A stretch of DNA of 28,874 nt, taken from positions 1 through 28,874 of the forward strand of contig CAJTOR010000005.1 in the NCBI GenBank assembly GCA_910577675.1, read 5' to 3'. Both the position numbers and the translations under genes were made by a program. Origin of the DNA: an uncultured Lachnospiraceae bacterium (GTDB lineage Bacteria; Bacillota; Clostridia; Lachnospirales; Lachnospiraceae). Below are positions 1-28,874 of this stretch, one piece after another. Positions within the stretch are counted from its first letter, which is position 1, and each line of letters starts with the position of its first letter. The notes beneath the pieces were generated by a model that was not told the DNA's origin, did no database searches, and saw only the letters and a program-made list of their open reading frames with translations.

Positions 1-92
1 CGGGGAACCTTGACTTTTGTTAAGAAGTGTGGTAGAAATGTATATTAATAATACAATACCGCGCAAAAAACGACATAATACAACTCAGAAAA

Positions 93-141
93 AAACACAC
101 CCGCCGGAAAAATCCATTCCGGGGAGTGTGTTTTCTTTTTT
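93..141 (-). terminator. Rho-independent terminator for the minus-strand XRE regulator. A GC hairpin (acacacccgccgg ... ccggggagtgtgt) is flanked by T-runs on both strands
   Basis: Inverted repeat CCGGAA...TTCCGG nested in ACACACCC/GGGAGTGTGT, followed by ttttcttttttc. Lies immediately 3' of the CDS that ends at 148. Confidence 0.5.
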
Positions 142-147
142 CTGTTT

Positions 148-705
148 CTACAGATATCCTTTGCTGATTTCTTCCGCCAAACCAGTCAACAAAAGAAGGG
201 CATCCGTTTTCAGTCCGGGATTTGCATAAAAGCCTGCGTTTGCATAATCGGACGCTCTTTTGGAAAAGGTAAATGCAGTGGGTAAATCGCCTGCCTGTTT
301 GCAAAGTATGGCTTGCTCATAGGAAGCGCGCGCGAGGAAGGCAAGTTTTTCATCATAGAGGGGGTCAGTGTCCGCAGGCTCCAAAAGCCATTCCACAAGT
401 TCGCGATACTTTTTTGCCCCAAACCATTCCTTCATTATGGCAAGCTCAGCACCGGGGGAGTGGTCGGGGAGCGGTAGTGCAGGTTTTTTGGGGGAGGTAT
501 CTGCTTCCTCCGCCATCAGTACCGAGAGGGGAATGCCAAGTACCGAGGAGAGGTAGGCGAGTGTTTTCATGGACGGAAGGGCGGAGCCGCTTTCGATCTG
601 GCTTAACATATTCCTTGTAATGAAATCGCCGACAACTTCAGCCTGTGTCATTTTTTTAGCAAGCCGGGCTTCTTTGATACGCTGTCCGATTGTATGTGCA
701 TCCAT
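148..705 (-). CDS. XRE-family helix-turn-helix transcriptional regulator (Cro/C1-type HTH at N-terminus, ~120-aa C-terminal helical domain)
   Basis: N-terminal sequence MDAHTIGQRIKEARLAKKMTQAEVVGDFITRNMLSQIESG is a classic HTH_3/XRE signature. Start was moved to the second ATG at 705 because a GGAGG sits 5 nt upstream of it. The first ATG at 717 has no SD. Confidence 0.75.
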   Translation of the reverse strand: MDAHTIGQRIKEARLAKKMTQAEVVGDFITRNMLSQIESGSALPSMKTLAYLSSVLGIPLSVLMAEEADTSPKKPALPLPDHSPGAELAIMKEWFGAKKYRELVEWLLEPADTDPLYDEKLAFLARASYEQAILCKQAGDLPTAFTFSKRASDYANAGFYANPGLKTDALLLLTGLAEEISKGYL

Positions 706-860
706 AGCCACCTCCATACTCTTAAAAGTAAAAAACAGGAAAATAGTAAATGTAGTTTACATAATCATACCACAATTATAAAGAAAATCAAGTAATTTTT
801 CTGTTATTTTACAAAATAACAACAAAAAGATTAGAATAAACTAAATTTTCATTAATTTTC

Positions 861-889
861 TTGACAGAATATCAAGATAATGTTATCAT
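861..889 (+). promoter_or_regulatory. Sigma-A-like promoter for the nfeD-flotillin operon (-35 TTGACA 861-866, 17-nt spacer, -10 TATCAT 884-889)
   Basis: Hexamers and spacing read directly. Lies ~40 nt upstream of the AGGAG RBS and ATG at 926. Confidence 0.45.
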
Positions 890-925
890 TATGGTAAATA
901 AAATTTACGTGAAAGGAGTGGTAGT

Positions 926-1597
926 ATGTATGAATGGTGGGAAGGGTTATCAGGGATATTGAAAGTACTATATATTATTGCAATCCCGTCCACCCTGTTG
1001 CTGGTTGTCCAGACTGTGATGATTGTTATGGGATTCGGGGAACACGGCGTGGATGCAAATCCGTCGGATACCTCCGGGCTTTGTATGGATGGTGATTTGG
1101 CTGTGGATGGCGGGGGCGGTGTTTCCGTGGAAGATTTTGATATTGACATTGATGGTGTGGCAGAGGGGGATACCGGGGCAGGCGCGGAGTTTGGGACGCT
1201 CAAACTTTTTACATTACAGGGCATTGTAGCGTTTCTTACCACCTTTTCCTGGACCTCGATCTGTTTTGTGAAAGGCGGGATGCAGCTGATGCCATCCCTG
1301 CTGCTTGGTTTTCTTGTGGGCTCGATTATTATGTATTCGGTTGCAAAGATTATGCAGGTTTCCGGTAAACTTGCAGAGAATGGGACATTCCGCATTAAGA
1401 GCACGATCGGGGAATCAGCACTTGTCTATGTCACAATCCCGCAGAAAGGGGAGAATGGCGGCAAGGTAACCCTTACAATGGAAAGCGGTTTTGTGGAGCT
1501 CTCGGCTGTCACGGAGGGCGATGCACCGATTGCAGCGGGGATGACGGTTCGTATTACCGATGTTGTGGGTGATACGGTGGTAGTGGAGAAACTATAG
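926..1597 (+). CDS. NfeD-like membrane protein (short NfeD/YuaF type): N-terminal TM helices, acidic Gly/Asp-rich linker, C-terminal OB-fold beta domain
   Basis: C-terminal sequence VTLTMESGFVELSAVTEGDAPIAAGMTVRITDVVGDTVVVEKL is typical of the NfeD C-terminal domain. AGGAG RBS lies 7 nt upstream. It is immediately followed by a flotillin gene, the conserved NfeD-SPFH pairing. Confidence 0.8.
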   Translation: MYEWWEGLSGILKVLYIIAIPSTLLLVVQTVMIVMGFGEHGVDANPSDTSGLCMDGDLAVDGGGGVSVEDFDIDIDGVAEGDTGAGAEFGTLKLFTLQGIVAFLTTFSWTSICFVKGGMQLMPSLLLGFLVGSIIMYSVAKIMQVSGKLAENGTFRIKSTIGESALVYVTIPQKGENGGKVTLTMESGFVELSAVTEGDAPIAAGMTVRITDVVGDTVVVEKL

Positions 1598-1715
1598 TTA
1601 CAAAAGAGGGTTAAAATTTGGGAAAAACGGGGAAACCCGTTTGCAGCTCTTAGCATTTCGCGCGGCCTGGTGCAGAGCTGTCTAAAATAAGGCGCGCAGA
1701 AAAGAGGGTTGTCCA

Positions 1716-3104
1716 ATGGAAGTACTTATTACTGTAAGTGTTGTTGCTCTGGTGCTGTTCGCTGCCATAGCGGGGATTTTGTCGCGCTACCGAAAATGTC
1801 CGTCGGATAAGGTGATGGTAATCTATGGTAAAGTCGGCACGGATAAGGACGGGCAGGCGCGCAGCGCAAAATGTATCCACGGCGGAGCGGCGTTCGTTGT
1901 GCCGGTGCTCCAGTCGTTCCAGTATCTGGATCTGACACCGATCTCGATCAATGTTGATTTGCGCAACGCGCTGTCAAAGCAGAATATCCGGGTTGACGTA
2001 CCGTCCCGCTTTACCGTCGGTATCTCAACGGAACCGGGTATAATGCAGAATGCGGCGGAGCGCCTTTTGGGGCTTAAATTAAATGAGATACAGGAACTTG
2101 CCAAGGATATTATTTTCGGTCAGCTTCGCCTTGTTATCGCGACGATGGATATTGAGGAGATCAATACTGACCGCGATAAGTTTTTGCTAGCTGTTTCAAA
2201 GAATGTCGAGATTGAGTTAAAGAAAATTGGTCTTCGCCTGATTAACGTAAATGTGACCGATATCACCGATGAATCCGGCTATATCGAGGCGCTTGGTAAG
2301 GAGGCGGCGGCGAAGGCAATCAACGACGCGAAGAAGAATGTTGCGGAGAAAGACCGTGACGGTGAGATTGGCCAGGCTATAGCACAGAAGGATCAGCGTA
2401 TCCAGGTGGCAGCCGCAAATGCGAGCGCTATCCAGGGGGAGAATGACGCGAAGATCGAAGTGGCTCAATCCGAGGCAAACCGCCGTGAAAAGGAGGCGGA
2501 TGCCCTGCGTATTGCGACCGCGGCGGAGGCAGTGCAGGCGGCGCGCGCAAAGCAGGAAGCTTATGTGGCACAGCAGGAGGCGGAGAATACCCGCGCGCAG
2601 CTTGAGAAGGCAACACAGCAGGCGGATGTCATTGTCAGGGCACAGATAGAGAAGGAAAAAGCTGAGATTGCAGCGGAAGCCGAGGCTGAGGTAATGCGCC
2701 GCAAGGCACGGGGCGAGGCGGACGCGATCTATGCGAAGATGGAAGCGCAGGCTAAGGGCGCACAGGAAATTCTTGAGAAGCAGGCGGAAGGTATGAAGCG
2801 GCTTGTCGAGGCGGCGGGCGGCGAGGCAGGCGACGCTGTGAAGCTGATTGTCGCGGATAAACTTGAGGAATTGATGAAGATACAGGTGGATGCCATCAAG
2901 GGAGTTAAGATTGATAAAGTCACAGTCTGGGACAGCGGCAGCAAGGGCGACGGGAAGACGGCGACAGCGGATTTTCTTTCCGGGATGATGAAATCGGTTC
3001 CGCCGCTAAATGAATTGTTTAAGCAGGCGGGGATGGAACTGCCGGGGCTGCTTGGAAAGGAACATGGCGAAGAGGAAATGACGGAAAAGAAACAGGAAGC
3101 ATGA
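1716..3104 (+). CDS. Flotillin-like SPFH/band-7 protein (FloT/YuaG-type) with N-terminal membrane anchor and long Ala/Glu-rich coiled-coil region
   Basis: N-terminal TM helix MEVLITVSVVALVLFAAIAG, then an SPFH core (KVMVIYGKVG...VDLRNALSKQNIRVDV...), then EA-repeat-rich coiled coil. AGAGGG RBS present. Operon partner of the upstream NfeD gene. Confidence 0.85.
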   Translation: MEVLITVSVVALVLFAAIAGILSRYRKCPSDKVMVIYGKVGTDKDGQARSAKCIHGGAAFVVPVLQSFQYLDLTPISINVDLRNALSKQNIRVDVPSRFTVGISTEPGIMQNAAERLLGLKLNEIQELAKDIIFGQLRLVIATMDIEEINTDRDKFLLAVSKNVEIELKKIGLRLINVNVTDITDESGYIEALGKEAAAKAINDAKKNVAEKDRDGEIGQAIAQKDQRIQVAAANASAIQGENDAKIEVAQSEANRREKEADALRIATAAEAVQAARAKQEAYVAQQEAENTRAQLEKATQQADVIVRAQIEKEKAEIAAEAEAEVMRRKARGEADAIYAKMEAQAKGAQEILEKQAEGMKRLVEAAGGEAGDAVKLIVADKLEELMKIQVDAIKGVKIDKVTVWDSGSKGDGKTATADFLSGMMKSVPPLNELFKQAGMELPGLLGKEHGEEEMTEKKQEA

Positions 3105-3437
3105 GAGTCCGGCAAAGGTGGGAATAGTTTTAGAAGCAGTTAATTAGTGGTAAAAAACGGGGTTGTTGCAAAATCTGGATATTTTACAATATATGGTAGA
3201 GATGTTTTAACTATCCATACTATATATTGTTTGAAAATGCCATTTTGTAACAGCCCCCTTTTTGCTGCCTTATGAGTAAAAGTAGTGGTGGACAGAAAAG
3301 GGGAAGAAAAACAGGTTAAGATAATGGTTTAAAAGATAACATATACCAACCAGTGCGAAAGAAGGGAAAAATTCTGCTTTATTAGTTTCCCTAATGAAAA
3401 AGATTTAAGATATTCATTATCAATTTTCCCAAAAACA

Positions 3438-3446
3438 TGGTATGAT
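3438..3446 (+). promoter_or_regulatory. Possible extended -10 promoter element (TGgTATGAT) within the long purL leader
   Basis: TGnTATGAT match read from sequence. Only a weak -35 (TATCAA) at 17-nt spacing. Confidence 0.3.
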
Positions 3447-3703
3447 ATCAATATAGTAAAGTGGCATATAGGAAATTAAATAGGCGATTGCGAAACTCAC
3501 TGACAAATATTTATGCACTTTTTGATAGAAACGAACTTGAAATGTATCAACTAAGCTAAAAAGTTGTGCAAAATGGATATAAAAGTCAAAATTTTAGTGA
3601 GGAGAGTTGCAAAAGGAAAGCTTAAAAAAGCTAGGTCTTATGCGGCTTTTAGAGTTTAGCAATCACCTACAGGAATTTAAAATCAGAAAGGAGAAGTAAC
3701 CTA

Positions 3704-6700
3704 ATGGGAAACGTCAAAAGGATTTATGTGGAAAAGAAAGCACCCTACGCGGTACGTGCGAAGGAACTAAAAGGTGAGCTTTTAAGCTATCTTGGTTTAA
3801 AGAGTTTGAAGGAGGTGCGCGTCCTTATCCGCTACGATATTGAAAATATCAGCGACGACACCTATCAGAAAGCGCTCGGTACAATTTTTTTCGAGCCGCC
3901 GGTGGATATATTATATGAAGAAACTTTTCCGGTGGAAGCAGGTGATGCAGAGGGGAAAACCACACATATCTTTTCCGTGGAATACCTTCCGGGGCAGTTT
4001 GACCAGAGGGCGGATTCTGCGGAACAGTGCGTCAAGCTCCTGAACGAAACGGAAGAGCCGGTGATCCGCTCCGCGACGACCTACATCCTTACCGGGGAGA
4101 TTACCGCGGCGGATTTTGCGCGTGTAAAGGAATACTGCATTAATCCGGTGGACTCCCGCGAAACGGGGGAGGAAAAACCGGAAACACTTGTAACTGTATT
4201 TGACACGCCGGAAGATGTAAAGATTTTTGATGGTTTTAAAGATATGCCGGAGGCACAGTTAAAGGAGCTGTATGATTCCTTAAACCTTGCGATGACTTTT
4301 AAGGACTTTCTGCATATCCAGAATTATTTTAAGAATGAGGAGCATCGCGACCCATCCGTAACGGAAATCCGTGTGCTTGATACCTACTGGTCAGATCACT
4401 GCCGCCATACAACGTTCCTTACCGAGCTGACCGATGTGAAATTTGAGGACGGGTATTACAGAAAGCCGATTGAAGATTCTTTCCTGCGTTATAAGGCGGA
4501 TCGTGAAGTTCTTTATAAAGGAAGGGATGACAAATATATTTCGCTGATGGATATTGCGCTGCTTGCCATGAAAAAGCTGCGCGCGGAGGGCAAACTTTCC
4601 GATATGGAAGTTTCGGATGAGATCAATGCCTGCTCCATTGTGGTTCCGGTGACGATTGACGGGGTAACCGAGGAATGGCTGGTATTTTTCAAGAACGAAA
4701 CACATAACCACCCGACGGAAATTGAGCCGTTCGGCGGTGCGGCCACCTGCCTTGGCGGCGCGATCCGCGATCCGCTTTCCGGGCGCGGCTATGTTTACCA
4801 GGCAATGCGCGTGACGGGGGCAGCCGATCCAACCGTTTCCCTTGCGGACACGCTTTCCGGCAAGCTTGCGCAGCGCAAGATCGTGACCGGCGCAGCGAAG
4901 GGATACAGTTCCTACGGCAATCAGATTGGTCTGGCGACCGGGCTTGTCGATGAGGTTTATCATCCAAATTATGTTGCAAAGCGCATGGAAATCGGCGCGG
5001 TTATGGGCGCTGCTCCGCGCAAAAATGTAATCCGTGAGAATTCCGACCCGGGCGATATTATTATTTTGATGGGCGGGCGCACGGGGCGCGACGGCTGTGG
5101 CGGTGCGACGGGTTCTTCCAAGGCGCACACTACAGAATCCATCAATGTTTGTGGCGCGGAGGTGCAGAAGGGAAATGCGCCGACCGAGCGCAAATTGCAG
5201 AGGCTCTTCCGCCGCGAGGAGGTTGCGCATCTGATAAAGAAGTGCAACGATTTCGGAGCGGGCGGTGTGTCGGTTGCCATCGGTGAGCTGGCGGACGGGC
5301 TTCGCGTGCAGCTTGATAAGGTACCTAAGAAATATGCGGGGCTCGACGGCACGGAACTTGCGATTTCGGAATCGCAGGAGAGAATGGCGATTGTCGTGGA
5401 TAAAAAAGATGTCGATGCGATGCTCTCCTTTGCCGAGGAGGAGAACCTTGAAGCGGTGGTTGTTGCAGAGGTGACGAAAGAACCTAGGCTTGTGCTTGTA
5501 TGGCGGGGGAAGGAGATTGTCAATATTTCCCGTGCTTTCCTTAATACAAACGGCGCGCACCAGGAGGCGGCAGCAGTTGTGACAATGCCGGATGAGGGGG
5601 CGGATTATTTTAAGACCGGTGCAGCGTATGAAGCGGAAGCGGTAAAAAAACTTCGTGGGGCAGCTCCGAAAGCATCTGTCGGAAACTTTGACCTTAAAGC
5701 CACCTGGCTTTCCATGCTTGCCGATCTGAACGTATGTTCGAAGAAAGGGCTTGTCGAGATGTTTGACTCCTCCATCGGTGCGGCAACCGTGACAATGCCT
5801 TACGGCGGGAAATACCAGATGACCCCTGTGCAGACGATGGTGGCGAAGCTTCCGGTACTTTCCGGCGCGTGCGACACGGTGACAATGATGAGTTATGGAT
5901 ATGACCCGTACCTCTCAAGCTGGAGCCCGTACCACGGCGCAATGTATGCGGTGGTTTCTTCCGTGGCAAAAATTGTTGCGGCAGGCGGTGATTTTACAAA
6001 GATCCGATTCACCTTCCAGGAATATTTCCGCCGTCTGGGTACTGACCCGAAACACTGGGGTGAGCCGCTTTGTGCACTTTTGGGCGCGTATGAGGCGCAG
6101 CTTCGTTTTGGCCTGCCGTCCATCGGCGGCAAGGACAGCATGTCCGGAAGTTTTAACGAGATCAATGTACCGCCGACCCTCGTATCCTTTGCGGTCAATA
6201 TTGCAAAGAGTAAGGAGGTGGTAACACCGGAATTAAAGAAAGCGGGCAATGCGCTGGTGCGCTTTGTGATTAAGAAGGACGAGTATGGTCTTCCGGACTT
6301 TGAACAGATGATGGAGCTGTACTCAAATATTACAAAGCTTATGAGGGCGGGAGTGATTGTGTCCGCCTACGCGCTTGGTGCGAAAGGTATTGCGGAGGCA
6401 GTCAGCAAGATGGCGTTTGGAAACAGGCTGGGCGCTGAGCTTTGCAATGAGCGCGACCCTAAGACTTACTTTATGCCGGAATACGGCAATCTCATCGCGG
6501 AGGTTGCAAAGGAGGATGTGGCGAAGATTGAGGAGGCGGGCGTGCCGTTTGACTGGTTTGGCATGGTGGGCGAAGCGCCTGAATTCAAGGTCGGCGATGT
6601 GATTGTGCCTGTAAGTGAAGCGTTATCCGCCTGGGAGAACACATTGGAGAAAGTGTTCCCGATGCATTCCGGTGCGGTGGATGAGGCGCAGACATTTGAA

Positions 6701-7552
6701 ACAAAGCTGTTTGACGCAAAGACCATCTACACCGCGAAAAACCGTGTTGCAAAGCCGCGTGTCTTTATCCCGGTCTTTCCTGGCACAAACTGCGAGTATG
6801 ATACGCAGAAAGCTTTTGAGCGTGCGGGTGCCATAGTGAATACGGTTGTATTTAAGAACCTTGATGAACACTGTATCCGCGAATCCGTTTTGGAATTTGA
6901 AAAAGCGATCAGAGAGGCGCAGATTTTAATGTTCCCGGGTGGCTTTTCCGCGGGCGATGAGCCGGATGGCTCCGGCAAATTTATCGCGACGGCGTTCCGC
7001 AACGAGCGCATTGCGAATGCGGTAAATGATTTGTTAAAGGTAAAGGATGGTCTTGTACTTGGAATCTGCAACGGCTTCCAGGCAATTATAAAGCTCGGGC
7101 TTGTGCCTTACGGGGAGATTACGGCCCAGTTGGCGGATTCCCCGACGCTTACGACAAACAATATTGGGCGGCATATATCAAAGTCCGTCTACACGAAGAT
7201 TGTGACAAACAAATCGCCGTGGCTGATGAAGGCGGAACTCGGCGGGGTTTACTCAGTTCCGGCATCGCATGGTGAAGGGCGTTTTGTGGCAAGCGAAACG
7301 TGGATTCGGAAGCTTTTAGAAAACGGGCAGATTGCAACGCAGTATGTTGATCTTTCTGGCAACCCGACAATGGAGGAGGCGTTTAACCCGAACGGATCGT
7401 ACTATGCGATCGAGGGAATCACAAGCCCTGATGGGAGGGTACTTGGCAAGATGGCTCATTCCGAGCGCAGGGGTGACTCTGTTGCAGTAAATATTTCTGG
7501 GGAACAGAATCAGTATATATTTGAGTCCGGTGTGGCATATTTTGCCGGATAA
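3704..7552 (+). CDS. purL: Phosphoribosylformylglycinamidine (FGAM) synthase, large single-chain form (PurS-like N-terminus, PurL synthetase core, C-terminal PurQ-type glutamine amidotransferase)
   Basis: 1282-aa ORF with AGGAG RBS. Internal AIR-synthase-related motifs are present. The C-terminal GATase carries the GICNGFQ catalytic Cys motif and the SERRGD-region His. Confidence 0.93.
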   Translation: MGNVKRIYVEKKAPYAVRAKELKGELLSYLGLKSLKEVRVLIRYDIENISDDTYQKALGTIFFEPPVDILYEETFPVEAGDAEGKTTHIFSVEYLPGQFDQRADSAEQCVKLLNETEEPVIRSATTYILTGEITAADFARVKEYCINPVDSRETGEEKPETLVTVFDTPEDVKIFDGFKDMPEAQLKELYDSLNLAMTFKDFLHIQNYFKNEEHRDPSVTEIRVLDTYWSDHCRHTTFLTELTDVKFEDGYYRKPIEDSFLRYKADREVLYKGRDDKYISLMDIALLAMKKLRAEGKLSDMEVSDEINACSIVVPVTIDGVTEEWLVFFKNETHNHPTEIEPFGGAATCLGGAIRDPLSGRGYVYQAMRVTGAADPTVSLADTLSGKLAQRKIVTGAAKGYSSYGNQIGLATGLVDEVYHPNYVAKRMEIGAVMGAAPRKNVIRENSDPGDIIILMGGRTGRDGCGGATGSSKAHTTESINVCGAEVQKGNAPTERKLQRLFRREEVAHLIKKCNDFGAGGVSVAIGELADGLRVQLDKVPKKYAGLDGTELAISESQERMAIVVDKKDVDAMLSFAEEENLEAVVVAEVTKEPRLVLVWRGKEIVNISRAFLNTNGAHQEAAAVVTMPDEGADYFKTGAAYEAEAVKKLRGAAPKASVGNFDLKATWLSMLADLNVCSKKGLVEMFDSSIGAATVTMPYGGKYQMTPVQTMVAKLPVLSGACDTVTMMSYGYDPYLSSWSPYHGAMYAVVSSVAKIVAAGGDFTKIRFTFQEYFRRLGTDPKHWGEPLCALLGAYEAQLRFGLPSIGGKDSMSGSFNEINVPPTLVSFAVNIAKSKEVVTPELKKAGNALVRFVIKKDEYGLPDFEQMMELYSNITKLMRAGVIVSAYALGAKGIAEAVSKMAFGNRLGAELCNERDPKTYFMPEYGNLIAEVAKEDVAKIEEAGVPFDWFGMVGEAPEFKVGDVIVPVSEALSAWENTLEKVFPMHSGAVDEAQTFETKLFDAKTIYTAKNRVAKPRVFIPVFPGTNCEYDTQKAFERAGAIVNTVVFKNLDEHCIRESVLEFEKAIREAQILMFPGGFSAGDEPDGSGKFIATAFRNERIANAVNDLLKVKDGLVLGICNGFQAIIKLGLVPYGEITAQLADSPTLTTNNIGRHISKSVYTKIVTNKSPWLMKAELGGVYSVPASHGEGRFVASETWIRKLLENGQIATQYVDLSGNPTMEEAFNPNGSYYAIEGITSPDGRVLGKMAHSERRGDSVAVNISGEQNQYIFESGVAYFAG

Positions 7553-7761
7553 TACTTGACGGGGGTGTCCCGCCGTAAGAAAATGTACCTTGTTGGGCAT
7601 TTTGCTGCGCGGCGTGGCATCCCTTCTTTTTTATGCCTCAAAATCCAGGGAAATCATGCATTTGGCGTGAAAAACCGTGTGGCAGGATAACCGTAAAAAC
7701 TGTATTTTTCCGGAAAAAAAACTGGGGATTTGAGGAAATCGACATTATTTTGAAATTTCGC

Positions 7762-7790
7762 TTGCTTTCTGTGTTCAATCGGTGTAGAAT
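7762..7790 (+). promoter_or_regulatory. Sigma-A-like promoter (-35 TTGCTT 7762-7767, 17-nt spacer, -10 TAGAAT 7785-7790) upstream of the NlpC/P60 hydrolase gene
   Basis: Hexamers and spacing read directly. Lies ~120 nt upstream of the GGAGG RBS/ATG at 7913. Confidence 0.5.
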
Positions 7791-7912
7791 ATAACTCGGG
7801 CATTTCGTAATATTATTGTAACAATTTAGTTCACAATTCTGAAATAATTCCAAAGGTTGGTATATAGGCCGTAAATAACGGTCGGTGATGATGTAAGAAA
7901 TGGAGGAGATTC

Positions 7913-9922
7913 ATGCGGAAGCACAAAAAGGTAGCGGGTATTTCGGCAGCAATGGCAGCAGTGTTTTTTGTAGGTGTATGTTCTGATTTTCGCTTAGGTT
8001 CTGCGGGGAGCGGGAACATGAAAGACGGGACGATCCTCGATATTGCTGCGGCAGGAGCTATTACATATGCGAGCGAAACGGGGGTGCCTGTCGGCAAGTA
8101 CAGGCTTGCAGCGTCGCTTGCAGCTGGGGGCGAACTGTTCCGGGGGATTTATTCCGGCAGCGGGGAATCCCTTTATACAAGTTTGTTTGCGATGCAGGAT
8201 GGTTTGAGAAGCAGTGAGGGAACCAATGGCGATATGCCTGGGAACTCTGGAGAAGGCGAAAACGAAGCCGGGCTGCCGGAAGAGGGGGGAGTGGCACCCG
8301 CTAATGGGTTGGACGGTGACGGGACAATAGCGGGCGATCCTGATAGTGTGGATGGGAGCTCGACAGACGGGGATATGGCACCGGATGGGAACATTCCTTC
8401 TAATGATCCGTCCGATGCCCCGGATGGAACGGGGGAGCCTGGGGATAATACCGATGGGGATGGACAGACACAGGAACCTTTTGTCCCAGTTGATATCTCC
8501 GGCAGTGAGGGTGTGGGTTCCGATGATAATCTTTACCTTCCGGATGAGGGCGAGGGGATTGTTGACGAGGAACCAGCGCCGGAGTTTTACTCCCAGGGAG
8601 TTTCGCACAGTTCGGTTGCGGATATCCAGCAGCGTTTGATGGATCTGGGATTTATGGATTATTCGGAGCCGACGATGTATTATGGTTCCATCACGGCAAA
8701 AGCGGTGGAAATGTTCCAGCGCCAGCACGATTTGAAGCAGGACGGAATTATCGGACCTGAAACGAGAGAATTGCTGTTTTCTGACGATGCGAGGTATTAT
8801 CTTGCAAAGGCGGGGATGGATGGCGATGATATCAAACGCATCCAGCGAAGACTCTATGAGATGGGCTATCTTGCGAAATCCGAGTATGTTACTGGGCACT
8901 TTGGTGATGTTACCGAGGCGGCGGTCAAGCAGATGCAGCAGAACAATGGTCTTGCTGCGGACGGCAAGGTGGGGCATGACACAATGGAAATGCTCTACAG
9001 CGAAACAGCCAGGGCAAATATAGTTTCTTACGGCGATAAGAGTGATGTGGTGCTTGCCTGCCAGGAGCGCCTGAAGGAATTGGGGTATCTCACGACAAAA
9101 CCGGACGGGCAGTACGGCAATGATACGGTTGCGGCAGTCAAACAGTTCCAGTCAAGGAATGACCTTGTGGTGGACGGTTTCTTAGGACCTACAACAATGC
9201 AGGTATTGAACGGTTCCGATGCGGTTGCCAACGGTATGATGATTGGTGAGAGCGGTGATACGGTAAAACGTGTACAGGAGCTTCTTGCAAGATATGGTTA
9301 TATGTCCTCCTCCAACTGTACCGGATATTTCGGTGAGGTGACGGAGGAAGCAGTCAAGGCATTCCAGAAAAAGAACGGTTTGACAGCGGACGGAAATGTC
9401 GGCATGAAGACGATGGCAAAACTGACAAGCGGTGATCCGGTTAAAGCGGGCGCGGGCACGCAGGGAAGCAGCAGTAGTTCTTCCTCCTCATCCTCGAGTA
9501 ATAAGGGCAATTCTTCTTCCAGCTCGGGCAGTTCCTCCTCCGGAAGCGTCAGCACGGGTAGTGCGAGTGTGTCTGCGCTGCTTAAAGTGGCGAAATCAAA
9601 GCTGGGCAAACCATATGTTTACGGTGCGAAGGGACCGAATGCATTTGACTGTTCGGGCTATGTTTACTGGTGCCTGAACCAGGTTGGGATCAAACAGAGC
9701 TATGTGACATCCTACGGATGGCGCACAATCGGAAAATATCAGAAGATAACGAGTTTTTCAAGTATCAAGGCGGGCGATATCGTTGTCGTTAGGGGACATG
9801 TCGGCATTGCGGCGGGAAATGGTATGGTCTATGATGCTTCCTCGAGTAGCGGCAAGATTGTATACCGTTCGCTCGGTTCATGGTGGAAGAATAATTTCAT
9901 TTGCGCTTGGAGGATTTTCTAA
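7913..9922 (+). CDS. Secreted or lipid-anchored cell-wall hydrolase: signal peptide, acidic Gly/Asp/Pro-rich region, five PG_binding_1-like repeats, Ser-rich linker, C-terminal NlpC/P60 endopeptidase domain
   Basis: N-terminal sequence MRKHKKVAGISAAMAAVFFVGVCSD is signal/lipobox-like. The unit ...QQRLxxLGYxxxxDGxxGxxTxxAVKxFQxxNxLxxDGxxG... recurs five times. The C-terminal sequence DCSGYVYWC...GHVGI carries the NlpC/P60 Cys-His catalytic pair. GGAGG RBS present. Confidence 0.88.
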   Translation: MRKHKKVAGISAAMAAVFFVGVCSDFRLGSAGSGNMKDGTILDIAAAGAITYASETGVPVGKYRLAASLAAGGELFRGIYSGSGESLYTSLFAMQDGLRSSEGTNGDMPGNSGEGENEAGLPEEGGVAPANGLDGDGTIAGDPDSVDGSSTDGDMAPDGNIPSNDPSDAPDGTGEPGDNTDGDGQTQEPFVPVDISGSEGVGSDDNLYLPDEGEGIVDEEPAPEFYSQGVSHSSVADIQQRLMDLGFMDYSEPTMYYGSITAKAVEMFQRQHDLKQDGIIGPETRELLFSDDARYYLAKAGMDGDDIKRIQRRLYEMGYLAKSEYVTGHFGDVTEAAVKQMQQNNGLAADGKVGHDTMEMLYSETARANIVSYGDKSDVVLACQERLKELGYLTTKPDGQYGNDTVAAVKQFQSRNDLVVDGFLGPTTMQVLNGSDAVANGMMIGESGDTVKRVQELLARYGYMSSSNCTGYFGEVTEEAVKAFQKKNGLTADGNVGMKTMAKLTSGDPVKAGAGTQGSSSSSSSSSSSNKGNSSSSSGSSSSGSVSTGSASVSALLKVAKSKLGKPYVYGAKGPNAFDCSGYVYWCLNQVGIKQSYVTSYGWRTIGKYQKITSFSSIKAGDIVVVRGHVGIAAGNGMVYDASSSSGKIVYRSLGSWWKNNFICAWRIF

Positions 9923-10011
9923 TTTTTAATTTGGTGTTTTGCCCGGAATTTTTGACCGTAAAGGATATAAGGGGCGGCGGGGCAGTTATAAGATGAAAAA
10001 AATAGCAGGGG

Positions 10012-10064
10012 GTTGCCATATGGGCGGTGAAAGCCGCTTTGGTGGCAACTCTCTGTTGTTTTGT
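10012..10064 (+). terminator. Candidate intrinsic terminator downstream of the NlpC/P60 gene
   Basis: Stem GTTGCCA...TGGCAAC enclosing GCGG-tgaaa-GCCGC, followed by tctctgttgttttgtt. Confidence 0.4.
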
Positions 10065-10164
10065 TAAATATATGTGGTTATTTATGTATGAGCGGAAGTG
10101 GGTATATTATCCTATCAGAGAAGTCCACCTCCCCTAAGTCGTAAGGATAAAAGTGGTGGGATCT

Positions 10165-10204
10165 CTTTGTGTCAGGTGGTGGATAAGCCCCATCTGACAC
10201 AAAG
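10165..10204. repeat. Perfect 11-bp inverted repeat (CTTTGTGTCAG / CTGACACAAAG) with 18-nt loop, in the convergent intergenic region
   Basis: Read directly. Flanked by G-rich GGTGG motifs. On the minus strand a T-run follows ~14 nt after the stem, so it may serve as a terminator for the oxidoreductase gene or as an operator or structured RNA. Confidence 0.5.
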
Positions 10205-10274
10205 GGTGGCATGGGGGTATGGGGAAGCAGCGGTGCAGATTGCGAATTTTTGTTGGCTCTATATACTATAAGAA

Positions 10275-11348
10275 TCAGCGCATCACAGAAAATGTTTTCG
10301 CCATTGTGCCAACCAGGCTCCATTGGCGCTTCATATAGCAGGAAAGTTCCGATGTGCTTTTTCTGTAGACGGAAAGCGCTCCTGTAGGATTTGTAAAATT
10401 TTGTAAGATGGCATCCGCCGCGCAGGCGGCACTCTCCATTGCCGCGGAGATTCCCTCGCCCATCGGATTCAGAAAGCCGGCAGCCTCGCCCGCAAAAAGG
10501 ACACGGCCAACCCCATGGCAGATCGGACAGCCCGGCTTTATGTATGGGAGCAGCCAGCGGTCAACCCTTTCTTCACGGTCGATAATAAGTCCGTGCTTTT
10601 CTTTCATATAGTTCAGGAACTGCGCATAATAAAAAGCTTCCATGCTTTTATTTTTTACGGAAACCCCAAGTACAAGCAGGTCATCCTTAACATTGAACCA
10701 CGCATCATACTCGGAAAGTTCGGGTTGGAGGTAGGCGTAAAAATAGTGGGGGTCAAGTCGGATACTCCCTGTGTTAAATGTCTGGTATGTTGTGATATAA
10801 TCGGGTTTTGCCCCGGTAAGCTGGCGCATAATTGTGCCGGTGACACCTTCGCAATCAATAACATAACGGGCGGATTCCTCCACGTTAATGCCATCCTTTT
10901 TTTGGAAAAGAATCCGGATCGGCGCATCCGTTTCGGATTTTTCATAATCCCCGGACAATTTGCAGGAAATCTCCTGTTTACAGGAGAGTGCCGTAAGCCC
11001 ATCGATAAGGTTTGCACCTGCTGCCGCTGCTTTTGTTGCAAGCCAGGAATCAAATGAGCTGCGCCACACGTTAAGCCCCGGCTGTTCAAAAAGGAAGGAA
11101 CGCCCGGCATCGTCGGTAAAAACCATCCCTCGGTTTTGGGCGGGGCGGCAGGTTGTGGAAGAAGGGACGGGTTCGCCAAAATAGCGCTCCACCAGTGTAA
11201 GGCTTTTCTTTATTAGCTGTCCCGAACAGGACTTATAGCGCGGCATTTTATACTTTTCAGCCAGAAGAACCCGCAAGCCATTCTCCGCCAGTAATTTTGC
11301 AGCGGTTGCCCCCGCGGGACCCGCGCCGATTACGATCACATCGTACAT
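10275..11348 (-). CDS. FAD-dependent oxidoreductase, geranylgeranyl-reductase-like family
   Basis: N-terminal Rossmann dinucleotide-binding motif MYDVIVIGAGPAGATAAKLLAENGLRVLLAEK. The second FAD motif GRVLFAGEAAGFLNP is typical of the GG-reductase family. GGAGG RBS lies 7 nt upstream of the ATG. Confidence 0.82.
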   Translation of the reverse strand: MYDVIVIGAGPAGATAAKLLAENGLRVLLAEKYKMPRYKSCSGQLIKKSLTLVERYFGEPVPSSTTCRPAQNRGMVFTDDAGRSFLFEQPGLNVWRSSFDSWLATKAAAAGANLIDGLTALSCKQEISCKLSGDYEKSETDAPIRILFQKKDGINVEESARYVIDCEGVTGTIMRQLTGAKPDYITTYQTFNTGSIRLDPHYFYAYLQPELSEYDAWFNVKDDLLVLGVSVKNKSMEAFYYAQFLNYMKEKHGLIIDREERVDRWLLPYIKPGCPICHGVGRVLFAGEAAGFLNPMGEGISAAMESAACAADAILQNFTNPTGALSVYRKSTSELSCYMKRQWSLVGTMAKTFSVMR

Positions 11349-11503
11349 GGGATACCTCCATAAAGTTTATTGCGGACAGTTTATCATATTCCGGATTCGG
11401 GTACAAAAAACAAAATAAAGAGAATAAGGGAGGATATGAGAGTATAAGCGAGTATAATTAATAAATACTAATAAAATTAATACATATCGAAACATATAGC
11501 AAG

Positions 11504-11532
11504 TTGCATTTTCAGCCACTTTTCACTAATAT
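11504..11532 (+). promoter_or_regulatory. Sigma-A-like groESL promoter (-35 TTGCAT 11504-11509, 17-nt spacer, -10 TAATAT 11527-11532)
   Basis: Read from sequence. Sits immediately upstream of CIRCE, the canonical arrangement. Confidence 0.5.
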
Positions 11533-11544
11533 ATAGGTTAATGA

Positions 11545-11571
11545 TTAGCACTCGATATCACTGAGTGCTAA
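11545..11571 (+). promoter_or_regulatory. CIRCE operator (HrcA binding site) TTAGCACTC-N9-GAGTGCTAA
   Basis: Perfect match to the CIRCE consensus (ttagcactc gatatcact gagtgctaa), ~50 nt upstream of groES. Confidence 0.92.
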
Positions 11572-11622
11572 TAACGACAAAAAATGAGCCGTCATGGGCG
11601 GCGGTTGAAGGAGGAATTCATT

Positions 11623-11910
11623 ATGAAGTTAGTACCGTTAGGTGACAAGGTTGTGTTAAAGCAGCTCGTTGCAGAAGAAACGACAAAATCCGGTATCGTC
11701 CTGCCAGGTCAGGCAAAGGAAAAGCCGCAGCAGGCGGAAGTGATCGCAGTAGGACCGGGCGGCGTGGTTGACGGCAAGGAAGTTACAATGCAGGTGAAAG
11801 TCGGCGACAAAGTTATTTTCTCGAAATATTCCGGCACCGAGGTAAAGCTTGGCGAGGATGAGTATATTGTTGTAAAGCAGAACGATATCGTGGCGATTGT
11901 GGAGGACTAA
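11623..11910 (+). CDS. groES: Co-chaperonin GroES (Hsp10)
   Basis: Sequence MKLVPLGDKVVLKQ...IVLP...EYIVVKQNDIVAIVED. Start placed at the ATG preceded by GGAGG (the ORF track's longer N-terminus lacks an RBS). Confidence 0.95.
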   Translation: MKLVPLGDKVVLKQLVAEETTKSGIVLPGQAKEKPQQAEVIAVGPGGVVDGKEVTMQVKVGDKVIFSKYSGTEVKLGEDEYIVVKQNDIVAIVED

Positions 11911-11946
11911 TACTGATACGGCAGAAAGCAGTAACAGTAAGGCTAG

Positions 11947-13599
<1,653 letters not shown>

Positions 13600-13639
13600 G
13601 GGGCAGGAAAATTAGCTCTTAAATATTCGCTATAAAAAA

Positions 13640-13671
13640 GACAGCATGGGTGTGCCCATGCTGTCTTTTGT
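13640..13671 (+). terminator. Rho-independent terminator of groESL
   Basis: Perfect 11-bp stem GACAGCATGGG-tgtg-CCCATGCTGTC followed by TTTTG. Confidence 0.85.
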
Positions 13672-13832
13672 TAAATTCCTATAAAAACTCTTCCTTTTTT
13701 CCGCGAAATAGAGTATAATTAGTCTATTATATGGCGGCGGGCTTTAGAATGGCCTGTCCCATGGCACCTTGTCTGCGCTGTCGGCAGGGGATATGCGGCA
13801 TTAATACGGCAGCGCAGAAATGGGGAAAATTT

Positions 13833-14339
13833 ATGAACGAATCTTATGCGGAAGCGTCGGTAAAACAGAAGGCATCGCCGGTCAACCTGCTGATTAAAGT
13901 ATTGCTGGTTGCGGCTGTTATTTTTGTACTTCTGTTTGGTATGGCGTATTTCGGACCGTTCGCCATCGTGGCGGTGGGCGTGCTGATTTTGGTATGTGTG
14001 CTTGTCTTCCCGTACCTTAGCGTGGAGGTTGAGTATGTTTTTTGCGACGGCCAGCTTGATTTCGATAAAATCTACAGCGGCAACAAGCGCAAGACCGCGA
14101 TGCGCATTGATTTTGAGAACGTGGAACAGATGGCACCATCGGGCTCGCATGCCCTTGATTCCTACCAGAATAACCCGAATGTAAAGACGGTTGATTTTAC
14201 GTCGAAGGAGCGGGATATAAAGCCGTATGTGATTATTGTCCGCCAGGGGGAGCAGCTGACAAAGATTTTGTTTGAGCCGAGCGAGAAGATGGTGGCGATG
14301 ATAAAGCAGAAAGCGCCGAGGAAGGTTTCCGATTACTAA
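13833..14339 (+). CDS. Small membrane protein of unknown function (two adjacent TM helices, then ~110-aa soluble domain), immediately upstream of guaB
   Basis: ORF with hydrophobic stretches LLIKVLLVAAVIFVLLFGMAYFGPFAIVAVGVLILVCVLVF. Start chosen at MNESY (weak GGGGA SD). The longer ORF-track N-terminus is Cys/Arg-rich with no RBS and overlaps the promoter region. Confidence 0.5.
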   Translation: MNESYAEASVKQKASPVNLLIKVLLVAAVIFVLLFGMAYFGPFAIVAVGVLILVCVLVFPYLSVEVEYVFCDGQLDFDKIYSGNKRKTAMRIDFENVEQMAPSGSHALDSYQNNPNVKTVDFTSKERDIKPYVIIVRQGEQLTKILFEPSEKMVAMIKQKAPRKVSDY

Positions 14340-14363
14340 AGCGGTTGGGAACAAAAAACATAG

Positions 14364-14392
14364 TTGACATTGTCCGAAAAAGAGGTTATAAT
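14364..14392 (+). promoter_or_regulatory. Strong sigma-A promoter for guaB (-35 TTGACA 14364-14369, 17-nt spacer, -10 TATAAT 14387-14392)
   Basis: Consensus hexamers with ideal spacing, ~55 nt upstream of the guaB ATG. Confidence 0.7.
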
Positions 14393-14421
14393 CTTACAAA
14401 TTATCATCTGCAAAATCATAA

Positions 14422-15903
<1,482 letters not shown>

Positions 15904-15911
15904 GACATAAA

Positions 15912-15953
15912 GGCCCCGGTTCCTTATCATGAAAGGGGCCGGGGCTATTTTAT
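15912..15953 (+). terminator. Rho-independent terminator after guaB
   Basis: GC-rich hairpin GGCCCCGG...CCGGGGC followed by tattttat. Confidence 0.7.
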
Positions 15954-16098
15954 GCGCAAGTCCTGTGCGGAGTATGACGGGGCGCGCTGTGGGCAGGGAA
16001 AGTCTAGCCTGCCTGGTTTTTGCGGTTGCCCGCAGGGCATGTAGGATAGGACATTCGGCAGTAAAAGGCTGTGCAGATAGTAGATGGAGAGGGCGGTT

Positions 16099-16803
16099 AT
16101 GGCGAAAGTATTGTCAAAGGAAGAATGGAAAAAAAGAAAAAAACTCTATGCTTATTTAAAACTTGTGGTTGCAGCCATGCTGGCACTCCTGATTGTGCTT
16201 ATCCTGCTGATTGGCTTGATAAAGGTGGTGAAGAACCTGTTTTCGAAAGGAAGCCCTGAGGCACCAGTCGCGCCTACAATGAAGCAGGAGCTTGACATTA
16301 CGGAACTTTTTCTGACCCCGAATGGTTATACAAGACCGCAGAACCCGCTGAAAGAGGTGAAGGGGATTGTGATCCACTATGTTGCGAATTCCGGCAGCAG
16401 TGCGGTGGAAAACCGGAATTATTACGAGGGATTAAAGAGCAACAGCACCTCAAAAACAGCGGAAAGCTGTCATTTTATTATTGATCTTGACGGCAGCATC
16501 GTGCAGTGTATCCCGCTTGACGAGATCGCCTGCGCTTCCGGTGCGCGCAACGAGGACACAATTGCGATCACCTTTTGCCATCCGCAAATAGACGGGGAAC
16601 CGACGGCGCAGACCTATGATAGTCTTTTGAAACTGACAACCTATCTGTGCACGAAGTACGGGCTGACGAAGGAAGCAGTGATGCGTCATTCCGATCTTGG
16701 CGACCAGTCCTGCCCGAAATATTTTGACGACCAGGAAGGAAAGTGGGCGGCATTTTTGGCAGAACTTGATACGGCGGTGGGCAAGGCGGAAAAGAAGCAG
16801 TAA
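16099..16803 (+). CDS. Membrane-anchored N-acetylmuramoyl-L-alanine amidase (Amidase_2 / PGRP-like domain)
   Basis: N-terminal TM sequence LVVAAMLALLIVLILLIGLI. The catalytic domain has GIVIHYVANSG, CHFIIDLDGSIVQCIPLDEIACASG and the terminal ...HSDLGDQSCP motif typical of zinc amidase_2 enzymes. Start set at MAKVL after a GGAGAGGG RBS. Confidence 0.82.
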   Translation: MAKVLSKEEWKKRKKLYAYLKLVVAAMLALLIVLILLIGLIKVVKNLFSKGSPEAPVAPTMKQELDITELFLTPNGYTRPQNPLKEVKGIVIHYVANSGSSAVENRNYYEGLKSNSTSKTAESCHFIIDLDGSIVQCIPLDEIACASGARNEDTIAITFCHPQIDGEPTAQTYDSLLKLTTYLCTKYGLTKEAVMRHSDLGDQSCPKYFDDQEGKWAAFLAELDTAVGKAEKKQ

Positions 16804-16836
16804 GTTTTTTGATTGTTTAGGAGGTTCCGGCCGGAA

Positions 16837-17271
16837 ATGGATTACAAATTTTATGGATGGGAGCATGCGGATGCCCCAGCAATTACGGATGAATTCAGCG
16901 GTATCAAAACACCGATTGATCTCTATGATGCACTGTCCGACCTGTGGTGCGGGTATACCTGCGCGCCGAGAATGCGGGGAAATTGGACGAAGGAGAACAA
17001 AACACTCGGGCAGTGCTCAATCACCGCTTTCCTGGCGCAGGATATTTTTGGCGGCAAGGTCTATGGGATTTTGCGGGATGGCGGGAATTACCACTGCTAT
17101 AATGTGGTTTCAGACTGTGTGTTTGACCTTACCAGCGAGCAGTTCGGGAATGAAGTGTTAAACTATACCGATAATCCCGAACAGTTCAGGGAAGTCCATT
17201 TTGCAAAGGAGGAAAAGCGGCAGCGCTACGAATATCTCAGGAATGAACTGAAAAAACGTTTTTCTGTCTAG
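16837..17271 (+). CDS. Hypothetical cytoplasmic protein (possibly YunG-like, a DUF family of unknown function)
   Basis: ORF with GGAGG RBS 9 nt upstream of ATG at 16837. No TM or signal peptide. The family assignment is a recollection only. Confidence 0.55.
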   Translation: MDYKFYGWEHADAPAITDEFSGIKTPIDLYDALSDLWCGYTCAPRMRGNWTKENKTLGQCSITAFLAQDIFGGKVYGILRDGGNYHCYNVVSDCVFDLTSEQFGNEVLNYTDNPEQFREVHFAKEEKRQRYEYLRNELKKRFSV

Positions 17272-17956
17272 CAGCACAAGGAGCAGGTTTGGACAGATGG
17301 TTTTGCAGGTGGGAAAGGACTGCCGCCGCCAATAGCAAAAACAGGATGATCCCCATTCCGCAGCACAGGAAGTACCGCTCCGGCAGAATTGTGATTATAG
17401 GGTCGGTAGCAGCATCAAAAATCCAGTCATTGTTATCAAAAAGGATATGGTGCATCCGGTAGAAAGCGCTGTGGAAATCAAAAAGGAAGAGGAGCAGGCA
17501 GGCAAAGGGGACAATAACACAGAGCCGTGCAGTAAAGTGGAGGGTACGGGAAAATTCGGCAGGAAGGTTAGCGGGGATTTGAAGTCTGCTTTTCAGGCAC
17601 CTCTTGCCCCTTCCCCACACTTTGAGGGCAATGAGCAGAACCCCTGCAAAGAAACAGACCGGAACAGCAAGGGACAGATAGGAAAACAATGTCTTTGTTT
17701 CGGCAAAATGTGACAGCGCGGAGGGCGAGGAAGGAAAATCGGGGAAGGAGAGGCTGCCCCGGTAGAACAGCGAACAGTATTCAATCAGGTGGTCATAGTT
17801 CCTTAAAACCACCTCCTTTGTCAGCCCGCTTTCGGATATAATTTTGAGCGGCTGTGCAAGCAGATGGTAAAACCCCCGGCAGTGGATTATCAAAGTGGTG
17901 CCAAGGCAGACCAGGGCGATAAAAAATAAAAATCCGGAAATAAAAGTAAAGAGCAA
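17237..17956 (-). CDS. Integral membrane protein of unknown function (about five hydrophobic segments), TTG start
   Basis: 239-aa ORF with strongly hydrophobic helices. Only a TTG start is available. A GGGAGG lies 7 nt upstream of it on the minus strand. The 3' end overlaps the upstream convergent gene by 35 nt. Confidence 0.55.
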   Translation of the reverse strand: MLFTFISGFLFFIALVCLGTTLIIHCRGFYHLLAQPLKIISESGLTKEVVLRNYDHLIEYCSLFYRGSLSFPDFPSSPSALSHFAETKTLFSYLSLAVPVCFFAGVLLIALKVWGRGKRCLKSRLQIPANLPAEFSRTLHFTARLCVIVPFACLLLFLFDFHSAFYRMHHILFDNNDWIFDAATDPIITILPERYFLCCGMGIILFLLLAAAVLSHLQNHLSKPAPCAARQKNVFSVHS

Positions 17957-17960
17957 TGGA

Positions 17961-18009
17961 AAACCCCTCCCGTGTTTTTTTAACAGTCTGCACGGAAAGG
18001 GGTTTTTTT
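17961..18009 (-). terminator. Intrinsic terminator downstream of the 789-aa minus-strand gene (hairpin AAACCCCTCCCGTG ... CACGGAAAGGGGTTT with flanking T-runs)
   Basis: Inverted repeat read directly. T-runs are on both strands. Confidence 0.55.
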
Positions 18010-18058
18010 ATGCGTGTTTAAAGATGGAATCCCTGAAATGTTAAATGACTTGCGAAGG

Positions 18059-20428
18059 TTATGCCCGGATGTCGAACGAGTACCGTTTCATTGATGTGCC
18101 GCCTGTTTCAGGCGATAACATATCGCGCACGGGGTTGGCAGCCCGGTCGCGCTTTTCGATGCGCGCGTCCAGTGTGTAGCCCTTGTTTTTCAGCATGGAA
18201 GCAAAATCCGATATATTCTCCGTGGTAAGCGAGGCGCTGATTGCATCCGGTAGATAAAATCTTGCTGTAACAATTGTTTCGGCAAGCGAGAGGTGGATAT
18301 CCATTGGCCCCATGTGTTCCATATCCAGATGCAACAGTACACTTGGGGCTTTGTTTGCTTTTGCCGCAGTCCGGCGGTTCGTATACACATATAATTCCGC
18401 GTGCGCATTTTTTCCGGAAAGTTTGAGCGGAAGCTGCACATAGGGGAAAAGCTGGTTCAGGGCTTTCATAAAATCGATATTTTCGCGGATCCCTGCGGCT
18501 GTATCCTGGAAAGCGGGTGCGTCCACACTGCGGGACGGGAGCTTTTCGATAAAGGAAAGGTCTTTGTCCAAGCGCTTGTAAAAGTCTGCGACACCATCCT
18601 CTTGCAACAGTGTTTCCGGCTTTAAGGAAAAGCGGTCTTTTAGCATATGCTTTAATATTTTCTGGTAGGATTCGGATGCCAGATAGGAGGATGAAGACGG
18701 GGAATCCCCCTCTTCGTCCTCCGCCTCAAGCAGCAGGGAGAGAAGTTTTTCCACTGTGATATCCCCATCTTCCAGTTCCTTCCTCGCACTTGCTGACAAC
18801 TTGCCTTTTAACAGGTTGGAAAGTTCCAGGCGCTTTGCCTTTGGCAGTATGGCACCCAGTTCGGAACGGTTAAGGCAGAGGGCGGAAAACTGGTTTACCA
18901 GCGAAAATATTTCTGCGGTCTGCAAGGCGGTTGGAAGGAGTGATGCCGCTTCCGGCAAAATGGCAGAGAGCGGGGTGGGTGGTGGAGCCTGCATATTCGT
19001 CGCCTTCGCTACATTGTTTCCGCCAAACAGGTTTCCGGCACTCTGTAAGAGGGAGCGGAAGAGGGAGGCGACAGTGGATGGCTGCGAGGCTTTTCCAGCC
19101 GCATTTTCGGGCGATGCGGTATTTCCGGCAGCCGTTGCATTTTTGGATTTATCCATGACATTCCCAGGGCTTGCGGCAGAATCCTCGTTATTAACGCCTG
19201 CTTTCCCCGCACTTTCAGATATTTCCACTGTGCTACCCGCCGTATTTTCTGCCAGGGTGTTTGGTACATCACTCTTCTGTGCCGCATTTTCGGTGGTATC
19301 AGGCACCATAGTATCGGGGCTGGCTGCATCTGTACCTGGCAAGGTAGGGGCTCCCTCCGTATTATTAACTGTGCCATCCGGGGTTGCAATCCCCCCCATC
19401 TCCGTCTGCCCGCCGGAAGGATTCTGATTCTGCAACAGGTTTTCAGCCAGGGAAAGAATTTGCTGCACCACTTCCCTGAGCGTTGCGGAACCGTTTGCAA
19501 CCGCCGCGCACAATTCGCGGGAAAGTCCTGCCTGCTCGAGAGTATCGGCAAGCGTAAGTGCCTCCTCCTGTGTAAGAAGAGCCAGGGAGGAGAGAGGCAG
19601 GTCTGCGGCAGGAAGATTTGGAAGGGAAGTGCCGCCCGCAATATCTAAAGCAGAGGTATTGATATTGGCTCCATGTGCGGTATCCCCGCCAGAAATATTA
19701 TTGTTGTCAAATAACATATGGAGCAGTTCGCTGTTTAAAACCTCCGCCTCCGCCGCGTTCCCGCCGTTTAACAGGGAGGAGAGCGTGTCCGTAAATTCCC
19801 CTGCGGCGCGCTCTGCAAGCTGCATAATACGGTGTTCGTAATTCAGGTATGAGGTAAGCGCACGGGCGTTTACCTCGTTCACCGGCAAGCCCTGCTTGTG
19901 CAGGATGGCAAGCGTGTGGAACGAGATACCCCGCAGATTTGCAGACTGGCGCAGCATAAGCTGGATGGTGTTCTTATCGACGGAAAGCCCTTCGTCCAGG
20001 AGGGCGCGGACCATTGAAACATTGCGTTCCGAGCGCGGCAGACCTGCCGCGTCAAGCGCCTTGTCAATGGTAAGTTCCGTGGAAGCGGCGCGCGGGTCAG
20101 TCATAAGTTTTAGGGAGACGAGGGAGCCGCTTGCCTCCGTTACGCGGAATGTGGCCTGCTCCCCGATGGCAAGCTGCACGGCATCATCGATATTTCCGGT
20201 AAGGACATGGCTGTCCGGAAGCTGAATTTTAATCTCATGTCCGCGCAGGTCGATAACCTCCCCGCGGACAAACTGCCCCTGTGAGAAATTGACACCCTGT
20301 GCGCGCCCCTGGACCTGCGTGGCGGCAGAAGAATTGCCGCCGCTTGAAACGGCTTTTCCCGTCTTTGAGAAGCGGCCAGAAAGCGGAGTATTGGTTGAAT
20401 TAGTAATGCGTTGATCGTAACCGGGCAT
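18059..20428 (-). CDS. Large low-complexity (Ala/Ser/Thr/Asn/Gly-rich) protein with FliK-like (Flg_hook-type) C-terminal domain; orphan, no flagellar neighbours
   Basis: Start moved to MPGYDQRITN, where an AAAGGA SD lies upstream of the ATG. The ORF-track N-terminal 40 aa lack an RBS. The C-terminal ~90 aa (SVLLHLDMEHMGPMDIHLSLAETIVTARFYLPDAISASLTTENISDFASMLKNKGYTLDARI) follow the alternating hydrophobic pattern of FliK C-terminal domains. The central ~300 aa are low complexity. No signal peptide. Confidence 0.6.
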   Translation of the reverse strand: MPGYDQRITNSTNTPLSGRFSKTGKAVSSGGNSSAATQVQGRAQGVNFSQGQFVRGEVIDLRGHEIKIQLPDSHVLTGNIDDAVQLAIGEQATFRVTEASGSLVSLKLMTDPRAASTELTIDKALDAAGLPRSERNVSMVRALLDEGLSVDKNTIQLMLRQSANLRGISFHTLAILHKQGLPVNEVNARALTSYLNYEHRIMQLAERAAGEFTDTLSSLLNGGNAAEAEVLNSELLHMLFDNNNISGGDTAHGANINTSALDIAGGTSLPNLPAADLPLSSLALLTQEEALTLADTLEQAGLSRELCAAVANGSATLREVVQQILSLAENLLQNQNPSGGQTEMGGIATPDGTVNNTEGAPTLPGTDAASPDTMVPDTTENAAQKSDVPNTLAENTAGSTVEISESAGKAGVNNEDSAASPGNVMDKSKNATAAGNTASPENAAGKASQPSTVASLFRSLLQSAGNLFGGNNVAKATNMQAPPPTPLSAILPEAASLLPTALQTAEIFSLVNQFSALCLNRSELGAILPKAKRLELSNLLKGKLSASARKELEDGDITVEKLLSLLLEAEDEEGDSPSSSSYLASESYQKILKHMLKDRFSLKPETLLQEDGVADFYKRLDKDLSFIEKLPSRSVDAPAFQDTAAGIRENIDFMKALNQLFPYVQLPLKLSGKNAHAELYVYTNRRTAAKANKAPSVLLHLDMEHMGPMDIHLSLAETIVTARFYLPDAISASLTTENISDFASMLKNKGYTLDARIEKRDRAANPVRDMLSPETGGTSMKRYSFDIRA

Positions 20429-20541
20429 GGGGGAATCCTTTCTGTGGTAAATTATAAATAATATATAATTATTTATCGGAAGATTGTGGGGAAAATATAA
20501 GGGAATCCCAAATTCTTTTTTATCCTCTTCCAGCAAGAAGA

Positions 20542-20562
20542 CTCCCACCTCTTAGGTGGGAG
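20542..20562. promoter_or_regulatory. Perfect 9-bp/3-nt-loop hairpin or palindromic operator CTCCCACCT-ctt-AGGTGGGAG in the divergent intergenic region
   Basis: Read directly. Not followed by a T-run on either strand, so more likely a dimeric-regulator site than a terminator. Confidence 0.4.
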
Positions 20563-20594
20563 ATGAATTGTGACCCTTATCCACTTGACTTTTG

Positions 20595-20624
20595 TTGGCA
20601 TTTGGGATGGAGGAGTGGTATAAT
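20595..20624 (+). promoter_or_regulatory. Sigma-A-like promoter with extended -10 (-35 TTGGCA, 18-nt spacer, TGgTATAAT) upstream of the GNAT gene
   Basis: Hexamers read directly. ~165 nt upstream of the ATG at 20788. Confidence 0.45.
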
Positions 20625-20787
20625 TAAAGTAATAAATATATTTTAGGGATTTTGTAAATGAAATTTTGGGAATGGAAAAATATGGGAACTAAACAAGCAG
20701 GTTTGTCCACTGTGTGGTAATATGGCGATTGTCCGCCGTAAAGATCTGCGATGGATATATGCCCGCCTGATAGTTAAGGAGAACGAG

Positions 20788-21204
20788 ATGGAATTGAAAG
20801 TAGTGACAGAGTATGATAAAGAATTTGTTATGAGTATTGATAAGCATGTGGACGATGTGGCTTATGCCAGCCGGGTATATACAAAATCCGGTTATGTTAT
20901 CTGGGTGGGAGATGAGCGGGCTGGAATAATATCACATTGTATTCTGTGGGATAATCTTCCATTTATGAATTTACTATTTGTTAAGGAGGAGTACCGGCAT
21001 AAAGGGTATGCAAAGCAGGCAATTATCAGTTGGGAAAATGAAATGAAAAAACGGGGTTATAAGATGACGCTGATTTCCACGCAGGTTGATGAGGGGGCAC
21101 AGCATCTGTATAGGAAACTGGGATATGTGGATTGCGGTGGATTGGTATTTCATAACACGCCGTTTGACCAGCCCATGGAAATGTTTTTTAGGAAAGTTTT
21201 GTAG
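20788..21204 (+). CDS. GNAT-family N-acetyltransferase
   Basis: AAGGAG RBS 6 nt upstream of ATG. Acetyl-CoA binding motif A region: LFVKEEYRHKGYAKQAI...RKLGY. Low GC relative to the flanks. Confidence 0.8.
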   Translation: MELKVVTEYDKEFVMSIDKHVDDVAYASRVYTKSGYVIWVGDERAGIISHCILWDNLPFMNLLFVKEEYRHKGYAKQAIISWENEMKKRGYKMTLISTQVDEGAQHLYRKLGYVDCGGLVFHNTPFDQPMEMFFRKVL

Positions 21205-21409
21205 GTGAGTTTTGTAAGTAAGTTTTGTGAGTAAATCTCATACAAAACTGATTTGTTATATTATGAAAATGGTTTATGGATTAGTTCGATTTCGTGCATT
21301 GAAGATAACTATTTTTTACACATTCGGTTAAAATAGGGCTTGGCAGGGATAATTAATCTGCTTTACATGAAACGTTTTGCCACCGCGAAACTATCTTTCC
21401 CATCTCATA

Positions 21410-21443
21410 GCGGCAGTAGAAAAAAACTCTGCCGCCTTTTTTG
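21410..21443 (+). terminator. Intrinsic terminator (GCGGCAG-N12-CTGCCGC + TTTTTTG)
   Basis: Stem and U-tract read directly. Lies ~200 nt downstream of the GNAT stop. Confidence 0.55.
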
Positions 21444-21624
21444 TGTATTTTACGGGGGAATTATTATAATTTTGATTGATAACTTGACATGGGGATGTGC
21501 AGTATGATATCTTAAACTATCCGAAAAAATAATTGGGGGCGGGGGAAATAGTATAATTTTAGAATTTTGACAAAGCGGTTGGTGGAAAGTCTAGCACAGG
21601 CACTGGAAAAATGGAGGGATTTTT

Positions 21625-22293
21625 ATGCTGTTGATTCAGAACATTCGACTTAGTTGGGATAAAAATGAGCGCGGGGCAAAAGGTGAGGATGTGCGCCGTT
21701 CATTTCCGCCCGCCTATCCGGTGGGACATCAGCTTTTTGGGGAGGCAGTTGTCCAGAACCTGTACTTTTATCAGGAAGAAGACCGCATAATGGATTATAA
21801 TCAGGCAGAATATTTTTTCATGGAAAAGAGTCTGCCGCGAATCGGGTTTACGAAGGAGCAGGCAGCAGAGGAGGCAAAAAAGCGGATTGAATGGACAAAA
21901 AAGCATCAGTACCAGAGCTATCCTTCCATCGATGCGCTGAATTTGGCGAACCTGTCCGTCTGTGCAAAGGAAAATCAGGTAGAGATCACATTTTTCTATG
22001 ATGAACAGCGCAGCGGCGTGCCCGTCCGCAGAGGACATAACAAGGATTTCCTAAATCCGGACTCAAGGTTTTACCAGAAGGATAATCTGAATGAAACTGC
22101 CTTTATATTAGGAAAAAATCAATATGGGCGGATTATATGGAATGAGAGAAAGGTGGATTACGACCAGGGGACATGGTATTATGAATTCCATATTTATAAT
22201 TTGATTTATTTAACAGAAAATAAATTCCCGGATAATATTTTTCTTCAGACCGAGCCTGATTATATATATCGCCAGCTTGCAAGACTGTATTGA
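21625..22293 (+). CDS. Hypothetical protein (222 aa, soluble, Tyr/Asn/Phe-rich, low GC), no recognisable family
   Basis: GGAGGG RBS 7 nt upstream of ATG. Clean ORF. AT-rich codon usage distinct from the core genes. Confidence 0.6.
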   Translation: MLLIQNIRLSWDKNERGAKGEDVRRSFPPAYPVGHQLFGEAVVQNLYFYQEEDRIMDYNQAEYFFMEKSLPRIGFTKEQAAEEAKKRIEWTKKHQYQSYPSIDALNLANLSVCAKENQVEITFFYDEQRSGVPVRRGHNKDFLNPDSRFYQKDNLNETAFILGKNQYGRIIWNERKVDYDQGTWYYEFHIYNLIYLTENKFPDNIFLQTEPDYIYRQLARLY

Positions 22294-22449
22294 TTTCGCA
22301 TGGCGGGGACAGATCAGTTATTGTATTGTTTCGGGAAATTTTTTGCAGTTTCCCCGTTTTGGAAATTAAATATATATTTTTGTATAATAAAACAGGGAAA
22401 CTGCAAGGATGTTTAATTTTAAACAGAGTTAAGAATATTTCTCCGATTT

Positions 22450-23940
22450 CTATAATGTATGGATAAATTTAAGGAACGCTTCTTTCCCCGATGGGGTGCG
22501 CTTAAATACACCTGCGTCGGCGAGAACCTCGGCAAAGACTGCGCCGATTTCCTCCTTCACGATATCATTTGCATTCTCTGCCGCAATATCATTCCTGCGC
22601 GCGCGGATCTCATTAAGCCAGGTGGCATGTGGTTCCATCTCCGGATGTTCTTTTATATCGACACCGTTTAAAAGCATTTCTGCCATTGTGCCAAGCTCAT
22701 TTGCAAGCCGCCCCGGGAGCACGGCGAGCCCCATCACCTCAATCAGTCCGATATTTTCCTTTTTGATATGGTGAAGCGTTGGGTTCGGGTGGTAAAGACC
22801 GAGCGGACGCTCCTTCGTTGTCAGGTTATTGCGCAGAACAAGGTCACATTCAAAAAGTTCGCCGCGCCTGCGGGCAATCGGTGTGATTGTATTATGCGGT
22901 GTGCCATCCGTTTCGGCGAAAACGGTTGCCGACTCATCCGTGTAAGCCCTCCACGCGTTAAGCACCTTTGCGCAGGCGCGGGAGAGTGTGGTGCGGTCGG
23001 CACTCTGTAAGCGGATTACGGACATCGGCCATTTGACAATGCCAGCCGTGATATTTTCAAAACCCGGGAGCATGAAATGTTCCTCAATCGGCGCGGTTTC
23101 CATAGCGAATGTGTAATGCCCGCCCTGGAAATGCTCGTGACTCAGAATTGAGCCGCCCACAATCGGAAGGTCAGCGTTGGAGCCGATAAAATAGTGGGGC
23201 AGGAATTCGAGAACATCAAATAACTTATCAAATACTGCATTGTCAATCTGCATCGGAATATGTTCCTCGCGGAATACAATACAGTGCTCATTATAATAGC
23301 CGTATGGGGAATATTGTAAATACCATGCCGAGCCATTTACCGTCATCGGAACCGGGCGAAGGTTCTGGCGTGCCGGGTGGGAAACAGTGCCGGCGAAGCC
23401 TGTATTTTCGATGCAGAGTTGGCAGGCAGGGTAGGAAACTTTGGTGGCAAGTTTCGCCGCGGCAATGTCGCGCGGGTCTTTCTCCGGCTTTGAGCGGTTG
23501 ATTGTAATATCGAGCGAACCGTATTCACTCTCGTAAACCCAGTGTAAATCTTTTGCAATGCGCGCGGCGCGGACATAGTCGGTGTCCTTGCTGAACTGAT
23601 AGTACCAGTCGGTTGCAGCCTCGGGACTTTTTTCGTACACTTCTTTAAATTTTGAGATCACTTCCCTTGGCATAGGGGTTAAAATTCCCATCAATTTAGT
23701 GTCGAAACGGTCGCGGGCGGAAGTTGTGTCCTCGATGATGCCCTGTAGTATGGCATGGTCAACCAGTGCGGTTAAGATTTCTTCAAGCGGGAGTTTTTCC
23801 GTGGGAGTGGGGGTTTCCCACTGGGAAACATGCAGCACATCCATAAGCTGGTTGCGCGCGCAGATTTCATCATCCGCGGTAATAAGGTTCCTTGCAATGC
23901 CGTAGTCAAGCAGTGCCTTTATTGCATCGATAACGTTCAT
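22450..23940 (-). CDS. galT: UDP-glucose--hexose-1-phosphate uridylyltransferase (galactose-1-phosphate uridylyltransferase, long type-2 Firmicutes form)
   Basis: 496-aa ORF. The N-terminal ~100 aa and the conserved core (NRSKPEKDPRDIAAAKL...LQYSPYGYYNEHCIVF...GSNADLPIVGGSILSHEHFQGG...) are recognised as type-2 GalT. An AAAGG SD lies upstream. Confidence 0.82.
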   Translation of the reverse strand: MNVIDAIKALLDYGIARNLITADDEICARNQLMDVLHVSQWETPTPTEKLPLEEILTALVDHAILQGIIEDTTSARDRFDTKLMGILTPMPREVISKFKEVYEKSPEAATDWYYQFSKDTDYVRAARIAKDLHWVYESEYGSLDITINRSKPEKDPRDIAAAKLATKVSYPACQLCIENTGFAGTVSHPARQNLRPVPMTVNGSAWYLQYSPYGYYNEHCIVFREEHIPMQIDNAVFDKLFDVLEFLPHYFIGSNADLPIVGGSILSHEHFQGGHYTFAMETAPIEEHFMLPGFENITAGIVKWPMSVIRLQSADRTTLSRACAKVLNAWRAYTDESATVFAETDGTPHNTITPIARRRGELFECDLVLRNNLTTKERPLGLYHPNPTLHHIKKENIGLIEVMGLAVLPGRLANELGTMAEMLLNGVDIKEHPEMEPHATWLNEIRARRNDIAAENANDIVKEEIGAVFAEVLADAGVFKRTPSGKEAFLKFIHTL

Positions 23941-24253
23941 ATGTAATACCGCCTTTCGTTAATTTTGGGTTATGTCCAGTATATCATACTTTTGGCGGGA
24001 TGAAAAGATTAAAAAACATAATTTTTGTTAATAAGCAGGAAAAATGTTGGAAATGGATAATTTTATTTTCGGTGTTGGAATTATCACCGGTGTGGCAAAG
24101 GATTTACCACTTGCTTTTTTTATTTATATATGCTAGGATTAGCGTAATGAATTAGTACCCTGGCAACTGGATATGTCTTAGGCTGTTGCTGCAAGGTTTT
24201 CGTTTTTTCAGGGTATAAGAACGAGGGTGGCAATGGAGGGATTGGAGTATAGA

Positions 24254-25219
24254 ATGAATGCACATATTATAGGAACCGGGAGTTTTCTCCCTGAAAAGGT
24301 AGTTACAAACTTTGATTTAGCAGAGCGGATGGAAACGAATGATGAGTGGATTGTGAGCCGCACGGGTATCCGCCAGAGGCATATTGCAGTGGAGGAAAGT
24401 ACTGCGGGCATGGCGGCGGAGGCTGCGCGGAGGGCTCTTTCCTGCGCGGGAATGACGGCAGGGGAGCTGGAGATGATTCTTTTAGCCACGGTTTCCCCGG
24501 ATCATATTGTGCCAAGTGCAGCCTGTGAGGTACAGGCGATGCTCGGTGCCGTGAATGCGGTGGCAATCGAGCTTAATGCGGCATGTTCGGGATTTGTCTT
24601 CGCGCTGAATACGGCGCAGGCATATATCAGGGCGGGGATTTACTCCAGAATCCTTGTGATTGGAGTGGAAACCCTCTCAAAACTGGTGGACTGGACTGAC
24701 CGTTCCACCTGTATTCTGTTTGGGGACGGGGCGGGTGCAGCGGTGGTGACAGCATCCGAAAACAGGGGGATTCAGGATTTTATACAGTTTTCCGACGGCG
24801 CGAAGGGTGAGGCATTGCTGTGTGATGCGAAGCCGCTGCGCAATTTATTCGCGCACCAGGAACCTGCACAGGAATTTGTGAAGATGGACGGGCAGGAGGT
24901 GTTTAAATTTGCCGTGCGCCGCGTCAGTGAATCGATTGACCAGCTTTTAGAACGAAACGGTCTTACGGCGGGAGATATCGGGTGTTATGTTCTGCATCAG
25001 GCAAATGCCAGGATTATCGCTTCTGTGATAAAGCATCTGAAGGCGGATGCGGATAAATTTCCTATGAATGTGGAGCGCTGCGGCAACACTTCCGGGGCTT
25101 CCGTGCCATTGCTCTTAGATGAGCTTTCCCGCTCCGGCCGCCTGAGGGAGGGTGACCGGGTGATTATGTCCGGCTTTGGCGGGGGGCTGACCTGGGGAAG
25201 CATTTATATGATATGGTAA
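24254..25219 (+). CDS. fabH: 3-oxoacyl-[ACP] synthase III (KAS III); standalone, not in a fab cluster
   Basis: N-terminal sequence MNAHIIGTGSFLPEKVVTNFDLAERMETNDEWIVSRTGIRQRHIA. The catalytic Cys is in ELNAACSGFVFAL. His/Asn motifs: LHQANARI...GNTSGAS. The C-terminal GGGLTWG is typical of FabH. Start chosen at MNAH by homology to FabH N-termini. An alternative ATG lies at 24227. Confidence 0.88.
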   Translation: MNAHIIGTGSFLPEKVVTNFDLAERMETNDEWIVSRTGIRQRHIAVEESTAGMAAEAARRALSCAGMTAGELEMILLATVSPDHIVPSAACEVQAMLGAVNAVAIELNAACSGFVFALNTAQAYIRAGIYSRILVIGVETLSKLVDWTDRSTCILFGDGAGAAVVTASENRGIQDFIQFSDGAKGEALLCDAKPLRNLFAHQEPAQEFVKMDGQEVFKFAVRRVSESIDQLLERNGLTAGDIGCYVLHQANARIIASVIKHLKADADKFPMNVERCGNTSGASVPLLLDELSRSGRLREGDRVIMSGFGGGLTWGSIYMIW

Positions 25220-25276
25220 AAAATTTGTTTTTGGCAGTCTGTCAGGCTTGCAGGGGTATTGTGGGCGGGTATATGG

Positions 25277-25540
25277 TGTAATGTCCTTCGATATTATACC
25301 ATGTCGTTCCAACATGCTAAGCGTATTTATGCGCTTTCCCTGCGGGACGTGCACACGGTTCGCCAAGGAAGATGTCCTCCCTTTGGTCGGACGGCGAACC
25401 GGCGCAAGTATAATATCTTTTGATATATTACCATGTCGTTCCAACATGCTAAGCGCATTTATGCGCTTTCCCTGCGGGGCATGCACAAGATTTGCCAAAG
25501 AAATTATCCGCCTTTTGGTCGCATGGTAAATCAGCGATGA
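25277..25540. repeat. Tandem direct repeat, 2 copies of ~132 bp at ~85% identity (about 25277-25408 and 25409-25540)
   Basis: Units aligned by eye. Both share ...TA(T)TACCATGTCGTTCCAACATGCTAAGCG(T/C)ATTTATGCGCTTTCCCTGCGGG... and a conserved CCAAGG/CCTTTGG hairpin. The period is a multiple of 3. Confidence 0.75.
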
Positions 25541-25726
25541 ATTTTGACCAAAGGGAGAAAATTTTCATCAGTGAATTATATACATTCCCTGGGGGAATAT
25601 GGATGAAGGACATGGTCAAATATAAATAATTTGAGAGATTGGCAGTGGGATGGTATGTATATTTTGTATGCTCCCGAAAAAATCCGGGAAAAAATTTAAA
25701 AATTTTCAAATTGTGCTTGACAATTC

Positions 25727-25756
25727 GGAAAAAAAGGTGCATAATAAATGAGCAAC
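25727..25756 (+). promoter_or_regulatory. Sigma-A promoter for the tRNA operon (-35 TTGACA 25727-25732, -10 TGcATAATA region 25748-25756)
   Basis: Consensus -35 and TG-extended -10 at 17-18-nt spacing, ~55 nt upstream of tRNA-Pro. Confidence 0.55.
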
Positions 25757-25810
25757 GTCACTGATGCGTTCTTTGTCAAATAGAGGGAGGATGCGGGGCA
25801 GTTGTTACTT

Positions 25811-25884
25811 CGAGGCGTGGCTCAGTTTGGTAGAGCGCTGCGTTCGGGACGCAGAGGTCGCAAGTTCGAATCTTGTCGCCTCGA
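25811..25884 (+). tRNA. tRNA-Pro (anticodon CGG)
   Basis: Cloverleaf folded by hand. Acceptor pair CGAGGCG/CGCCTCG, D-arm GCTC-AGTTTGGTA-GAGC, anticodon stem-loop CTGCG-TTCGGGA-CGCAG with G37, T-arm GCAAG-TTCGAAT-CTTGT, discriminator A. CCA not encoded. Confidence 0.9.
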
Positions 25885-25904
25885 TTTTGTGCGAAAGCGC
25901 AAGT

Positions 25905-25977
25905 GCTGGAATAGCTCAGCCGGTAGAGCACTTCACTCGTAATGAAGGGGTCGTCAGTTCAAATCTGATTTCCAGCT
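25905..25977 (+). tRNA. tRNA-Thr (anticodon CGU)
   Basis: Acceptor pair GCTGGAA/TTCCAGC, D-arm GCTC-AGCCGGTA-GAGC, anticodon stem-loop CTTCA-CTCGTAA-TGAAG, T-arm GTCAG-TTCAAAT-CTGAT, discriminator T. CCA not encoded. Confidence 0.9.
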
Positions 25978-25978
25978 T

Positions 25979-26018
25979 ACCGTGTAAAGAATCGTGAGGG
26001 TATCACGGTTCTTTTTTT
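25979..26018 (+). terminator. Intrinsic terminator after the tRNA pair
   Basis: Stem ACCGTG...CACGGT (inner CGTGA-gggta-TCACG) followed by TCTTTTTTTGT. Confidence 0.65.
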
Positions 26019-26252
26019 GTGCATGCGGACGGGGAACAGAATATTCAGCCCGGGTTCGTGCAGACAAATATGCCAAAGAAATAAAATGTTTTAAGACCGC
26101 CCGACAAAAAGGGAGAAGATGCTAGATAGGGTGAGCCCGAAAACTTATTCCCGCCATCTGCGCCCCCTGATTTGATGCGAAATGGCGCAAATTTTGATGC
26201 ACGGGTGATAGAAAGAAATTTTTTGACAATACATACCAGAAGGGGGCTTTGC

Positions 26253-26280
26253 TTGACAGAATAGATAAAAGCGTTATAAT
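26253..26280 (+). promoter_or_regulatory. Sigma-A promoter for the histidine-kinase fusion gene (-35 TTGACA 26253-26258, 16-nt spacer, -10 TATAAT 26275-26280)
   Basis: Consensus hexamers read directly, ~50 nt upstream of the GGAGG RBS/ATG at 26332. Confidence 0.6.
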
Positions 26281-26331
26281 GAAACTATTAAAAACATCAT
26301 CGCTTAACTAAAATTTATGGAGGACTGATTT

Positions 26332-28380
26332 ATGATTTTTACGGAGGAAATTGGGAAAATACTATGGGAGGTTATTATATTTATTACATATATATTGGTT
26401 TGTGGGAGTTTGGTAGAATGGCGCTATTCGAAAAAAACTTGTCTGGTTCTGACAGCAGGTTTAGTGGCAGCCATTTTTTTAGGTCAGGGCTGGCTGTTCT
26501 ATTCAAGTAACAGCATTATGAAAATATTGACAATGCTTCCGGTAACTGCTTACCTGCCAAGCATCATCTATCTGCACCTGATATCGGGTGTGGGTTTTTT
26601 GCAGACCGTGCTTGTCTGGGGAATGGGTCTGCTTGTCTATGATATCCTGAAAATATATTTAAAAATCCTTCTGTGGTCAGTTAAAATAGGGCATGGAGCG
26701 CAGGAGGGCATATTTTATGTTTTGCTTATCACAGCTTGTTTGCTTGTTGGGGCGGGGCTGATGTTATTTTTTGTCCGGAGTTTTCTGCGCAAGCCTTTTC
26801 GGATGTATGTGAAAGGCAGCCGGGCGAGTTGGATGCTGCTTTGTATCCCTGTTTTGGTAATTCTCCTAATGTATTCTTATATCGGTAATAATATTGGGAA
26901 TATACTGATGCAGATCTTTCTTTTTTTGAATGTCCTGGCAATTTTTTTTCTGATTATCAGGTCGCTGATATCTTTTGCATCCATCGAGCGCATGAGGGAA
27001 TCGGAACAGGAAATTGTTGACTATATGCAGGTGCAGCGCAGGGAGTACGAGGATGTATGTGTCAAGATGGAAGCGGGGCGTATCTTCCGCCATGATATGC
27101 GCCACCACCTGCTGGTGCTTGAGAATATGGCGAAGGAGGGTGATACGGGGCGGATTGTAGATTATATTGGAAGTTTGCGCGGGCAGTTATCAAATACGGA
27201 AAGAAAAGTTTATTGTGAGAACCCGATGGTGAATGCAGTGCTTTCAAGCTATGTCCAGAATGCAATGCAGGATTGCGTGATTGATACGGAGATTAATGTA
27301 CCAAAAACAATAGGGTATGATGAGGTGGATATCTGTGCAATTTTGGCAAATACATTGGAAAATGCAAAGAGAGAATGCATGAAGATCAGCGAAGCTGCTA
27401 AGCGCTATATCTGGATAAAGGCGGATTTGATTGAGGAATGGAAGTTTCTGATTACGGTGGAGAATACAAGCAGTGCGCCTGTTGAAATCGGCGAAGATGG
27501 GCTGCCCAAAGCTTCTGTGAAAAAGGGGCATGGGATCGGTTTAAAAAGTGTCAGTGCCGCTGTCAAGAAATATGGTGGGGTATTTCAATGTGGATATCAG
27601 GAAGGGAAATTTTGCTTTAATGCTGTCTTGTTTAGGCCAGCCAAACATGCCCTGCCGGAAAAGAAAAATATACCTGGAAACAGGGAGGGGGAAAATTCTT
27701 CATCCGCAATTTTAGTATCCGCATTTTTTATATTGCTTTCAATCTGTATTGTTTTTCCGCTGGCAAAGATACTGGTGCAGACAAAAGATATGGGAAGCAG
27801 CGAAGTAAGCAGGATTGAGTGGGGGGATTTAAAATTCAGCCTCAATGTGCCGGCGGATCTTGCGGACAGCGTTTATGGTGATATGGCGGAAGGATATATT
27901 GACAAGATGAAGGAAAAATTCCTGTTCTATGCCAGCCAAAAATATAACGGGCATGTGGCGATGGATATAAGCTACAGAATAATACAGGATGATGACCAGT
28001 ATCTTTGTATCTGTTTTGATGCTGTTTTAAATGCTGGCGGTTCAGGTCAGTACAGCCGATATTTTACGGTGGATAAAAGAAGCGGAAAAATACTTGCGCT
28101 TGATGATTTGTATCGTGACGGTTATCTTGAGGTAATCAGCGCTGAAATACTCAGGCAGATGGAGGAACAGGTAAACAGCGGGAAGGCAAATTATTTTATC
28201 CCGGGCGGAATCTGGAGTGAAGATGAGTGTTTTAAAGGAATTACAGAGGATAGGAATTTTTATCTGAATATGGAGAAAGAGCTTGTTATTGTATTTGATG
28301 AATATGAGGTGGCACCGGGAAGTATGGGGATGCCGGAATTTATAATCCCTGAGGAAGTGCTGAGTGAAGTTTTGCGTTAA
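26332..28380 (+). CDS. Fusion protein: AgrC/NatK-type (HPK10, GHKL/HATPase_c_5) membrane sensor histidine kinase with ~7 N-terminal TM helices, plus an extra TM helix and a C-terminal extracytoplasmic DUF4163-DUF3298 (RsiV-like) domain
   Basis: H-box IFRHDMRHHLLVL, N-box ILANTLENAKRE and G2 KKGHGIGLKSV are typical of AgrC-like kinases. A TM helix follows (AILVSAFFILLSICIVFPLAKIL). Then come DUF4163-like (YRIIQDDDQYLCICFDAVLNAGGSGQYSRYFTVDKRSGKILALDDLY) and DUF3298-like (FYLNMEKELVIVFDEYEVAPGSMGMPEFIIPEEVL) signatures. It is one uninterrupted 682-aa ORF with a GGAGG RBS. Confidence 0.8.
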   Translation: MIFTEEIGKILWEVIIFITYILVCGSLVEWRYSKKTCLVLTAGLVAAIFLGQGWLFYSSNSIMKILTMLPVTAYLPSIIYLHLISGVGFLQTVLVWGMGLLVYDILKIYLKILLWSVKIGHGAQEGIFYVLLITACLLVGAGLMLFFVRSFLRKPFRMYVKGSRASWMLLCIPVLVILLMYSYIGNNIGNILMQIFLFLNVLAIFFLIIRSLISFASIERMRESEQEIVDYMQVQRREYEDVCVKMEAGRIFRHDMRHHLLVLENMAKEGDTGRIVDYIGSLRGQLSNTERKVYCENPMVNAVLSSYVQNAMQDCVIDTEINVPKTIGYDEVDICAILANTLENAKRECMKISEAAKRYIWIKADLIEEWKFLITVENTSSAPVEIGEDGLPKASVKKGHGIGLKSVSAAVKKYGGVFQCGYQEGKFCFNAVLFRPAKHALPEKKNIPGNREGENSSSAILVSAFFILLSICIVFPLAKILVQTKDMGSSEVSRIEWGDLKFSLNVPADLADSVYGDMAEGYIDKMKEKFLFYASQKYNGHVAMDISYRIIQDDDQYLCICFDAVLNAGGSGQYSRYFTVDKRSGKILALDDLYRDGYLEVISAEILRQMEEQVNSGKANYFIPGGIWSEDECFKGITEDRNFYLNMEKELVIVFDEYEVAPGSMGMPEFIIPEEVLSEVLR

Positions 28381-28407
28381 GATATGCCAAAATATCTTTA
28401 CATAACG

Positions 28408-28477
28408 GCGGGTGATTGGGTGGTGGGGATAAAGAGTGGGAGATAAGGAAGGGGAGTGGGGAAATGGAGGAGGGGGC
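28408..28477 (+). repeat. Polypurine G-tract-rich segment (GGGTGATTGGGTGGTGGGGATAAAGAGTGGGAGATAAGGAAGGGGAGTGGGGAAATGGAGGAGGGGG)
   Basis: About 70 nt that is >90% purine on the plus strand, with repeated GGGG/GGGAG runs. It lies between the kinase gene and the IS607-like gene. Confidence 0.6.
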
Positions 28478-28568
28478 TATATTCGCATATTTCAAATTTG
28501 GGGAAAAATGTAAAAGCATAAGGAGATAATATTAAGTTATTGAAAATATACACAAATAGGTTTATATA

Positions 28569-28577
28569 TGATATAAT
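28569..28577 (+). promoter_or_regulatory. Extended -10 promoter element (TGaTATAAT) upstream of the IS607-like tnpA
   Basis: Read directly. Followed by an AGGAG RBS 8 nt before the ATG at 28606. Confidence 0.45.
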
Positions 28578-28605
28578 GTGTTTATAAAAGAAAGGAGACA
28601 CTTTT

Positions 28606-28874
28606 ATGAACACGTCAAATATCACAAATTATAAACCAAAGGATTTTGATGAATTATTAGGAGTATCGGTTAAAACTTTGCAACGTTGGGACAGAGATGG
28701 GATATGAAAAGCGAATCGTACTCCTACTGACAGAAGATATTATACTTATGACCAGTATTTACAATTCAAAGGTATAAAAACAAAGAATGATCGAAGAGAT
28801 ATCGTGATTTATGCAAGAGTTTCTACAAGAAATCAAAAAGATGATTTGCAAAATCAAGTGGATTTTTTAAAACA
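28606..28874 (+). mobile_element. tnpA: 5' part of an IS607-family transposase gene (tnpA, serine recombinase with N-terminal MerR-like HTH), interrupted by an in-frame TGA at 28705-28707; truncated by the window end
   Basis: Translation MNTSNITNYKPKDFDELLGVSVKTLQRWDRDGI*KANRTPTDRRYYTYDQYLQFKGIKTKNDRRDIVIYARVSTRNQKDDLQNQVDFLK. The HTH (SVKTLQRWD...RTPxxRRYY) and the catalytic-Ser region (IVIYARVSTRNQKDDLxxQ) are hallmarks of IS607-type TnpA. The reading frame is continuous apart from the single TGA. The gene is very AT-rich relative to the host. Confidence 0.7.

Follow-up and report, generated by a model that had tools for sequence, protein, structure and literature searches.

The BOX elements of pneumococcus (boxA-boxB(n)-boxC) are short, modular, non-coding intergenic repeats in which one module is variably tandem. 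They are rich in hairpins, often lie close to gene starts, and are not known to encode a transposase of their own. The Correia elements (CREE) of Neisseria, about 100–150 nt in length, have terminal inverted repeats and promoter hexamers and are present in many dispersed copies. They insert at TA with duplication, occur singly, and can drive neighbouring genes. A further group comprises REP/BIME sequences and REPINs, which are mobilised by RAYT (Y1 HUH) transposases, and PATEs, which are derived from IS200/IS605. Mobility of the REP type centres on the folding of single-stranded DNA hairpins.

CREE have also been mentioned as MITEs of 5'-UTRs (PMC3488235). In the same study, Matus-Garcia, Nijveen and van Passel (2012, PMC3488235) described putative mobile promoters, highly similar stretches of 50–100 nt that lie upstream of non-homologous genes, both within and between genomes. 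On the scale of single hairpins, GCGNAGC/GCGNNAGC and CCGAAGG form extraordinarily stable DNA mini-hairpins, and CCGAAGG, as well as GGA and GAA loops, are found both in priming signals and in promoters of phage N4 (PMC13037366; PMC3201870).

Lachnospiraceae belong to the dominant bacteria of the gut, and their interspersed repeats are almost unrecorded. Here, we analyze a repeat cluster in a 28,874-nt stretch of DNA (the window) from an uncultured member of this family. The best reading of the sequence is that the cluster belongs to a previously undescribed repeat family of the BOX/Correia/REP kind, which carries a predicted promoter. Our literature search returned nothing with the arm sequences described below, nor anything on repeats or MITEs of this sort in Lachnospiraceae.

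The repeat cluster and its surroundings

The cluster follows fabH (24254–25219, plus strand; real start, the ATG at 24254), a flanking gene that lies outside the element. On its other side are a tRNA promoter (TTGACA-17-CATAAT, 25717–25745, plus strand), the genes for tRNA-Pro(CGG) (25810–25885, plus strand) and tRNA-Thr(CGT) (25905–25977, plus strand), and a terminator (25986–26014). A gene with GHKL (HATPase_c_5) and DUF3298 domains, whose product has 682 aa, starts at 26332. This re-annotation matches the context given in a preliminary description of the locus, namely fabH, the tRNA promoter, tRNA-Pro/Thr and a downstream kinase gene. A terminator scan found no terminator-like site between fabH and the repeat.

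Two adjacent 132-bp units had been reported, and these are present. At a period of 132, the units at 25276–25404 and 25408–25536 show an ungapped identity of 81%, and in the register 25276–25407 versus 25408–25539 there are 27 differences over 132 nt. The identity of the copies is therefore about 80% instead of the ∼85% reported; alignment of the two units with MAFFT gives a mean column identity of 86%. A 48-nt core (25299–25346 versus 25431–25478) differs by a single base, a match seen in 0 of 100 shuffles. The 132-nt repeat is absent from the output of Tandem Repeats Finder. With boundaries set by the anatomy of the family, unit A (132 nt) extends from 25275 to 25406 and unit B (132 nt) from 25407 to 25539, both on the plus strand. 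Their covariance-model scores are 103.9 and 61.3 bits, respectively, each unit being among the model's own sequences.

The account of a two-copy repeat holds for the two direct units, to which a third, decayed and inverted one at about 25522–25630 has to be added. An inverted repeat (25359–25388/25546–25575) pointed to this unit C (25522–25630, minus strand), and local alignment and the covariance model identify it as well. Its local alignment score against the canonical unit is 44, compared to 13.6 ± 2.1 (maximum 23) for shuffles, and a covariance model built without unit C detects 25522–25624 on the minus strand with 27.1 bits (E 7.6e-5). Units B and C meet tail to tail at the near-palindromic CAGCGATG (25532–25539). 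A covariance-model scan of the window found no copy besides A, B and C, and hence the whole cluster consists of three units, two direct and one inverted, spanning 25275–25630.

Comparison with related genomes

In contigs of the same species, the repeat is present as well, differing by no more than three substitutions over the first 480 nt past fabH, and no gene is called across the repeat region in any of them (L001–L004). In the sister species, by contrast, the segment 25220–25647, which contains the entire cluster, has no counterpart. Two such loci, L013 (FabH 91% identical) and L015 (85%), keep the order galT, fabH, tRNA-Pro, tRNA-Thr together with the tRNA promoter, so that this promoter and both tRNA genes are conserved in relatives without the repeat. 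The covariance model finds zero units between fabH and the tRNA genes in L013 and L015, and a BLAST comparison of the spacers shows that they align with the window again from about 25648 (25648–25662) onwards. The spacer of L013 measures 80 nt, with a strong terminator hairpin after fabH, versus 428 nt in the window.

The sole covariance-model match in L015 is a remnant at 281–419, upstream of fabH. In a more distant locus, L017 (FabH 74%), related tandem units with a period of 112–113 lie elsewhere, between galT and fabH. Judged by these alignments, the window cluster is an insertion relative to the sister species. Among the loci compared, there were no pairs of filled and empty sites at high identity, only copy-number variants.

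A dispersed family in gut Lachnospiraceae

In L015 and L017, the perfect palindrome GGTATAATATC-N4-GATATTATACC marks the unit boundaries. We sampled the family by scanning metagenome contigs for the exact pattern GTATAATATC-N4-GATATTATAC, a procedure that inflates the apparent conservation of the arms, and obtained at least 120 contigs from human gut, rodent caecum and fermentation metagenomes. Arrays contain 1–3 units of 70–136 nt each, with many contigs showing two or three palindromes 70–132 nt apart, and three contigs (OGGQ01000026.1, Ga0129308_1000221 and OFHA01000645.1) have two distant sites each. Proteins adjoining arrays are identical to those of Lachnotalea sp. AF33-28 and Eubacterium sp. 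14-2; by the same token of identical neighbouring proteins, Lachnospiraceae bacterium KK002 and Lachnospiraceae MAGs are further carriers. When an 18-mer from the identical core was searched against one genome per species, two chance matches only were returned (an alphaproteobacterium and Thiobacillus). Plasmid and phage collections held no match to the family. One IMG/VR contig opens with a unit at its extreme end, probably reflecting host DNA or an edge of the assembly.

Unit lengths define subfamilies of about 75–81, 100–104, 110–116 and 130–133 nt. The window units are of the 130–133-nt type, with an extra hairpin (AAGCGCATTTATGCGCTT), and have close relatives in L103, L131, L028, L070 and L090. 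The long-stem forms that tell A from B (GGTTCGCC/GGCGAACC versus GATTTGCC/GGCAAATC) are also found adjacent to one another in L103, L131 and L028. Because these forms co-occur in other arrays, they are old variants, not products of local evolution. For this reason, we dropped the idea that the 'compensatory' differences between A and B reflect local change. Whole-unit differences in copy number are seen despite 100% identical flanks (L044 versus L052; L068, L036 and L113). The 4-nt junction spacers are usually alike within one array, as target-site duplications would be, but recent unit duplication would explain this as well.

Like a MITE, the unit is short and non-coding, with 11-nt terminal inverted arms and many dispersed copies (at least 120 contigs). 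Like REP/BIME, the family consists of dispersed extragenic imperfect palindromes, and the window cluster has them in both orientations. There is no conserved GTAG-type head in the family; the arms start GGTATAAT. The preliminary description had noted that no transposase is associated with the repeat, and indeed none lies nearby. We found no arm-bracketed genes, as would mark a composite or autonomous element, in 1.09 Mb around the elements, and a regular expression for the Y1 HUH motif gave zero matches in six-frame translations of these 1.09 Mb of flanks, although this is a weak test. An IS200/RAYT partner was dropped as a candidate on the latter result. A CRISPR array, which had already been discounted, was dropped as well, the 'spacers' between the palindromes being homologous to each other and across loci.

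Unit anatomy and conserved hairpins

In what follows, anatomy is read along the window plus strand. The first part of an array is a lone arm, GATATTATACC, with CATG behind it. At its 3' side, each unit closes with GCGCnG-GGTATAATATC, a 4-nt joint leads to the next unit, and the last unit is followed by one further arm plus AT. Neighbouring units thus meet via a 4-nt spacer, making each junction a 26-nt palindrome with 11-nt arms. We counted 36 lone arms, versus 1.3 expected by chance, and nearly all of them are array starts. The canonical tail of the family, CAGCGCTG, is a palindrome in itself.

An alignment of 41 units yields a fold made up of a closing stem between arms, H2, an optional H2b, H3 and a bipartite H4, with three or four hairpins enclosed by the arms of each unit. 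For this multi-hairpin fold, 91.5% of cells are paired, compared to 33–39% when the 3' partner is slid. Covariation across relatives, a check suggested in the preliminary description, is evident: changes on both sides of a pair are seen in 107 cells, versus 36 ± 5 when shuffled, with 0 of 500 shuffles reaching the observed value. Stem pairs vary between UA and CG (23:17), AU and GC (30:11), and CG and UA (16:12). In the arms of the junction palindromes, there are 18 compensated double changes, versus 5.5 ± 2.3 when shuffled. The comparative data therefore indicate that the unit is non-coding and structured, and that its hairpins are conserved. To this extent, the earlier proposal of a conserved hairpin in each unit was right; the hairpin it singled out, CCAAGG/CCTTTGG, is the weaker alternative, paired in 76.7% and with covariation not above shuffles. 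As a separate candidate, an intrinsic terminator was dropped, since no T-run stands behind any hairpin and the terminator scan is empty within the repeat.

The window copies follow this plan in a worn form. The 5' end of unit A is the degenerate junction palindrome GGTGTAATGTC-CTTC-GATATTATACC (25275–25300), and in the closing stem 25290–25300 pairs with 25407–25417. Helices H2 (25301–25306/25310–25315), H2b (25319–25325/25330–25336) and H3 (25337–25340/25344–25347) come next, and then the outer (25351–25364/25393–25405) and inner (25374–25380/25385–25392) parts of H4. Unit B begins with the palindrome AGTATAATATC-TTTT-GATATATTACC (25407–25432), has an H4 of the GATTTGCC/GGTAAATC subtype, and lacks a palindrome at its 3' end. 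The two junction palindromes differ from the perfect family palindrome at 2 and 3 positions, and both palindromes and H2 are degenerate in the window copies.

Strand asymmetry of the loops

Loops of the form G..A are distributed very unevenly between the strands, accounting for 99 of 224 on the strand complementary to the window plus strand and for 3 on the other. The most frequent sequences are GAA (28) and GGA (16), along with GACA (9), GCA (7), GGCA (6), GTCA (5), GCCA (5) and GATA (5); the listed palindrome tetraloops of this form are mostly GNCA or GNTA, not GNRA. Motifs of the family on this single strand include C-GAA-G, C-GGA-G, C-GCA-G, GCGAAGC and GCGAAAGC. Mismatches in the stems are balanced (G:T 63 versus A:C 83), and hence the strand signal comes from the loops alone. 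We had considered that G-U wobbles in the window copies mark the plus strand as RNA, and this was dropped in view of the balance at the level of the family. From the strand-specific GNA/GNNA loops, with tetraloops that are mostly not GNRA, we infer that one DNA strand folds. The G..A loops suggest folding of the element as single-stranded DNA, and perhaps its spread in this form.

Position relative to genes

In 27 of the 29 oriented arrays, the neighbouring gene on the side of the lone arm points away from the array (binomial p 1.6e-6), although these statistics depend on crude ORF calls, and a few loci were sampled twice, from two metagenomes, such that the effective sample is somewhat smaller. 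The median distance between array and gene on this side is 44 nt. Genes on the other side show no orientation preference (15/29), diverging gene pairs flank 14 arrays, and in 18 arrays there is overlap with a called ORF of 100 aa or longer. The window cluster is one of two exceptions to the placement upstream of a gene.

On the gene-sense strand, the array ends in (C/T)ATGGTATAAT, with conservation of 80–99% per position that weakens after TATAAT. This half-palindrome end reads CATGGTATAAT, an extended −10 of the Gram-positive type. A Shine–Dalgarno sequence and a start codon usually lie within a few tens of bases past the array end. The genes behind the arrays are unrelated and include upp, hprK, an asparaginyl-tRNA synthetase-like gene, response regulators, XRE regulators and HAD hydrolases; the family thus shows the hallmark of putative mobile promoters, near-identical sequence directly upstream of non-homologous genes. 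As the median distance is short, another promoter would hardly fit where the genes diverge, and so the promoter most likely resides in the arm. It is most likely that the promoter of the downstream gene is carried, or duplicated, by the element itself, as in a 'mobile promoter'.

In the window, unit A has a promoter-like site directed towards fabH (TTAGCA-16-TATAAT plus TG, CATGGTATAAT; 25293–25320, minus strand), with 10 of 12 matches in addition to the TG. This site is the family's conserved extended −10. The orientation of units A and B is atypical, their −10 ends facing into the 3' end of fabH, while unit C has a degenerate arm and a −10-like TATAAA directed at the tRNA genes. The cluster could give rise to antisense transcription into fabH. 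It could also form a structured 3' end of the fabH mRNA, which is conceivable because there is no terminator-like site after fabH. Beyond such possible antisense or read-through effects, the window cluster is probably an ageing, degenerate insertion without a dedicated role.

Coding potential

The preliminary description proposed that the units encode a duplicated small peptide under purifying selection, secreted or modified and possibly related to the AgrC-type kinase encoded downstream. A TTG-started frame without an ATG or a Shine–Dalgarno sequence is present as reported, open for 93 codons (25248–25529, plus strand), and a 29-aa stretch of it has few replacements between the copies. Differences were said to be mostly synonymous. 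This holds for the near-identical core but not for the whole unit, in which 6 synonymous and 15 non-synonymous codon differences are seen in the same frame. The other five frames have 3–8 synonymous differences; among them, minus-strand frame 2 contains no stop in either unit and shows 8 synonymous and 14 non-synonymous ones. What looks like a synonymous bias is due to the core, where the copies are nearly identical, and to paired changes at stem positions. A case in point is the CGG/AGA difference, taken to be a synonymous Arg change, which falls within a covarying stem, on its 5' side (GGTTCGCC/GGCGAACC versus GATTTGCC/GGTAAATC).

The family at large gives the same picture. Unit B ends in a stop in this frame, and stops are present in 15 of 42 family units. 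The CxxC motif is not retained, its 'PCG' being 'PSG' (FPSG..C) in 5 of the 6 printed 130–133-nt relatives. Frame-breaking repeats in relatives, which the preliminary description had named as evidence against its peptide, do occur: the closest relatives measure 130, 131 and 133 nt, shifting the frame, and the length of 47 of 82 units is not divisible by 3. Membership in a repetitive family, named to the same effect, is likewise found, the family being dispersed and still unnamed. In a search of 5.8 billion proteins, the sole match was a 71-aa ORF call from the same species, with no protein family emerging, and a Pfam search gave a sub-threshold chance match only. All of this indicates that the repeat does not encode a peptide and that the CxxC 'peptide' is a side effect of hairpin conservation.

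Interpretation

We consider it likely that the locus is a three-unit cluster of a non-coding, hairpin-rich, promoter-bearing interspersed repeat family of gut Lachnospiraceae. In such a family, the arms would act as promoters, and the element would bring a promoter to the genes behind its insertion point. Array length may change by recombination or slippage between units, and the folding of a single DNA strand would matter for spread or function. A bolder version, which we put forward tentatively and with some doubt, holds that the element is a self-amplifying 'promoter cassette', with a −35-independent extended −10, mini-hairpins formed by one strand as single-stranded DNA, and hairpin-dependent spread 5' of unrelated housekeeping genes. 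If this were true, tandem expansion and contraction would cause promoter dosage to vary from strain to strain in gut Lachnospiraceae.

It seems unlikely that each unit is instead a structured RNA, i.e. a small RNA or cis-acting leader made from the extended −10 of the palindrome, with the copies representing duplicated RNA genes. The conserved, covarying multi-hairpin fold fits an RNA, as does the usual place between promoter and gene start, but there is no terminator behind the units and no match to an Rfam family. Rfam 15 identified only the tRNAs in the window, nothing credible in 25150–25850 with E up to 10, and nothing but a T-box elsewhere in 13 loci with canonical arrays. A promoter-like element at every unit boundary would provide for transcription, yet the most gene-proximal of these promoters would skip the structured part. 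The loops are strand-specific, as RNA loops would be; however, GNA triloops are typical of stable DNA hairpins rather than RNA (PMC13037366, PMC3201870), and the palindrome tetraloops listed above are mostly of the GNCA/GNTA and not the GNRA type. Functionally unrelated downstream genes argue against a leader of the riboswitch type, and copy number differs among near-identical strains.

Another reading takes the 26-nt palindrome as the operator of a dimeric transcription factor (11-4-11), the sites forming a regulon and the arrays multiplied operator–promoter modules. The palindrome overlaps the −10, its geometry fits a helix-turn-helix dimer, and in 51 of 52 cases the spacer around a palindrome lacking a recognisable unit has one or more diverging genes. 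We nevertheless regard this reading as quite improbable. The arms undergo compensated changes (ATATC/GATAT to ATGTC/GACAT; AGC/GCT) at 18 versus 5.5 expected, implying that pairing is preserved rather than a protein recognition sequence. Moreover, gene-proximal conservation peaks over (C/T)ATGGTATAAT and is weaker in the bases past TATAAT, the downstream genes have no common function, and an operator would leave the conserved hairpin bodies and the strand-specific loops unaccounted for. As for a duplicated CxxC peptide tied to the AgrC-type kinase, we give it practically no credence in light of the coding analysis and because the repeat showed no linkage to the kinase gene: the GHKL and DUF3298 gene is present without the repeat in L015, and the element adjoins unrelated genes elsewhere.

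Recognition of the repeat family removes a tempting false gene from the window. The family breaks short-read assemblies, yields spurious ORFs, and varies in copy number between otherwise identical strains, and its usual site is the place where the promoter of a housekeeping gene is expected. Were the promoter role to be confirmed, the family would offer a clear and tractable case of promoter mobility combined with tandem promoter amplification, as well as a natural setting for GNA/GNNA DNA mini-hairpins.

Comparison with known repeat systems

How does this family relate to those already described? With REP/BIME it shares dispersed extragenic palindromes in arrays, sometimes in both orientations, and the strand-specific GNA/GNNA loops are a possible further point of likeness. 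It differs in having no GTAG-type head and in its position, which is in front of gene starts and not at 3' ends. BOX elements resemble it in being modular, variably tandem, hairpin-rich and near gene starts. We know of no sequence relationship between the two, which are compared here by description only. In BOX, no −10-containing palindrome is known to bound every unit, and the host is Streptococcus as opposed to Lachnospiraceae. Correia elements are similar in size and likewise dispersed, with terminal inverted repeats and a promoter motif, whereas the family described here forms head-to-tail arrays with 4-nt spacers and a nearly fixed orientation to the gene (27/29).

Two further comparisons concern parts of the element. 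The loops of the family are the same motifs as those of the DNA mini-hairpins in ssiA priming signals and in the promoters used by the virion RNA polymerase of phage N4. There, each mini-hairpin is an individual functional site within an origin or promoter of a phage or plasmid, whereas here the motifs belong to a dispersed chromosomal repeat. Putative mobile promoters (PMC3488235) show exactly the pattern seen in this family. They constitute a descriptive similarity class without shared structure, however, whereas this family has palindromic junctions, covarying hairpins and tandem amplification. Within its kind, the family would thus stand out by its predicted tandem promoter modules and its putative DNA mini-hairpin loops.

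Copy number and assembly breaks

Arrays of the repeat family, that is, tandem runs of its hairpin-rich non-coding units, vary in length between strains. In strains whose flanks are 100% identical, the difference amounts to exactly one or two whole units of ~81 nt each. One set of variants lies upstream of the same gene in two contigs (L044, 565–671, versus L052, 6101–6126), and a second set, represented by L068, L036 and L113, lies upstream of a shared response regulator gene. These differences represent copy-number polymorphism of the array. A multi-unit array is also present on contig L061, where a T-box leader that has no relation to the repeat family scores 108 bits at 9212–9470.

De Bruijn-graph assemblies break at the repeat. 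Each of the six short contigs from short-read assemblies of the same species (L005–L010) stops 87–182 nt past the fabH stop codon, with its end inside unit A, the first unit of the cluster (window 25275–25406, plus strand). A family unit with its palindrome occupies the extreme start (1–93) of L019, an 8.3-kb IMG/VR contig classed as viral; this stretch may be phage DNA, flanking host DNA or an assembly edge.

The 3′ end of fabH

Scanning of the segment between fabH and the repeat (window 25220–25275) found no terminator-like site. By comparison, L013 (4467–4546) and L015, contigs from sister species that retain the gene order and lack the repeat at this site, contain a strong hairpin immediately 3′ of fabH. 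The fabH terminator may have been replaced in the window by insertion of the repeat.

Family traces, other repeats and promoter-like sequences

A remnant of the family was detected with the covariance model in L015 (281–419, minus strand; E = 1e-5). It lies in the L015 counterpart of the window spacer that separates the GNAT gene from the gene for a 222-aa protein; in the window, this spacer holds ∼4 copies of a 13-nt tandem unit, GGAAAGTTTTGTA (21177–21234). Another tandem repeat, with a 10/20-nt period (AGAGAATAAGCGAGGATATG, ∼2 copies, 11415–11457), lies immediately 5′ of a pair of ORFs encoding 108 and 541 aa (11584–13599).

A perfect consensus promoter sequence, TTGACA-16-TATAAT (12/12), is found at 26253–26280, 52 nt 5′ of the 682-aa GHKL + DUF3298 gene. 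The extended −10 sequence ATGGTATGATATC (3437–3449, plus strand), 255 nt 5′ of a 1282-aa ORF, resembles the 11-nt arm of the family palindrome and has no family unit attached. This site may be an ordinary promoter; if so, it would illustrate how little native promoters differ from the family arm.

Follow-up and report, generated by a model that had tools for sequence, protein, structure and literature searches.

The stretch of DNA analysed here (the window, 28,874 nucleotides from an uncultured Lachnospiraceae bacterium) carries towards its downstream end a single open reading frame in which a sensor histidine kinase of seven transmembrane (TM) helices is extended, beyond its catalytic domain, by an eighth TM helix and a domain related to the anti-sigma factor RsiV. 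The coordinates originally assigned to this 682-aa frame on the + strand proved exact. The gene, its expression signals and the parts of its product are as follows:

26253..26280, + strand: sigma-70-type promoter of the kinase gene (TTGACA, 16 nt, TATAAT; 12/12 match to consensus)
26319..26323, + strand: ribosome-binding site GGAGG, with the ATG 8 nt further on (from reading the sequence)
26332..28380, + strand: whole coding sequence of the histidine kinase and RsiV-like ectodomain fusion, 682 aa (ORF call, ATG start, Pfam, NCBIfam)
26359..26958, + strand: seven-TM N-terminal membrane domain, aa 10-209, predicted with its N-terminus outside (hydropathy, positive-inside charges, helical in the full-length model)
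27088..27111, + strand: H-box RHDMRHHL, aa 253-260, inside the DHp helix (aa ~210-290); invariant in 44 homologues
27322..27621, + strand: HATPase_c_5 catalytic ATP-binding domain, aa 331-430, with N-box N340/N344 and G-box G401/G403 (Pfam, homologue alignment)
27634..27705, + strand: disordered cytoplasmic linker, aa 435-458, 24 aa, poorly conserved (pLDDT, conservation)
27706..27762, + strand: eighth TM helix (TM8), aa 459-477, predicted to run from inside to outside (hydropathy; helix 455-484 in the model)
27763..27819, + strand: degenerate juxtamembrane segment, aa 478-496, AKILVQTKDMGSSEVSRIE; AXA site and amphipathic helix both absent
27820..28377, + strand: extracytoplasmic RsiV-type receptor domain, DUF4163-like beta-grasp plus DUF3298, aa 497-682 (Pfam, NCBIfam, phmmer, Foldseek)
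28102-28350, + strand: DUF3298, aa 591-673 (Pfam)

The window gene is a real and intact sensor histidine kinase gene, with a full-length ORF and with all of its catalytic motifs and expression signals preserved. A tRNA terminator lies at 25986-26014, upstream of the promoter. The gene has a GC content of 0.42 (window: 0.48), with the lowest value, 0.40, in the TM-rich part and 0.42 in the part that encodes the ectodomain.

Hydropathy delineates seven hydrophobic stretches between aa 10 and 209 and one more at aa 459-477. The loops of the seven-TM domain are 18 aa or shorter, save one of about 24 aa, leaving no large periplasmic loop, and the loop charges are consistent with an external N-terminus, an internal kinase core and an external C-terminal domain. 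Among the N-terminal helices, TM3 and TM6 show the strongest conservation. The kinase motifs (RHDMRHHL at 253-260, N340/N344 and H400-G401-I402-G403) are invariant or nearly so in 44 homologues, and Pfam HATPase_c_5 (PF14501) matches aa 331-430 with an E-value of 4.7e-15 and 55.8 bits, against a cut-off of 22. The original prediction of a 7-TM GHKL kinase with an RHDxxxHL H-box and N and G boxes is thereby confirmed. Since the kinase core (aa 210-453) has no match at E<=1 among PDB sequences, the grounds for calling it AgrC-type are Pfam and the pairing with LytTR regulators described below. The closest non-fused relatives are AgrC-type kinases of 420-450 aa (485-490 aa in three scanned loci). 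Genes for peptides of the AgrB/AgrD or ComC type are not apparent among the recurrent neighbour clusters of the kinase family.

The linker that follows the catalytic domain has a pLDDT below 50 at aa 438-456 in the full-length AlphaFold model, and its conservation (0.24) is the lowest of any region of the protein. Alignment to the RsiV profile leaves the linker out and begins at or after the TM helix, never at the sigma-binding domain; the 24 aa of the linker compare with about 35 aa for an anti-sigma domain plus intergenic space. The earlier view that this short segment is not an anti-sigma domain is therefore upheld by its disorder, its length and its place outside the profile alignment. The predicted eighth TM helix and the loop charges also fit the claim that the C-terminal domain lies outside the cell. 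TM8 itself is poorly conserved (0.39), which counts against a sequence-specific contact between this helix and the 7-TM bundle. Because TM8 and the linker have low confidence in the full-length model (pTM 0.44), the placement of TM8 is not confident, and the model carries no conclusion on the docking of TM8 to the bundle.

Both its sequence and its predicted fold mark the ectodomain as a homologue of the RsiV ectodomain, the lysozyme receptor of that anti-sigma-V factor. Pfam DUF3298 (PF11738) matches aa 591-673 (E 1.8e-15, 58.1 bits against a cut-off of 24.1), and the NCBIfam RsiV equivalog NF052658 aligns with aa 535-681 over profile positions 133-280 of 286, at 145 bits (E 2e-42), which is below the equivalog cut-off of 250. 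The best PDB sequence match is 5jen_A (phmmer, E 7.8e-23). An AlphaFold model of aa 482-682 (pLDDT 83) has as its top Foldseek match the RsiV chain 5jen_C (E 8.9e-15, 31% identity over 201 aligned columns), in an alignment that covers both ectodomain sub-domains; the comparison with the RsiV-lysozyme complex that had been suggested for this domain thus returned RsiV as the best fold match. The next fold matches, 3CYG, 4E72, 3S5T and 2HHI, have been reported as fold matches of RsiV itself (PMC5014341). The original prediction placed both DUF4163 and DUF3298 in the ectodomain and expected Pfam to detect them together with HATPase_c_5. Pfam finds HATPase_c_5 and DUF3298, and Foldseek recovers the two-lobed fold, but DUF4163 (PF13739, PdaC) has no match in the window protein even at E<=1, and matches weakly in 2 of 44 relatives. 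Within the family, no other region of the protein is as well conserved as the ectodomain. Its nearest stand-alone relatives score 280-293 bits on the RsiV equivalog (cut-off 250) and, by this sequence measure, are bona fide RsiV equivalogs and not generic DUF3298 proteins.

Taken together, Pfam, NCBIfam, hydropathy and the fold match support the proposal that one ORF joins an AgrC/HPK10-type kinase, via an eighth TM helix, to an extracytoplasmic RsiV-homologous domain. The notion that this ORF is an assembly or frameshift artefact, joining a kinase gene to a separate rsiV-like gene, deserves next to no weight. A few related loci do show the gene as two ORFs (L060, L066, L074, L081), but the same continuous ORF is found in independent assemblies from ENA, NCBI, JGI and Logan and in many species, and both the length of the linker and the starting point of the RsiV profile alignment speak against such a join. 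Hundreds of independent assemblies contain the fusion, at 27-53% identity, in agreement with the earlier judgement that a merged kinase and rsiV gene pair is unlikely.

The combination of PF14501 and PF11738 is present in at least 120 protein clusters at 90% identity, that is, in every one listed, and among 1.84 billion proteins the full-length fusion has about 45-50 representatives at 50% identity. More than 70 GTDB species carry it, and about 75 of the best 80 loci in GTDB species genomes are full length. Almost all carriers are gut Clostridia (Lachnospiraceae, Oscillospiraceae, Ruminococcaceae); the relatives come from mouse, chicken, rabbit and human gut MAGs and from the cultured strain Faecalicatena orotica DSM 1287 (locus L053). 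In databases, these proteins are named only “GHKL domain-containing protein”, and no description of the architecture was found in the literature under RsiV, DUF3298 or DUF4163 with histidine kinase, or under lysozyme with LytTR. The claim that the architecture is undescribed thus stands as far as this literature search goes, but the fusion is widespread and generically named, which is half of what the original prediction had itself said would speak against it.

Of 74 related loci, about 53 have a LytTR response regulator gene immediately beside the kinase gene, in most cases with an overlap at the stop codon of the kinase, and this direct adjacency indicates that the family is a normal two-component system. 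The window has no response regulator within the 26 kb upstream of the kinase, and its downstream side is interrupted. The absence of a nearby cognate regulator, as originally noted, is thus borne out for the window but is a peculiarity of its lineage. No sigma-factor domain (sigV, ECF30) is found among the window ORFs scanned; one related genome (L074) encodes a true sigV-rsiV pair as well as a fusion. The neighbours of these systems vary; those that recur in the 74 loci include chemoreceptors, ABC exporters, OmpR-type regulators, bactofilins, a GH2 enzyme and unknown large (surface) proteins.

The surroundings of the kinase gene in the window contain three further features:

25810..25977, + strand: tRNA-Pro(cgg) and tRNA-Thr(cgt), directly upstream of the kinase, a conserved syntenic landmark (Rfam, synteny)
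28520..28548, + strand: remnant ribosome-binding site and start region of the downstream 250-aa gene; homology to the uninterrupted allele L009 stops here
28549..28874, + strand: start of the inserted element, which runs off the window

An Rfam scan of 24900-28874 found these two tRNAs and nothing else. In Lachnospiraceae MAGs with kinases 52-53% identical to that of the window, the order is conserved as a 222-aa ORF, GalT, FabH, tRNA-Pro(cgg), tRNA-Thr(cgt), the kinase gene and a gene of 250 codons. The conserved synteny and the conserved tRNA pair rule out an origin as a genomic island, and the description of the locus as a low-GC island beside tRNA genes and an IS element has to be abandoned, the IS607-like element being a later insertion. 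The insertion point lies at 28527-28548, at the start of the downstream gene, and L009, whose kinase is 99% identical, is without the insertion. From 28607 on, the inserted element carries a gene for an IS607-type serine recombinase that contains an in-frame TGA at 28706-28708; a Pfam scan with L substituted for this stop codon shows a MerR HTH and a Resolvase N-terminus. The downstream partner in this branch is a conserved gene for a 250-aa membrane protein with two TM segments. A hidden LytTR regulator was considered for this protein and rejected, as hhalign against 15 family regulators gave a probability of 0.2% and Pfam gave no match. The regulator-less kinase and its 250-aa partner are kept in five further Lachnospiraceae loci (L001, L010-L013), with identities of 52-53% for the kinase and 55-57% for the partner; this conservation indicates that the regulator-less state is old and maintained. 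The window lineage is a derived Lachnospiraceae sub-branch that has lost the adjacent regulator and the switch helix.

In RsiV, site-1 cleavage occurs at position 66/67, and residues 67-86 are protective (PMC6066255). In many family members, the homology to RsiV reaches back as far as the membrane and takes in the AXA site. An AXA-like signal-peptidase motif is found in most of the 74 family loci and an amphipathic switch-helix motif in 28 of them; DUF4179, which represents the amphipathic helix segment, matches 9 of 44 family members, weakly. The fusion protein P0092 aligns to RsiV from P61 on, across the 66/67 site (PALADA/LEDAPVLGMIV against PDAAQA/MSKIPVIGKIV), and its RsiV profile alignment starts at position 27, compared with 133 in the window protein. 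The genuine sigV-linked RsiV in L074 carries the juxtamembrane motif of P0092 too. This homology is visible only with the fragment joined to the ectodomain of a member without a long insert; the 71-aa juxtamembrane fragment of P0010 alone gave nothing meaningful against the PDB. The juxtamembrane segment of the window protein (...CIVFPLAKILVQTKDMGSSE...) has neither a P-x-x-A-x-A motif nor an (I/V)P(V/G)LG motif. The earlier account of the locus had passed over the AXA site in many members and the switch helix in a subset, both of which the window protein has lost.

We consider it somewhat better than an even chance, at a probability of roughly 0.55, that the protein is a sensor kinase with an RsiV-type ligand-binding ectodomain that likely senses lysozyme and signals to a LytTR regulator, the window copy doing so without proteolysis. 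The ectodomain would be the ligand-binding module, its likeliest ligand being a c-type lysozyme, or else a related muramidase, that the cell encounters in the gut, and ligand occupancy would alter the output of the kinase toward the LytTR regulator. Disordered and variable as it is, the linker that joins the catalytic domain to TM8 could not transmit a push. The signal would have to pass either sideways in the membrane, through an action of TM8 and the juxtamembrane segment on the conserved bundle of seven TM helices, or by way of a cleavage at the AXA site that the ligand triggers, as happens in RsiV. For the window copy, conformational, non-proteolytic coupling to an unlinked regulator is favoured; in this strain, the IS607-like insertion separates the kinase from its 250-aa partner gene. 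The missing regulator, the missing AXA and helix motifs and the displacement of the partner weaken the lysozyme/LytTR reading for the window copy. An unlikely extension concerns the main branch of the family, in which the whole RsiV switch (TM helix, AXA site, amphipathic gate helix and lysozyme receptor) might have been transplanted onto a kinase that would then be controlled by proteolysis and not allosterically. Host lysozyme would trigger signal-peptidase cleavage followed by site-2 cleavage of TM8, and this would irreversibly untether the kinase catalytic domain or expose a degron on it. The branch of the window would then be a later, non-proteolytic derivative that uses the new 250-aa membrane partner.

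Binding of lysozyme by the window ectodomain is plausible from the residues it shares with RsiV. The critical ones among the RsiV residues that contact lysozyme are S169, P259 and Y261 (Table 2 of PMC5014341). Five to six of 15 contacts are identical in the window protein: S169, Y255, E256, P259 and G260 are the same as in B. subtilis RsiV, as is H139. Both of the RsiV loops that are inserted in the lysozyme active site keep their signature, S169 in one case and the Y255-E256-x-x-P259-G260 motif in the other. Furthermore, contact-equivalent positions are conserved at 90% or above in the family more often (8/15) than positions of the whole ectodomain (48/186; Fisher p = 0.017). RsiV Y261 contacts the catalytic E35 of lysozyme; the counterpart here is S. 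The remaining 9-10 of the 15 contacts differ (K137N, E163V, T165N, Q166A, A167G, S168G, T171Q, D225W, Y261S), and several of the altered contacts are invariant as other residues in the family (N567, G569, G570 and W628, with Y261 mostly S), suggesting a conserved but altered surface. This favours a somewhat unlikely but substantial alternative, namely the same architecture with its ectodomain retuned to another ligand, so that the protein would be an envelope or cell-wall sensor and not a sensor of host lysozyme. Such a ligand might be a fragment of peptidoglycan, a muramidase of bacterial or phage origin, some other secreted protein or a partner protein in the cell’s own envelope. Consistent with this alternative, not every DUF4163/DUF3298 protein binds lysozyme, Rv1980c being one that does not (PMC5014341); lysozyme-resistance genes (peptidoglycan deacetylase, OatA, dlt) are not recurrent among the neighbours of the 74 loci; and the genuine sigV-rsiV pair in L074 could make a second lysozyme sensor redundant. 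Conversely, the equivalog status of the nearest stand-alone relatives, the preserved active-site loops and the gut habitat of almost all carriers argue for lysozyme.

That the window gene is a decaying orphan, deprived of its regulator and switch segment, cut from its operon partner by the IS and no longer signalling, is distinctly improbable. The lack of a response regulator in the window, the degenerate juxtamembrane motif and the insertion at the start of the downstream gene would all fit such decay, as would the 3 nonsynonymous and 3 synonymous codon changes relative to L009, but these six differences are too few for an estimate of selection (dN/dS) to be informative. Decay is also difficult to reconcile with a full-length ORF, intact catalytic motifs, a perfect promoter and a ribosome-binding site, and with the conservation of the regulator-less arrangement, together with its 250-aa partner, in L001 and L010-L013.

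In the gut, lysozyme is one of the major defences of the host, and to our knowledge no dedicated bacterial receptor for it other than RsiV has yet been characterised. Many commensal Clostridia appear to have wired an RsiV-type receptor module to another output altogether, namely a kinase of the AgrC type paired with a LytTR regulator. If functional, this arrangement would represent a new route by which abundant gut commensals sense host innate immunity and a rare kinase topology in which the sensor domain follows the catalytic domain, and it could be the first instance of a histidine kinase under the gating of signal-peptidase and site-2 cleavage. The window copy is an atypical, derived member, and its locus is less informative than the family.

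Compared with RsiV of B. subtilis, of C. difficile and of E. faecalis (PDB 5JEN), the fusion shares a single-pass TM segment with the C-terminus outside, a homologous two-lobed DUF4163-like and DUF3298 ectodomain (30-33% identity; RsiV ranks first among PDB matches in sequence as well as in fold) and the conserved S169 and YExxPG loops. Many fusion members also share the AXA site, and a subset the amphipathic helix that gates cleavage (DUF4179), the window protein having neither. In contrast to RsiV, the fusion has no cytoplasmic sigma-V-binding domain and carries a 7-TM histidine kinase instead, N-terminal to the TM helix; it has no adjacent sigV, its output partner being a LytTR regulator or, in the window branch, the 250-aa membrane protein; and about 60% of the lysozyme-contact residues are changed, Y261 included. 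With the AgrC/ComD/VirS-type (HPK10) kinases, the fusion has in common a polytopic domain of 6-7 TM helices joined directly to the DHp helix, the RHDxxxHL H-box, HATPase_c_5 and, in most family members, an adjacent LytTR regulator. Classical members of this group end after the catalytic domain, whereas the fusion continues with an extra TM helix and an ectodomain of ~190 aa. The kinases of the BceS-BceAB and LiaS-LiaF systems sense through an accessory membrane protein. The accessory receptor of the fusion differs in being covalently attached to the C-terminus of the kinase and has no sequence relationship to these systems, but by analogy, and at a conceptual level, it may similarly be a membrane-anchored ligand-binding module that talks to its kinase within the membrane.

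The gene for the kinase with an RsiV-like ectodomain lies where the original prediction had placed it, as an exact 682-aa ORF with an ATG start. Its promoter and RBS are both downstream of the terminator closing the tRNA-Pro/tRNA-Thr pair:

26253-26280, upstream of the kinase ORF: perfect promoter, TTGACA-16-TATAAT
8 nt upstream of the kinase ORF, + strand: RBS, GGAGG
26332-28380, + strand: kinase ORF

HATPase_c_5 (aa 331-430) and DUF3298 (aa 591-673) are both matched far above the Pfam gathering score, and the NCBIfam RsiV equivalog model matches aa 535-681 with 145 bits, covering profile positions 133-280 of 286. Hydropathy and the positive-inside rule place the N-terminus outside, followed by seven TM segments (aa 10-209), a 250-aa cytoplasmic kinase core and, by hydropathy, one TM helix (TM8, 459-477). 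A cytoplasmic location is required for the ATP-binding domain, and a single TM helix follows it, so the C-terminal domain must be extracellular; the topology of the fusion is inferred in this way from the position of the ATP-binding domain.

The ectodomain is homologous to RsiV, the anti-sigma-V factor and lysozyme receptor. It had been predicted to contain DUF4163; the Pfam model for this domain has no match in the window protein, and it is the fold that upholds the assignment. For an AlphaFold model of aa 482-682 (pLDDT 83, pTM 0.78), the top PDB match by Foldseek is 5JEN, RsiV with lysozyme (E 8.9e-15, 201 aligned columns, 31% identity), followed by 3CYG, 4E72, 3S5T and 2HHI, which are also the structural relatives of RsiV given by Hastie et al. 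2016 (PMC5014341). By sequence alone the top PDB match is 5jen_A as well (E 7.8e-23). Furthermore, five of six tested stand-alone relatives of 280-325 aa exceed the NCBIfam RsiV cut-off (280-293 bits vs 250), and the C-terminal module is therefore kin to true RsiV, beyond generic DUF3298 proteins.

The fusion is neither rare nor an artefact. Among 5.8 billion protein clusters searched there were 201 relatives, and all 120 of these that were listed have both PF14501 and PF11738, with lengths of 675-870 aa, identities of 33-53% and, where they bear a name at all, only that of "GHKL domain-containing protein". When one genome per GTDB species was scanned, 504 relatives emerged, with a full-length fusion in ~75 of the 80 best loci. 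Searched exhaustively with a profile, 1.84 billion representatives at 50% identity yielded a list of ~45-50 full-length fusions, and next two "parent" types: 420-450-aa kinases matching the N-terminal two thirds only, and 280-325-aa proteins matching from TM8 on. The fusion is carried by gut MAGs of mouse, chicken, rabbit and human that belong to Lachnospiraceae, Oscillospiraceae, Ruminococcaceae and other Clostridia; further carriers are one record labelled Gordonibacter, one labelled Selenomonadales, and a single cultured strain, Faecalicatena orotica DSM 1287 (L053). The GroEL of the window organism, an uncultured Lachnospiraceae bacterium, is 100% identical to MAG proteins found on 708 contigs. 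Several genomes have two fusion paralogues each. The pairs within single MAGs (L024/L031, L052/L054, L039/L057, L027/L073) often differ in juxtamembrane subtype, and also in whether the regulator is upstream or downstream.

In ~53 of 74 non-redundant loci, the kinase gene is immediately adjoined by one for a LytTR response regulator. The latter mostly lies downstream in the same orientation, and its start overlaps the kinase stop codon or is at most ~40 nt from it; in some loci it is directly upstream. The family is thus paired with LytTR regulators in the ordinary manner of two-component systems, and it is the sensor that is extraordinary. In nine loci, for instance L039:2996-4969, genes for methyl-accepting chemotaxis proteins (dCache, HAMP, MCPsignal) adjoin the pair; elsewhere the regulator gene is directly followed by large proteins without a Pfam match (841-1451 aa) or, in other loci, by small ORFs of 90-140 aa.

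The family is conserved over its entire length (alignments A1 and A3). Measured as mean top-residue frequency in the family alignment, conservation is 0.67 in the ectodomain, 0.62 in the DHp and catalytic domains, 0.55 in TM1-7 (TM3 0.71, TM6 0.66), 0.39 in TM8 and 0.24 in the linker between catalytic domain and TM8. In members of 750-870 aa, the ectodomain is extended by a low-complexity Ser/Thr/Pro/Glu-rich insert in the loop that joins its first beta-strand (invariant WGD...P) to its first long helix; this insert is absent from the window protein.

Just outside TM8, many members have the motif NC(M)P-x-x-A-Q-A-L-x-x-(I/V)-P-(V/G)-L-G-x-(L/V)-V-R. P0092, a fusion without a long insert, gives one continuous HMMER alignment to the RsiV crystal construct from P61 to the C-terminus, with PALADA|LEDAPVLGMIV aligned to RsiV PDAAQA|MSKIPVIGKIV (RsiV chain numbering verified at K137, H139, S169, P259 and Y261). 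In many members, the RsiV homology extends to the membrane. In RsiV, signal peptidase cuts between residues 66 and 67, and residues 67-86 form amphipathic helices that mask the site as long as lysozyme is not bound (Lewerke et al. 2018, PMC6066255); DUF4179, which comprises the RsiV TM helix and these helices (PMC6066255), is matched weakly in 9 of 44 family members. The juxtamembrane motif of the fusions is also carried (AVNASPDAAALLADIPVLGQVVRIF) by a genuine RsiV in L074, a locus in which a sigV-rsiV pair (12320-13761) lies 4.8 kb downstream of a fused kinase, itself split into two ORFs in the assembly. This RsiV scores 289 bits, above the NCBIfam cut-off, and its partner is an ECF sigma gene; a single genome can therefore harbour both kinds of RsiV-module system. 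A second large subgroup (L022-L024, L027, L033-L036, L052, L054, L057, L062, L079 and others) has LPSAAEAAS-x-LLSVNIRTIR at this position, keeping the AXA-like motif and not the PVLG helix. The alignments thus show a putative AXA cleavage site in many members and, in a subset, a predicted gate helix too. The window segment CIVFPLAKILVQTKDMGSSEVSRIEWGD has neither the AXA nor the PVLG motif, and its closest relatives, P0003 and P0005, likewise lack both.

The RsiV lysozyme contacts (Table 2 of PMC5014341) were transferred by alignment to the window protein, with the following residues retained:

RsiV S169, window S571: identical, in the invariant N-x-G-G-S loop
RsiV Y255, window Y658: identical, invariant in the family
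RsiV E256, window E659: identical
RsiV P259, window P662: identical
RsiV G260, window G663: identical, invariant in the family
RsiV H139, window H541: H in the window protein only, Y in the rest of the family

The contacts that differ from B. subtilis RsiV are K137N, E163V, T165N, Q166A, A167G, S168G, T171Q, D225W and Y261S. Family conservation of at least 90% is found at 8 of 15 contact-equivalent positions vs 48 of 186 in the whole ectodomain (p = 0.017), an enrichment which suggests that the functional surface is probably the same saddle as the lysozyme site of RsiV; the predicted saddle is not identical to that of RsiV. The fold does not always bind lysozyme, as seen for Rv1980c (PMC5014341), and the odds that the ligand is lysozyme or a lysozyme-like muramidase are roughly even.

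The window protein is a derived member of the family. Besides the window, its sub-branch contains L009 (99% identical) as well as L001 and L010-L013 (52-53% identical; L002 and L003 are duplicate contigs of L001), and no locus of the sub-branch has an adjacent response regulator. In the regulator's place, a conserved ~250-aa gene adjoins the kinase 3':

L009:2207-2968: ~250-aa gene
L001:10068-10823: ~250-aa gene
L010-L013, downstream of the kinase: ~250-aa gene
Window 28549-28874: foreign inserted DNA, start of an IS607-type serine recombinase gene

The product, which has no Pfam match, starts with a basic segment, followed by two TM helices and a soluble domain of ~165 aa in which the motifs CYITE, YRxCGGY and YDLL are invariant. 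It is ruled out as a LytTR regulator, having no detectable relationship to these. Homology of the window to the uninterrupted allele L009 ends at ~28527-28548, the RBS and start codon of this gene. The recombinase gene starts at 28607 (MerR HTH and Resolvase N-terminus) and has an in-frame TGA at 28706-28708, reflecting either a pseudogene or a sequencing error. As L009 is otherwise 99% identical and lacks the insertion, the latter is polymorphic in the population.

The window, L010 and L011 share the gene order 222-aa ORF, GalT, FabH, tRNA-Pro(cgg), tRNA-Thr(cgt), kinase and 250-aa gene, the last position being interrupted by the insertion in the window. Their kinases are only ~52% identical, so the location of the kinase is old, and this synteny refutes the low-GC island of the original prediction. 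GC content is 0.42 in the kinase gene vs 0.48 in the window, and within the gene it has its minimum of 0.40 in the TM-rich part, which is expected from the codons used for hydrophobic residues, with the ectodomain also low (0.42).

The syntenic 222-aa ORF (window 21625-22293) has no Pfam match. Between fabH and the tRNAs, at 25276-25536, a ~130-nt unit without an Rfam match is present twice in tandem (81-84% identity between the copies). Its 3' half contains the inverted repeat GGTTCGCC...GGCGAACC and recurs in opposite orientation in related Lachnospiraceae loci, at L013:10106-10173, L001:16334-16398 and L009:3023-3106; the unit could represent a dispersed repeat or else a structured small RNA. 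The window also codes for several envelope proteins (7913-9922, 16084-16803, 17237-17956(-) and 18059-20548(-)), namely a cell-wall hydrolase with 4x PG_binding_1 plus NlpC/P60, an N-acetylmuramoyl-L-alanine amidase of the Amidase_2 type, a Lit lipoprotein transacylase and an 829-aa protein that carries a Flg_hook domain of FliK type.

Binding of an extracellular ligand would alter kinase output. Since the linker between the catalytic domain and TM8 is disordered, lacks conservation and varies in length, it presumably cannot pass on a mechanical signal, which would leave two routes. Either TM8 and the juxtamembrane segment couple laterally to the conserved 7-TM bundle, or cleavage at the AXA site, as in RsiV, is followed by site-2 cleavage of TM8, leaving the catalytic domain untethered or destabilised. 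For the main branch, the proteolytic route is favoured, since TM8 is poorly conserved whereas the AXA site and gate helix are kept; loss of both elements favours a non-proteolytic mode for the window branch, in which the 250-aa membrane partner might take part.

Full-text literature searches found no description of a DUF3298- or RsiV-kinase fusion, and database names of the fusion proteins are generic. The receptor module and the kinase class are each already known; their combination and its topology were found described nowhere, and the family is of more interest than its atypical window member. Compared with HPK10/HATPase_c_5 kinases, the window protein has the features of the class except for an adjacent regulator at its locus, and from its sequence the fusion is predicted to work like a two-component sensor kinase. 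Unlike RsiV, the fusion has no anti-sigma domain and no sigV partner, and the equivalog score of the window protein is below the NCBIfam cut-off (145 vs 250 bits); for these reasons it is not an RsiV, but it does contain an RsiV-derived receptor module.

Follow-up and report, generated by a model that had tools for sequence, protein, structure and literature searches.

In the serine transposases of IS607, IS1535 and ISC1926, a MerR-like HTH at the N-terminus precedes the catalytic domain of a serine recombinase (Chen et al. 2018, eLife, PMC6188088; Boocock and Rice 2013, PMC4058570), and tnpA is the only gene needed for transposition (PMC6188088). In the ISFba1-type, the IS607 TnpB uses an reRNA derived from RAGATH-18 (PMC11061315; PDB 8IAZ); TnpB together with the reRNA cuts DNA beside 5'-AGGAG (Ren et al. 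2024, Cell Res, PMC11061315), a motif that was determined experimentally as the target-adjacent motif (TAM) of ISFba1-type TnpB (PMC11061315). Damaged transposase genes are no rarity in these elements, as 30% of the TnpAs at RAGATH-18/IS607 loci were found to be pseudo-proteins with a frameshift or an internal stop (Ren et al. 2024, PMC11061315).

The DNA analyzed here is a stretch of 28,874 nucleotides (hereafter the window), which breaks off 350 bp into an insertion sequence of the IS607 family, after its left end with the AGGAG target motif, a promoter-like site, a ribosome-binding site (RBS) and codons 1–89 of tnpA, with an in-frame TGA at codon 34. This copy is very probably a decaying, non-autonomous member of an ISFba1-type IS607 sub-lineage that carries a single Leu34 nonsense change and was probably moved by a helper.

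The left end of the element in the window

A previous reading of the sequence alone (the sequence-only reading) had set the left limit of the element at 28566, which is too far to the right: homology with other copies is already present from 28517–28520, and the first base of the element (28526) is uncertain by 1–3 nt. The other signals described in that reading, namely a TG-extended -10 and an AGGAG RBS, were recovered at the positions given in Table 1. From the ATG, the tnpA frame reads MNTSNITNYKPKDFDELLGVSVKTLQRWDRDGI*KANRTPTDRRYYTYDQYLQFKGIKTKNDRRDIVIYARVSTRNQKDDLQNQVDFLK and is open to the window end, with the TGA at codon 34 as its sole stop, as had been described. Pfam placed the MerR HTH (E 1e-9) on this fragment, together with the beginning of the Resolvase domain, and the catalytic serine motif (YARVSTxxQ) is present as IVIYARVSTRNQKDDL at codons 66–81. 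The NCBIfam model for IS607 family transposases was matched with E 1e-20 and 74 bits, a score that lies under the curated cut-off of 110 because just 79 of the 187 profile positions are present in the window; a conceptually repaired full-length sibling TnpA (Leu restored) reached 218 bits against NF033518 over positions 2–187 (same cut-off), so that the proposed IS607-family tnpA, with a MerR-like HTH preceding the serine-recombinase motif, was borne out by the Pfam domains and the repaired sibling. The PDB matches of the TnpA catalytic domain were 6DGC, 6DGB, 3LHK and 3ILX, all IS607-family TnpA. The element is also as AT-rich as had been claimed (28% GC in the IS part vs. 48% in the host part of the window). 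The window closes on the beginning of codon 90 (CA, Gln or His), which matches the Gln of intact relatives; most siblings with the TGA have CTG (Leu90) there. An Rfam search of the window returned two tRNAs and nothing else.

Table 1. Features of the window, with positions counted from its first letter
Feature	Position	Strand	Remark
Acetyltransferase-like ORF	20722–21204		in lower-GC stretch
222-aa ORF	21625–22293		no Pfam match; in lower-GC stretch
Two adjacent tRNA genes, tRNA-Pro (CGG) and tRNA-Thr (CGT)	25810–25977	+	
AAGGAG, host side of left junction	28520–28525	+	includes the 5'-AGGAG TAM of ISFba1-type
IS607-family left end with 5' leader of tnpA	28526–28605	+	99–100% identity to siblings L084, L085, L086; 95% to L003
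Promoter-like site TACACA, 17-nt spacer, TATAAT, TG before -10	28549–28577	+	consensus match only
AGGAG ribosome-binding site of tnpA	28593–28597	+	8 nt 5' of ATG; read from sequence
tnpA codons 1–89 plus 2 nt	28606–28874	+	ATG at 28606; cut at window end
MerR-like HTH	TnpA residues 11–46		
In-frame TGA, codon 34	28705–28707	+	Leu nonsense mutation (TTA to TGA); Leu codon in relatives
Start of serine-recombinase domain	TnpA residues 66–88		
Catalytic Ser73 of TnpA	28822–28824	+	

The AAGGAG that precedes the left junction in host DNA probably served an interrupted host gene as its Shine-Dalgarno sequence. (A)AGGAG also stands at the left junctions of related copies, with the exception of one insertion site (site C, represented by L083 and L087), and in L006 the AGGAG motif belongs to host coding sequence (PEGAFY motif).

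The AGGAG target of the family is at the same time the core of the Shine-Dalgarno sequence, and of the 48 related loci for which a right flank is available, 35 have an ATG no more than 16 nt from the right end of the IS that opens an ORF of 60 aa or longer; as a rule, then, the insertions separate the RBS of a host gene from its start codon. No mention of insertion between a Shine-Dalgarno sequence and a start codon was found in the literature searched. Elsewhere in the window, a purine-rich, G-run-rich tract (GGTGATTGGGTGGTGGGGATAAAGAGTGGGAGATAAGGAAGGGGAGTGGGGAAATGGAGGAGGGGGC) occupies 28400–28480, between the end of a sensor-kinase-like gene (28380) and the IS, and a stretch of lower GC content (38–41%) extends from 20500 to 22500.

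Codon 34 in relatives and the distribution of the TGA allele

A genome scan that considered one genome per species yielded 494 relatives, of which the best 80 were used; most of these belong to Bacillota of the gut or rumen, including Lachnospiraceae and Erysipelotrichaceae. In agreement with the Leu expected by the sequence-only reading, codon 34 encodes Leu in all of these best 80 of 494 (TTA, CTA, CTG, CTC, TTG or CTT), and none of them has TGA at this position. The nearest relative among them (L003, 95% nucleotide identity over 359 nt) has TTA, therefore one T-to-G change suffices for the stop in the window. TTA accounts for 11 of the 17 Leu codons in the tnpA of the TGA lineage, and a stop would result from 6.2% of the single-base changes that are possible in this gene. 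Judged by its alignment with relatives, the TGA at codon 34 is an ordinary Leu (TTA) nonsense mutation in an IS607-family transposase gene. Translation would then break off at residue 33, inside the HTH and short of the catalytic Ser73 and, with the stop placed ahead of the catalytic domain, the window copy should yield no transposase.

A near-identical intact master copy (> 97% aa) was not found in protein-database, genome and DNA-pattern searches. The top 120 protein-database matches were all shorter than 160 aa, and truncation of the whole family was considered as a candidate explanation; it was rejected, as the genomic loci mostly carry an intact tnpA of 212–229 aa. Genes cut off at contig ends, or split in gene calling, probably explain many of the short database matches.

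Disruption of tnpA is frequent among the relatives: the gene is broken in 13 (19%) of the 69 copies with a complete tnpA region from the best 80 of 494, by internal deletions, frameshift or nonsense codons, and tnpB is intact in nearly all of them. Independent nonsense codons were encountered in L030 (another Leu-to-TGA change) and in L045 and L065 (TAA), as well as in the metagenomic L091, which is outside the 69-copy set. Defective and intact copies reside in one genome both in Anaerostipes sp. 992a (L008, L011 and L023 beside L006) and in Firmicutes bacterium M10-2 (L045 and L065 beside L020 and L036), and in these two genomes defective copies with one common lesion stand at different sites.

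The copies with internal tnpA deletions (L008, L011, L014, L021, L023, and L034) have nevertheless a full-length, stop-free tnpB. Relatives thus lose tnpA and keep tnpB, which makes the TGA lineage, where both were lost, unusual.

A look-up of the exact 33-aa product retrieved nine contigs from eight sample assemblies (L083–L090), and the TGA is also present in L001, the window's locus in another assembly. A DNA pattern scan of metagenomes added three further TGA copies (L092–L094) together with L091, a relative that has TTA at codon 34 and a different nonsense codon. The allele was found in 11 other sample assemblies (ENA, Logan, metagenome scan), with some of the contigs spanning the whole element, and there was no match for it in viral contigs. 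The contigs found for the window's own locus (via a neighbouring host protein) all stop within the IS. Judging by the flanks, no fewer than four insertion sites are occupied: A (window, L001, L002), B (L084, L085), C (L083, L087), and D (L092); in addition, the right flank of L094 differs from those of sites B and C. Flank GC content ranges from 37 to 48% among the TGA copies, which may thus reside in more than one host or genomic region. The window and its siblings have 357 nt in common, over which they are 99% identical. The recent pseudogene that the sequence-only reading had offered as its first explanation stands as far as the change from TTA to TGA is concerned, with Leu in the relatives and TTA in L003; the word "recent" holds in part, as the allele occurs in copies that diverge from each other by up to 4% and at several sites.

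Lesions and relaxed constraint in the TGA lineage

In the siblings the full element measures approximately 2.03 kb and is composed of tnpA, an overlapping tnpB and, after tnpB, a RAGATH-18 RNA (RF03064, 69–76 bits; detected in sibling L085 at 2001–2073 and in relative L080), thus the tnpB that had been predicted just past the window end has its counterpart in the siblings. The right end of the element is conserved (...TATTTTGAGTRGCAG), and the junctions of L006, looked at as a single locus, fit a shared AG without duplication, the lack of terminal inverted repeats and of target-site duplication being a criterion of the IS607 family. The intact TnpB of relative L080 matched PDB 8IAZ with E 1e-169. 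All nine TGA siblings that reach tnpB have a 23-bp deletion in this gene, called against L080 (the closest intact relative, 87% nucleotide identity) and L006, by which the frame is shifted after about residue 65. Further frame disruptions downstream had been named in the sequence-only reading as the mark of simple decay, and the deletion in the siblings is of this kind. The window's own copy, seen to codon 89, would be expected to have the deletion as well, given the siblings' 99% identity to it. With regard to autonomy, tnpA is not translatable in the window copy, and a TnpB of about 390 aa is not intact in any of the nine siblings. Additional damage was noted in individual copies: in L093 the tnpA frame is interrupted again by a nonsense mutation of codon 110, and the tnpB of L094 contains extra stops.

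Two of the TGA copies begin with the left end of another sub-family (positions 1–168 of L083 and 1–178 of L087, about 75–85% similar to L067, L057, and L024); with this foreign left end and no AGGAG at the left junction, they are mosaic or rearranged elements. In tnpB, a tract densely packed with changes is common to L086, L089, and L094.

Between intact lineages, the dN/dS of tnpA is 0.03–0.09. The close TGA copies differ by nine nonsynonymous vs. three synonymous changes in tnpA (P = 2e-4 under an omega of 0.07; compatible with neutrality), and the extended set, in which three more diverged copies were added, by 28 vs. 17 (omega about 0.4), so that within-lineage omega amounts to about 0.4–0.7, in a test that is weakened by the mosaic tracts. 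Constraint on tnpA is relaxed within the TGA lineage. For the C-terminal portion of tnpB in L083–L094 (about +800 to +1754, counted from the ATG of tnpA) there were 33 nonsynonymous and 52 synonymous changes (omega about 0.15). Such variation, selected rather than neutral in appearance, is odd for a pseudogene; our guess is that it stems from recombination with functional relatives or from mixing during the assembly of low-coverage metagenomes, and it could also reflect residual function. There are no indels between TGA copies that are up to 4% diverged, and most of these copies are without a further tnpA lesion.

Intact elements are moved by TnpA, a serine recombinase that carries its HTH at the N-terminus. 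The defective sub-lineage, whose full-length members combine the TGA in tnpA with the frameshifting tnpB deletion, have intact ends and occupy several sites, would have spread as a non-autonomous element mobilised in trans by the TnpA of intact relatives in the same cell. Mobilisation in trans appears likeliest in view of the intact ends and the dispersal of the lineage, and recombination between copies may add to both its spread and its mosaic structure.

Nothing came to light in support of the read-through that the sequence-only reading had also listed. One form of it supposes that UGA-A is leaky, with low-frequency read-through by tRNA-Trp providing a trickle of full-length TnpA (L34W), in which case the lineage would be self-mobile and the stop would act as an attenuator. 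UGA followed by A, as well as Gram-positive hosts, are known for UGA leakiness, and an A indeed follows the codon (TGA AAA). A leaky stop would account for the persistence of the allele at no fewer than four sites, in copies with as much as 4% divergence, and for the remainder of the 233-codon tnpA frame having stayed open in most copies, with no indels between them. We nonetheless regard it as improbable, since the nonsynonymous-to-synonymous counts of tnpA within the lineage are far over those of functional lineages, L093 has acquired its second nonsense codon, and the tnpB deletion in the same lineage is a sign of general decay. Moreover, the stop has not recurred at codon 34 in other sub-lineages (0 of 80, best 80 of 494), the Leu at this position is invariant and Trp may not be tolerated there, and no stimulatory RNA structure was detected 3' of the codon (z = -1.4). 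Recoding to selenocysteine was also considered and rejected: the fold 3' of the TGA is weak (-12.1 kcal/mol, with the same z), there is no SECIS-like hairpin, and homologues have Leu.

That the TGA arose through faulty sequencing or assembly, at a contig end that falls in a repeat, is far less credible still. The window does end in a multi-copy repeat, and L001 differs from it at four positions, all within the IS part, which suggests either genuine polymorphism or that IS copies were mixed where contigs end; however, the identical TGA is present in the 11 other sample assemblies, including contigs over the entire element, and the doubt about the assembly that had been raised earlier does not hold.

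TGA terminates 4 of the 19 long host ORFs in the window, among them the flotillin-like gene (1716–3104) from which the sequence-only reading had rightly concluded that TGA is a stop codon in the host; none of these 19 ORFs contains an in-frame TGA. A donor's code is an equally remote explanation: that the element came from a donor with UGA as a sense codon (code 4, Trp; code 25, Gly), with the TGA as a relic of the donor's code, has the low GC content of the element (28–33% vs. 48% in the host) as its sole support and is hardly tenable, because the aligned residue is an invariant Leu that no UGA-sense code would give, the full-length siblings have one TGA per 233 codons with Trp28, Trp117, and Trp147 all encoded by TGG, the tnpB frames of intact relatives have no in-frame stops and those of sibling L085 no in-frame TGA, relatives can end tnpA on TGA (L080), and all 80 relatives are from Bacillota genomes or gut MAGs with code 11, low GC being a trait of the family. 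A false lead on genetic-code reassignment is thereby removed.

Comparison with described elements

A decaying, non-autonomous copy with a Leu34 nonsense change would be one more defective member of a well-characterised transposon family; what a doubly defective lineage spread over sites and samples adds is that it suggests trans-mobilisation in this family. Siblings and relatives match the ISFba1-type in architecture, including a tnpB of about 390 aa in its intact form, and the window copy, represented by its initial 350 bp, likewise has 5'-AGGAG at its left end. Unlike intact ISFba1-type elements, the sub-lineage has both genes broken, by the TGA in tnpA and, in the siblings, by the tnpB deletion and, as far as could be told, such a doubly broken sub-lineage has not been named so far. 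With the IS607, IS1535 and ISC1926 serine transposases, the window copy shares the order of HTH and catalytic domain, whereas its protein would end at residue 33. MITE-like non-autonomous IS derivatives that are moved in trans resemble the TGA lineage in their intact ends, dead transposase gene and several dispersed copies, but the TGA lineage is full length rather than miniature, and in its case trans-mobilisation is the probable rather than the observed mode of movement.
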